Source: a bacterium
Lineage (GTDB): Bacteria; Patescibacteriota; Minisyncoccia; Phycocordibacterales; UBA9973
Reading direction: 5' to 3'
DNA length: 47,674 nt
Assembly: GCA_037130055.1 (NCBI GenBank)
Contig: JBAXTS010000003.1
Location: 1-47,674 of the forward strand
The notes under the pieces are model-generated. The model saw only the letters and a program-made list of their open reading frames with translations, ran no database searches and was not told where the DNA came from. This document shows, piece by piece, positions 1-47,674 of this stretch; the first letter of the stretch is position 1; each line of letters starts with the position of its first letter. The translations under genes and the position numbers were made by a program.

Positions 1-59
1 TCGAACCAAGGACCCCAGAGGTATAAGCTCTGTGCTCTAACCAACTGAGCTAAGGACGG
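1..59 (-). tRNA. tRNA-Ile, anticodon UAU (3' end cut off by window edge)
   Basis: Reverse complement reads CCGTCCT-TA-GCTC-AGTTGGTTA-GAGC-A-CAGAG-CTTATAC-CTCTG-GGGTC-CTTGG-TTCGA, a cloverleaf with anticodon TAT at 25..23. Confidence 0.93.
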
Positions 60-150
60 ATATTGGTTAATAACAAACATAAACCATAAACACTTTTCGC
101 CTAACCAAAACAGCTAAGTACTGATATGTGTTAAATCTACTATATAGAAA

Positions 151-2076
151 CTACAGCGTTATTTCAAGTATAGTTGCCTCTTCTTTTTTCTTTAAGAGTA
201 TTCCATGTGCAACTAGAATCTTTTCATATTCTTCTTGTTCTATTGTTTCTACTTCTATCAATCTTTTTGCAATTGCAGTAAATGCCTTTTTATATTCAGC
301 CAAAACTTTTTCTGCTGATTTTATTCCATCATTAATTATTCTAGAAACCTCCGCATCAACTTTTGTCGAAACTGCTTCTGAAAAATCTTTTTCTGCTGTC
401 TCACCATAAGGAGACCTGCCACCAGAGTCAACCAAGGCAACAGGGCCAATAACATCTGACATACCCCATCGTGTAACCATCGCTCGTGCCAAATTCGTGG
501 CCATTTGCAAATCACTTGATGGGCCAGTAGTAATATCTCCGAAAATCATTTGCTCAGCTGCATACCCACCGAGAGACATAGCAATATCATCAATAAACTC
601 CTTCTTAGACTGAAGACGTCTTTCTTCTAAAGGTAATTTCAATGTGTATCCCCCAGCATTTCCACGTGCAATAATAGAAACCTTGTGCACAGGGTCAGCA
701 TGAGGAAGAACCGAGGCTACTATTGCATGCCCTGCTTCATGATAAGCAGTAATTTCTTTTTCTTTTTTAGAAAGCAAGTGGCTTTTCCTTTCGGGCCCTA
801 GCATTACCTTCTCGATAGCACGAATCAAATCAAATTGAAAAACCTTCTTGCGATTCTCTCGAGCAGCCAAAATTGCACCTTCATTCATGAGAGAATACAA
901 ATCTGCGCCAGAGAAACCTGGGGTACGTTCAGCAATTAACTTCAAATTAATATCTTCTGCAAGCGGCTTCTTGATTGCATGAATTTTTAGTATCTCTTCT
1001 CGGTCTGCTCTATCTGGTAAATCCAACAAAACTTTTCTATCAAAACGTCCTGGTCGGATAAGAGCTGGGTCAAGGACATCTGGTCTGTTGGTTGCTGCCA
1101 TAACTATAACTTTATCATTTGGCTCAAAGCCATCCATCTCAACCAAAATTTGATTTAATGTCTGTTCTCTTTCGTCATTACCTCCACCAAATCCTCCTCC
1201 GCGCGTTCGTCCAATTGCATCTATTTCATCAACGAATATAATTGCAGGCGCAGCTTTCTTTGCCATTTTGAAAAGGTCTCGTACTCGTGAAGCTCCAACT
1301 CCAACGAACATCTCAACAAATTCGCTACCAGAGAGGTGGAAGAATGGTACGGATGCCTCCCCTGCCACAGCACGAGCAAGCAATGTCTTTCCAGTACCGG
1401 GAGCACCAGTCAATATCACACCCTTTGGAATTCTTGCTCCGATATCAAGAAACTTTTTTGGACTCTTTAAAAAGTCCACGATCTCTTTCAATTCTTCTTT
1501 GGCCTCTTTACATCCAGCAACGTCTTTAAATGTAACTCTGTTGTTCTTGTCATTCGGATCAGTGATACGTGCCTTAGACTGTCCGAAGGTGAATGCCTGC
1601 ATTCCTGCACCCTTGACCTGTCGTGATAAATACCAAAAGAAAAGTAAAATAAAAATAATGGGCAGAAGAAGTGGTAAAAGATTCATAAGCCAAAACATAA
1701 ACCCGCTCTCGTCTTTGATTTGTATTTCAGTTTTGGAAAGTTCTTCGGCTGTAACACCATAATTTGATAGTGTTTGTGAAAGAGCCGAGCCAACTTCCTT
1801 TTTTGAAGTCTTGATATCGGTGTTTTGATAAGTAATAGTTAGCTTGTCGCCTTCAACCAAAACATTTTTTACGTCTCCAGCGATAACACTTTTTGCCAAA
1901 TCTGAAATCCCAACTTCTTGGATTGTCTTCCCATCTCCAGAGACTATCAAATAAAGTGCTGTAATAAGCATAAAGAAAAATACAGCACCAGCTATACTTC
2001 CTCCCCATTTCGAAGGCTTCGGCGCCTTTTTTCCTTTATTTTGTGTATTTTTTTGATTTAAAAAATTAAAATCCAT
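151..2076 (-). CDS. ftsH: ATP-dependent zinc metalloprotease FtsH
   Basis: Two N-terminal TM segments, Walker A GAPGTGKT, Walker [24 protein letters not shown] zinc motif. Confidence 0.98.
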
Positions 2077-2148
2077 CGTCGTATAATATCACAAAAAAGG
2101 AACAAAGAAAAGCAGAAAATTAATCAGAAATTATGCTAATATAAGCTC

Positions 2149-2595
2149 ATGGCTAGTTATGCTGAAAACAGAAAAGCGAGATTTAATTATGAGTTCTTGG
2201 AAAAATACGAGACAGGTATTGAGCTTTTTGGCACTGAGGTAAAATCTGTTCGCGGAGGGCAAATGTCACTTGAGGGTGCTTTTGTGATCATTCGAGGTGG
2301 TGAAGCATTTTTAATAAACGCAAACATCCCACCTTTTCAACCCAAAAATGCACCAAATGACTATGACCCACTTCGAAATAGAAAATTGTTGTTAACTAAG
2401 AAGGAAATAGTAGAGTTGTCAGGAAGCGAGAAAAATAAGAGTTTGACAATAGTACCAATTTCAGTGTATAATAAAAACAGGAAAATCAAATTAGAAATTG
2501 CCCTAGCAAAAGGCAAAAAGAAGTTTGATAAACGCGAAACTCTAAAAAAACGTGCTACCGATCGCGAGATCAGACGTGATTTTAAGGGTCATTGA
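2149..2595 (+). CDS. smpB: SsrA-binding protein SmpB
   Basis: ENRKARFNY, GTEVKSVR, RKLLL, AKGKKKFDKRE motifs; adjacent to tmRNA. Confidence 0.98.
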   Translation: MASYAENRKARFNYEFLEKYETGIELFGTEVKSVRGGQMSLEGAFVIIRGGEAFLINANIPPFQPKNAPNDYDPLRNRKLLLTKKEIVELSGSEKNKSLTIVPISVYNKNRKIKLEIALAKGKKKFDKRETLKKRATDREIRRDFKGH

Positions 2596-2607
2596 AAATA
2601 AAAACAT

Positions 2608-3004
2608 GGGGATGCAAGGCATAGACAGTTGGCCTTTTGGCATTGATGCATACCGAGTATGGGCGTAATCTCGTTAAAATTCGCTCAAATGTTAATTGCA
2701 AAATTGACTTCTAAGGTAAAAGATTTGGTTTCTCCATACTTCGGTATGAAGGAATTTGCTTTTGCTCCAGCTTTCGCGTAAGCCTAGGTTGGTGTCTCAC
2801 TTATAGACTTCCGATATATAAGGTAGGCATAATATTATCGGGATAGGAAGAAGAATGCTCTTACTTTCTTCCAAAACAAAAGAGCTCGATTAAAGAATAT
2901 TTGGCTCGTTTAAGAATTTTTTAATTTAAACCAAAAAGCGAGCTATGTATGTAGATTTCCTTCTAAAAACCTTCTGCACGGGGATTCAATTTCCCCCATC
3001 TCCA
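2608..3004 (+). ncRNA. ssrA: tmRNA; tag reading frame 2698..2781 (AKLTSKVKDLVSPYFGMKEFAFAPAFA*)
   Basis: 5' GGGGATG pairs with 3' CATCTCC-A including the G3-U alanine identity pair; T-arm GGGGA-TTCAATT-TCCCC; GCA resume codon after an AT-rich stretch; Ala-rich tag end; directly downstream of smpB. Confidence 0.93.
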
Positions 3005-3009
3005 CAATA

Positions 3010-3038
3010 TTGACTTTAACCAACAAATACGCTATTAT
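3010..3038 (+). promoter_or_regulatory. sigma70-type promoter of infC-rpmI-rplT
   Basis: TTGACT-17 bp-TATTAT. Confidence 0.7.
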
Positions 3039-3078
3039 CTTGTAGTAAAAGGTTTTATTGGGCACTACTTAATATCAA

Positions 3079-3582
3079 TTGCGAGAAAGAATAAACAACC
3101 AAATACGCGCAAAAGAACTTCGGGTTCTAGATAGCGAAAACAAAAATCTCGGTATTTTGAGCATAAGAGATGCCCTGGAAATGGCTCAGGGTAAGGGTTT
3201 AGATTTAATCGAAATAGGTCCAAATGCCAATCCCCCATTAGCGAAAATAATGGACTTCGGCAAATATCAGTACGAGGCAAATAAAAAATTAAAGAAAGCT
3301 AAGGCTGGTGCAAACAAGACAGAAACTAAGTCAATTCAGATAAAAATAGGCACAGGTGACCACGATTTAGAGCTTAAAGCAAAAACTGCTTCAAAATGGA
3401 TAAAGGAAGGTCATAGAATAAAAGTTGAGCTTTTCCTTGCGGGCCGGGCGAAGTATATGGATGAAAAATTTTTGAAAGAGCGATTAGATAGGGTTTTACA
3501 TTTAATTACAGAGGATTATAAAATATCAGATGCATATAAAAAAGGTCCAAAAGGTTTAACAACAACAATAGAGAAGAAGTAA
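3079..3582 (+). CDS. infC: Translation initiation factor IF-3 (non-AUG start, TTG)
   Basis: INNQIRAKELRV, GLDLIEI, KIMDFGKYQYE; in-frame TAA at 3070 excludes an upstream ATG. Confidence 0.97.
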   Translation: MRERINNQIRAKELRVLDSENKNLGILSIRDALEMAQGKGLDLIEIGPNANPPLAKIMDFGKYQYEANKKLKKAKAGANKTETKSIQIKIGTGDHDLELKAKTASKWIKEGHRIKVELFLAGRAKYMDEKFLKERLDRVLHLITEDYKISDAYKKGPKGLTTTIEKK

Positions 3583-3617
3583 TCACAAAGTTTATAAAGA
3601 ATAATACAAACAAATAT

Positions 3618-3815
3618 ATGGGAAAAGGAATGAAAACAAACAAGTCATATAGTAAAAGATTAAAGCTTACAAAAAGTGGAAAGATTCTTTCTCGTAAGCC
3701 AGGATTCAACCATTTTAACGCAAAGCAATCACGAACAACCCAACTCGCAGGTCGCAAGGGTCAAAATTTTGTTATCAAAAACAAACCAAAAAGCCACTTA
3801 TTACCATTTAGCTAA
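3618..3815 (+). CDS. rpmI: 50S ribosomal protein L35
   Basis: MKTNKSYSKRLKLTKSGKI; lies between infC and rplT; start could be 3630. Confidence 0.93.
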   Translation: MGKGMKTNKSYSKRLKLTKSGKILSRKPGFNHFNAKQSRTTQLAGRKGQNFVIKNKPKSHLLPFS

Positions 3816-3843
3816 TGCCTAGCGCAATCAAGCCTAGAGCCTA
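3811..3843 (+). repeat. Dispersed intergenic repeat (GCTAA.GCCTAGCGCA...G.CTAGAGC.TA), copy 1
   Basis: Close match to 20665..20696. Confidence 0.7.
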
Positions 3844-3848
3844 TTCAC

Positions 3849-4193
3849 ATGACAAGAGTAAAAAAGGGAGTACATGCATTAAAGAGACGAAGAAGCGTTT
3901 TAAAACAAACCAAAGGAATGCGTCATGGTCGTTCTACAAAAGAACGCCAAGCAAAAGATGCTTTGCTTCACTCTGGTTCATATTCTTTTGCACACAGAAA
4001 GGATAAAAAGTCACACAATAGAAAACTTTGGAACATAAAAATAAACGCTGGTGCACGTGAGCTTGGTATGTCTTATTCAAAGCTTATGGGCGCTCTAAAG
4101 AAAAAAAATATTGAGCTTGATAGAAAAATTCTTTCTGACTTCGCAGAATTTCACCCCAAAACTTTCGCAAAAGTTCTAGAAGCAATAAAATAA
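3849..4193 (+). CDS. rplT: 50S ribosomal protein L20
   Basis: MTRVKKG, RKLWNIKINAGAR, IELDRKILS. Confidence 0.98.
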   Translation: MTRVKKGVHALKRRRSVLKQTKGMRHGRSTKERQAKDALLHSGSYSFAHRKDKKSHNRKLWNIKINAGARELGMSYSKLMGALKKKNIELDRKILSDFAEFHPKTFAKVLEAIK

Positions 4194-4199
4194 CACAAT

Positions 4200-4228
4200 A
4201 AAAAGCCCTCCGTGATGGAGGGTTTTTT
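4200..4228. terminator. Bidirectional intrinsic terminator (rplT / LOG gene)
   Basis: A-run, GCCCTCC-GTGAT-GGAGGGT, T-run between convergent genes. Confidence 0.85.
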
Positions 4229-4850
4229 ATTGTGTATCTGAAACAGAAGTCTTTGAGATTTTATATTCTGTTATTTTGTCTTTTTTTATAAGAGCAAAAA
4301 GATCTTCTATTAATTTTTTTGAATCAAGACCTGAAACAATCTTTGCATTAGGACGATGGCCTTTTTCGACAATTTCTTTCAGCTGTGCTCCCATTTCCCA
4401 TGGTCCTTCAAAAATACCTATTGGCTTATTTTCCTCAAAAGCAACAGTAAATTCATGAATAGTTCCTATGCGTCCGCAACCACAAATAACTGCATCAGAA
4501 GAACGAGTAAGGAGTAAGTCACGTCCTGAATAACCAAAGCCTGTATAAATAACTAAATCCATATAATCAATTGGAAGCTTGTAAACTTCTATGTGCTCAC
4601 GCTCACTAGCTGCTGGTGAAATACCAATAGAAATTCCTCCTTCTTCCTTGGCTCCCATCGCTACCCAGAGAGGAAAACCAGTAGTAGCCCCTGTAACCAA
4701 AACAGCGCCATGGCGAGCAATTTCTCGTCCTAGCTCTTTTGCTTTTTCGAGAGCGCCCACACCACAATGACCTGTCTCCGCTGCTCCAGAAACACAAATT
4801 TTTATTTGATTGTGTCCGTGCTTCTCTGGGAAATTTAAGGATGAATTCAT
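4227..4850 (-). CDS. LOG/SLOG-family Rossmann-fold nucleotide-binding protein
   Basis: AKELGREIA, LVTGATTG, GGISIGISP, GRIGTIHE motifs. Confidence 0.85.
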   Translation of the reverse strand: MNSSLNFPEKHGHNQIKICVSGAAETGHCGVGALEKAKELGREIARHGAVLVTGATTGFPLWVAMGAKEEGGISIGISPAASEREHIEVYKLPIDYMDLVIYTGFGYSGRDLLLTRSSDAVICGCGRIGTIHEFTVAFEENKPIGIFEGPWEMGAQLKEIVEKGHRPNAKIVSGLDSKKLIEDLFALIKKDKITEYKISKTSVSDTQ

Positions 4851-4885
4851 AAGTTTATTGTAACACAGAAATAATTATGTTATGA

Positions 4886-6250
4886 CTAGCAATCAAGTAT
4901 CACACTATCCCCTTTTTCTGGAGCAAAAGCATTTATTCCTAAGTTATCTCTCAATTTTTGAACTAAAAACATTGATGATTTAGGTTCACCCATGACTACA
5001 AAAACTTTTTTTACTTTGTCTTGCATATTTTCAACAAAACTTAATAAACTATCTCCATCTTTATGTCCTGAATATCCAAGAATTGTGACGACATGTGCTC
5101 GCACATTTACATCCTCCCCTGTGATATGTACTGTTTTTAATCCTTCTTGAATCAAACGCCCGGGTGTTCCGACTGATTGATACCCGGTTAGAAGAAGCGT
5201 GTTGTTTGGATCGGGTAAATATTGTTTTTCGTGGTGCACGATACGTCCGCCAGTTGACATACCTGAGCCAGCAATCACTATCTTAGGATTAGGTATAGCG
5301 GTAATCATACGTGACTCTTCTGATTTTAAAGTACTATGGAGCCCCGGAAAATCAAATAGGTATTTCTCATGAGTCATCGCTTTCTGTGCATTTTCATTAA
5401 AATAATTCTTATATTGCTTAAAAACATCAGTCAATCGAATAGCTAAAGGAGAATCAAAGAATATTGGCATCACGGGGATGCGGTCGTTTTCTACCAAGGT
5501 ATCAAGCTCAAAAAGAAGTTCCTGCGAACGCTCCAAGGAAAATGTAGGAATTATGAGTGTACCCTTTCTTTTGTGATTATCTTGAATCACTTCTGCCAAG
5601 AGTCTTTGACGGTCTTCTCTCGATTCATGATTCCTGTCGCCATATACACTTTCCATTATCAAATAATCTGCATCCGTAACTTTCTCTGTATCAGGGAGGA
5701 GTGGGGATGGTGAATTGCCCAAGTCTCCTGTAAAAAGAATCTTCTTACCATTATAAGAGAATTGAACCATTGCAGAACCTAGAATATGCCCTGCATCCAA
5801 AAAAGAAGCTTCTACACTTGAAGTTAGCTCAATTTTTTCGTGATATTTAAAACCTTTCCATAATGAAAGAGCTAGTTTGATATTTTCTTCGGAATAAATC
5901 TTATCCAAGCCTAAGTCTGTATTCTTGCCCAAAATACCTCCAGTGTCTTCTAGCATTGGGAAAGCCAATGCCCGCGTAGGCTCTGTGGAATAAATTTTTC
6001 CGCGAAACCCTTCTGCTATTAATTTAGGTACTCTGCCCAAGTGATCTACGTGCCCATGAGTAACAAAAAGAATATCTATTTCCTTAGGACTGTATGGAAA
6101 AGGATCCCAATTAACATCATCAGCAACCTTGGACCCCTGTGTGAGTCCACAATCAACCAATATCCTCTTGCCATCAATTTCTAAAAGAAAATTAGCCCCC
6201 GTTACTGAGCCTGTTCCACCATAAAATGTTATCTTTGCTTTTTTCTCCAT
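4886..6250 (-). CDS. MBL-fold metallo-hydrolase with beta-CASP domain (putative ribonuclease)
   Basis: THGHVDH, DAGHILGS, FTGDLG, MESVYG, AGSGM, SGHKD motifs. Confidence 0.92.
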   Translation of the reverse strand: MEKKAKITFYGGTGSVTGANFLLEIDGKRILVDCGLTQGSKVADDVNWDPFPYSPKEIDILFVTHGHVDHLGRVPKLIAEGFRGKIYSTEPTRALAFPMLEDTGGILGKNTDLGLDKIYSEENIKLALSLWKGFKYHEKIELTSSVEASFLDAGHILGSAMVQFSYNGKKILFTGDLGNSPSPLLPDTEKVTDADYLIMESVYGDRNHESREDRQRLLAEVIQDNHKRKGTLIIPTFSLERSQELLFELDTLVENDRIPVMPIFFDSPLAIRLTDVFKQYKNYFNENAQKAMTHEKYLFDFPGLHSTLKSEESRMITAIPNPKIVIAGSGMSTGGRIVHHEKQYLPDPNNTLLLTGYQSVGTPGRLIQEGLKTVHITGEDVNVRAHVVTILGYSGHKDGDSLLSFVENMQDKVKKVFVVMGEPKSSMFLVQKLRDNLGINAFAPEKGDSVILDC

Positions 6251-6269
6251 ATTTTTATTGTACCTTATT

Positions 6270-6677
6270 TTATGTCACACACACAAATTTCTTTAAAAAG
6301 AAAATTATTACAAATGAACTACCAGATAAATCAAAGAAAATATCAGAGAGAGAGTCCAGTGTGTTAAATGGATTTTTGGCGATTATATTAATAAATATAA
6401 TCTCAAATATTTCCCAAAGAACTCCTATAATGAGAACACTTAAAATGATTTTAAAAATTAATGCAAAAAAAAGTTCCAGAGAAGAATTTTTATAGGAAAA
6501 TAACCATAAAAAAGCTAACCCCAACCAAAATCCTCCAAGGAAGTGCATAATCATATCAAAATACCAAATCGATGAATAAAAATCGAATTTGACCGCAATA
6601 GTATTCAATATAAAAATTAAAATTATAGAGTATGCCTGTGTTTTAAAAAGTTTTCTTCTATCTATCGTAATATGCAT
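6270..6677 (-). CDS. Integral membrane protein (VanZ/DUF2238-like)
   Basis: Four hydrophobic segments; DMIMHFLGG, WEIFE and D motifs. Confidence 0.7.
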   Translation of the reverse strand: MHITIDRRKLFKTQAYSIILIFILNTIAVKFDFYSSIWYFDMIMHFLGGFWLGLAFLWLFSYKNSSLELFFALIFKIILSVLIIGVLWEIFEIIFINIIAKNPFNTLDSLSDIFFDLSGSSFVIIFFLKKFVCVT

Positions 6678-6711
6678 TTATATATTAAAGCACAAAAATG
6701 TAATTTATAAG

Positions 6712-6866
6712 AAAAAATCTCCCCGCGGGAGAGTTCTTCTTAGGACTATCTCGGATGTATTACCATAGCTTAAAGCTAAGTGGGTGTCAGACGTTTTGAA
6801 CCAAGGTTCAAACCGATCGAAACTCCCATAAATTAGTGTTCTAGGTAATAATCAGAAATAACCCTA
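6712..6866 (-). ncRNA. Candidate compact 6S RNA-like rod with its own promoter and terminator
   Basis: Promoter TTGCCA(6899-6894)/TATAGT(6877-6872); ~22-bp closing stem (6866..6844 with 6764..6741); A/U-rich central bubble; apical irregular stem; terminator TCTCCCGCGGGGAGA plus T-run. Confidence 0.65.
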
Positions 6867-6968
6867 CTTAAACTATACTCCCCCTAAAACTTTTGGCAAG
6901 AACTTTTTCAAAACAACACAAATTTTATAGTATTTCAAATAAATCGTTCATTCCAAATTCATGATAAA

Positions 6969-6995
6969 AACAAAATCCCCTTTTGGGGATTTTGT
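6969..6995 (-). terminator. Intrinsic terminator of ndk
   Basis: CAAAATCCCC-AAAA-GGGGATTTTG followed by a T-run on the minus strand. Confidence 0.8.
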
Positions 6996-7019
6996 TAAAA
7001 ATTATCTTACCTTTTATTT

Positions 7020-7535
7020 TTAGTTAACCTTTTTAGTCTGGGTAAATTTCTCGTGAACAGTTTCATATTCAAATAATTCATTTTCCGAAAACCAATGTGC
7101 GATTTCTGCTTTTGCCTCTTCTGGATCACCTGATGCATGTATAAGATTCGGAATACCAACCTTGTTTGCATCTCCATGAGCATAGCTCATATGAGAATAG
7201 TCTCCACGAATAGTTCCAGGCAAGGCTGATTTAGGTTCAGTATTTCCAACCATTTTACGAACAAGAGAGGCTGCCTCTATCCCTTCCAAAACAAAAGCTA
7301 TCACAGGACCTGAGCTCATCATGTCGAGAGTAACGTCAAAAACTGCTTTTCCACGTCGAGAAACCATCTTCCCTATATTTTCATAATGATGATAAAAATG
7401 ATCGTAATCTGGCTTAAGCATCTTTGCCCCTACTATCTTTAGACCAACTTTCTCAAAACGGGTGACTACCTCCCCCACCAATCCTCTCTGTACTGCATCC
7501 GGCTTCAAAATAATTAATGTTCTTTCCTGTGCCAT
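7020..7535 (-). CDS. ndk: Nucleoside diphosphate kinase
   Basis: ERTLIILKPDAVQRGLVGE, PGTIRGD, NLIHASG (phospho-His). Confidence 0.96.
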   Translation of the reverse strand: MAQERTLIILKPDAVQRGLVGEVVTRFEKVGLKIVGAKMLKPDYDHFYHHYENIGKMVSRRGKAVFDVTLDMMSSGPVIAFVLEGIEAASLVRKMVGNTEPKSALPGTIRGDYSHMSYAHGDANKVGIPNLIHASGDPEEAKAEIAHWFSENELFEYETVHEKFTQTKKVN

Positions 7536-7602
7536 AAATATTTAAATTAAAATTGTAATAACAACATACTAGCAGATAAAGGCAAATTTACAAAACTTAC
7601 TA

Positions 7603-10365
7603 TTACTCCATCGATGTATAGCGTGCCATGATTTCTGCTTCTACTTCCGCGCGGTCACGGCCAAATTTTACGTACGAAAGTTCTTTCAAACTATCTACTA
7701 TATCAGGATTCCCCTTTTCAGCATCAAGTGTCCTTAAATTAAATGGCTTTGTGGGTTGACCTTTTACCAGCATGCTTATATATGCTTCACGATTATTAAG
7801 TTTCGTAATATCCCAAGCAGAAAATTGTGGTTTAAATTTTGGCTCTAAGAAGGTAGCGTCTTCTGTACCTACTCTAAATATTGCCATCGAACCTACGTTT
7901 CCAAATACTGCATTTTTAATGTTTTCTTCAAGTTGTGTTATATATTGATGCGCAATGTTAAGTGAAAGTCTATACTTACGAGCCTCTGACAAAATAGAAG
8001 AAATAGAATCAGTCGTCACATTTTGGAACTCGTCTATGTAAAGATAAAAATCATTCATTGGTTTACCAAACATATCTACGCGAGAAAGTGCCGCCATTTG
8101 AATCTTGCCTACCAATACTAAACCAATCAAATTCGCATTGATGTCACCCAGTCTGCCTTTAGAAAGATTAACCAAAAGAATTTTCTTCTCATCCATAATT
8201 TTTCTAAAATTAAATACAGAATTTTGCTGAAGAACAACCGGACGCATAATGTCATTGGAAATAAAATTATCAAACTTTGAAGAAATATATGGAACGAAGT
8301 TCGCAAGCGACTGATCCCCTGTTGTCTGCTCTGCTGAAATCCAAAATTGTTTAATAATTGGGTTCTTGCATTTTGCTAATTTCATATCACGAAATTCTTT
8401 ATCCCCCAAAACACGCGTAATTTCAAGCAAAGTCGAACCAGATTCTGGATCTTCCATTACAAGAAATGCACTATTCCTAAAATATTGCTCAAACATCGCT
8501 CCTCCACCAACTTTCATGTCAAAAAGTTTATTGAAAATTCCCATCATTTCATTAACCACAAAAGTCTTCTGCTCAGGATACTTTGGGTCATATTCGAGCA
8601 TATTGAGCCCCATAGGGCGTGCTGTGTAAGCAGGGTCAAAATAAAGCACATCATCAATACGCTCCTTGGGGATACGAGACAAAATGGTTTGAATGTCTGT
8701 GCCGTGTGGGTCAATATAACAACACCCGTCTCCATTTTTAATATCTTGAGTTATCATATTGAGTAAAATATTTGTTTTACCAGTACCGGTCTGTCCTATC
8801 ACGTAGAAATGTCTCATGCGGTCCTCTCGAGCCATGTGTATTTCTGTATCTTTGCCACGATAACTATTAACTCCTAGAACTATCCCCTCAGACCCCATCT
8901 CTAAAGGAGCAGGGGCAATACCAGCCTTAGCCTCTTTCAATTGTGGCTGGCTACCAATGCCGACAGGAAAATGAAATACCGAAGATAATTCCTTTAGATT
9001 CATCGGTAATATTTTGTCATGAGAAAACGTACGGTAAGAAAAATCATGGAAAAGCTCCTTCAGCTCCTTGTCTGATGCTTTATGAAAAACAAAAGAATTA
9101 CTAGCAACTTCTGAGAATTGATTAAAAGAAGATTCTATCTCAGTTAATATCGCGTCTGCTCGTTCCTTCGTCCCGCCTGAAGCTATTATGCGAATATTCG
9201 CTTTCATAATTGTACTTTTCAATTTATTTCCTATTTTTTCTGCAGCACCTTCATCTACTGCACGTCTCCCTTTTATATGCTTTTCTTTTCTTTCCTCTTT
9301 TTTAGTTTCATTTAGGAATAACTCTTTGGAAACCTTCAAAAAGCCTTCTTTAAATTTAAAAATGTTATCATCAGCATGTTTTACGGAATAGCCATCTTTT
9401 ACATCATCTAAAATCTTATGAAACTCATGAATAAACTTCTCTCCAGCAGGAGCGACAACAAGCTGAATAGCAGCCCCTTCGCCTGCTGTTTTTAATTTAG
9501 AAAAAACATTCAAAATAGGATTCATCGGGTCATGCTCAATGTTGTCATAAGTCTTAATAGGCATGACTGCACGCTCTGTAAAAGAAGCATATGCGCCAGC
9601 AGCAGCTCCATTCTCGTCAAAAATATTATAATCATCTGCAACCTCACTAACTTTGGCATTATGATAAAAAGATAAAATCTGTTTTTCAAAAAGTGAAAGA
9701 TGTTTATTTGGAATAGCTGCATAAACCACAACCTCATCATTTTGATTACCAAGAGCTATTTCAAGTGTAAAATAATTCTCTTTCTCGTTATACTTTCCTT
9801 CTCCTACAGATTGCATACCAGCGTAAAATTGCTCCATTGCTCCAATGAATTCCTTAAAACCTTTTGACTTATCTGCTTCATCCTCAGGAGGAGGAAGGGT
9901 GATTTCAAAAAGAGTCATATGAAGTGCTTTATATACAGGAGAACCATCTTTAAAATCAAGCATCGCTTGACCCGTCTTTAAATATTGAATAAGAATTCTA
10001 TGAAAATCGTCATCTACATGCGGACTATTCATCGTCTCAACCACAGATAGAGCATTCCGAACACCTTTTGTAATAACTATTCCCAAAAGCTCTTCCATAA
10101 TACTATCGTGAGATTCTGGTTTGAGCTTTAGCACAATGCCTTCTGCCTCTTTCTCGTTTATGATATTATTTTTATGAACTAAATTTTCTGCTGGTATTTT
10201 TTTGTATTCACCAAGTACATCTCTGGATGCGTGCTCCCCCGCTCTCTCATTGTGCCCCATACCCACGAGCTGTTCTTCGCGAGCTTTCACATGCGCACGC
10301 AAATAATTGAGCTCCTCTTCGGGACTTTGGAACTTAGGCATTTCTTTAAAGAATGAACCCTCCAT
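7603..10365 (-). CDS. VirD4/TraD/HerA-like P-loop ATPase (type IV coupling protein-like)
   Basis: RHFYVIGQTGTGKT, IDPHG, LYIDEFQN, LSEARKYRL, HQYITQL, AVFGNVG. Confidence 0.85.
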   Translation of the reverse strand: MEGSFFKEMPKFQSPEEELNYLRAHVKAREEQLVGMGHNERAGEHASRDVLGEYKKIPAENLVHKNNIINEKEAEGIVLKLKPESHDSIMEELLGIVITKGVRNALSVVETMNSPHVDDDFHRILIQYLKTGQAMLDFKDGSPVYKALHMTLFEITLPPPEDEADKSKGFKEFIGAMEQFYAGMQSVGEGKYNEKENYFTLEIALGNQNDEVVVYAAIPNKHLSLFEKQILSFYHNAKVSEVADDYNIFDENGAAAGAYASFTERAVMPIKTYDNIEHDPMNPILNVFSKLKTAGEGAAIQLVVAPAGEKFIHEFHKILDDVKDGYSVKHADDNIFKFKEGFLKVSKELFLNETKKEERKEKHIKGRRAVDEGAAEKIGNKLKSTIMKANIRIIASGGTKERADAILTEIESSFNQFSEVASNSFVFHKASDKELKELFHDFSYRTFSHDKILPMNLKELSSVFHFPVGIGSQPQLKEAKAGIAPAPLEMGSEGIVLGVNSYRGKDTEIHMAREDRMRHFYVIGQTGTGKTNILLNMITQDIKNGDGCCYIDPHGTDIQTILSRIPKERIDDVLYFDPAYTARPMGLNMLEYDPKYPEQKTFVVNEMMGIFNKLFDMKVGGGAMFEQYFRNSAFLVMEDPESGSTLLEITRVLGDKEFRDMKLAKCKNPIIKQFWISAEQTTGDQSLANFVPYISSKFDNFISNDIMRPVVLQQNSVFNFRKIMDEKKILLVNLSKGRLGDINANLIGLVLVGKIQMAALSRVDMFGKPMNDFYLYIDEFQNVTTDSISSILSEARKYRLSLNIAHQYITQLEENIKNAVFGNVGSMAIFRVGTEDATFLEPKFKPQFSAWDITKLNNREAYISMLVKGQPTKPFNLRTLDAEKGNPDIVDSLKELSYVKFGRDRAEVEAEIMARYTSME

Positions 10366-10514
10366 ACTTACAATTATACAGCAAATAAAAACAAATAAAA
10401 ACTCGTTGCAGGCGTACTTTTTAGAATGCCTTGCGCAGGCGGGCGCGCCGAGCAGTTCGCTCCGCTAGCAAGCGGAGATAGATTGCATTATAAAAAGTAT
10501 GCCAAGAAAGAGTT

Positions 10515-11291
10515 TTATATTTTAGTCAAAACCTCTGGTTCTCCATCTGTAATCAAAATCGTGTGCTCAAAATGCGCACTCAGCTTCCCATCTGCTGTAC
10601 GGAAAGTATATTGGTCATTATCTATGGTTACATTTTTTGTACCAAGATTTAGCATTGGTTCAAGTGCAATTACCATTCCAGGAATGAGCTTTGCTCCAGC
10701 CCCCTTTTTACCAAAATTAGGAATATAAGGGTCCTCGTGAATGGCTCGTCCAACACCGTGCCCAGAAAGAACTTCCACAATCCCATACTTATTTTCTTTT
10801 TGAGAACGAACAAAGCTCTCTATGGCATGCCCGATATCACCCACAGTATTCCCCGCTTGCGCTGCGTCAATTCCTACATACAAAGCTTTCTCGGTAATCT
10901 CAATCAACTTTAAATTTTTAGCATTTACCATTCCTACGGGAACAGTTATCGCCATATCAGAAAAAAGTCCTTCGTGTCTAACTCCCAAATCAAGGGAAAC
11001 AATATCTCCTTCTTTTAATATTCTATCTTTCTTCGGAATCCCGTGAACAACTTCGTCATTCACTGACACACAAAGAGAAGCAGGATAAGGAATATTTGCG
11101 CCCTCTGGCCGATAATTTAGAAAAGCTGGTGTATCTCCAAAATCTCTAATCAATTTTTCTGCATATAAGTCTAGCTCTTTTGTAGATACACCTGGAGCGA
11201 CTTTTTCCTTTAAACTATAAAGAACTGAGGCCAAATGTTTACCACCCTCACGTATTATTTCTATTTCTTCTTTTGTTTTTATAATTATCAT
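10515..11291 (-). CDS. map: Methionine aminopeptidase type I
   Basis: SVNDEVVHGIP, GHGVG, HEDP, ALEPM, SAHFEHT. Confidence 0.98.
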   Translation of the reverse strand: MIIIKTKEEIEIIREGGKHLASVLYSLKEKVAPGVSTKELDLYAEKLIRDFGDTPAFLNYRPEGANIPYPASLCVSVNDEVVHGIPKKDRILKEGDIVSLDLGVRHEGLFSDMAITVPVGMVNAKNLKLIEITEKALYVGIDAAQAGNTVGDIGHAIESFVRSQKENKYGIVEVLSGHGVGRAIHEDPYIPNFGKKGAGAKLIPGMVIALEPMLNLGTKNVTIDNDQYTFRTADGKLSAHFEHTILITDGEPEVLTKI

Positions 11292-11292
11292 T

Positions 11293-11973
11293 TTATGAGA
11301 TTATGGTACCAACAAATTTTTCACCATTGAGGCACTTTTTAAGATTATCAATTGACTTGCCGTTCATTATGGCAACATCGATACCCTCCTCCTCTGCAAT
11401 TTTTGATGCCATAGGGTCAAATGGAGAATTAAGTCCTGGATTCCATTCTTTTGGAATAAGCGCACGATAATCTGCCCAAGAAATTTGTTCTATTTTTTTT
11501 GCATTTGGGTTTATTTTTGGGTCGGAATCATATACATAATCAGTATTTGATAAATTTATAACTCTCTTTGCTCCCAATTGTTTACCTAAAATAACTGCGT
11601 CATAATCTGTACTCCAACCAGGCTTCCATCCTCCACCTATTACTATTGATTTTTCTATCCTAATAGGTAAAGTTGGGTCTAAAATAATTTTATCATCCGC
11701 CAAATCTCCAAATAGAATTCTAACAAATTCAGCATTAAAACGAGTAGAGTAAATACCCAACCAATCCAATTTTTCAGAACTAAGTTCTATTATCTGCTTG
11801 GCAGCATCCTGATATTTCCTACAAATTTTTCCTCCACCAGTTATAATTACAAATTTCTTTCCTAGTATAATTTGCGATTCTATTAATGTCTTAAATTCTT
11901 TTAAGAAAATTAAATCGATATCGTTGGGTACGATCAATGACCCACCTAGTGAAATAATTATTGTATCTTCCAT
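11293..11973 (-). CDS. pyrH: UMP kinase (archaeal-type)
   Basis: ISLGGS, GGGKICRKY, GWKPGWSTD, VYDSDPK, PFDP. Confidence 0.9.
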   Translation of the reverse strand: MEDTIIISLGGSLIVPNDIDLIFLKEFKTLIESQIILGKKFVIITGGGKICRKYQDAAKQIIELSSEKLDWLGIYSTRFNAEFVRILFGDLADDKIILDPTLPIRIEKSIVIGGGWKPGWSTDYDAVILGKQLGAKRVINLSNTDYVYDSDPKINPNAKKIEQISWADYRALIPKEWNPGLNSPFDPMASKIAEEEGIDVAIMNGKSIDNLKKCLNGEKFVGTIIS

Positions 11974-11974
11974 A

Positions 11975-12562
11975 TTAATATCCTAGGGCTTTAATAATAT
12001 CTTTATGTACGTCTTCAACGCTTTGTTCTCCATTAATAGTATAAATAACATAACCCTCCTTGTCTTTAAAATAATTTACAGCTGGAACGACTTTGTTTAT
12101 ATACTCATTAAATCTTTTTCGTAATCCATTTTCTGTATCATCTGCCCTACCTCTCAACAAATTCCTTTTCATTGCTTCATCCTCCCCTAAATCAATATAT
12201 ATTACTTTTATATGATCTCTTTTGTAAAATTTCATCATCATTTCAAAAGTCTCAGACTGAGCAACAGTCCTAGGATAACCATCGGCAATTAGATGTTTGT
12301 CTGCACCAAGAGAAGAGTTGAGAATGTTGGCAAAAATTGCATTAGTTAAAAAATCAGGTTGAAGCTCGCCTTTAATTATGGATTCTTTGATGATTCTAGC
12401 AGTAAAGTTCTCAGAACTGAGCAATGCCCTAAATCCATCTCCAGTACCAGCATATACCGTATCCTTGTTGTCTTTGGATTTCAAAAAATCTATAAGCAAT
12501 TTTACCTGTGTGCCCTTGCCCGAACCCACTTGTCCAAAAAATACAAAAGTTTGTGAATGCAT
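11975..12562 (-). CDS. adk: Adenylate kinase family (short LID)
   Basis: GSGKGTQ, GELQPD, DGYPRT, RGRADD; usual position between secY and map. Confidence 0.88.
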   Translation of the reverse strand: MHSQTFVFFGQVGSGKGTQVKLLIDFLKSKDNKDTVYAGTGDGFRALLSSENFTARIIKESIIKGELQPDFLTNAIFANILNSSLGADKHLIADGYPRTVAQSETFEMMMKFYKRDHIKVIYIDLGEDEAMKRNLLRGRADDTENGLRKRFNEYINKVVPAVNYFKDKEGYVIYTINGEQSVEDVHKDIIKALGY

Positions 12563-12656
12563 AAACTAACAATACCGAAATTAGTTCAATAAATCAAGAA
12601 CCCTGTCATCATAGAAGCAAGGTGAATTTTAATCTAAATTATGCTTTAATTACCTT

Positions 12657-13226
12657 ATGAAAAAAGAAATTATAGCCATCACTGGAACTCTTGGTAGTGG
12701 AAAATCAAGCACCGCAGATTGTGTCGCCAAAGAGCTAGAATTTAAGCGATTTTCTTCAGGAGATTTTATGCGAAAAATCGCTCTAGAAATGAATATTTCT
12801 TTAAATGAACTCAATATCAAAGCTCAAAACGATAACAATATAGATAAAAGAATAGATGACGAGGTGAGAAAAATTGGAATGATGAATCGTGTTGTTGTTG
12901 ATTCTCGTCTAGCATTCCACTGGATACCTGAATCATTCAAAGTTTACTTAGATCTTCCACCAGAGATAGCTAAAGAAAGAATTTTAAATAATCTAAAAGA
13001 AAATGAATTACGCCGACAGAGTGAGGATTCATCCAACACAGAAGAAATTTATGGGAAAATAATTTCCCGCTTAGAATCTGAAAAGAAAAGATACAAGGAA
13101 TTGTATGGGTTAGACCACACAGATAAGAGCAATTATGATTTGGTAATAGATACAAACAAAAACAACCTTATTCGGGTTGTCAGTATAATTATTTCTGAAT
13201 ATAAAAAGTGGTTAACTAAAAATTAA
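12657..13226 (+). CDS. cmk: Cytidylate kinase-like protein (archaeal type)
   Basis: GTLGSGKSS, SSGDFMR, IDKRID, VVDSRLA, YDLVIDT. Confidence 0.85.
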   Translation: MKKEIIAITGTLGSGKSSTADCVAKELEFKRFSSGDFMRKIALEMNISLNELNIKAQNDNNIDKRIDDEVRKIGMMNRVVVDSRLAFHWIPESFKVYLDLPPEIAKERILNNLKENELRRQSEDSSNTEEIYGKIISRLESEKKRYKELYGLDHTDKSNYDLVIDTNKNNLIRVVSIIISEYKKWLTKN

Positions 13227-14494
13227 TACTCTCTCATTGAAATCTGTGCGTCCACTTTCTTCATCAAGTCTAGAACAACAGAGACAACTATAAGCACAGA
13301 AGTACCCCCTAATGCAAAAGATGTATTGCCAGTAATAAACTGCATGATGAGTGGTAAAACTGCTATAAAACCAAGGAAAGTGGCTCCTAGAAGTGTAATG
13401 CGACTCAATACCTTTGAAATATATTCTGAAGTAGAAGGTCCTGGGCGAATTCCTGGGATGAATGCTCCATTTTTCTGTAAGTTTGTAGAAAGAGCCTCGG
13501 GGTCAAAAGTAACAGCTGTGTAAAAATAAGTAAAAACAAAAACTAAAATAAAATAAAACACAGCATAAAGAACACTAGTTTGAGTAAATGAAACTAATAT
13601 CTGTGAAATTTTTACAATAATTACGTTTGAATACCTACCTAAAAAAGTACCAATCATTTGTGGAAAAAGCAAAATAGATAATGCAAAGATTATTGGAATA
13701 ACTCCGGCTTGATTGACACGAAGTGGAAGATATGTGGACCCGCCACCATACATCTTCATTCCACGAACACGTTTTGCATATGTAACAGGGATAGGTCGCT
13801 CTGCCTCTGTAACGAGAACAATACCTGCGAGAATAATAACTCCCACAACAGCAAAAACTATATAAAGTGGAATTTGAGAAACATCAAATGTAAAAATATG
13901 CTGACTAACCCATGATGGAAGCTTAGAAACAATACCAGCAAAGATTATCAATGATACACCATTGCCGATACCAAATTCTGAAACAAGCTCCCCTATCCAC
14001 ATCAGCAGGACTGATCCTGCAATAATAATAACTAAATTTGTAATTCTATTGAAGGCCGTCAAATTAATTAAAATATTCTGTTTTTCAAGAAGATATAAAA
14101 GACTAAAACCTTGCACTGCAGCAAGAGGCACTGTGAGCAACCTGGAATATTGAGCAAATCGTTTTCTGCCAGCTTCGCCTTCTTCGTGATAAATTCTCTT
14201 CAAAGAAGGAACCATGATAGTCAAAAGCTGCATTATAATAGAACCTGTGATGTATGGACCAACTCCGAGCATAATAACAGAAAGATTGGAGAGTCCTCCT
14301 CCAGAAAAAATATTCAAAATACCAAAAAATTGATTATTGGAAAGAAATCTATTTAATTCTATCGTGTCGATACCTGGTATAGGAATAGCTGAAAGTAATC
14401 TGAAAACTATCAACACAAAAAAAACAAACAAAACTCTTTTTCGTAGGGTTGTGTCTGTCCAAATTAATTTCATTTTGTTCCAAAAATTTTGCAT
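13223..14494 (-). CDS. secY: Preprotein translocase subunit SecY
   Basis: IPIPG, LGVGPYITGSIIMQLL, GIGNGVSLIIFAGI, GVIPIIFA, FIPGIRPG, GGTSVLIVV. Confidence 0.99.
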   Translation of the reverse strand: MQNFWNKMKLIWTDTTLRKRVLFVFFVLIVFRLLSAIPIPGIDTIELNRFLSNNQFFGILNIFSGGGLSNLSVIMLGVGPYITGSIIMQLLTIMVPSLKRIYHEEGEAGRKRFAQYSRLLTVPLAAVQGFSLLYLLEKQNILINLTAFNRITNLVIIIAGSVLLMWIGELVSEFGIGNGVSLIIFAGIVSKLPSWVSQHIFTFDVSQIPLYIVFAVVGVIILAGIVLVTEAERPIPVTYAKRVRGMKMYGGGSTYLPLRVNQAGVIPIIFALSILLFPQMIGTFLGRYSNVIIVKISQILVSFTQTSVLYAVFYFILVFVFTYFYTAVTFDPEALSTNLQKNGAFIPGIRPGPSTSEYISKVLSRITLLGATFLGFIAVLPLIMQFITGNTSFALGGTSVLIVVSVVLDLMKKVDAQISMREY

Positions 14495-14502
14495 TTTATT
14501 TT

Positions 14503-14550
14503 TACCCCTACCCTGCCTCCCCCTACGTAGGGGGAGGAGAAAGGAGGGGG
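14503..14550 (+). repeat. GC-rich REP-like hairpin repeat (CCTCCCCCT..AGGGGGAGG), copy A
   Basis: Near-identical inverted copy at 27189..27238; related copy at 18113..18163. Confidence 0.8.
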
Positions 14551-14554
14551 TATT

Positions 14555-14866
14555 TTATTTTATTATTATATGTCTTCCTTTGATACTGAGGCGCTTTCTG
14601 ATTTCAGAAAACTTTTCAACTTTACCACTCGCAGATAGAATCTTGTCAGCTCCAAGCAAAAATGGCTTTTTCTTTGACTTGAACTGATAACCACGGTTCT
14701 TTGGTAATTTCTTTATAATATCACGAAGTTCTGGGCGTCGCTTGTTGCCTGCTCGTGCTGTCTGCCCCTTGCCACCTCTACCAGAAGTCTTGGCGTGCTT
14801 ACCTCCTCGGCCAACAAGTCTATCTCTTTTATTCTTATGGGTTCTTTTTAAATTATGTATCTGCAT
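14555..14866 (-). CDS. rplO: 50S ribosomal protein L15 (short, 103 aa)
   Basis: RLVGRGG, KTSGRGGKGQTARAG, KKLPKNRG; directly upstream of secY. Confidence 0.92.
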   Translation of the reverse strand: MQIHNLKRTHKNKRDRLVGRGGKHAKTSGRGGKGQTARAGNKRRPELRDIIKKLPKNRGYQFKSKKKPFLLGADKILSASGKVEKFSEIRKRLSIKGRHIIIK

Positions 14867-14873
14867 TGGATTT

Positions 14874-14937
14874 AATTACGAATTATTAATTACGGATTAC
14901 GAATTGAATTTTAATTTGAAATTGTTAATTCGTAATT
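14874..14937. repeat. Two oppositely oriented copies of the AATTACG heptamer element
   Basis: AATTACGAATTATTAATTACGGATTACGAATT (14874-14905) and an inverted partial copy overlapping the rpsE 3' end (14920-14937). Confidence 0.85.
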
Positions 14938-15494
14938 TCTAATTGCTCCTTGGCAACTTCTTTATTTGCGACAACGATAGTTTCGGGAACAAATTTTGTA
15001 TATTTTGAAGAAATTTGAGAAAGTGATTGCATCACTGCTTTTGCATTATTTAACTTATTTTTGCTGTTAGACAAAATTTTACCTGTAATGTCTTTCATTC
15101 CAGAAAGTTTAACAATGTCACGAACCACAGAGCCAGCTACTAGCCCTCGTCCCTTATTTGGTCTTAGCATCACATATGAACTTGAGAATTTTGCAGAAAG
15201 TTCGTGAGGAATAGACATAGTCTTTGTGAGGTTTAGCCTTATCATGTTCTTTTTTGCATTTCGGAGCGCTTTGTTGATTGCGAGTGCAGTGTCCCCTGCT
15301 TTTCCTAGACCTAGCCCTACCGCACCCTTCTTGTCTCCTGCAACAAGAGCAACACTAAAAGAAAATCTTCTTCCACCTGCGACAACACGTGTAACACGGC
15401 GAATATCTATTATTTTTTGGTCAAACTCGGGCTTTACTCTATTAAAAGAGGATGATCTGCGCCCTGTATTCTTTTTTATGTTTCCTTTTTCCAT
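14925..15494 (-). CDS. rpsE: 30S ribosomal protein S5
   Basis: IRRVTRVVAGGRRFSFS, VGLGLGKA. Confidence 0.98.
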   Translation of the reverse strand: MEKGNIKKNTGRRSSSFNRVKPEFDQKIIDIRRVTRVVAGGRRFSFSVALVAGDKKGAVGLGLGKAGDTALAINKALRNAKKNMIRLNLTKTMSIPHELSAKFSSSYVMLRPNKGRGLVAGSVVRDIVKLSGMKDITGKILSNSKNKLNNAKAVMQSLSQISSKYTKFVPETIVVANKEVAKEQLEITN

Positions 15495-15498
15495 TTTA

Positions 15499-15530
15499 AA
15501 TTCGTAATTCGTAATTGTTAATTCGTAATT
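15499..15530 (-). repeat. AATTACG heptamer element
   Basis: mRNA strand AATTACGAATTAACAATTACGAATTACGAATT filling the rplR-rpsE spacer. Confidence 0.88.
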
Positions 15531-15870
15531 AGAACTCGAGCCCGCCAGCGCGTGCTTCGTCTGCTACTAATTTTATTCTTCCGGTATATTTAAATCCATT
15601 TCTGTCAAAAACAACTTTTTTGATTTTACCTTTTACACAAGCTGTTGCTATCGCCTGGCCGACTTCTTTTGCTCTTTCTGTCTTTGTGCCTTTTGTCGTC
15701 TTGACATCACTAGCTTGAAATAAAGTTCTTCCTGTTGCATCATTTATAACCTGAGCATATATAAATTTGTTTGAACGAAAAATAGTAAGTCTTGGACGTG
15801 CTTCAGTACCTTGAATCTTTACTCGAATTTTCTTCTTTAACCTTATTCTTTTGTCATTTTTGTTTATCAT
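15529..15870 (-). CDS. rplR: 50S ribosomal protein L18
   Basis: RPRLTIFRSNKFIYAQVI, VVFDRNGFKYTGR, ARAGGLEF; start reset to ATG 15870. Confidence 0.97.
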   Translation of the reverse strand: MINKNDKRIRLKKKIRVKIQGTEARPRLTIFRSNKFIYAQVINDATGRTLFQASDVKTTKGTKTERAKEVGQAIATACVKGKIKKVVFDRNGFKYTGRIKLVADEARAGGLEF

Positions 15871-15874
15871 ATTG

Positions 15875-16408
15875 TTATACTGTCTTCTTACCCTGTTTTC
15901 TCCTGATAACTTCACCTTCATAACGCATACCCTTCCCCTTATAAGGTTCTGGTTTCTTTAAAGCGCGAATAGAAGCAGCGAAACTCCCTACCAATTCCTT
16001 ATCAATTCCTGTGATGGTTATGTTGTTCTTCTCTGTCGTTGCGGTGATCCCTTCTGGAATAGCTACAATAACTGGATGGGAGAACCCTAATGCAAAAACA
16101 AATTCTTTGCCTTTGACCTCTGACTTAAACCCAACTCCTTCCAATATTAATTTCTTCTGATATGGTGTCTCTACTCCCTTAATCATATTCTTAATATGGG
16201 AAGCATAAGTACCCCAAAGTGATTGAGAAAATTTATCGTTTCTTTTTATATTTAAATTTATAGTTTTGTCAGTTATGGCAATAGTTATATCATCACGAAA
16301 AGTTCTAGTAAGTGTCCCCTTTGGACCTACAACAGTCAAAGTATCACCACTCTGTGTGACCTTAACTCCTACTGGTATTAATATTTCTTGTTTTCCTATT
16401 CTTGACAT
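15875..16408 (-). CDS. rplF: 50S ribosomal protein L6
   Basis: MSRIGK, GPKGTL, LGFSHP, PEPYKGKG. Confidence 0.98.
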   Translation of the reverse strand: MSRIGKQEILIPVGVKVTQSGDTLTVVGPKGTLTRTFRDDITIAITDKTINLNIKRNDKFSQSLWGTYASHIKNMIKGVETPYQKKLILEGVGFKSEVKGKEFVFALGFSHPVIVAIPEGITATTEKNNITITGIDKELVGSFAASIRALKKPEPYKGKGMRYEGEVIRRKQGKKTV

Positions 16409-16414
16409 ATAATT

Positions 16415-16443
16415 TTATTATTTATAGTGAGTTTGTCGAACTA
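16415..16443 (-). repeat. TAGTTCGACAA(A/G)CTCACTATAAATAAT repeat, copy 1 (supplies the rpsH stop codon)
   Basis: One mismatch versus 23360..23387; partial copy at 33918..33934. Confidence 0.85.
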
Positions 16444-16827
16444 CCAAATTCTAAACAATGCCTCGCCTCCGACTTGTTCTTTGCGAGCCTCTTTCCCTGA
16501 TAAAATTCCTTTTGGTGTTGAAAGTACGAGTAACCCTGTACCATTTCTTACGGAATGAATATCTTTCATGCCAAAATAAATACGTCGTGACTGCTTGGAA
16601 ATTCTTTCCACCTCTGTAATTTTGGGTTTTTTATCAATGTAAATCAATCCTACTTCTAAAAGAGGCTGACCTTTTTTTACTTTTTTTGAAATTTCAGAAA
16701 CATATCCTGCCTTTTTTAAACATTCTGCAATAGAATTCTTCATTTTGGAGTATGGAAAAGTTACTGACGGAAGGCCAGCGAGACTCCCATTCTTCATTAT
16801 AATTATCATGTTTGAAATTGAATCCAT
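16441..16827 (-). CDS. rpsH: 30S ribosomal protein S8
   Basis: MDSISNM, RISKQSRRIY, LSTPKGI, VGGE; start reset to 16827. Confidence 0.97.
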   Translation of the reverse strand: MDSISNMIIIMKNGSLAGLPSVTFPYSKMKNSIAECLKKAGYVSEISKKVKKGQPLLEVGLIYIDKKPKITEVERISKQSRRIYFGMKDIHSVRNGTGLLVLSTPKGILSGKEARKEQVGGEALFRIW

Positions 16828-16831
16828 AAAA

Positions 16832-17017
16832 TTACCAGCTTGATTTACGAACGCCTGGAAGCATTCCTTCATTTGCTAATTCTCTAAAACAAATACGACA
16901 AATACCAAAATCCCTCATAAAACCATTCCCTCTTCCACAACGAAAACATCGATTTTTAGCTCGAGTTGAAAATTTGGGAACTTTTTTGCTTCTAGCTATT
17001 ACTGATGTTTTTGCCAT
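16832..17017 (-). CDS. rpsN: 30S ribosomal protein S14, zinc-binding type Z
   Basis: 61 aa with RCFRCGR...CRICFRE. Confidence 0.97.
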
Positions 17018-17199
17018 AAATAATTGATTTTGCTAATCACATCACGCAAGTCGATTAAGCGCGATGCCATGGGACAGCTTCGTAATATCTCATTTTTTTT
17101 CTTTAAGCCTTTTAGAATAAAGGATTAAAGGAGAAAAATGGATTGATCGAAGCCCTATTCCCTTGCATAGATACTAGCAGAAAAATGAAAAAGAGTCAA
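17018..17199 (-). promoter_or_regulatory. Internal promoter and structured ~150-nt leader of rpsN-rpsH
   Basis: TTGACT-17-TAGTAT (17199..17171); long irregular hairpin 17162..17071; 9-bp hairpin 17067..17039. Confidence 0.65.
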
Positions 17200-17216
17200 C
17201 TTTATAAAACAAACCA

Positions 17217-17786
17217 TTATCTTTTTTTAGATTCTTCTTCCTTCTTAAATGGCACACCTAAAAGTTCAAAGAATGTTGTTCCTTCTTTTTTGTCTTTTGC
17301 TGTAGAAACCAATGTAATAGACATTCCAAAAACATCTCGGATATCTTCGTCTGCTGTTTCTGGGAAAATTGTATGTTCTTTTATGCCCAAGGTAAGATTG
17401 CCAATACTGTCCACTGCCTTACGATTGATACCACGAAAGTCCTTTGTACGAGGTAGAGCTACGTTAATAAGCTTTTCTAAGAAAGCATACATTCTCTTGC
17501 CTCTTAGGGTTGCAACTATCCCGATAGGATCACCCTGACGAATTTTAAACGATGCAACTGATTGCTTTGCTCCTCGTGGCGCAGTCTTCTGGCCAGTGAT
17601 TTTAGCCAAGCGGTCTCCAATAGCTTCGTTCTTATTCTTGTCCTTCTTCACCATTGTTCCCGTTCCGACATTAATAACAACCTTCACCATTTTTGGGGCT
17701 GCATTTATGTTTTTATAATTGAAAACTCCTTTCATTTTTTCAAATACCTCGCTTTCTTTTTCTTTTATAGTTAAATGTTTCGCCAT
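17217..17786 (-). CDS. rplE: 50S ribosomal protein L5
   Basis: ITGQK, VASFKIRQG, TLRGKRMY, LPRTKDFRG. Confidence 0.98.
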   Translation of the reverse strand: MAKHLTIKEKESEVFEKMKGVFNYKNINAAPKMVKVVINVGTGTMVKKDKNKNEAIGDRLAKITGQKTAPRGAKQSVASFKIRQGDPIGIVATLRGKRMYAFLEKLINVALPRTKDFRGINRKAVDSIGNLTLGIKEHTIFPETADEDIRDVFGMSITLVSTAKDKKEGTTFFELLGVPFKKEEESKKR

Positions 17787-17795
17787 AAATTTTTA

Positions 17796-18101
17796 TTAAA
17801 CCTCTTGATTACTCTTTCGGGCAATTCTGACCATTTTGCCACCTACTACCTTTTTTCCAAGTCGTGTAACAGTACCATCCTTTGGATCAAGCATCATTAC
17901 ATTTGAAGCATGAATAGGCATTTCTATGTCTTTCATTGTTCCCTTCTCTCCTGACTTTCGTGGGCGCTGGTGTTTCTTCATCATGTTCAATCCCTCAACA
18001 ATAACTTTGTTTTCTTTGACCAAGACATTAACTATCTTGCCTTTTTTGCCTTTGTCTTTGCCTGTTACTATTATTATGTTGTCTCCTTTTTTTAATTTCA
18101 T
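17796..18101 (-). CDS. rplX: 50S ribosomal protein L24
   Basis: KKGD, GKDKGKKG, VEGLNM, PIHASNV. Confidence 0.98.
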   Translation of the reverse strand: MKLKKGDNIIIVTGKDKGKKGKIVNVLVKENKVIVEGLNMMKKHQRPRKSGEKGTMKDIEMPIHASNVMMLDPKDGTVTRLGKKVVGGKMVRIARKSNQEV

Positions 18102-18112
18102 ATTGTTTTTAT

Positions 18113-18163
18113 TTTTTCCTTCTCCCCCTCTCCTTTACAAGGAGAGGGGGTTAGGGGTGAGGT
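18113..18163 (-). repeat. GC-rich REP-like hairpin repeat, related copy
   Basis: CCTCACCCCTAACCCCCTCTCCTT-GTA-AAGGAGAGGGGG in the rplN-rplX spacer. Confidence 0.7.
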
Positions 18164-18164
18164 A

Positions 18165-18536
18165 TTAAATGACTTCCTGCGCTAATGAAATTATCTTCTG
18201 GAATCCTTTTTCTGCTAGCTCCCTTGGTATTGGTCCAAACACACGTCCGGCCTTGGGGTCCTTCTTTCCTTTTTCTAAAATAACGACAGCATTGTCATCA
18301 AAACGAATATATGAACCATCTTTTCGTCTGTAAGCACCGCGTGTACGCACGACGACAGCTTGATGGACATCCTTCTTTTTGACAGCTTTTCGTGGACTTG
18401 CAACTTTAACTGAAATAATTACAAGCTCACCCAAAGTAGCATATCTCTTCTTTGAAGAACCCAAAATCTTAAACACCTTTCCTACGGTGCCTCCAGCATT
18501 GTCTGTTATTTTTACCAAAGTTTCGTTTTGAATCAT
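18165..18536 (-). CDS. rplN: 50S ribosomal protein L14
   Basis: MIQ, DNAG, RRKDGSYIRFDDNA, RVFGP. Confidence 0.98.
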   Translation of the reverse strand: MIQNETLVKITDNAGGTVGKVFKILGSSKKRYATLGELVIISVKVASPRKAVKKKDVHQAVVVRTRGAYRRKDGSYIRFDDNAVVILEKGKKDPKAGRVFGPIPRELAEKGFQKIISLAQEVI

Positions 18537-18545
18537 AAAATTATT

Positions 18546-18827
18546 CTACTTTACAACTTTAAATCTCTTATCTTTAGAAATCGGCCTGGTTTCGATAATT
18601 TCTACATTGTCCCCTACTTTATACTTATTCTCTTCGTCGTGTGCTTTGTATTTCTTGCTGACCTTATAAAACTTTCCATAAAGTGGGTGCTTTATAAATC
18701 TAGAAACAGAAACAACAATGGTCTTGCTCATCTTATCAGAAACAACCACACCTTTTAATATGTTACCTGCCTGTCCGGTAGGCAGGCCCTTTTTTTCTGT
18801 ATTTTCTTTTATTGTTTTTGTTTTCAT
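18546..18827 (-). CDS. rpsQ: 30S ribosomal protein S17
   Basis: [29 protein letters not shown]. Confidence 0.97.
18766..18786. repeat. Palindromic element inside the rpsQ N-terminal extension
   Basis: CCTGCCTGTCCGGTAGGCAGG, read within GLPTGQAG. Confidence 0.75.
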
Positions 18828-18852
18828 TTTTCTTTATAACTTTATGAGCCTT

Positions 18853-19056
18853 CTACTTTATAACTTTCTTCTTGTTTAATTCTGTCAATATTCTTGCTAT
18901 CTGTTTCTTCGTTGCCTGATTCTCTTTTACGTTTTTTGATTTAGAGCCTTCAGATTTAAAATGTGAGACTCTAAGGTTTTCACGAAGCAAAGCAAGCTCT
19001 TTTACAAGCTCCTCCTTTTTCATTCCTTTAAAATTTTCTTTTTTCTTTGTTGCCAT
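18853..19056 (-). CDS. rpmC: 50S ribosomal protein L29
   Basis: KKQIARILTEL; lies between rplP and rpsQ. Confidence 0.93.
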   Translation of the reverse strand: MATKKKENFKGMKKEELVKELALLRENLRVSHFKSEGSKSKNVKENQATKKQIARILTELNKKKVIK

Positions 19057-19066
19057 TTCTTCTTTG

Positions 19067-19097
19067 ATTCGTAATTCGTAATTAATAATTCGTAATT
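19067..19097 (-). repeat. AATTACG heptamer element
   Basis: AATTACGAATTATTAATTACGAATTACGAAT in the rplP-rpmC spacer. Confidence 0.88.
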
Positions 19098-19101
19098 GAT
19101 T

Positions 19102-19530
19102 CTATTGTTTGTGAGCTCTGGAAATTATTCTTGTTTTAAGTGGAAGCTTCGAACCTGCCTTTCTCAATGCCTCATGTGCAACCTTCTCTTCTGCTCCATC
19201 AACTTCAAAAATAATTCTTCCTGGAAAAACATCAAAGCAGTATCCCTGTGGGTCTCCTTTTCCTTTACCCATGCCTACTTCTGCAGCCTTGGCAGTAAAA
19301 GGTCGATCCGGAAAGATTCTTACCCAATACTTTCCTGTTTTTGTAAGAGTACGAGAAATAACTTTTCTGGCTGACTCAATTTGATTTGATTTAACACGTG
19401 CCTGGCTCTCAGACTTCAATCCATAGGAACCAAAAGCAAGCTTAACACCACGAGTGTCGGGTGATTGAGACTTTGGATTTGAGCGCTGTGTTTGCCACTT
19501 TCTAAATTTTACTTTTTTTGGTACTAACAT
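19102..19530 (-). CDS. rplP: 50S ribosomal protein L16
   Basis: PKKVKFRK, QIESAR, WVRIFPD, MGKGKG. Confidence 0.98.
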   Translation of the reverse strand: MLVPKKVKFRKWQTQRSNPKSQSPDTRGVKLAFGSYGLKSESQARVKSNQIESARKVISRTLTKTGKYWVRIFPDRPFTAKAAEVGMGKGKGDPQGYCFDVFPGRIIFEVDGAEEKVAHEALRKAGSKLPLKTRIISRAHKQ

Positions 19531-19533
19531 ATA

Positions 19534-20235
19534 TTAATCCGTCTTTTTTTTACTTTCTAATGACTTTGCCTCCTTTTTCTTATCAGCAAAAATCTTTCCA
19601 CGATAAATCCACACCTTAACACCCACAACACCATATGATAGGGTTGCTCGTTCACGCTTGAAATCAATATCCGCGCGGAAAGTCTGAAGCGGGATACTTC
19701 CGCGCTTGAGCTCTTCCGTACGAGCAATTTCAGCTCCACCTAGACGACCGGACAATACTACTCTCGCACCTTCTACTCCGTGCGCTTGCATAACTTTTTC
19801 GATAATTTGCTTGATAACTCGGCGATACGGCAATCTCTTTTCCAATCCTTCTGCAATCATATAGGCAACGATAGCTGCATCAGCTTCTGGATTAGTAATT
19901 TCCATTATTTCTAACTTAAAATCTTCTGGTCGTGGAAGCTTCAAATTATCCATCTTTTTCAAAATATCTTCTTTTAGTTTTGTTGCTCCTTCTCCATTCC
20001 TGCCTATGATAAGACCCGGGCGAGAAGTTTTGATTATAAAACGAGTAGCTTTTCTGCTTCGCTCAATCTCTATTGTAGAAACATACATACCACGCAGCTT
20101 CTTTTCCAAGTATTGGCGTATTAAAACATCTCCCTTCAGATAGGTTACATATTTTTTGGGATCAGCAAACCAGCGAGACTTCCAGTCTCTTAATATTATC
20201 AATCTATGTGCATATGGATGTACTATTTTTGACAT
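19534..20235 (-). CDS. rpsC: 30S ribosomal protein S3
   Basis: RPGLIIGRNG, SGRLGGAEIARTE, PLQTFRADID, GVKVWIY. Confidence 0.98.
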   Translation of the reverse strand: MSKIVHPYAHRLIILRDWKSRWFADPKKYVTYLKGDVLIRQYLEKKLRGMYVSTIEIERSRKATRFIIKTSRPGLIIGRNGEGATKLKEDILKKMDNLKLPRPEDFKLEIMEITNPEADAAIVAYMIAEGLEKRLPYRRVIKQIIEKVMQAHGVEGARVVLSGRLGGAEIARTEELKRGSIPLQTFRADIDFKRERATLSYGVVGVKVWIYRGKIFADKKKEAKSLESKKKTD

Positions 20236-20239
20236 ATAA

Positions 20240-20644
20240 TTATTGTTTAATCTTCTTTAATTTTTTTCCGCCAGAGGCGGATCCGCCTCTCGCGGAAACT
20301 TTTGACTTTTTAACGGCAACTACTTTTTCTGCTAAAAGAAGACTAATATGACTTGTGCGCTTATTTATTCTGTGTCCGGTTCCCATAGCTGCAGGCATCA
20401 TTCTTTTCATGACGATACCCTTGTCCACGCGTAATTCCTTTATAAATAAATTATCCATTTCAACTCCTGCTTGTTTTGCATTAGCAATTGCAGAAAGTAA
20501 AAGTTTCTTTATTGGAAAACCAGCTCGCTTCGCCAAAAAATCAAGCTCTGCAATTGCTGCTCCTACATTCTTCCCTTTTATCAGGCCAGCAACTAAACGA
20601 ACCTTTCTTGGTGACTGTCTGTAATTTTTTAAAAATGCTTTCAT
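20240..20644 (-). CDS. rplV: 50S ribosomal protein L22
   Basis: RQSPRKVRLVA, SAIANA, RINKRTSHI. Confidence 0.97.
   Translation of the reverse strand: MKAFLKNYRQSPRKVRLVAGLIKGKNVGAAIAELDFLAKRAGFPIKKLLLSAIANAKQAGVEMDNLFIKELRVDKGIVMKRMMPAAMGTGHRINKRTSHISLLLAEKVVAVKKSKVSARGGSASGGKKLKKIKQ
20267..20296. repeat. Palindromic element inside the rplV C-terminal extension
   Basis: TCCGCCAGAGGCGGATCCGCCTCTCGCGGA, read as SARGGSASGG. Confidence 0.8.
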
Positions 20645-20664
20645 GTTATTTTTGTTTTGTTTTT

Positions 20665-20696
20665 GCTAAAGCCTAGCGCATAAGGCTTAGAGCTTA
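20665..20696 (+). repeat. Dispersed intergenic repeat, copy 2 (rpsS-rplV spacer)
   Basis: Close match to 3811..3843. Confidence 0.7.
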
Positions 20697-20700
20697 TTTT

Positions 20701-21057
20701 TTATTTCTTGTCTTTTCCTTTTGCATCGGCCGCGGCAGCGGTAGCTCCTTTGGCCTGGGTTATTTCGGCTTCTTTCTTCTTTTGTTCAAGCTCTTTCTGC
20801 ATCTTTCCTCCATGTTTCATAAATTTCTTTGTTGGTGAAAATTCTCCTAGTCTGTGACCAACCATATCTTCTGTGACAAGAACTTCAACATGAACCTTCC
20901 CGTTATATACACCAAAAGTAAAACCAAGCATCTCGGGAGAGATAACGCATGCTCTTTTCCATGTCTTAACCATAGGCGTCTGAAGCGGGTTTTTACCTGC
21001 AATCTTTTTTAAGAGCCTCTCATCAACATTTAGTCCTTTTTTGATTGATCTTGTCAT
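20701..21057 (-). CDS. rpsS: 30S ribosomal protein S19 with C-terminal extension
   Basis: MTRSIKKG, KTWKRA, VYNGK, MVGHRLGEFSPT. Confidence 0.98.
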   Translation of the reverse strand: MTRSIKKGLNVDERLLKKIAGKNPLQTPMVKTWKRACVISPEMLGFTFGVYNGKVHVEVLVTEDMVGHRLGEFSPTKKFMKHGGKMQKELEQKKKEAEITQAKGATAAAADAKGKDKK

Positions 21058-21081
21058 ATCTTGTTATCTTTTTGGGTAAAT

Positions 21082-21135
21082 AAAAAGCTCCTAACGAGCG
21101 TGGTTTTATAATAGCAAATTTAATATTAATGTCAA
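21082..21135 (-). promoter_or_regulatory. Promoter restarting the S10 operon at rpsS, with a 5' hairpin
   Basis: TTGACA-16-(TGc)TATTAT, then GCTC-GTTAG-GAGC-TTTTT. Confidence 0.75.
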
Positions 21136-21201
21136 CTAGATTCTAAAATACCATTACAATAAAAAGCTAAAACAAAAAAATGTAAAATTCACACTTTTAT
21201 T

Positions 21202-21244
21202 AAAAAGATTGGTGCCCCGGTCCGACTTGCGATCGGGCCAGGGC
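21202..21244 (-). terminator. Terminator of array unit 1
   Basis: GCCCTGGCCCGA..TCGGACCGGGGC hairpin followed by a T-run. Confidence 0.65.
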
Positions 21245-21250
21245 GTTATT

Positions 21251-21406
21251 CTATCGAGCCTTCTTTGAAGAACGAAACCACCGAACACGTTCTGTGGTAT
21301 TTCTAGCTTTGGCAGCCACGACTCTCCATGGACTCAACCATCGCTTTTTCGTTTCTTCAACCTTACCATCCGTCTCCGCCATTCTCCAAGTCTTCCTCTT
21401 TTGCAT
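21251..21406 (-). CDS. Small basic ORF (51 aa), array unit 1; coding status uncertain
   Basis: GGAGGGTGT before the ATG; MQKRKTWRMAETDGKVEE...; followed by a terminator. Confidence 0.4.
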   Translation of the reverse strand: MQKRKTWRMAETDGKVEETKKRWLSPWRVVAAKARNTTERVRWFRSSKKAR

Positions 21407-21434
21407 ACACCCTCCAGTAAATAGAAGAAAACTC

Positions 21435-21475
21435 AAAAAAAGTGAAACCCAGGGACGGCTAAAGTCGTCCCTGGG
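21435..21475 (-). terminator. Terminator of array unit 2
   Basis: CCCAGGGACG-8 nt-CGTCCCTGGG then TTTCACTTTTTTT. Confidence 0.75.
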
Positions 21476-21517
21476 CAAGATTAGAAACCAGTAAATTGTC
21501 CTGACTTCTATGACGAC

Positions 21518-21724
21518 CTATCTCTGGTCGAAACGCGACGGGCCACCCACCCCATATGTCTCGGCCAATTCTTGCCTGACACGTATCGCCCGTTTTAGAG
21601 ACTGGAATTTCTTCCGGTCTCGTACGCGAGCCCTCTTGGCCCACGCAGATGCCTTTCGGCCGGCACCTTTGAAAAATTGCATTCCTCCGGCAACAAAACC
21701 CCCAGCAAGGACGGGTGACGCCAT
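21518..21724 (-). CDS. Small basic ORF (68 aa), array unit 2; coding status uncertain
   Basis: GAGGAGG 8 nt before the ATG; MASPVLAGGFVAGGMQFFKG...; own promoter, 5' hairpin and terminator. Confidence 0.45.
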   Translation of the reverse strand: MASPVLAGGFVAGGMQFFKGAGRKASAWAKRARVRDRKKFQSLKRAIRVRQELAETYGVGGPSRFDQR

Positions 21725-21746
21725 AAACAATTCCTCCTCGTTGTTG

Positions 21747-21833
21747 TGAATCTGCTCCCACCGCTGGGAAACGGTTAACCATAGAAAGAGCAGATCCATT
21801 TAAAATATTATGCTTATAAAAAAATAAATGCAA
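21747..21833 (-). promoter_or_regulatory. Promoter and 5' stem-loop of array unit 2
   Basis: TTGCAT-17-TAATAT; stem TGGATCTGCTC/GAGCAGATTCA enclosing CCCAGCGG. Confidence 0.6.
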
Positions 21834-21847
21834 CAAAAAAAGTGTAT

Positions 21848-21884
21848 AAAAAAGCATGGCCTCCCGTATATTCTCGGGAGGCCA
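21848..21884 (-). terminator. Terminator of array unit 3
   Basis: TGGCCTCCCG-8 nt-CGGGAGGCCA then TGCTTTTTT. Confidence 0.8.
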
Positions 21885-21895
21885 GAAGACGATTG

Positions 21896-22063
21896 TTACT
21901 TCACGTAAAACGTGAAGGGGTCGTAGTCAACAGCGTCCCGCTGTTTGACTTCAACCTTTCCATCGCCTCTCTTTGGCGATGGTGGGACCCGGTGCCCCTC
22001 CGCCATTAGAGTATAATACCCCTGGCGCTCACCCTGACCCTGAGAAGGCTCCTCTTTCTTCAT
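21896..22063 (-). CDS. Small ORF (55 aa, not in ORF track), array unit 3; coding status uncertain
   Basis: AGGAGGGCGT before the ATG; translated by hand as MKKEEPSQGQGERQGYYTLMAEGHRVPPSPKRGDGKVEVKQRDAVDYDPFTFYVK. Confidence 0.4.
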   Translation of the reverse strand: MKKEEPSQGQGERQGYYTLMAEGHRVPPSPKRGDGKVEVKQRDAVDYDPFTFYVK

Positions 22064-22074
22064 ACGCCCTCCTG

Positions 22075-22157
22075 AATGAATCTGCTCCCCTGCCGCTGGG
22101 CAAGCTTTAGAAGAACTGATTCATTTATATTTATACAACTTTTCTAAAATAAAGCAA
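22075..22157 (-). promoter_or_regulatory. Promoter and 5' stem-loop of array unit 3
   Basis: TTGCTT-16-TATAAA; stem AATGAATCAGTTCTTCT/AGGGGAGCAGATTCATT enclosing CCCAGCGG. Confidence 0.55.
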
Positions 22158-22176
22158 GCAAAATAAGGGTATAAAT

Positions 22177-22207
22177 AAAAAAACAAATGTCTGGCATTCG
22201 TTTTTTT
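22177..22207 (-). terminator. Terminator after rplB
   Basis: AAAAAAACGAATG-CCAGA-CATTTGTTTTTTT. Confidence 0.65.
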
Positions 22208-22214
22208 ATTCTTC

Positions 22215-23057
22215 TTATTTATTTTTTCCAGTTTTCCTTCGAGATACAATAAATATATTTGAGTATTTTTTTGGTCCACGAGTCTTTCTTCCGCCTGTAA
22301 CCTTGCCCCACATGGTCTTTGGTCTCTTGGTTCCTCGTCCTTGTCTGCCTTCACCTCCACCGTATGGATGGTCAACAGGGTTCATGGCTGTACCGCGCAC
22401 AGTAGGACGAATTCCTTTCCAGCGACTGCGTCCTGCTTTACCATAATTTTCCAAATGATGCTCTTCGTTTGAAACAGTACCAACACAAGCCCAACAATTT
22501 TCATTTATTTTTCTGATTTCTGTTGATGGCATTTTCAAATTTGTATATCCGTCAGCATTTGCCACAACCTGAGCGAAAATTCCTGCGGAACGGCCAATCT
22601 TTGCTCCACCATTTTGTTTTATTTCAATATTGTAAACGAATGTTCCAACTGGAATATTCTTGAGAGGGAGTCTATTCCCTGGGTTTAATTCAGCTTTTTC
22701 TGATACCAAAAATGAATCTCCTGCCTTTACTGATTTTGGAATAACTACATATCTTTTTTCACCATCTCTATAAACAGCAAGACCAATGAAGGCTGAACGA
22801 TTTGGATCATATTCAACTGTTTTTATCTTTGCGGGAATATCTTTTTTGTTATATAAAAAATCAACTTCTCGGTAAAGACGCTTGTGCCCACTTCCCTTGT
22901 GTCTCATTGTAATACGTCCTTGACTATTACGTCCTACAGAACGCTTGAACCCATGAGTAAGAGACTTGGTAGGAGCTGTAGATGGAGTCAAAACTCCTCT
23001 ATAGCTCACATGAGTCATTTGTCTTCTTGATTTACTTGTAGGTTTATATGTTTTCAT
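22215..23057 (-). CDS. rplB: 50S ribosomal protein L2
   Basis: GRNSQGRIT, EYDPNRSA, GKAGRSRW, MNPVDHPYGGGEG. Confidence 0.99.
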   Translation of the reverse strand: MKTYKPTSKSRRQMTHVSYRGVLTPSTAPTKSLTHGFKRSVGRNSQGRITMRHKGSGHKRLYREVDFLYNKKDIPAKIKTVEYDPNRSAFIGLAVYRDGEKRYVVIPKSVKAGDSFLVSEKAELNPGNRLPLKNIPVGTFVYNIEIKQNGGAKIGRSAGIFAQVVANADGYTNLKMPSTEIRKINENCWACVGTVSNEEHHLENYGKAGRSRWKGIRPTVRGTAMNPVDHPYGGGEGRQGRGTKRPKTMWGKVTGGRKTRGPKKYSNIFIVSRRKTGKNK

Positions 23058-23087
23058 AAATTTATATGTGGCGTTATAAGCTCTTAG

Positions 23088-23357
23088 TTACACAAACTCT
23101 ATTTTGTCACCCTTTTTTAAATACACAAGAGCTTTTCTACCTCCACCTTTTGAACCCTCTTTACCTTTCGACATAACTATCTTTCTAGGGATACTTAAAA
23201 CATTTACTTTTACCGGATGCACTTTGTACAAAGTAAAAATAGCTTTCTTAATTTCTGTCTTGTTGGCAGACTTAGAAACATCAAAAGTGTAAACATTTTG
23301 CTCAAAAGCAAAAGACGCTTTTTCTGTAACTCTTGGATTTTTAATGATTGTTGTCAT
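23088..23357 (-). CDS. rplW: 50S ribosomal protein L23
   Basis: PRVTEKA, ANKTEIKKA, RKALVYL. Confidence 0.97.
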   Translation of the reverse strand: MTTIIKNPRVTEKASFAFEQNVYTFDVSKSANKTEIKKAIFTLYKVHPVKVNVLSIPRKIVMSKGKEGSKGGGRKALVYLKKGDKIEFV

Positions 23358-23359
23358 AA

Positions 23360-23387
23360 TATTATTTATAGTGAGCTTGTCGAACTA
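23360..23387 (-). repeat. TAGTTCGACAAGCTCACTATAAATAAT repeat, copy 2 (supplies the rplD stop codon)
   Basis: Matches 16415..16443. Confidence 0.85.
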
Positions 23388-24044
23388 TCCGCGTGACTCT
23401 AAAAACTTTACGGCTTCAGCTGGATTTTCTATTAAAAGATACTGGTGATTAAGTACATCGAGTGGATTCAAGTTTTTAAGAAAAACTATCTCAAGCTGGG
23501 GTAAATTTCTAAAACTCTTTTCTGCTTCTGTGTTTCTTCCGAATAATGCCACGAGTACTCGCTTCTTTTTTGAAGCCTCAAAGGCTTTTAATCCTGAAGC
23601 CTTCGCTAGATTCTTCATTACATCGACGGCTTTCTTTGTCTTCATCTCAGCCAATGAAAGAGTGTCAACAAATACAATTTCTTTATCTTTAAGTTTTCTA
23701 GAAAGTACTGAAAAAAGAGCTTGCGCGCGCATTTTCTTAGAAATTTTTCTCTTGTAGTTCTTTTCTGAAAGTGGACCATGAGTAACACCTCCACCAACCC
23801 AAATAGGAGAACGAGTCGAACCATGTCTTGCGCGACCAGTTCCTTTTTGCTTCCATGGCTTCTTTCCACCACCGCGCACTTCTCCGCGGTCCTTTGTGTC
23901 AGCCGTCCCAGCACGCTTGTTGCTACGCATGCCTTCTACTACTTGGTGAACCAAGTCTGCTCGCCACTTGGCAGCAAAAACCTTTTTGGAAAGATTTATT
24001 TCTCCAGCTGCAGCACCTTTTTGATTGTATATTTTTGCTTCCAT
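23385..24044 (-). CDS. rplD: 50S ribosomal protein L4
   Basis: RGEVRGGGKKPWKQKGTGRARHGS. Confidence 0.99.
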   Translation of the reverse strand: MEAKIYNQKGAAAGEINLSKKVFAAKWRADLVHQVVEGMRSNKRAGTADTKDRGEVRGGGKKPWKQKGTGRARHGSTRSPIWVGGGVTHGPLSEKNYKRKISKKMRAQALFSVLSRKLKDKEIVFVDTLSLAEMKTKKAVDVMKNLAKASGLKAFEASKKKRVLVALFGRNTEAEKSFRNLPQLEIVFLKNLNPLDVLNHQYLLIENPAEAVKFLESRG

Positions 24045-24053
24045 ATAAATTTA

Positions 24054-24668
24054 TTATCTTTGAACTATTTCAACTAAAGTACCACGTCGGCCAGCAATTG
24101 CGCCTTTAACAAGCATCAAATTATTTTCTTTATCTACAAAAATAACTTTAAGATTTTTCTGTGTAATACGATCAGAACCCATTCTACCTGCCATTCTCAT
24201 TCCTTTTGGAACGTGTGTTCGTAGTCCTCCACCAATACTTCCAGGCTCTCGCTCTGAGTGTTTTTGCCCGTGTGTGCGTGGGCCACCATGGAAACCATGA
24301 CGCTTCACAACACCTTGAAAACCTTTACCCTTAGAAACACTTGTTACCATTATTTTATCTCCTTCTACAAAGGATGATACATCAATCACATCACCCTCTT
24401 TGACATCAGTCTTGTCTGTAGGCTTTAGTCTAAATTCTTTTAAGCCTTTGTATGAAGCACCTTTCATTGTGCCTAGTTCTGGTTTTGAAATCCTTTCTTT
24501 TTTTTGTACTCCAAAACCAACCTGAACAGAATTGTATCCATCGATAGACTTTTCAAAAACTCGAGTTACCGTAATAGGAGAAATTGAAAGTATTGTAACT
24601 GGAATAGACTCTCCTTCTGCAGAGAAATACTCGGACATATTTTCTTTTGTTCCTAAAATAAATTTCAT
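24054..24668 (-). CDS. rplC: 50S ribosomal protein L3
   Basis: DGYNSVQ, SKGKGFQGVVKRH, REPGSIG, MAGRMG. Confidence 0.99.
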   Translation of the reverse strand: MKFILGTKENMSEYFSAEGESIPVTILSISPITVTRVFEKSIDGYNSVQVGFGVQKKERISKPELGTMKGASYKGLKEFRLKPTDKTDVKEGDVIDVSSFVEGDKIMVTSVSKGKGFQGVVKRHGFHGGPRTHGQKHSEREPGSIGGGLRTHVPKGMRMAGRMGSDRITQKNLKVIFVDKENNLMLVKGAIAGRRGTLVEIVQR

Positions 24669-24672
24669 ATTG

Positions 24673-25071
24673 TTACATCATTTTGACGTCTATATCGACT
24701 CCTGAGGGAAGCGAAAGATTAGTAAGAGCCTCGACGGTCTTTGCGTTTGGATTTATGATATCAATCAGTCTTTTGTGAACTCTTATCTCGAATTGTTCTC
24801 TTGTATTCTTGTAAATAAAAGGAGAACGGTTGACTGTATATTTTTTAATTTCGGTTGGTAATGGCACAGGACCCACAATCATAGCATCGTACCTTACAGC
24901 GGTGTCCATTATCTGCTTTACTGAAGCATCTAATATCTTGCTTTCATAAGCCCGAACTCGAATACGAAGTATTACCTTCCCATCACTCTTCTCTTTCTTG
25001 ATGGAAGCTTTTGGGATTTTTATAGCTTTTACTGCTTTTGGGCTTTTAATTTTTGTTTCTGTTGTTGCCAT
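24673..25071 (-). CDS. rpsJ: 30S ribosomal protein S10 with Lys-rich N-terminal extension
   Basis: GPVPLPT, RSPF, REQFEIRVHKRLIDI. Confidence 0.98.
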   Translation of the reverse strand: MATTETKIKSPKAVKAIKIPKASIKKEKSDGKVILRIRVRAYESKILDASVKQIMDTAVRYDAMIVGPVPLPTEIKKYTVNRSPFIYKNTREQFEIRVHKRLIDIINPNAKTVEALTNLSLPSGVDIDVKMM

Positions 25072-25107
25072 GAATTTATTTTAAAGGACTATTCTTGAAA
25101 AGAACTA

Positions 25108-26301
25108 TTATCCAAGAATTTTTGTAACCACACCAGCACCGACTGTCTTACCTCCTTCACGAATAGCGAATCTCTGAGATTCTTCTAATGCAACTGGGGT
25201 AACTAATTTAACGGTAATCTTAACAGTATCTCCAGGCATAACCATCTCTGTTCCTTCTGCAAGTGTTACATCTCCTGTTACATCTGTAGTTCTAATATAG
25301 AACTGAGGCTTGTAACCTTTGAAGAATGGAGTATGACGGCCACCTTCTTCTTTCTTCAAAACGTATATTTCACAAGTGAAATTGTCGTGTGGGGTGGTTG
25401 TTCCTGGCTTGCAAAGAACCTGTCCACGAGTGATATCTTCTTTCTTAAGACCACGGAGAAGGATACCAGCGTTGTCACCAGCCATACCTTCTTGAAGGTT
25501 CTTGTTAAACATTTCAATTCCAGTAACTGTTGTCTTTTGAGTTGGTTTAATTCCAACGATTTCAACTTCTTCTCCAACCTTTACTAGCCCTCTTTCGATT
25601 TTACCAGTAACAACTGTTCCACGGCCTTCGATTGAGAAGATATCTTCAACTGGCATAAGGAATGGCTTCTTTACATCTCTCTCAGGTACTGGAATATAAG
25701 TATCAAGAGCGTTTACCAATTCAAGGATTTTCTTTGCCCATTCATCGTCAACTGATTTTGCTTCGAGACCTTTCAAGGCAGAACCACGAATAACTGGAGC
25801 GCCAGCACCATCAAAACCTTGCTTTGTAAGAAGTTCACGAATTTCTTCTTCAACCATGTCGATCATGTCTTTGTCGTCAACCATGTCGCACTTGTTTAAG
25901 AAAACAATCATCTTTGGAACACCAACTTGTTTTGCAAGCAAAACGTGTTCACGTGTTTGTGGCATAGCACCATCAGTAGCAGCAACGACAAGAATAGCAC
26001 CGTCCATTTGAGCGGCACCAGTAATCATGTTCTTTATGTAGTCGGCGTGTCCTGGAGCATCAATGTGTGCATAGTGACGAGCGTCAGTAGCGTACTCATT
26101 GTGAGAAATATTAATGGTTATTCCACGAGCTTTTTCCTCAGGAGCATTGTCGATTTGGTCAACACCTCGTAGTCTAACTGTCTTCCCTGCCATGTTTAAC
26201 ACATGCAAAATTGCAGCTGTTAAAGTAGTCTTTCCATGGTCAACGTGACCGATGGTACCTACGTTAATGTGCGGCTTATCTCTTTTAAATTCTTCTGCCA
26301 T
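25108..26301 (-). CDS. tuf: Elongation factor Tu
   Basis: [26 protein letters not shown]; start reset to ATG 26301. Confidence 0.99.
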
Positions 26302-26429
26302 AATATTTTTGATTAACAACCAAAACTCAGCATACAAGAACCAGTTGCTAAGGCTTAGTTACTAACTTAATTAATAACCTAATAATAAATTTCTAAAAAA
26401 GTTTACCCCGCCGAAGGCGTGGGCAATAT

Positions 26430-26485
26430 AAAAACTGCAAAAAGTGCAGTTGTTTAGATATTAGCAGATTTGAAACATTTGTCAA
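26430..26485 (-). promoter_or_regulatory. tuf-S10 promoter with a 5' hairpin
   Basis: TTGACA-16-(TGc)TAATAT, then AACTGCA-CTTTT-TGCAGTT-TTT. Confidence 0.75.
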
Positions 26486-26486
26486 A

Positions 26487-27179
26487 TTAAGAAATACCTT
26501 TATTTTTCCTTATTTCTTCGTAAAGTTTTTGAACTTCCAAAGCAGGATCCTCGGCCTGTGTGATTTGCCGTCCAATGACTAAATAATCTGCTCCGTCTAG
26601 AATCGCTTGGCTTGGTGTCCCTACCCTGTTCTGGTCATTAGAATCAACCCCAATAGAACGAACGCCAGGAACTACAATTTTTAAATCTGCAAACTCATCA
26701 TGCACTCGAAGCATTTTTATTTCTTGTGGAGAACAAACGATACCCGAAACTCCAGCTTCTTTGGCTAATTTAGCTAAAGTTAGAACAACCTCATTTAATT
26801 CCCTATTATAAATTTGCTGTATTTCTGAAGCAGAAAAAGAAGTAAGCGCTGTAACAGCAAAGATTTCTTTTCCAGAAGCAACTATTTCCTTCATCATCTT
26901 CACTCCACCAGAAGCATGAACAGAAATAATATCTGAAACAACACTCTCTGCTCGAAGTCTGCCAGTATTTGGAATATCGTATAATTTATAATCTACCCAA
27001 ACCTTTTCTGCGCCTGCTTCTTTTAACTTTTGCACAACGCTAGGTCCAAATTTATCATATAAATTATGGATTTTTATAGCATAAACCAAATTACCTACTT
27101 TTTTCACCAAAGCGATAGCTTCGTCTAAATTTTGTATTTCATCTAATGCAAGAATTATTTTTTTCTGTATTGTGCTCAT
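26487..27179 (-). CDS. pyrF: Orotidine-5'-phosphate decarboxylase
   Basis: ILALD, DYKLYDIPNT, VHASGG, PGVR, DQNR, VIGRQIT. Confidence 0.95.
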   Translation of the reverse strand: MSTIQKKIILALDEIQNLDEAIALVKKVGNLVYAIKIHNLYDKFGPSVVQKLKEAGAEKVWVDYKLYDIPNTGRLRAESVVSDIISVHASGGVKMMKEIVASGKEIFAVTALTSFSASEIQQIYNRELNEVVLTLAKLAKEAGVSGIVCSPQEIKMLRVHDEFADLKIVVPGVRSIGVDSNDQNRVGTPSQAILDGADYLVIGRQITQAEDPALEVQKLYEEIRKNKGIS

Positions 27180-27182
27180 AAT

Positions 27183-27851
27183 TTATTTTACCCCCTCCTC
27201 TCCTCCCCCTGCTGTAGGGGGAGGCTGGGTAGGGGTATAACTAGCTAAAAACTTTTTACCATGACCAAGTTTAATATTTACTGGAATACCTTTTTCACAC
27301 AAAGGGCAATCCTTTGCCTCGTAGGTTTTTATAAAAAGTTCTGCAAGAGTATCAAAAGGTACACCGAACATACTTTTATCTAAAACTTCATTCTTATTTA
27401 TCATTGCACAAGCACCAATAATATTCCCCCCGGTGTCTCGCACAGCTTTTATTGTTTTCGAGATAGATCCACCGGTTGTTATTATATCTTCTACTACGAG
27501 TACCCTCCTGCCTTTTACATAATTTTCATAACCACGAGTAAATACTTGCTCGCCTTCTGTGTTTTTTTCTGTATAAACTGCCAAAACTTCTCTGTCGTAT
27601 ATTTTACTCAAATGACTAGCTACCAATTGTGAAAGAATAATTCCACCCAATGCTGGTCCAACAACTACTTCAATATTCGCATCTTTATATTTTTCTGCAC
27701 AAAGCTCACAAATACGAGATGTTTCCATCGTATGAGGATATAAAAAATCTTTATTTATATAAGTATCAAAATGAAGACCGGAAGTTCCCACAAAATGATC
27801 ATTTGGAAGTATCGCACCAACTTTTGTTAAAATATCTATTGCTTCATTCAT
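27183..27851 (-). CDS. pyrE: Orotate phosphoribosyltransferase
   Basis: HFVGTSGLH, GPALGGI, PRPP motif VLVVEDIITTGGS; lies between pyrD-like and pyrF. Confidence 0.9.
   Translation of the reverse strand: MNEAIDILTKVGAILPNDHFVGTSGLHFDTYINKDFLYPHTMETSRICELCAEKYKDANIEVVVGPALGGIILSQLVASHLSKIYDREVLAVYTEKNTEGEQVFTRGYENYVKGRRVLVVEDIITTGGSISKTIKAVRDTGGNIIGACAMINKNEVLDKSMFGVPFDTLAELFIKTYEAKDCPLCEKGIPVNIKLGHGKKFLASYTPTQPPPTAGGGEEGVK
27189..27238 (-). repeat. GC-rich REP-like hairpin repeat, copy B, forming the pyrE C-terminus
   Basis: TACCCCTACCCAGCCTCCCCCTACAGCAGGGGGAGGAGAGGAGGGGG, near-identical to 14503..14550. Confidence 0.82.
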
Positions 27852-27855
27852 ATAA

Positions 27856-28929
27856 TTATTTTAACTTTTCCTTTATCTCCTTCGCAAGGTATGGATTCCA
27901 CATCGCTCCTGTGGCAGACATCACAATATCCGCACCAGCATTTCTGTATTCAAAGAAATCATCTGCCGTGGTCACGCCCCCGACACCGATAATTTGAAAT
28001 TTATAGTTAAATTCTTCTCGTAATTTTTTTAATCTTTTTACCATATCCAACCCTGCCCACTTGATAGCACTACCGCAAACTCCACTTCGCGATCTCCCCT
28101 CGCCTGGTAATGCTTGCTTACCATTTTCGTCCACAATCTCGGCGCCAATAGTATTGATAGCAGAAATACCCTGCACAATATTTCCTATTTCTTTTATAAA
28201 ATTTCTTAAAACACTTTCATCTTTAAAATATGCAACTTTTACAATTAATGGAATACCACCTATTTCATCCTTTATTGCTTTAGCTACTTTCACACTGCGT
28301 TCTGTATCATAACAAAGTAGATTATTTGTACCTTCATTGGGGCAACTTAAGTTTACTTCCATTACTTTGGCTCCAACATTTTTCAACATTTTTGCTATAA
28401 CTCGAAAATCATTTATGTAATCATCCACATTTTGACCTTCCCTCTTTGTTCCTTGAAATGAACCAACAACAATCTGTCCACCACGAATATTTTTTAAAAC
28501 ACTCCTCAAATCTTCCTGCCAAAATTCTGGACTAGGTGACGGAACTCCAAAAGAATTTGTAATCGAAAGTGGTTCTTGGTAATTTCTGTCAGCAATTAAT
28601 TTCTCCCGCGCTTTCTCCAAAGTTAAATCGCCATCCACTTTTACCGACAAAACATTGGGCCATGGATGACAAGGATATTTCTGACTTCGAACTGTTTTAT
28701 AAACACAAATATCAAAACCTTTATCGAGTGCTGCCTGCACAAAACTACCATTGATTAAAGGCCCAGCTGGTATCCCAAAAGGCGAATTTATTTTATGCCC
28801 AACAAAATCATATTTAGGCTCTAACTCATGAGCATTACCTATGGGATTATTGTCAGCAAAAGCCCCAAAAGGACCCTGCTCAAAGTTTTCTTCATAAGTT
28901 TTTTCCGGGTCGTAAAATGGAGTAAGCAT
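27856..28929 (-). CDS. pyrD: Dihydroorotate dehydrogenase-like flavoprotein
   Basis: PFGIPAGP, YKT, TNSFG, EVNLSCPN, AINT, SGVCG, IIGVGGV. Confidence 0.85.
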   Translation of the reverse strand: MLTPFYDPEKTYEENFEQGPFGAFADNNPIGNAHELEPKYDFVGHKINSPFGIPAGPLINGSFVQAALDKGFDICVYKTVRSQKYPCHPWPNVLSVKVDGDLTLEKAREKLIADRNYQEPLSITNSFGVPSPSPEFWQEDLRSVLKNIRGGQIVVGSFQGTKREGQNVDDYINDFRVIAKMLKNVGAKVMEVNLSCPNEGTNNLLCYDTERSVKVAKAIKDEIGGIPLIVKVAYFKDESVLRNFIKEIGNIVQGISAINTIGAEIVDENGKQALPGEGRSRSGVCGSAIKWAGLDMVKRLKKLREEFNYKFQIIGVGGVTTADDFFEYRNAGADIVMSATGAMWNPYLAKEIKEKLK

Positions 28930-28944
28930 TGCTTATATACTAAC

Positions 28945-28972
28945 AAAAAACTACTCGGTTGAGTAGTTTTTT
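28945..28972 (-). terminator. Terminator of fusA, overlapping the pyrD promoter region
   Basis: AAAAAACTACTC-AACC-GAGTAGTTTTTT. Confidence 0.8.
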
Positions 28973-28985
28973 GTTATCTTTATTA

Positions 28986-31136
28986 TTATTTTCTCGCAGC
29001 AATGATTGTTTCAGCTACGTTATTTGGCACTATGTCGTACCTAAAGAATTCCATTGTGAATGATGCGCGGCCTTCTGTCATAGAGCGCAGTCCGGTCATG
29101 TATCCGAACATTTCAGAAAGAGGAACGATAGCCTTGATAACTTTGTTCATGCCACGGTCTTCCATACCTTCTATTAGTCCACGCTTTGAAGACAAGTTTC
29201 CTGTTACGTCTCCCATGAATTTATCTGGAGTAACAACTTCAACTTTCATCATCGGTTCCAGAATAACTGGAGTTGCACGCTTACATGCATCTTGTACAGC
29301 CATCGAAGCAGCAATTTTGAAAGCCATTTCGTTGGAGTCCACTTCGTGATAACTACCATCCCAAAGTTCAACAGAAACATTTACAAGTTTAAATCCAGCC
29401 AGAACTCCACGGTCCAAACCTTCTTTGAATCCCTTTTCACAAGGAGCAATATATTCTTGAGGAATAACTCCACCCTTAATGGTGTTCACAAATTCATAAC
29501 CCATTGATCTCTTTGTGTTTTTTGGTAGGTCTTCGAGCTCTTCTTTGGTAAGCATTTCCATTGGCTTCACTTTTATCTTCACGTGACCATAGTTTCCACG
29601 TCCACCTGATTGCTTGATGTATTTACCTTCGGCTTCTGATGTGTTGGTAATAGTTTCTCGATAAGCAACCTGAGGCTTGCCAACGTTGGCTTCCACGGTA
29701 AACTCACGCTTCATACGATCAACAATAATTTCCAAATGGAGTTCTCCCATTCCTGCAATAATTGTCTCCCCTGTTTCTTGATCTGAGGTAACTTTAAAAG
29801 TAGGATCTTCCTGCGCAAGACGATTGAGTGCCATGCCCATTTTTTCTTGGTCAGCTTTTGTCTTTGGTTCAATGCGTAGAGAGATAACTGGTTCTGGGAA
29901 AACAATTCTGTCTAATTCAATAGGATTTGCTTCATCACAAATAGTATCTGAAGTAATAGTATCTTTGAGTCCGACTGCAGCTGCAATTTCTCCAGCAAAA
30001 ACTTGTTTCACTTCTTCTCGATCATTAGCATGCATTCGTAGAATTCGGCCAATTCGTTCTTTGTTGCGTGTGCGTGGATTATAAACATAACTTCCAGCAG
30101 TTAAAGTTCCAGAATAAACACGGAAGAAAATAATCTGTCCGACGAATGGGTCAGTTGCCACCTTGAAAGCAAGTGCTGCAAATGGCTCTTTGTCATCTGC
30201 ATGGCGCACCATAGGCTCTTCGGTATCTGGATTAGTTCCTGGAATCGGAGGAATGTCTGTAGGAGCAGGCAAATAATCAACGACAGCATCGAGCACAAGC
30301 TGAACACCTTTATTTTTTAATGCTGAGCCAGCATATACTGGAAAAATTTCGTTATTAATTACTGCCTTACGAAGCGTCTTCTTTAATACATCAATATTTG
30401 GGATCACGCCCTCCAAATATTCAGTCATCATGACTTCATCTGTTTCAACTATTTTTTCAACAAGTTCACTGTGATATTTATCAGCATCAGCTTTTAGCTC
30501 TGCGGGAATTTCTTTTTCTATAACTTTATTACCCATCTCTCCTTCAAAGTAATAAGCCTTCATTTTAAGTAAATCCACGACACCTTCGTGTTTCTCTTCG
30601 AGGCCGATAGGGATTTGCATGCGAACAGCCTTTTTTGTCAGTCTGTCTAAAATAGTTGCAAAAGAATGTTCAAAAGAAGCACCTGTTCGGTCTAGTTTGT
30701 TCACAAAACAAACACGAGGAACTTTTGCCTCATCGGCATATCTCCAGTTCGTCTCAGACTGAGGTTCTACTCCAGCCACACCGTCGAAAACGACAACAGC
30801 TCCATCGAGCACGCGAAGTGAACGCTTCACTTCTACAGTGAAATCAATGTGTCCTGGTGTATCAATAATATTAAAACGATGTTTCTTACTCTTGTCTTTT
30901 ATGTCAGCATAGGTCGGAGTCCAGAAACAAGTAACGGCGGCGGAAGTAATAGTAATACCTCGCTCCCTCTCCTGTTCCATCCAGTCAGTGGTAGTTTCTC
31001 CATCATGAACTTCTCCAATTTTATGTGATACTCCAGTATAAAAAAGCACACGCTCGGTCGTCGTCGTCTTCCCCGCATCGATGTGCGCAATAATTCCAAT
31101 ATTTCTAACTTTCTCTAACGGATAATCTCTTTCCAT
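28986..31136 (-). CDS. fusA: Elongation factor G
   Basis: [34 protein letters not shown]. Confidence 0.99.
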
Positions 31137-31322
31137 GATTGATTTTCTTGAGCAAAGCGATTAGAAAATCATCACCCCGTTAAATGCCCTTCGGGCAACT
31201 TTTGCTTTGCAAAAGTTATTTAACTGGGGTTAATAAATTATATTCACTCCGTTCATTAATTTATAAACAAAAAGCGCCAAACGCGCTTAAAACAATATAT
31301 AACAAAAAGCTATTTTTTGCAA
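31137..31322 (-). promoter_or_regulatory. fusA promoter and structured leader
   Basis: TTGCAA-17-TATATT; hairpin AAGCGC-GTTTG-GCGCTT plus T-run; branched palindrome ~31174..31230; hairpin next to the ATG. Confidence 0.6.
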
Positions 31323-31352
31323 ATAAAAAAAACTGTCAAAAAGATTTAATTA

Positions 31353-31664
31353 TTATTGATGCTTTGCCAAAGGAAGATAAAGATTATAAAACCCCTCGGC
31401 TACCTTTCCAGTCAATATTTTTGGATGAGTATTTTCGCGAACAACAATCAGCTGAAAAGTGACAGGCTCGTTGCCTTTTTGCTCCATATTTATTTGAATG
31501 TTATATGACTTACCTTCAACAGTAACAACACCATATATTTGTTTCTTTTTATTGTCTGTACTATATAAGTAGTCTTCAGCCACTAAATCTGCAGTTTCTG
31601 GCATTTTGGGTTGTTCAGGAAATAAATTGGCAAGTTTTATTTGTGGTGAATTTTCTTTTGGCAT
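31353..31664 (-). CDS. Hypothetical protein
   Basis: 103-aa ORF co-oriented with neighbours; no recognised motif. Confidence 0.6.
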   Translation of the reverse strand: MPKENSPQIKLANLFPEQPKMPETADLVAEDYLYSTDNKKKQIYGVVTVEGKSYNIQINMEQKGNEPVTFQLIVVRENTHPKILTGKVAEGFYNLYLPLAKHQ

Positions 31665-31758
31665 ATATAATATTATTCTAAATTATTAAAAAGCTTCAAA
31701 TTATTAATACCAAAAGTATACCCCCCCCCACGGCAAAGCGTCAAGTAAAGACACCAAA

Positions 31759-31790
31759 TTACATATATGCGCGATAGCGTAAATATGTAT
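31759..31790. repeat. 32-bp imperfect palindromic site, left copy
   Basis: TTACATATAT-GCGCGATAGCGT-AAATATGTAT; first 20 nt match 33276..33295 at 19/20. Confidence 0.75.
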
Positions 31791-31807
31791 AAATAATTCA
31801 AAAATTA

Positions 31808-32398
31808 TTATGGTTTTTCAATAAAAGTATACTTCTCTTGTTTATATTCATATTTCGTGATTTTGGGAATTTTGTAAGAAAAATCAGGCATACCTATGTC
31901 ATATTGAATTCCATTATTTTTTGGAATCAATAATACATAATTACAACAAAGTTCATCTGGGGAAAGATTTTCTTTATCTACAAAACTTACTTCGTGAACA
32001 TTTTGATCGTAGCTATCGAATGCAAGCATATTAGTAAAAATAGTCTGTCCATCACCCCTAATCACTACTAATATCGGCTGTCCAAACATAATTTCGTCTA
32101 GTAAATATGCAGTATATAAACCACCAATATATTCTCTATGAAAATATTTTCCATGATAAAGAACATCTACCTTAGTAATATTATCTTCTAACGGATCATC
32201 GCTATAATGATCACTCACTTTAATTTCATCAATATCAAAAACAAGGTCGTGAAATAATAACGTGGTAGAATCTGATTTCGATATTTGAAAGATTGATGAA
32301 ATGTTATTTATATTTTTAAAATTTTTGTAAATAAAAAATGTTAAACATATTTGGATGGATAATAAAAAAACAATAATTATAATTATCTTTTTACTCAT
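31808..32398 (-). CDS. Hypothetical membrane-anchored or exported protein
   Basis: N-terminal hydrophobic segment, acidic soluble domain; overlaps the upstream transglycosylase gene by 8 bp. Confidence 0.7.
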   Translation of the reverse strand: MSKKIIIIIVFLLSIQICLTFFIYKNFKNINNISSIFQISKSDSTTLLFHDLVFDIDEIKVSDHYSDDPLEDNITKVDVLYHGKYFHREYIGGLYTAYLLDEIMFGQPILVVIRGDGQTIFTNMLAFDSYDQNVHEVSFVDKENLSPDELCCNYVLLIPKNNGIQYDIGMPDFSYKIPKITKYEYKQEKYTFIEKP

Positions 32399-33230
32399 TT
32401 TTCTTCTTCCAATTACTCATAACACAAGCTATTAACTGTTTTACTTCTTCTCTTTTTTTAGGCTTAGGAATATTATTAAATGTAACTGGACCATTTAAAG
32501 GTATATAACTACGACCAGCATTCCATGCTGCTATCAGCTTTTCATATTGATCTTGTTTTCCTTTATACCTTTTCCAAACCCATGCCAAATAAATAATTCC
32601 CCCAATAATATTTTTATCAATATCAAACAGCTCATTGTCGCCAATACTAAAGTCTAATTTTTTTAGTTGTGCCCTTGCAATTCCGGTGAGTTGAAATATT
32701 CCCTTTGCCCCAGTTTTTGATACAGCTAATGGATTAAAACTTGATTCACAAAAAGCTAAAGCAACTACAAAATCAGGATCCAAATCGTGTATTTTTGCTT
32801 GTTCTCTAATTTTTGAAATTATAATTTGTTTTTGTTCATAACTTGCCTTTTCAAAAATTAATACGATTTTAAATATCGCAGTAACTGGTCGAAGATTGGT
32901 TCCCAACTCTTTAACTTTTATTTCAAAAACAAATTCCTGCAATTCATTTTTACTTAAATCTATGCTAATTTTTTGATTAATTCTCCCAATATCATCAAAC
33001 AATATATCTTTTTCAGTAACTTTTATATTAATATTTTCCTCAAATTTATCTAAAGTAAAATCAAATTGAAAAATTTCGCTATTCAAGTCTAATGCGCTAT
33101 TTAATTTTAGTGGTGGATTAAATGTAAAAACCTGATCACGAATTTTTATTTCTACATTAATATCATCACCGACAGAATCTCCTAAATAACTTATGTTCTT
33201 AAATTTAATTATTATTTTGTCATTTTTCAT
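32391..33230 (-). CDS. Lytic transglycosylase (SLT domain) with an N-terminal beta-rich domain
   Basis: CESSFNPLAVSKTGAKGIFQL (catalytic Glu and GxxQ) and AAWNAG motifs. Confidence 0.88.
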   Translation of the reverse strand: MKNDKIIIKFKNISYLGDSVGDDINVEIKIRDQVFTFNPPLKLNSALDLNSEIFQFDFTLDKFEENINIKVTEKDILFDDIGRINQKISIDLSKNELQEFVFEIKVKELGTNLRPVTAIFKIVLIFEKASYEQKQIIISKIREQAKIHDLDPDFVVALAFCESSFNPLAVSKTGAKGIFQLTGIARAQLKKLDFSIGDNELFDIDKNIIGGIIYLAWVWKRYKGKQDQYEKLIAAWNAGRSYIPLNGPVTFNNIPKPKKREEVKQLIACVMSNWKKKNE

Positions 33231-33275
33231 ACAAATACTATATCATGTCTTACAAAATCCATATATCCATACATT

Positions 33276-33307
33276 TTACATATATGCGTGATAGCTGATA
33301 TATATAA
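33276..33307. repeat. 32-bp imperfect palindromic site, right copy
   Basis: TTACATATAT-GCGTGATAGCTG-ATATATATAA. Confidence 0.75.
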
Positions 33308-33323
33308 CCAGAACAAGAAGCAA

Positions 33324-33584
33324 TTATTTATATAGGTCGTGGTCACCCACGAACAGCAAAGCAACTTCGTCTTTCTTTAAATACTTAAAAATAATTCTTG
33401 TATCGTAATTTACAGAGAAACTAAAACGATTAGCAAACTTTCCATGCAATTTGTGTACTTTTAGAATTCTATGATTATCTTTGTTTTTAAAAACATTTAT
33501 TTTTTCTAGAACTTCATCCTGTAAAGATAATTCTAAATTTTTTAATTGCTTTACGAAAACTGGAGCATAGATAAGAGTAATCAT
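33324..33584 (-). CDS. RelE/YafQ-superfamily type II toxin
   Basis: 86 aa; FVKQLK, LKVHKLHG, FSFSVNYDTRIIF, VGDHDLY. Confidence 0.85.
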   Translation of the reverse strand: MITLIYAPVFVKQLKNLELSLQDEVLEKINVFKNKDNHRILKVHKLHGKFANRFSFSVNYDTRIIFKYLKKDEVALLFVGDHDLYK

Positions 33585-33585
33585 T

Positions 33586-33807
33586 TTATTTAATTTTTTT
33601 CATAAGTTCGCGAAGATCCCCTTTTAGCCCTTTACCTAAACTTATTTCTCTTTCAGCTTTAAGTATGGTTTCCAAAACTTCATTTTCCTCATACTCGCGC
33701 AAAGCACGACGAACAACATCGGCTTTGTTTGCGCCTTTGCCATCTCTCACCATTCTCTCTATAAATTTTTCTAAGTCCCCCGATACGGGTATTGATAATG
33801 TAGTCAT
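33586..33807 (-). CDS. Ribbon-helix-helix (ParD/CopG-like) antitoxin
   Basis: MTTLSIPV..LEKFI..NKADVVRRALR; ends 1 bp before the toxin start. Confidence 0.85.
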   Translation of the reverse strand: MTTLSIPVSGDLEKFIERMVRDGKGANKADVVRRALREYEENEVLETILKAEREISLGKGLKGDLRELMKKIK

Positions 33808-33840
33808 GTTTTTATTCTATGTAAATTATATTATAATGTA

Positions 33841-33879
33841 ATATGATAATATCATATACTTTCCCACATTAAAAGTCAA
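33841..33879 (-). promoter_or_regulatory. TA promoter with a palindromic operator over the -10 box
   Basis: TTGACT-17-TATGAT; inverted repeat ATATGAT-AAT-ATCATAT at 33841..33857. Confidence 0.7.
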
Positions 33880-33888
33880 TGAAGAAAC

Positions 33889-33914
33889 AAAAAATCCCCT
33901 TTCGGGGATTTTTT
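33889..33914 (-). terminator. Terminator after rpsG
   Basis: AAAAAATCCCC-GAAA-GGGGATTTTTT. Confidence 0.85.
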
Positions 33915-33975
33915 AGAATTATTTATAGTGAGTTACCCTTCGACTGTACTCAGGGTAATTTTTGCTTTGCAAAAA

Positions 33976-34446
33976 TTACCAAGCAAAGTGAGCGAAGGCT
34001 TTGTTTGCTTCTGCCATCTTGTGTGTATCTTCTTTCTTCTTGATAGCGGAACCTTCGTTTTTTGAAGCAGCAATTAATTCATCAGCGAGTTTCAAATGCA
34101 TTGGACGGCCTTTGCTGTTACGAGCGGCATCACGAATCCATCGCATAGCAAGAGCAAGCTTTCTTTCTGGGCGAACTTCAATAGGAACCTGGTAGTTTGC
34201 ACCACCGATACGCTTGGAGCGAACTTCTGTTGAAGGACCAGCATTCTTTAAAGCTAAATCAAAAATTTCCAAAGGATTTGGATTACCTGTCTTTTCTTTA
34301 ACTGTATCTAGGGCAGCATACATGACCTTTCTAGCTGTCTCCTTCTTCCCAGACCACATAACATAGTTAATAAACTTCTCTAGTTTTGTAGAGTTGTAAA
34401 TGAAATCTGGTTCAACGATATTTCGATTTTTTATTTTTCTTCGCAT
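33976..34446 (-). CDS. rpsG: 30S ribosomal protein S7
   Basis: GKKETA, RIGGANYQVP, HKMAEANKAFAHF. Confidence 0.99.
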   Translation of the reverse strand: MRRKIKNRNIVEPDFIYNSTKLEKFINYVMWSGKKETARKVMYAALDTVKEKTGNPNPLEIFDLALKNAGPSTEVRSKRIGGANYQVPIEVRPERKLALAMRWIRDAARNSKGRPMHLKLADELIAASKNEGSAIKKKEDTHKMAEANKAFAHFAW

Positions 34447-34451
34447 GTTTT

Positions 34452-34482
34452 ATTCGTAATTCGTAATTGATAATTCGTAATT
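34452..34482 (-). repeat. AATTACG heptamer element
   Basis: AATTACGAATTATCAATTACGAATTACGAAT filling the rpsL-rpsG spacer. Confidence 0.88.
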
Positions 34483-34906
34483 ATTTTTTTGCGTCTTTTC
34501 TTGGCTTCTTGTTTCCATATAGAGACCTACTCTGTCTCCTCTTCTCAACTCCTTGTGTGTCGAGCACTCCACGCACAATGTGATATCTTACTCCGATCAA
34601 GTCCTTCACACGTCCTCCTCGAAGCATGACCACAGAGTGTTCTTGTAGGTTGTGTCCTTCTCCTGGAATATAAGCAGTAACTTCCATACCATTGGTCAAA
34701 CGTACGCGAGCAATCTTTCTAAGAGCTGAGTTAGGCTTCTTTGGTGTAGTTGTAGAAACCTTGGTGCAAACACCTCTCTTGAATGGTGCTGGAAAAAATA
34801 CTGGTCTGTTTTTAAGAACGTTAAAACCCTTCCCCAAAGCAACAGTCTTGTGTTTAGAATGAATTTTAACTCTATTTTTCTTTATTAATTGGTTTATTGT
34901 TGGCAT
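34481..34906 (-). CDS. rpsL: 30S ribosomal protein S12
   Basis: [28 protein letters not shown]; start reset to 34906. Confidence 0.99.
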
Positions 34907-35014
34907 TGATTTTGCGAAATCATGTCGCGCAACCGTCCTTTTAGCGCGACCTTTAAACAAAATAGCCCCATAGGACTATGAAAATAATGTACTATAAAAA
35001 TGATTAAAGTGCAA
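34907..35014 (-). promoter_or_regulatory. rpsL promoter and two-hairpin leader
   Basis: TTGCAC-17-TACATT; ATAGTCCTATGGGGCTAT-TTT; GTCGCGC..GCGCGAC. Confidence 0.65.
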
Positions 35015-35636
35015 GTCCTGTAGTGAGATGAAAGAGAAAAGATAATATTGGATATAAATACTCAGAAAAGAAAACTATAAACACAAGCAAAAAAACCAAA
35101 GAATATTGTTCATAAGCTATTATGAAAGAAAAGGCACTCTCAGGTAAAAAAGAAAAAAGTATCTTGGAGCCATCAAGTGGAGGAATAGGAACAAGGTTAA
35201 AAATCCCAAGTGCTATGTTTACTATTACTATTGCAGAGGTTATAAAATAAAAACCATTTGATAATGCAATATTGGGGAAAAAGACCGGAGTAAAACGAAT
35301 AATAATTCCAAAAATAATAGCTATCATAAAATTAGCCATAACCCCAGCAGCAGCAACACATATAGTTCCCCATTTTCTGTCACTTAAGTTGTTTGGATTA
35401 TAAGGAACAGGCTTGGCCCATCCAAAGAGAAAACCCGCTTTGGTCAAAACCAAAACTGCCGGCAAGAGTATTGAGCCAAATAAATCCAGGTGCTTGATTG
35501 GGTTCAAAGTTAAACGTCCGGCATTGCGAGCAGTATTGTCACCAAAGTATTCCGCCATGAAACCATGCGAAACTTCGTGAATCACAATAGACATCACTAA
35601 TATAACTATATAAAAAATCGAATTGGTTGCGTCCAT
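35004..35636 (-). CDS. Site-2 protease family (M50) membrane metalloprotease
   Basis: HEVSH, GWAKPVP, FNLVPIPPLDGS; start reset to 35636. Confidence 0.93.
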   Translation of the reverse strand: MDATNSIFYIVILVMSIVIHEVSHGFMAEYFGDNTARNAGRLTLNPIKHLDLFGSILLPAVLVLTKAGFLFGWAKPVPYNPNNLSDRKWGTICVAAAGVMANFMIAIIFGIIIRFTPVFFPNIALSNGFYFITSAIVIVNIALGIFNLVPIPPLDGSKILFSFLPESAFSFIIAYEQYSLVFLLVFIVFFSEYLYPILSFLFHLTTGLAL

Positions 35637-35664
35637 ATGAACTTTATGATAGCATACAAAAGTC

Positions 35665-35916
35665 ATGAAAAAAATATGTGCTATAACAAAAAAGGGCTCA
35701 ATCGTTGGAGGCGGATATTCAAACAGAACTCGTGCTACCAAGTTTAACCCAACAGGAAAAAAGCGAAAATACCCAAATCTTCAAAAGAAGAGACTTTTTG
35801 TTCCTGAAATCAACAAAACAATAAATATAGAAATTTCTACCAGAGGAATGCGCACAATGAAGAAGCGCGGCACCTACGCCACCCTCCTCAAAGCTGGACT
35901 AATACAAGCTAAATAA
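35665..35916 (+). CDS. rpmB: 50S ribosomal protein L28
   Basis: KICAITKK, KRKYPNLQ, ISTRGMRT. Confidence 0.9.
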   Translation: MKKICAITKKGSIVGGGYSNRTRATKFNPTGKKRKYPNLQKKRLFVPEINKTINIEISTRGMRTMKKRGTYATLLKAGLIQAK

Positions 35917-35946
35917 AGAAACCTCGTTTATCGCGAGGTTTCTTTA
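35915..35946. terminator. Bidirectional terminator (rpmB / helicase)
   Basis: AAAGAAACCTCG-TTTATCG-CGAGGTTTCTTT. Confidence 0.8.
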
Positions 35947-35962
35947 TTTCTAAATTTCTATT

Positions 35963-37264
35963 TTACGCAGGCACAAAAGTAAGCGCTGTGCCTTTTTTGC
36001 CACTGCGGCCTGTACGGCCGATACGATGCACGTAGGTATCATACGTCTGAGGAACGTCATAATTTATGACGTGTGTGACATCAGGAATATCGAGTCCGCG
36101 GGCAGCTACATCAGTCGCAATTAAGACATTGATATGATCCTTTTTAAATGAATCAAGAATTTTAATGCGCTCACGACTTCTCTTGTCCCCATGAATCCCT
36201 TCGGCCTTAAAACCCATTTGCTTTAATTCTTTAGCAAGTGTGTCTACGCTATGTTTCATCTCACGAAAAATGAGAACTTTGTCTGATCCATCCTTTTTTA
36301 AAACCTCGTGCAACTTTTCTAATCTCTCATCGTTTCCCCTATATCGAACAACATCTTGATCGATATTTTTTGCAGTCTCGCCAGAAATAACAGAAATGAA
36401 AACCGGGTCCTTCAAATATTGCTCAGTTAATTTCTTAATATCTGGAGAAAGAGTAGCTGAAAAGAATAGAGTCTGGCGTTCCTTTGCTGTTTTCCCAATT
36501 ATATAAATCATGTCATCTCTAAATCCCATATCGAGCATTCTGTCCGCTTCATCTAGTACTACTGAATGACAGGTAGATAAATCCAAAACCTTTTTTTCAA
36601 TCAAATCCCTCAAACGTCCCGGTGTGCCAATCACAAATGAGACTCCCATCTTTATTTCTCTTATCTGCTTCATTATTGGCAGACCTCCTACACAACCTGC
36701 AGAGAACATTCCAAGACCAAAAGAAAGTATTTTAAAATCACTTTCTATTTGGAGTGCTAGTTCACGAGTTGGAGCCATTATCAAGACTGTTTCCTTTTTA
36801 CTTTGTCCTTTTGTTTTAGAAATTTTTTCAATTAAAGGAAGCAAAAAAGCAGCTGTCTTCCCTGTGCCAGTATTTGCCATACCAAAAACATCTCTACCTT
36901 CCATGACTACGTTTATACATTGGTCTTGAATAGGTCTTGGATTTATAAATCCGGCTCTTAAAATATTTTTTTGTAATTGTTCATGAAAAGGAAAATCTGC
37001 AAAACTATGTTTTGAAACATAGGCTTTTTCTTCTACATGAGTCCCTTTCTTAATGAAACGAGAAAAATCTATTCTATCACCACGAGACTTACCTCTCCCT
37101 CCGCCTCTATTGCCTCCACTTTTAAAATGAGGTTTAGAACTATTATTGAATTTTCTTCCACCAATAAAACTAGGCTTACCACCAAAAGAGCGGCGAGCGG
37201 GTGTCTTAAACGTAGAAGGATGGCTTCCAAATTTCTTCGGATGAGCCGTTGTTTTTGTATACAT
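35963..37264 (-). CDS. DEAD-box RNA helicase
   Basis: Q motif, TGTGKT, PTRELA, TPGR, DEAD, SAT, ARGLD, HRIGRTGR. Confidence 0.97.
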   Translation of the reverse strand: MYTKTTAHPKKFGSHPSTFKTPARRSFGGKPSFIGGRKFNNSSKPHFKSGGNRGGGRGKSRGDRIDFSRFIKKGTHVEEKAYVSKHSFADFPFHEQLQKNILRAGFINPRPIQDQCINVVMEGRDVFGMANTGTGKTAAFLLPLIEKISKTKGQSKKETVLIMAPTRELALQIESDFKILSFGLGMFSAGCVGGLPIMKQIREIKMGVSFVIGTPGRLRDLIEKKVLDLSTCHSVVLDEADRMLDMGFRDDMIYIIGKTAKERQTLFFSATLSPDIKKLTEQYLKDPVFISVISGETAKNIDQDVVRYRGNDERLEKLHEVLKKDGSDKVLIFREMKHSVDTLAKELKQMGFKAEGIHGDKRSRERIKILDSFKKDHINVLIATDVAARGLDIPDVTHVINYDVPQTYDTYVHRIGRTGRSGKKGTALTFVPA

Positions 37265-37339
37265 ATTGGGTCACTCCCAATATTTAGAGATGAGAATGAT
37301 GTATTAAGAATAGCATATGAGTAATATTTTGTCAATAAG

Positions 37340-37389
37340 CGCCCCCACCCGAGGGGTAGGGGAATTCCCCTACCCCTCGGGTGGGGGCG
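37340..37389. repeat. Perfect 50-bp spacerless palindrome
   Basis: CGCCCCCACCCGAGGGGTAGGGGAA|TTCCCCTACCCCTCGGGTGGGGGCG. Confidence 0.92.
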
Positions 37390-37406
37390 GATGTTATACT
37401 AAAAAT

Positions 37407-38279
37407 ATGAAAGCATATTTGGACATAGTAAAAAATGTTTTAGAAAATGGAGAGAAAGTTGACACTAGAACTGGAATAAAAGCATACACTATCGCCGGAA
37501 CAATCTTTGAGCACGACATGTCAAAAGGCTTCCCTCTTCTAACTACCAAAAAAACTCCTTTTCGTCTCGTCTCCACAGAACTAGAATTTTTTATAAATGG
37601 TGTTACAGATAAAAAATGGCTCCAAGATAAAAATAACCACATATGGGACGAGTGGGCAAAACCACAAAAAGCTCCATATGGACACGATGAAGCTTCTAAA
37701 AAAAGAATGCTCGAGGAGAGAGAACTAGGACCAATATATGGCTTCCAATGGAGACATTTCAATGCACCATATGAAAGTTATGACACCAACTATGCAGGGA
37801 AAGGAATTGATCAATTAAAAAAAGTTATTGAAACATTAAAAACAAATCCCCGCGACAGAAGAATGATAGTAAGTGCATGGAATCCATTACAATTCAACGA
37901 AATGGCATTACCGCCATGCCACTATGCTTTCCAAATTACCACCATCGGAGACAAACTAAATTTGATGTGGAATCAACGCTCTGTCGATACAATGCTCGGA
38001 CTCCCCTTCAACATTGCTAGCTATGGCTTACTGCTACATTTGATAGCTCGGGAGTCAGGGTATAAGGAAGGAAAATTGGTTGGATTCCTGGCAGACGTTC
38101 ATATTTACGAAAACCATATGGATGGAGCCAGAGAACAACTATCACGAAATCCAAATAAATATCCATTACCCAAAATAGAAACAGAAAACTGGAAATCTAT
38201 TTTTGATTGGAAGACAGAAGATACTAAACTTTTAAATTATCAGAGTTATGATAGAATTCCATTTGAGATAGCAATATAA
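37407..38279 (+). CDS. thyA: Thymidylate synthase
   Basis: RTG, FPLLTTK, LGPIYGFQWR, MALPPCH, QRSVD, GLPFN, HIYENH; start reset to 37407. Confidence 0.98.
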   Translation: MKAYLDIVKNVLENGEKVDTRTGIKAYTIAGTIFEHDMSKGFPLLTTKKTPFRLVSTELEFFINGVTDKKWLQDKNNHIWDEWAKPQKAPYGHDEASKKRMLEERELGPIYGFQWRHFNAPYESYDTNYAGKGIDQLKKVIETLKTNPRDRRMIVSAWNPLQFNEMALPPCHYAFQITTIGDKLNLMWNQRSVDTMLGLPFNIASYGLLLHLIARESGYKEGKLVGFLADVHIYENHMDGAREQLSRNPNKYPLPKIETENWKSIFDWKTEDTKLLNYQSYDRIPFEIAI

Positions 38280-38280
38280 T

Positions 38281-38808
38281 ATGATTTCCATCATCGCAGC
38301 AATTGGTAAAAATAATGAACTCGGAAAAAAGAATGACCTTCTGTGGAATATGCCTGCGGATATGAAACGTTTCAGAGAGACTACTCGTGGACACACAGTC
38401 ATAATGGGCCAAAAAACATTTGAATCTCTGGCCAAAGATGAAAACGGCAAACAAGTCGGCCGGCTTCTCCCAAATCGCAGAAATATAATACTAACCTTAG
38501 ATAAATCTTTTGCTTCAAAAGGAGCAGAAATTGTTTACTCTGTGGAAGAACTTGAAAATTTATTAAAAAAAACTTCAAAACCCAAAGAAGAAAATTTTGT
38601 TATTGGTGGTGGACAAATATATAAATTATTTATAGAAAAAGCAGACAAACTCTACATAACACACGTACATGAGACATTCCCTGACGCAGAAGTATTCTTC
38701 CCAGAAATTATACCAATTGTTTGGAATGAAACCTCGCACGAAGAACACAAAAAAGACAGAAAAAATCCATTTGATTATACATTTTCAACTTACGAAAGGT
38801 TTTTCTAA
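38281..38808 (+). CDS. folA: Dihydrofolate reductase
   Basis: IIAAI, DMKRF, VIMGQKTFES, LPNRRN, VIGGGQIY. Confidence 0.96.
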   Translation: MISIIAAIGKNNELGKKNDLLWNMPADMKRFRETTRGHTVIMGQKTFESLAKDENGKQVGRLLPNRRNIILTLDKSFASKGAEIVYSVEELENLLKKTSKPKEENFVIGGGQIYKLFIEKADKLYITHVHETFPDAEVFFPEIIPIVWNETSHEEHKKDRKNPFDYTFSTYERFF

Positions 38809-39356
38809 GATAGTTTCTTAATTATCTCGTCTATTTGTTTGTATAGATCCTCAAAGCCCCCGCTATTTTCGATAGAATATTTTGCTGTTGCCATTACTAT
38901 TGGAACCAAACTGTCCGCTTCGGCTTGGTGGTCTTTGAGAAATTCCTCATACATCTTCTTATCATCTCCTTCGTTTTCATTTCTCTTTACCATTCTTTCG
39001 TACCTTTTTTTTGAATCAGCGTCAATTTTTACTAAAAAAAAGTTTGGGAGTTTATTTAAATGCTCGATATCAGTTGGTCTTCGTACTCCATCAATAACAA
39101 CAACATGAGAATCTAATTTAGCAGCATCCACAGCAATTGCTTTGGCCAATAAATCTTCCCCAAAATTTACACGTAAAACCGTGGAAAGCCTTTGCATACT
39201 ATCTCGACTTATTGGAACAGTTGCCCTATTCAAAATATCGCGCAAGATGGTTGAAAACTTACAATCTTTGGCGCTATATTTTTCAACCAAATATTTTTTT
39301 ACTGTTTCTTTGCCACTAGCGATAGGACCGGTAAGACCCAAAATTATCTTATTCAT
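38805..39356 (-). CDS. P-loop kinase (dephospho-CoA kinase / dNMP kinase-like)
   Basis: GLTGPIASGKET, VIDGVR, IENSG. Confidence 0.8.
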   Translation of the reverse strand: MNKIILGLTGPIASGKETVKKYLVEKYSAKDCKFSTILRDILNRATVPISRDSMQRLSTVLRVNFGEDLLAKAIAVDAAKLDSHVVVIDGVRRPTDIEHLNKLPNFFLVKIDADSKKRYERMVKRNENEGDDKKMYEEFLKDHQAEADSLVPIVMATAKYSIENSGGFEDLYKQIDEIIKKLS

Positions 39357-39833
39357 TTAAATTTCTCTTTTATAATTTCTAAAAGATACTTTGGCTAATT
39401 TCAACATCCTCTTTGAGGCCTTTACTTGTGGAGTATCAGAATACTTATCACTTTCATATATAACTTCTTTTATCCGGTTTTGTATTATGGCTTTTGTGCA
39501 TTCATTGCACGGGAAAAGAGTGCAATATATTTTGCAGTCTTTTGTAGAATTATTAGCATTATAAATTGCATTTTCTTCTGCATGGCAAACATAAGCGTAT
39601 TTTGTATTTTCAAATTCCCCCTCTCTATCCCAAGGCAATGCATCACTCGCTATGCCCCTAGGCCAGCCATTGTAACCTACCCCGACAACAACCTTGTCAT
39701 CATTCACTATCACAGCACCAGCCTGGGTAGAAGGATCTTTTGATCTTTCGCAAATAACATGAGCTATCCTCATAAAACACTCGTCCCAAGAAATACTTTC
39801 ACGGGGTTTAATTTTTTTTGTTTCCTTTTTCAC
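39357..39833 (-). CDS. dCMP deaminase (ComEB family)
   Basis: WDECFM, RSKDPSTQAGA, GYNG, HAEENA, PCNEC. Confidence 0.95.
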   Translation of the reverse strand: MKKETKKIKPRESISWDECFMRIAHVICERSKDPSTQAGAVIVNDDKVVVGVGYNGWPRGIASDALPWDREGEFENTKYAYVCHAEENAIYNANNSTKDCKIYCTLFPCNECTKAIIQNRIKEVIYESDKYSDTPQVKASKRMLKLAKVSFRNYKREI

Positions 39834-40534
39834 CCCTTTAATATACTCCCAAAAAGAGGTAAATACAAATCATCTTTTGGATTAATCGCTAGCTCTTTTT
39901 TATTAGTTTTTTTTGTAAATACAACAGGTGCATCTGTTATGAGAGCAAGTGGCTGCTGCTCACTCCCCTCGCCCATACAGAGCACTGCCGCAGTTGCCAA
40001 ACTATCTGCCACATCTGTACGCGACATTTTCAAAACTCTACCGAAAATATCCTTTTTGCCAACATGATTTTTAACCCCTTTAAATCCTACATAGCCAAGT
40101 GCAATACCCACGGCTCCCGCTCGAAGCGGCATGAGACGCGAGTCCGTTATAAGAACTCCTAGATTTTTTAATTTAAACTTTTGCATTAACTTTTTTCTCA
40201 AAACTTCTGCACTTTTCCAGCTATCTTTCGGAAGTAAAATTATCTTTCCTTTGGCGTTAGACTCATCTATCCCTGCATTTGCTAAAACCATTCCATCTTT
40301 AATCGTTAGCCAAACATCTTTTGTCTTTAAAGCAAAATCACTTTCTGCTTTTATGAGTTTATCTTTCTCACTAGAATTTTTGAGCACTTCTGTTCGCCCC
40401 TCTGAGAGAGCCACAATCTTTGACGTCACAACCAAGACTGAATTCTCAGGAATTTTTTTTATATATTTAAAAACAAAAGAAAATAAATCTTCGTTTTCTA
40501 AAAAAACTTTTGTTTTAATTGGAGTTACCAACAT
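39830..40534 (-). CDS. CofE-like gamma-glutamyl ligase
   Basis: VTSKIVALSEGR, ANAGIDESN, ITDS, MGEG..QPLA; start reset to 40534. Confidence 0.88.
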   Translation of the reverse strand: MLVTPIKTKVFLENEDLFSFVFKYIKKIPENSVLVVTSKIVALSEGRTEVLKNSSEKDKLIKAESDFALKTKDVWLTIKDGMVLANAGIDESNAKGKIILLPKDSWKSAEVLRKKLMQKFKLKNLGVLITDSRLMPLRAGAVGIALGYVGFKGVKNHVGKKDIFGRVLKMSRTDVADSLATAAVLCMGEGSEQQPLALITDAPVVFTKKTNKKELAINPKDDLYLPLFGSILKG

Positions 40535-41174
40535 TGCTTTGTTTTCCCTTAAGTAAACGAATCCCAAGGTAAGAAAGAGGCGTAAAGAAGATACCCATAA
40601 TAACCTTATAAATCCACCATGGAATGATAATTAGCAAAATAGTTTTCACAGGCATTATTCCCAAGTACGCGATAAACATGAAAATAGTTGAATCGAGCAA
40701 CTGTGACCAAAGGTTGGAGAGATTGGAACGAAGCCAAAAATATTTTCCACCTGTATATTTTTTAAAAAAGAAAAATGAAAGAACATCTTGATACTCACCG
40801 ATAGCATATGCCACGAGTGAAGCAATAGAGAAACGAACAGAAATGCCAAAGATTAAATTATATCCGTCCTTTGCCCATAGACCACTCTCGGCCCATGGTG
40901 CAACAATTGATATAAAAGAATAGAGTAAAAACAAAAGTATGCTCAAAATTCCTGCGTAAACGAAATTTTTTGCCATTTGTTTTCCATATACCTCACCGAT
41001 GACGTCAGTCATCATAAATACAATAGGAAAAGAAAAAACAGCAACAGAAAGATGAGTACCAAACAAAAAAGGCATTAATTTAATGCCTAAGGTGTTTGCG
41101 GAGAAAAGAGAAGTGATATAAAGAGTTAAACAAATGAGAATTTTTTTATAATCTCTTTCGGTGAGTGTTTGCAT
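40515..41174 (-). CDS. Queuosine precursor transporter family (YhhQ/VUT)
   Basis: FP..F..TDVIGEVYG, ASLVAY, WLRSNLS, SQLLDS; start reset to 41174. Confidence 0.9.
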   Translation of the reverse strand: MQTLTERDYKKILICLTLYITSLFSANTLGIKLMPFLFGTHLSVAVFSFPIVFMMTDVIGEVYGKQMAKNFVYAGILSILLFLLYSFISIVAPWAESGLWAKDGYNLIFGISVRFSIASLVAYAIGEYQDVLSFFFFKKYTGGKYFWLRSNLSNLWSQLLDSTIFMFIAYLGIMPVKTILLIIIPWWIYKVIMGIFFTPLSYLGIRLLKGKQSNVGNSN

Positions 41175-41194
41175 TTGATTTAAGTTGAGTTGAG

Positions 41195-41304
41195 TTACTT
41201 CACTTCTACTCCTTACAGGAGCAGTACACCTTTTGGATATTTTGTTTCGACATCTCACAAAATATCTCAAAAGCTTCATTGAAGTAAATTATTTTACTTC
41301 AATG
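41195..41304 (-). promoter_or_regulatory. Candidate structured RNA switch between rplK and the transporter
   Basis: Three-way junction closed by TTACTTCA/TGAAGTAA; competing 12-bp inverted repeat across the rplK stop. Confidence 0.45.
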
Positions 41305-41711
41305 CCCATGCTTCGAGCTGAACCAGCGACGATGTTGATTGCACCTTCGTCATCCTTGGCATTCAAGTCAGCTCTTTTTTTATTTGCTATTTCTAGTGCT
41401 TGTGCACGAGTTATTTTACCAACCTTGGTGGATGCATTCTTGCCTGAGCCTTTCTCGACACCAGCAGCTTTAAGAATCAAACCTGTAACTGGAGGGGTCT
41501 TTACAACGAAATCATAACTTCGGTCTTCATAAACAGTAATAGAAACACCAACCTTGTCCCCTGCCATTTTGGCAGTCGCAGCATTAAACTTGGTAACGAA
41601 ATCACCAATGTTAATACCAGCCTGCCCGAGTGCGGGTCCAAGTGGTGGTGCAGGAGTTGCTTTTGCAGCCTGGATTTGTAATTTAATTTTCTTTGTTATT
41701 TTTTTTGCCAT
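41289..41711 (-). CDS. rplK: 50S ribosomal protein L11
   Basis: [24 protein letters not shown]. Confidence 0.99.
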
Positions 41712-41716
41712 TTTTC

Positions 41717-41748
41717 TAATTCGTAATTGATAATTCGTAATTCTAATT
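41717..41748 (-). repeat. AATTACG heptamer element
   Basis: AATTAGAATTACGAATTATCAATTACGAATTA filling the nusG-rplK spacer. Confidence 0.85.
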
Positions 41749-42293
41749 TATATCTTCTTAATTTGCAAGAAGTCCAATTCAACTGGAGTTTCACGACCAA
41801 ACATTGAAACAAGAACTTTGACCTTCCCACGGTCTTGGTCAACGGAACTAACTTTGCCCTCAAGATCTTTGAATGGGCCATCAGCAATCAAAACTGTCTC
41901 GCCTACAACCATATCGATATTGTGCTTGGCTGTGCCGCCATCCATTTTCTTAAATAAGTAATCAACTTCTTCTTTTTTTAATGGAACTGGATTAACCCCT
42001 GCTCCAACGAAACCAGTAACCCTGGGTGTGTTGCGAACAACATACCAGGAATCATCTGTAACAATCATATCCACGAGAACGTATCCCGGATAAATTTTCT
42101 CTTCTATCTCTACACGCTTACCAGATTTTATCTTTATCTTCTTTTCAATTGGAACGATGACGTTGAATATCTTTTCATTCATGCCGAGAGAGTCTATTCG
42201 CTGCTTCAAATTACGAAGAACAACGTTCTCGTATCCGGCATAAGTATGTATTGCATACCAATTTCTAACTGCTTCTGTTTCTTGTTTTGACAT
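41748..42293 (-). CDS. nusG: Transcription termination/antitermination factor NusG
   Basis: WYAIHT, YPGYVLV, VRNTPRVTGFVG, DGPF, FGRETPVEL. Confidence 0.99.
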   Translation of the reverse strand: MSKQETEAVRNWYAIHTYAGYENVVLRNLKQRIDSLGMNEKIFNVIVPIEKKIKIKSGKRVEIEEKIYPGYVLVDMIVTDDSWYVVRNTPRVTGFVGAGVNPVPLKKEEVDYLFKKMDGGTAKHNIDMVVGETVLIADGPFKDLEGKVSSVDQDRGKVKVLVSMFGRETPVELDFLQIKKI

Positions 42294-42295
42294 AG

Positions 42296-42481
42296 CTATG
42301 GATTAATTATTTTTTGTAAACCTATTGAAAAAATAAAATCAAAAATGCCCAAATAATATGATATTACAACTGATAAAATAATAACTATCAATGTATAATA
42401 CAAAGTCTGGCTTCTTGATGGCCAAATAACATGTTTTAGTTCTGCTTTTGTTTCCTTAAAATACTCTGTAAGTTTTGACAT
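42296..42481 (-). CDS. secE: Preprotein translocase subunit SecE
   Basis: ELKHVIWPS plus one TM segment; upstream of nusG. Confidence 0.95.
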   Translation of the reverse strand: MSKLTEYFKETKAELKHVIWPSRSQTLYYTLIVIILSVVISYYLGIFDFIFSIGLQKIINP

Positions 42482-42507
42482 TGATTCTAAAATACAATTA
42501 GTCTCTT

Positions 42508-42563
42508 AAAAAAGCCCCTCGCAGGGCTCTTTTAATAGTACTCTTTTTGAACAAAATAGTCAA
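42508..42563 (-). promoter_or_regulatory. secE-nusG-rplK promoter with a 5' hairpin
   Basis: TTGACT-17-TACTAT, then AGCCC-TGCGAG-GGGCT-TTTTT. Confidence 0.75.
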
Positions 42564-42564
42564 C

Positions 42565-43422
42565 TTACCTTATCTCGTAAGTTATTGTGACGTTTGATGT
42601 AATTTTCGTTTCTCCTGTTGGAAGAGTAGGGGCTTGCGCAGGAACACTTCCGGCACTATCAGCTGTTGCCATTACCTTTGCACCATACATTATTGGGTAA
42701 TTTCCATTCTCAGAGAAATTTACAATGCGAACAAGGTGCACGCCTAGGTCTTTGGAAAGAGAGCCTGCTTTCGCTTTCGCTTCATCTATCGCTATTTTTC
42801 TGGCCTGTGCCTTCAACGCAGCCTCTTTTTCAATAGAAAAATCAGGACCATTGATTTCCGAAATTCCAGCGTCACCAATACCCTTTACGATATCTCCTGT
42901 TTTGGTAAGGTCGTGAACTTTTACTGAAACATTTTCTGTTACTTCATATCCCGTTAAAATATTTTTACCTGGAGTACAATAATAATTTGGACTATTTATA
43001 TCAGTCACTGGAGGACAGACGCCCTGTCTCCAAGAATATGTCGGGTTGGAATTATAATTCTCGGTCTTTATGTCCTTCTTTGCTATACCACTTTTGTCAA
43101 GAAAATCTAACACTGCAGTTTCTTTGACTGTCGCTTTTGTCTGTGCGCTGGCTACATCCTTTGCATTTTCTCGTATGATGAAATTGACAGTTGCTAAGTC
43201 TGGGGCTGCTGTCACCTCTCCTTTTCCATCAAAACTAATTGTGTTAGAAACAGTAGCTCCTCCTGGAATATTATTATAATTCATTATTTCAGTTATTGTC
43301 TTGGTTAAAAAATATAAAGACAAAATTATTCCTAAAACAAAAATTATTTTTATCAATCTCGATTTTTCATCATTTGATGTTCCCATTTTATTACCAACTT
43401 TTTCATTATTTAATGTTTCCAT
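42565..43422 (-). CDS. SIMPL (DUF541/BP26-like) domain protein
   Basis: N-terminal TM; GKGEVTAAPDLA, ARKIAIDEAKAKA, VTITYEI; start may be GTG 43434. Confidence 0.9.
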   Translation of the reverse strand: METLNNEKVGNKMGTSNDEKSRLIKIIFVLGIILSLYFLTKTITEIMNYNNIPGGATVSNTISFDGKGEVTAAPDLATVNFIIRENAKDVASAQTKATVKETAVLDFLDKSGIAKKDIKTENYNSNPTYSWRQGVCPPVTDINSPNYYCTPGKNILTGYEVTENVSVKVHDLTKTGDIVKGIGDAGISEINGPDFSIEKEAALKAQARKIAIDEAKAKAGSLSKDLGVHLVRIVNFSENGNYPIMYGAKVMATADSAGSVPAQAPTLPTGETKITSNVTITYEIR

Positions 43423-43450
43423 ATATTTTTCCACACTATCGCGTGATATT

Positions 43451-43936
43451 TTATTTATTAATACCTAAAAGCTCAACGTCAAAAATTAAAGTAGAATTTG
43501 GGGGTATTACTCCTGGAATACCACCAGCTCCATAAGCGTCAGCGGGCGCTAATGTTAAAGTCTTCTTCTCACCGACTTTCATACCTACTATCCCCTTATC
43601 CCAACCAGTGATCACTTGCCCGGCACCTAGTTTAAACACAAATGGCTCTACGTGGTTAAACTTTGGATCCACATTTGAATCAAATACAGTACCATCCTGT
43701 AAACGACCTGTATAATTCATAGAAACAGAATCTCCTGTCTGCGCAGACAGACCCGTTTTTGCTACATCAGCTCCTTTTGCTACATCTCCTCCTGAAACCA
43801 CGTTATTAGTGTTATTGCTGTTATTTGCTGCTGACATATTTCCTTTAGTATTATAGCTAATAAAAATCAAAAATCCGACCAAAACCAAACAAATCACTGC
43901 TGCTAAAGCTACACTCATTTTTCCTTGATTTTTCAT
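43451..43936 (-). CDS. FKBP-type peptidyl-prolyl cis-trans isomerase, membrane-anchored
   Basis: YTGRL.DG..FDS, QVITGWD, AYG, IPPNSTLIFDVEL. Confidence 0.96.
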   Translation of the reverse strand: MKNQGKMSVALAAVICLVLVGFLIFISYNTKGNMSAANNSNNTNNVVSGGDVAKGADVAKTGLSAQTGDSVSMNYTGRLQDGTVFDSNVDPKFNHVEPFVFKLGAGQVITGWDKGIVGMKVGEKKTLTLAPADAYGAGGIPGVIPPNSTLIFDVELLGINK

Positions 43937-44060
43937 ACTATTTTTAAAATTATATTTTTAATAAGTAGATTGTAGCAACAAAAGAGGAGCAAAAGCAAAT
44001 TCATTTGCTTAGTGTCCGAATGCTGTTGATATATGGTACTCCATCTACACCCAAAAAACT

Positions 44061-45128
44061 CTAAATCAAATTCACCTCAGTTTCTAGTTTTATACCATAT
44101 TTATCAAAATAACTCTTTTTTATCATCTCTATAAAATTTACAACTTCTTCCCCTGTTGCTTTTCCATTCGTTACGATTATTAGTGCATGCTTGTCGTGTA
44201 CTCCCACATTCCCTATCCATTTACCGAGCCATCCCAAGTTTTGCAAAAGCCTACCAGTAGCTACTTTTACAAAATCTTCGCCATCATTAATAGTTTTGTA
44301 ACTAAGACCACCAACAGGATAAGACTGGAGTTCACTATCTTCTTCTTTCAACTCTTCATATTTCTTTCTACTAACAACAGAGTTCAAAAAAGAGCTTCCA
44401 GCATTTGGTATCTTTAGTGGGTCAGGGAGTTTTCTACTTCGAATATTTATCACAGCTTGGTACACGTCTTTAATATAAAAAGGTGGTATAGCTATTTTGT
44501 TCATTTCTTCTTTTACAGAATCCCGAGTTATCCCTATTTGATAATAAGAATCTTCTATCTGTGGGTTCTTTAAAAGCTGAAGTCGAACTTTTAAAATTAT
44601 ATATTTATTTTTGAACTCTTTTTTAAAAACACTTTCCCGGTAACCAAACTTACATTCTTCTTTATTAAATTTCTCAATTTTCCCTGTTTCAACATTAAAA
44701 GCATCAAGTGATATAAAAACATCAGAAAAACTTTCTCCATAAGCGGCGATATTTTGCACGGGGGCAGCTCCGACAGTCCCTGGTACAAAAGCCAAATTTT
44801 CTACCCCACCAAAATTATTGCTTACTGCATACGTCACCAAATCATGCCACACCTCCCCGGCCGCCACTTCAAGTAAAACACTTTCACTATTTTCTTCTAT
44901 AACTTTTTTGCCAAGCATGGAGACCTTTACAACCACCCCACCAAAATCACCAGTAAATAAAATATTACTACCACTCCCTAAAAAAAACTTTTTATTATTT
45001 TTAAATTCTGGCATCAAAAAAAGCTCTTGTAACTCTGATTCTTTTTCTATCTCAACAAAAAATTTAGCCTTCGCCTGAATGCGCAATGTATTTAACTTTG
45101 CGAGATTGTAATTGTTAAAGATTTTCAT
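44061..45128 (-). CDS. murB: UDP-N-acetylenolpyruvoylglucosamine reductase
   Basis: GSGSNILF, PGTVGAAPVQNIAAYG, FGYRES, NAGSSF, HAL, LETEV. Confidence 0.96.
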   Translation of the reverse strand: MKIFNNYNLAKLNTLRIQAKAKFFVEIEKESELQELFLMPEFKNNKKFFLGSGSNILFTGDFGGVVVKVSMLGKKVIEENSESVLLEVAAGEVWHDLVTYAVSNNFGGVENLAFVPGTVGAAPVQNIAAYGESFSDVFISLDAFNVETGKIEKFNKEECKFGYRESVFKKEFKNKYIILKVRLQLLKNPQIEDSYYQIGITRDSVKEEMNKIAIPPFYIKDVYQAVINIRSRKLPDPLKIPNAGSSFLNSVVSRKKYEELKEEDSELQSYPVGGLSYKTINDGEDFVKVATGRLLQNLGWLGKWIGNVGVHDKHALIIVTNGKATGEEVVNFIEMIKKSYFDKYGIKLETEVNLI

Positions 45129-45131
45129 TTT

Positions 45132-46502
45132 TTATAGAAAAATAGAAATTATCGCGCCGACCCCAACAAGAGAAATCAAGACAAAAGTCACCCAACCAAA
45201 AATATTTGTAATCCTTTTGTTTTTAAAATTACCCATAATATTGGGGTCCCCACTCAAGCGAACAATAAAGAAAATCATAAGTGGAGAAACGACACCATTT
45301 AAAACTGCAGAATATATAAGCGCCTTGATTGGGTCAAGTCCGACAAAGTTCAAAATAATACCTAAAACCATAGCAACAATAATAACTCCATAAAATGACG
45401 TCGCTTGCTTCAATTTTCGATAAAGTCCTGTCTTCCAACCAAATGATTCAGAAATTGCGTATGAGGCCGACCCTGCAAGTACTGGGATAGCCAGAAAACC
45501 TGTTCCTAATATGCCCAAAGCAAAAAGAGTAAAAGCAAAATCCCCAGCAAAAGGACGAAGAGCAACCGCTGCATCAGCCGCGGATGCAATATTAGTAATT
45601 CCACTTGCATAAAGTGTCGCGGCACATGCTGCAATAATAAAAAACATTATTGCATTAGAAACAAACATTCCAGACCAGACATCAATACGCATATTCTTCA
45701 TATCTTCCTCAGTATTGTTTGCTTTGCGCATCTCTTCAGTTTTTTCTCCCTTCAAAATTTCCTCCTCAACCTCCTGTGAAGACTGCCAGAAAAATAAATA
45801 TGGACTGATGGTGGTACCTAACGCCGCGCAAATCAAAATAATTGTGTCTTTAGAAAAAGAAAAATGTGGCACCACCGTGTTTTGAATAACTTCTCCCCAA
45901 TTTATTTTTACTGAAAAAGCAGAAATGACATAAGCAAACAAAACAAACGTCAAATATTTTAAATATTTTGCATATTCTTTATAAGGAATAAAAATCTGAA
46001 GAAATAAAGAAAATACTGCAAAAAGAAAAATTAAAAAAGTAAAATTAAAAGCAGGAAATATCAACTGCGCTCCTTTGGCCATCGCCCCTAGGTCTGCTCC
46101 GATATTGAAAACGTTTGCAAAAAGTAAAAGTGCAGTACAAAGATAAAGAATTTTTTTTGAATAATGTCTTTTGATGTTTGCTGCTAAACCTACGCCGGTA
46201 GTGAGCCCAATACGTGCGCACATTTCCTGTATTACTGCCATAAGTGGAAAAGAAAAAAGTGAAAGCCAAATAAGACCAAATCCCTGTGAAGCACCCATTT
46301 GAGAATATGTAGCAATACCTGATGGGTCATCATCAGCAGCACCTGTAATGAGCCCAGGGCCGAGCTTCTTCCAATAACTGACGGCAGCCTTCATGGGTCT
46401 CTTCCCGGCGATATCATGTTCCAACTCATGCCCGACTTCTACACTCTTTTCCAGTATCTCAGCCGGCGCACTAAAAACTTTTTCCAAAATGGTCTTTTTC
46501 AT
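45132..46502 (-). CDS. NRAMP-like divalent metal cation transporter
   Basis: LGPGLITGAADDDPSGIATYSQ, GTTISPYLFFWQ; many TM segments. Confidence 0.9.
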   Translation of the reverse strand: MKKTILEKVFSAPAEILEKSVEVGHELEHDIAGKRPMKAAVSYWKKLGPGLITGAADDDPSGIATYSQMGASQGFGLIWLSLFSFPLMAVIQEMCARIGLTTGVGLAANIKRHYSKKILYLCTALLLFANVFNIGADLGAMAKGAQLIFPAFNFTFLIFLFAVFSLFLQIFIPYKEYAKYLKYLTFVLFAYVISAFSVKINWGEVIQNTVVPHFSFSKDTIILICAALGTTISPYLFFWQSSQEVEEEILKGEKTEEMRKANNTEEDMKNMRIDVWSGMFVSNAIMFFIIAACAATLYASGITNIASAADAAVALRPFAGDFAFTLFALGILGTGFLAIPVLAGSASYAISESFGWKTGLYRKLKQATSFYGVIIVAMVLGIILNFVGLDPIKALIYSAVLNGVVSPLMIFFIVRLSGDPNIMGNFKNKRITNIFGWVTFVLISLVGVGAIISIFL

Positions 46503-47065
46503 TCCCTAAGTATAGTTATAGAGCCATCTTTATGCAATTTTATAACTTTTGATGCTTTGCCAGTAATTTCTCCTCCATCAACATACATATTTACGCTATC
46601 ACTGAAATATGTTTTTGCTTCTTCTATATTTAGTGCTGGAGACAGACCTTCAGGATTGGCGGAAGGAGCTATGAGCGGCCCTGTTTCTTTTAATAAATTC
46701 TGTAACTCCATTTGCGTGGGTATTCGAAACGCTAGAGTCTTTGTACCACGATGTAAGTATGAAAATTTATCATTTGGGCAATCTAAAATGAAACTAGTCG
46801 GGGTAGGAAAATTATTGATAACTTTTTTATGCCCTTCGGAAAAATTTATAGCAAATTTCTCAAGTTCAGAAATATCACCAATCAAAACTATACATGGCTT
46901 ATCTGGTGCCCTTTTTTTTAATTTATATATTCTCTCTACTGTGTCAGTTGTAAGCGCTTGCCCTACTATTCCATACAAAGTATCTGTCGGCATCACGGCC
47001 ACACCACCATTTTTTAATGTCTTAATTAAATTTTCATCTTCCCAGACATTTTGCTCTGACTGCAT
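46499..47065 (-). CDS. tsaC: L-threonylcarbamoyladenylate synthase (Sua5/YrdC)
   Basis: PTDTLYG, KKRAPDKP, AFRIP, PSANPEG. Confidence 0.93.
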   Translation of the reverse strand: MQSEQNVWEDENLIKTLKNGGVAVMPTDTLYGIVGQALTTDTVERIYKLKKRAPDKPCIVLIGDISELEKFAINFSEGHKKVINNFPTPTSFILDCPNDKFSYLHRGTKTLAFRIPTQMELQNLLKETGPLIAPSANPEGLSPALNIEEAKTYFSDSVNMYVDGGEITGKASKVIKLHKDGSITILRE

Positions 47066-47086
47066 AAAATGTATTATAATATAAAA

Positions 47087-47479
47087 ATGATTAAAAAGAT
47101 TGTAAAATTTTTTGAGAAATTAGAAAATAAAATAAGGATAAGATTGAGTCGCTACCCTATTTTATATGCATTCATAGGGGGCGTCGGTATTGTTTTGTTT
47201 TGGCGTGGAGTATGGCATACAGCGGATGATGTCAACATGAGCAGCCTTTTTTCTCTCTTTATAGGAGCTTTTATTATGCTCGTAATAGGAATATTCGTCT
47301 CTGAATTTATAGGAAAGAAACTTATTATTTCTGGACTTGTGGGAGAAGAAAAACTCGCAGAAAAAGAAGAAGCAGAAATTGAAACTGAAGAAGCTCAATT
47401 AAAAAATTTACAAAATACTCTAGCCAGATTGGAACAAAAACTAGAACATATAGACCAGGACATAGAAGGGAAAAAATAA
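47087..47479 (+). CDS. Hypothetical membrane protein with C-terminal coiled coil
   Basis: Two TM segments (GVGIVLFWRGVW) and an acidic heptad-like tail; start reset to 47087. Confidence 0.8.
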   Translation: MIKKIVKFFEKLENKIRIRLSRYPILYAFIGGVGIVLFWRGVWHTADDVNMSSLFSLFIGAFIMLVIGIFVSEFIGKKLIISGLVGEEKLAEKEEAEIETEEAQLKNLQNTLARLEQKLEHIDQDIEGKK

Positions 47480-47488
47480 ACTATCGTG

Positions 47489-47560
47489 GGGGCCTATTCG
47501 GTTATGCTCCGAATCCGAGAGCTCCACAAGCTCTAGTGCTACTATTACACCATAAGCCCC
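47489..47560 (-). tRNA. tRNA-His (GUG) with encoded G-1 and non-canonical T-loop
   Basis: G-GGGCTTA..AGAGC-TTGTGGA-GCTCT..TTCGG-AGCATAA-CCGAA-TAGGCCC-C. Confidence 0.88.
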
Positions 47561-47674
47561 ATGTATTGCTATTTATATCAAAAAAGTTAAATAAATGCTA
47601 GTTATTTATATATATACTTTGTGTGTCTATTGTACCAAGTCCGAACCTATTTTCAAAACAAAAGCTAATCGCAC

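Follow-up and report, generated by a model that had tools for sequence, protein, structure and literature searches.

rplB and rpsS are separated by three small GC-rich units

The S10 operon is usually unbroken, rplB and rpsS are normally adjacent, and the uL2-uS19 junction ranks among the best-conserved gene adjacencies of bacteria. In the window (the whole stretch analyzed, 47,674 nucleotides of contig JBAXTS010000003.1), the two genes lie 1,157 bp apart, while all other S10/spc junctions are tight. The GC content of the gap is 0.50–0.565 in 200-nt windows, compared to 0.26–0.42 in the flanks and 0.368 over the contig, and sharp borders separate AT-rich signals from GC-rich bodies, with no sign of drift toward the 36% GC of the genome. 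The gap holds three minus-strand units (U1–U3), each with a GGAGG motif, an ORF (55, 68 and 51 residues, respectively) and a GC-rich hairpin. In the direction of transcription, the features are:

22215–23057, minus strand: rplB (uL2), 280-residue ORF, last gene of the upstream transcription unit
22174–22210, minus strand: terminator-like, AT-rich hairpin with U-run just after rplB (inverted repeat I6, 16 nt, 94% complementary)
22130–22161, minus strand: putative U1 promoter, TTGCTT ... TATAAA, extended -10-like, read by eye and kept in relatives
22076–22126, minus strand: U1 5' stem-loop at the predicted transcript start (covariance model R1, 55.2 bits; also in the minimum free energy [MFE] fold)
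21896–22063, minus strand: ORF1, 55 residues, near-neutral, preceded by AGGAGGG (22073–22067)
21848–21884, minus strand: U1 terminator from the terminator scan, 10-bp GC-rich stem (hairpin 21884–21857), then T-run
21805–21833, minus strand: putative U2 promoter, TTGCAT-17-TAATAT, read by eye, in a block 71% identical to the U1 promoter/leader block
21746–21801, minus strand: U2 5' stem-loop, paralogue of the U1 leader (R1 match, 60.9 bits; fold)
21518–21724, minus strand: ORF2, 68 residues, pI 11.8, preceded by GAGGAGG (21739–21733)
21434–21476, minus strand: U2 terminator from the terminator scan, 11-bp stem (hairpin 21476–21447), then T-run
21251–21406, minus strand: ORF3, 51 residues, pI 11.7, preceded by GGAGG (21415–21411)
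21202–21243, minus strand: U3 hairpin (21243–21215) from folding, 10 of 11 bp formed, a weaker terminator
21108–21135, minus strand: rpsS promoter, TTGACA-16-(TG)TATTAT, 11 of 12 consensus matches, with TG
21082–21100, minus strand: rpsS transcript 5' hairpin GCTCG-TTA-GGAGC, then U-run (pattern search of genus gaps)
20701–21057, minus strand: rpsS (uS19), 118-residue ORF with matches in relatives, first gene of the downstream transcription unit

An initial sequence-only reading of the window had described an operon split between rplB and rpsS, with a terminator behind rplB, a separate TTGACA promoter for rpsS and, in between, three minus-strand units richer in GC than their surroundings, each with GGAGG ahead of a 51–68-codon ORF and none accompanied by an integrase or transposase; all of this was recovered. 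The hairpin behind rplB escaped the terminator scan because it contains too few G-C pairs, and relatives, whose rplB matches are 72–90% identical, carry a hairpin and T-run in the same position. Other elements of that reading held only for some of the units. Terminal hairpins with T-runs were positive in the scan for U1 and U2, while the U3 hairpin was seen by folding only, with its T-run 8 nt further on and no call by the scan. Likewise, promoters of their own, supported by conservation in relatives, are found for the first two units (22125–21848 and 21798–21435), and none was found for the third (21420–21202).

Two units have related leaders, but the three ORFs are unrelated

The units had been described as related to each other. 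This applies to the promoter and leader of U1 and U2, the only part common to these two units (71% identity over about 105 nt), but not to the ORFs, which do not align. ORF1 and ORF3 have two short patches in common (10 of 10 and 15 of 16 nt), at offsets differing by 30 nt, and gave no alignment in BLASTP; judged by sequence, ORF1–3 are mutually unrelated orphans. The U1 promoter was not called by a strict consensus scan, but its block recurs after rplB in relatives (L034, L037, L039, L040, L051, L052 and L055). In the stem-loop described by R1, 91% of cells pair across five species, compared to 43–53% when the partner columns are slid. The model matches five of 150 genus genomes, all five being the species on which it was trained, and always in the rplB-rpsS gap. 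No other copy of the promoter/leader module was detected in the genome itself. Leader pattern scans (39 stretches in genome_contigs, 71 in metagenome_contigs) returned nearly exclusively chance matches in GC-rich organisms; the only records that passed R1 were identical to two known species, with a virtually identical cassette.

All three ORFs stop just ahead of the hairpin. Their open frames are only modestly longer than expected from dinucleotide shuffles (P = 0.12, 0.09 and 0.064; product 6.8e-4), each being within chance when taken singly. GC content at the three codon positions is coding-like in ORF1 (0.65/0.38/0.62; GC1 > GC2 < GC3) and non-coding-like in ORF3 (0.43/0.55/0.45). GRAVY values of -1.29 for ORF1 and -1.40 for ORF3 mark both as strongly hydrophilic. 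ORF2 (GRAVY -0.54) combines a Gly-rich, mildly hydrophobic N-terminus with a long basic helix, and no membrane helix is predicted; AF2 run without an alignment placed a helix at residues 21–57 (mid-helix pLDDT about 87) behind a disordered N-terminus, and gave no secondary structure for ORF1. An upstream ATG at 21799, in the 5' arm of the U2 stem-loop, is in frame with ORF2 and gives rise to a 93-residue gene call (P0001). The units are also highly structured as RNA, with whole-unit fold z-scores of -6.4, -4.8 and -2.4 for U1, U2 and U3 and -5.1 for ORF1 alone. The 3' half of U1 is a run of near-perfect hairpins, and its MFE fold, a single-sequence prediction, pairs GGAGGGCG, the GGAGG region, with the 3' region.

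The gap is a slot with variable content

Among the matches listed, a gap of 119–2,100 nt separates rplB and rpsS in all 37 genus genomes that carry both genes on one contig; three more have them on different contigs. Four of these slots are nearly empty (119–169 nt). In other families of the order, rplB lies less than 1.5 kb from rpsS at 15 of 23 loci, with gaps of about 70–1,315 nt, and no rplB was detected within 1.5 kb of rpsS at the other eight. Gaps are about 70–114 nt in seven of these families; elsewhere they are larger and differently filled. The restart of rpsS is shared within the genus: all 41 gaps examined contain the promoter block, and the 5' hairpin was detected by pattern in 36 of 41 and by eye in two more, and lies further upstream in three. 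The compensatory hairpin variants AGCTC/GAGCT and GGCUC/GAGCC both occur. Moreover, the right-hand 120 nt of the gap match the corresponding stretch of two other genomes at 87–88% identity, and the same architecture was seen again in dozens of independent assemblies.

What lies between these borders differs from species to species. Two species (G068 and G072) with flanks that are 86–95% identical hold cassettes of about 250–350 nt, between leader and rpsS promoter, that do not align, and we therefore conclude that slot cassettes are replaced whole. The fillings are mostly GC-rich (a 100-nt window of at least 50% GC in 25 of 34 fetched gaps), and about 30 GGAGG-led ORFs of the ORF1–3 design occur in the gaps of relatives. 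In three species, a GGAGGTGAGTAAAATG block that takes in the start codon persists amid scrambled neighboring sequence. In one unit, common to relatives L044 and L048, inspection by eye revealed a hairpin kept by compensatory change and no shared start codon. For 18 larger ORFs, which came from 10 of the 41 gaps, Pfam searches identified two NUDIX proteins, two GIY-YIG proteins, one IS200-like Y1 transposase, one DUF5674 protein and a sub-threshold Phd/ParE pair; ten had no family. Many of the predicted small products are basic: of the Shine-Dalgarno (SD)-led ORFs of up to 80 residues in the 41 gaps, 22 of 30 have a pI of at least 10 and 21 of 30 a net charge of at least +5. The charge per residue averages +0.174 in the SD-led frame; frame +1 gives +0.149 (P = 0.27), and frame +2 gives +0.07 (P = 0.007). 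Basicity is thus in part compositional and only partly supported as a sign of selection. Taken together, the conserved entity is the slot itself, a break that extends across the genus and the order, has a dedicated rpsS promoter and takes a filling that is exchanged between species.

GGAGG boxes in a genome lacking an anti-SD sequence

The sequence-only reading had also raised the question of the 16S anti-SD. The anti-SD is absent: the 16S rRNA of this genome has no CCUCC after helix 45, and its tail reads GGAAUAAUUCAAUUUGAAA. The tail is conserved across the 30 16S loci examined, one from this genome and 29 from relatives (the genus and 10 other families), and CCUCC is missing from 29 of the 30; one relative has CCTCC 19 nt further on. 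Loss of the anti-SD in a subgroup of Parcubacteria has been published (PMC9297842). Therefore, GGAGG, which lies 5–9 nt ahead of the start codon in all three ORFs, cannot act as a classical SD. Genome searches with 8-mers for a separate RNA carrying an anti-SD gave only coding or antisense-of-SD sites.

In agreement with the earlier remark that no other start in the window has a strong SD motif, 4-mer SD motifs precede 44 of 541 genome ORFs of at least 150 residues, a background level (9.8% of random 20-mers). The 5-mer is unevenly distributed, preceding 12 of 27 ORFs of at least 90 residues with a GC content of at least 0.48, but 9 of 604 with a GC content below 0.44. The GC-rich SD-led genes of this genome have AT-rich promoters and GC-rich terminators, and 16 of 20 have no Pfam family; the other four encode ordinary proteins, a response regulator, a Band_7 protein, Ppnp and an InlB-repeat protein, and the Ppnp gene is present in one of 81 genus genomes. 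By composition and signals, ORF1–3 fit this scattered class of GC-rich, GGAGG-led, mostly orphan genes, which is imported or newly arisen DNA and not core ribosome genes. The class is mixed and not uniform in the genus: in partial genomes of relatives, no GC-rich SD-led ORF was detected in 400 kb of G133 or 60 kb of G045, and SD motifs precede three of 12 GC-rich ORFs in G094 and none of two in G049. It is conceivable, if improbable, that the GGAGG(TGA) box is read by a factor other than the 16S tail, via an initiation route of its own or an RNA or protein acting in trans.

The ORFs have no recognizable relatives

The units had been proposed to be undescribed, and Rfam, Pfam, NCBIfam, PHROG and PADLOC yielded no credible match. 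No Rfam family reached its gathering score on the gap in searches extended to E = 10 (best E = 0.5, far below the family cut-off), and ORF1–3 matched no family, ribosomal proteins included, in Pfam (E up to 10) or NCBIfam (E up to 1). The best family match, AbiEii (E = 0.022), covers a basic helix and is not credible; neither is the best PHROG match (E = 0.52). Among 5.8 billion protein clusters, searched for proteins of near length, ORF1–3 found only themselves, as did ORF2 among 1.84 billion representatives with phmmer. ORF2 gave only weak matches, most with stops, in six frames of 200 genus genomes, and the top ESM Atlas score (0.81) was at noise level. Viral contigs contained no relative of ORF1–3, and blastn against phage and plasmid collections gave no match. 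If the DNA was imported, its donors are absent from the sequences searched. In literature on anti-SD sequences, rplB/rpsS, small proteins or hypervariable regions in these lineages, we found no such break or cassettes described, and the available part of PMC7247131 lists no leader for these lineages.

A hypervariable slot for probable small protein genes

Based on these results, we favor, with moderate confidence, the interpretation that the gap represents the local content of an old S10 operon break, a hypervariable slot for moron-like, probably protein-coding cassettes. In the genus and in many other families of the order, rplB ends in a terminator and rpsS restarts from the conserved promoter with its 5' hairpin. 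Each exchanged module consists of a promoter, followed in some cases by a 5' stem-loop, then GGAGG, a small GC-rich ORF and a terminator that is likewise GC-rich. Such modules are exchanged whole between species, even close ones, possibly by recombination through the conserved flanks. This genome carries three modules in tandem, and the promoter and stem-loop present in both U1 and U2 also occur at the site in four related species. Transcription would be driven by sigma-70-like promoters, the transcripts are probably protected by their 5' hairpins, and U3, which lacks a promoter, would rely on transcription running through the U2 terminator. The module terminators would insulate rpsS, which would need its own promoter. 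The most likely products of the modules are orphan proteins of 55, 68 and 51 residues, specific to the species and in two cases very basic, which probably act as small nucleic-acid-binding or ribosome-binding proteins.

Translation is the point at which a different reading, that the units are structured small RNAs with ORFs incidental to GC-rich sequence and GGAGG serving as an RNA motif, departs from ours. The strongly negative fold z-scores, including that of ORF1 alone, the hairpin chain of U1, the missing anti-SD, the individually insignificant open frames, the orphan status of the ORFs and the L044/L048 unit, which keeps its hairpin and has no common start codon, all agree with it. On the other hand, nothing in the gap reaches an Rfam gathering score and the unit sequences are not conserved between species, so that no RNA family can be defined; in all three units, as in about 30 from relatives, an ORF spans the distance from GGAGG to terminator; the same GGAGG-led, GC-rich design is seen at undoubted protein genes in other parts of the genome; and the GGAGGTGAGTAAAATG block retains its start codon in three species. 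We regard RNA-only units as unlikely. If the units do encode proteins, the slot might be dedicated to very small basic peptides that evolve fast and attach to the ribosome or rRNA as species-specific accessories, produced together with the ribosomal proteins. Its position inside the ribosomal-protein cluster, its being filled in most species, the high pI of many slot ORFs, ORF2 and ORF3 among them, and the precedent of bS22, bL37 and Thx, which are small, poorly conserved basic ribosomal proteins, are in line with such a role. Basicity is partly a by-product of base composition, however, and ORF1 is near-neutral; four slots are near-empty while others hold NUDIX, GIY-YIG or transposase genes; the products have no similarity to ribosomal protein families; and the cassettes are replaced rather than conserved. 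Such a dedicated slot is rather improbable. As an alternative to any function, the gap could be neutral debris, foreign or scrambled sequence tolerated between two genes; promoter-like and terminator-like signals arise easily in AT-rich DNA. Species-specific orphan sequences, a slot that tolerates 119 to 2,100 nt and selfish genes in the same slot (IS200-like, GIY-YIG, a toxin-antitoxin-like pair) would be expected of debris. In addition, sequencing depth in the run drops across the gap (from 16.9 and 21.6 to 11.6), with breaks in the assembly graph at both conserved flanks; this suggests co-existing alleles. However, the promoter and paired 5' stem-loop conserved in five species, the uniform order of promoter, GGAGG, ORF and terminator, and the sharp composition borders argue against debris, and we consider a functionless gap improbable.

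Two proposals of the sequence-only reading, type I toxin-like units and RNAs acting as SD/GGA decoys, are not supported. In the former, the mRNA of a toxic peptide would be silenced by its own fold or by an antisense RNA. The small tandem ORFs, their highly structured mRNAs, the predicted pairing of the U1 GGAGG region with the 3' end, the Gly-rich, mildly hydrophobic N-terminus of ORF2 and orphan status, which is typical of type I loci in searches, fit this picture. The units fail most defining features, though. All three ORFs have negative GRAVY values, ORF2 has no predicted membrane helix and the genome has no further copies; opposite-strand sites resembling promoters occur at chance level (four found on both strands, 3.9 expected). 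Type I units are very unlikely. The decoy reading was dropped because the genome has no CsrA; CsrA/RsmA (PF02599) was not found in this 98%-complete genome, while controls were detected in three genomes. A multi-copy system, likewise put forward earlier, finds no support: the genome has no further copy, and the ORFs are mutually unrelated; the rplB-rpsS gap is neither a mobile element nor a multi-copy system. Finally, GC-rich foreign reads could have been joined into an AT-rich contig during assembly or binning, as might be suspected from a composition very unlike that of the flanks and from a Logan graph that branches at the rpsS start and inside rplB. Mis-assembly at the junctions, which the sequence-only reading had named as a possible refutation, was looked for, and one independently built Logan contig of the run extends unbroken from 21028 to 22625 without a difference. 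No RNA run contains the stretch; the only run that does is a DNA run, probably from the source sample, and this support is therefore not independent. The right-hand 120 nt shared with two other genomes and the recurrence of the architecture in other assemblies also speak against an artefact, which we consider barely credible.

The junction of uL2 and uS19 is broken at the level of an order, in the genus and many other families, has a dedicated promoter and is used as a swap site for tiny genes. Primer sites in rplB and rpsS are conserved, making this a defined, easily amplified locus suited to tracking how genes turn over, how diverse strains are and how small proteins are born or imported in uncultured bacteria with reduced genomes. 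These lineages are known for missing standard ribosomal proteins; ribosome binding by the small basic products, if it occurs, would make these products ribosome components specific to the lineage. The role of perfect SD boxes where ribosomes cannot pair with them is a sharpened puzzle. If a separate factor did read them, they would constitute a private expression channel for accessory mini-genes with a fast turnover, and the most conserved docking site of this channel would be the rplB-rpsS slot.

Comparison with known systems

Phage morons are described as independent transcription units with their own promoter and terminator that are spread horizontally (PMC3594210). The slot units resemble them in that the promoters of U1 and U2 are conserved in relatives and their terminators are scan-positive (U3 has a hairpin and no promoter), in the GC content of the gap compared to flanks and contig, and in sitting between genes that neighbor each other, with short gaps, in related genomes (119–169 and about 70–114 nt). 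They differ in that the slot lies in a cellular ribosomal-protein operon and not in a phage or prophage, with no phage gene nearby and no match in phage, viral or plasmid collections, and in that the cargo consists of tiny orphan ORFs, here three units in tandem.

Chromosomal hotspots gain genes between conserved core genes, with variable and often selfish content. The slot shares the conserved core flanks, the variable content and, probably, exchange by recombination through the flanks, but it lies within a gene string that is among the best conserved in bacteria, has a conserved restart promoter for the downstream ribosomal genes and mostly takes up units of less than 300 bp. Integron gene cassettes are small serial ORFs, each followed by an imperfect palindrome. 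The slot likewise has small ORFs in series, a palindrome after each and content differing between relatives. In contrast to integrons, no IntI lies in the window region (the single Phage_integrase, or tyrosine recombinase, match of the genome is on contig C14), U1 and U2 have their own promoters, and the palindromes are terminator-type hairpins of 28–30 nt with T-runs.

Type I arrays such as hok/sok, ldr/rdl and ibs/sib combine short ORFs with structured mRNAs. The slot units share these traits, the intergenic tandem arrangement and the lack of family-library matches, but their peptides are hydrophilic, antisense promoters are at chance level and no paralogues occur elsewhere. Lastly, ORF2, ORF3 and many other slot ORFs resemble bS22, bL37 and Thx in size, charge and location among ribosomal genes, while differing from them in having no sequence similarity, no conservation within the genus and, in some species, an empty slot.

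Composition and anatomy of the rplB-rpsS gap

The S10/spc cluster of the window lies on the minus strand (rpsJ, rplC, rplD, rplW, rplB, rpsS, rplV, rpsC, rplP, rpmC, rpsQ, rplN, rplX), and its sole non-tight junction is that between rplB and rpsS, ordinarily neighbours, which here are separated by 1,157 bp (21058-22214). The units in this gap had been described from the sequence alone as visibly GC-richer than their surroundings; indeed, GC is 0.50–0.565 within the gap vs 0.26–0.42 beside it, with a contig mean of 0.368. Three units, U1–U3, with reading frames ORF1–ORF3, occupy the gap.

Features of the rplB-rpsS gap
22174-22210, minus strand: AT-rich hairpin and U-run 3' of rplB (inverted repeat I6)
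22161-22130, minus strand: promoter-like block of U1, read from the sequence
22126-22076, minus strand: U1 5' stem-loop, then AGGAGGG
22063-21896, minus strand: ORF1, 55 aa
21884-21857, minus strand: U1 terminator
21833-21805, minus strand: U2 promoter, TTGCAT-17-TAATAT
21801-21746, minus strand: U2 5' stem-loop, then GAGGAGG
21724-21518, minus strand: ORF2, 68 aa
21476-21447, minus strand: U2 terminator
21406-21251, minus strand: ORF3, 51 aa, GGAGG ahead
21243-21215, minus strand: U3 hairpin
Minus strand: rpsS promoter, TTGACA-16-TATTAT (11 of 12 consensus matches)
21100-21086, minus strand: short 5' hairpin ahead of rpsS

A single Logan contig from one DNA run covers 21028-22625 unbroken and with zero differences, which speaks against mis-assembly; this run, the only one with the stretch, is probably the source sample, and its support is not independent of the source assembly. 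Depth falls to 11.6 over the gap, compared with flanking values of 16.9 and 21.6, and the assembly graph breaks inside rplB and at the start of rpsS, both of which fit co-existing alleles of the gap. We regard the feature as real and undescribed.

The sequence-only reading had seen an array of three related units belonging to a multi-copy system. U1 and U2 share promoter and leader (71% over ~105 nt), while ORF1 and ORF3 have two short in-frame DNA patches in common (D3 and D12, at offsets differing by 30 nt) and gave no alignment in BLASTP; a search of the whole 714-kb genome turned up no further copy. The array is therefore only partly right, and the multi-copy claim is not supported. No promoter of its own was found for U3.

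Elsewhere in the window lie a tmRNA (2608-3007, plus strand, 112.6 bits), a tRNA-His (47488-47559, minus strand) and a tRNA truncated by the contig end (1-59, minus strand). The rpsS product has 118 aa, with a C-terminal tail rich in Lys, Ala and Glu (20701-20800); its alignment with relatives is confined to residues 1–84, and two relatives, G068 and G072, have tail regions of unequal length.

An old and widespread slot

Matches to rplB, gap and rpsS DNA were found in 117 of 121 genus genomes (a tally that takes in G076, used nowhere else). Among the matches listed, both genes were found in 40 genomes, on different contigs in three; in all 37 same-contig genomes a gap of 119–2,100 nt separates them, falling below 170 nt in four. 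We examined 41 gaps (34 fetched plus loci L001-L005, L007 and L008; L006, which ends at a contig end, was excluded). All 41 carry the rpsS promoter block TTGAC(A/T)...TTTGCTA(T/A/G)TAT, followed by a 5' hairpin in 36 by pattern and in two more by eye; in the remaining three, a GIY-YIG gene or remnant has been inserted between this hairpin and rpsS. The hairpin occurs in AGCTC/GAGCT and GGCTC/GAGCC forms, a compensatory change. In other families of the order, rplB lies at most 1.5 kb from rpsS in 15 of 23 loci, with approximate gaps of 70–114 nt (seven loci) or 256–1,315 nt (eight loci), and was not found within that distance in the other eight. Given gaps throughout the genus genomes measured and in these 15 loci, the rplB-rpsS break is old and widespread. 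The insert DNA itself matched nothing in 40 relatives save for its last ~60 nt, the rpsS promoter.

On the operon strand, this slot typically holds between one and three units built like U1–U3: a native AT-rich promoter, a short ORF whose ATG follows GGAGG at 5–9 nt, and a terminator rich in GC (one unit, in L054 of genome G049, was read partially owing to an N stretch at ~610-645 of the oriented gap). In 25 of the 34 fetched gaps, GC reaches 50% or more over some 100-nt window, the highest value being 0.71. Pfam searches with 18 larger ORFs from 10 gaps identified two NUDIX proteins, both on the opposite strand, two GIY-YIG proteins, one IS200-like Y1 transposase, one DUF5674 protein and one sub-threshold Phd/ParE-like pair; 10 of the 18 had no Pfam family.

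Across rplB, promoter plus leader, rpsS promoter and rpsS itself, G068 and G072 show 86–95% identity, yet the ~250–350 nt that separate leader from rpsS promoter are wholly unalignable. Likewise, three further genomes (G013, G018 and G062) all retain the promoter, an GGAGGTGAGTAA(A/T)AATG block and the rpsS promoter, with 5' UTRs and ORFs unlike one another. Judged from these alignments, cassettes, the exchangeable fillings of the slot, are swapped out, not diverged.

Several individual fillings deserve mention. GIY-YIG genes or apparent remnants sit between rpsS promoter/hairpin and rpsS in three genomes (L007:1180-1440; L050:623-976; L054, 1230-1370 of the oriented gap), where such a gene would be co-transcribed with ribosomal genes. 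The transposase gene of L005:700-1500 lies between matching GTACTAGGC...GCCTAGTAC hairpins. L044 and L048 have a third unit in common (74% over 333 nt; oriented gaps ~470-700 and ~570-790) that lacks a common start codon and keeps a hairpin via compensatory change, GGTGGGTT/AATCCACC vs GGAGGGTT/GACCCTCC; this unit may be a small RNA.

A 5' stem-loop confined to the slot

Six copies of the leader stem-loop, from U1, U2 and one apiece in four relatives (G056, G059, G068, G072), fold into a 15-pair hairpin. Pairing cells amount to 91.1%, vs 87.3% for shuffles, of which 8 in 500 attain that level, and 43–53% with slid partners, and two pairs are altered on both sides. A covariance model of this stem-loop, R1, matched 5 of 150 genus genomes, in the rplB-rpsS gap only; new records from collection-wide pattern scans were all identical to two known leader species.

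Both leaders have an ATG at the predicted transcript start (21799-21724 and 22123-22106). That of U2 is in frame with ORF2, yielding the 93-aa gene call P0001, and that of U1 opens a mini-ORF of five codons; the exact start ATGAATC occurs in four of the six copies, U2 having ATGGATC and the G059 copy ACG there. Leaderless translation from this ATG is a possibility. By eye, a (G)GTTCTT motif lies ~8–12 nt past the −10 box in ~8 of 42 upstream regions, including 5' UTRs of GC-rich genes of the window's own genome (G000), 22117-22111 in the window, and L003, L036, L044 and L048.

Coding potential of the units

ORF1–ORF3 matched only themselves among 5.8 billion clusters, with near-length proteins searched, as did ORF2 in a phmmer search of 1.84 billion representatives. 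Six-frame searches of 200 genus genomes with ORF2 gave weak matches only, most with stops; family libraries gave no credible match, and viral, phage and plasmid collections none. Type I toxin-like units and SD/GGA decoy RNAs had been offered as options; neither is supported, the former missing most of their defining features and the latter, as CsrA decoys, failing theirs.

That the units act as RNA only would agree with their strong fold z-scores (−5.1 for the ORF1 body by itself), the weak coding signature of ORF3 and a basicity of the ORFs that is partly compositional. However, GGAGG, ATG, stop and terminator are consistently placed among the units, the combined open-frame shuffle probability favours coding (0.12 × 0.09 × 0.064 = 6.8e-4; ~0.02 by Fisher's method, by hand), ORF1 shows the GC1 > GC2 < GC3 pattern of bona fide GC-rich genes of G000, and relatives carry about 30 comparable ORFs. 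The cassettes probably encode orphan small proteins; we consider an RNA-only function unlikely, as we do a role of the products as ribosome accessories. AF2 without alignment gave one long basic helix for ORF2 (residues 21–57) and no structure for ORF1.

Absence of the anti-SD and a class of GC-rich, SD-led genes

A check of the 16S anti-SD, proposed in the sequence-only reading, proved informative. The 16S 3' end (G000:C1:110-175, locus L174) continues after helix 45 with GGAAUAAUUCAAUUUGAAA, which replaces GAUCACCUCCUUA and lacks CCUCC. The same tail is conserved in 30 loci, from G000, 19 other genus genomes and 10 other families (relatives' loci L176-L204), one relative having CCTCC 19 nt beyond it; given this conservation, the tail may retain a pairing partner. 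PMC9297842 describes a subgroup of Parcubacteria that has lost the anti-SD motif.

Ahead of native genes there is a weak G peak at −14, and the sequence is A-rich from −11 to −2. The rest of the genome matches the missing anti-SD in that native genes lack SDs: a 5-mer SD precedes 9 of 604 ORFs of at least 90 aa with GC below 0.44, as opposed to 12 of 27 whose GC is 0.48 or more. GC-rich genes of G000 have AT-rich promoters and GC-rich terminators; 16 of 20 had no Pfam family, the others being a response regulator, Band_7, Ppnp (present in 1 of 81 genus genomes) and an InlB-repeat protein. Based on this SD and GC contrast, U1–U3 are the small end of a genome-wide, imported-looking gene class. 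The class is not uniform across the genus: no GC-rich SD-led ORF occurs in 400 kb of G133, whose slot is nearly empty, or in 60 kb of G045, and SDs precede 3 of 12 GC-rich ORFs in G094 and none of two in G049.

Merging windows, we also counted 168 islands of at least 52% GC, some up to 0.72, in G000 (36% GC), for example C32:15331-17360, C4:10891-12350, C4:25781-26630, C5:1181-1950, C3:24821-25750 and C11:9681-10630. GGAGG-led genes that have AT-rich promoters make up many of them, and several islands lie at contig ends (C5, C6, C13, C21, C32, C2, C12), as though they interrupted the assembly.

Taken together, U1–U3 are best read as accessory cassettes that resemble morons, in the sense in which PMC3594210 uses that term, and that occupy an ancient S10-operon break extending across the order.
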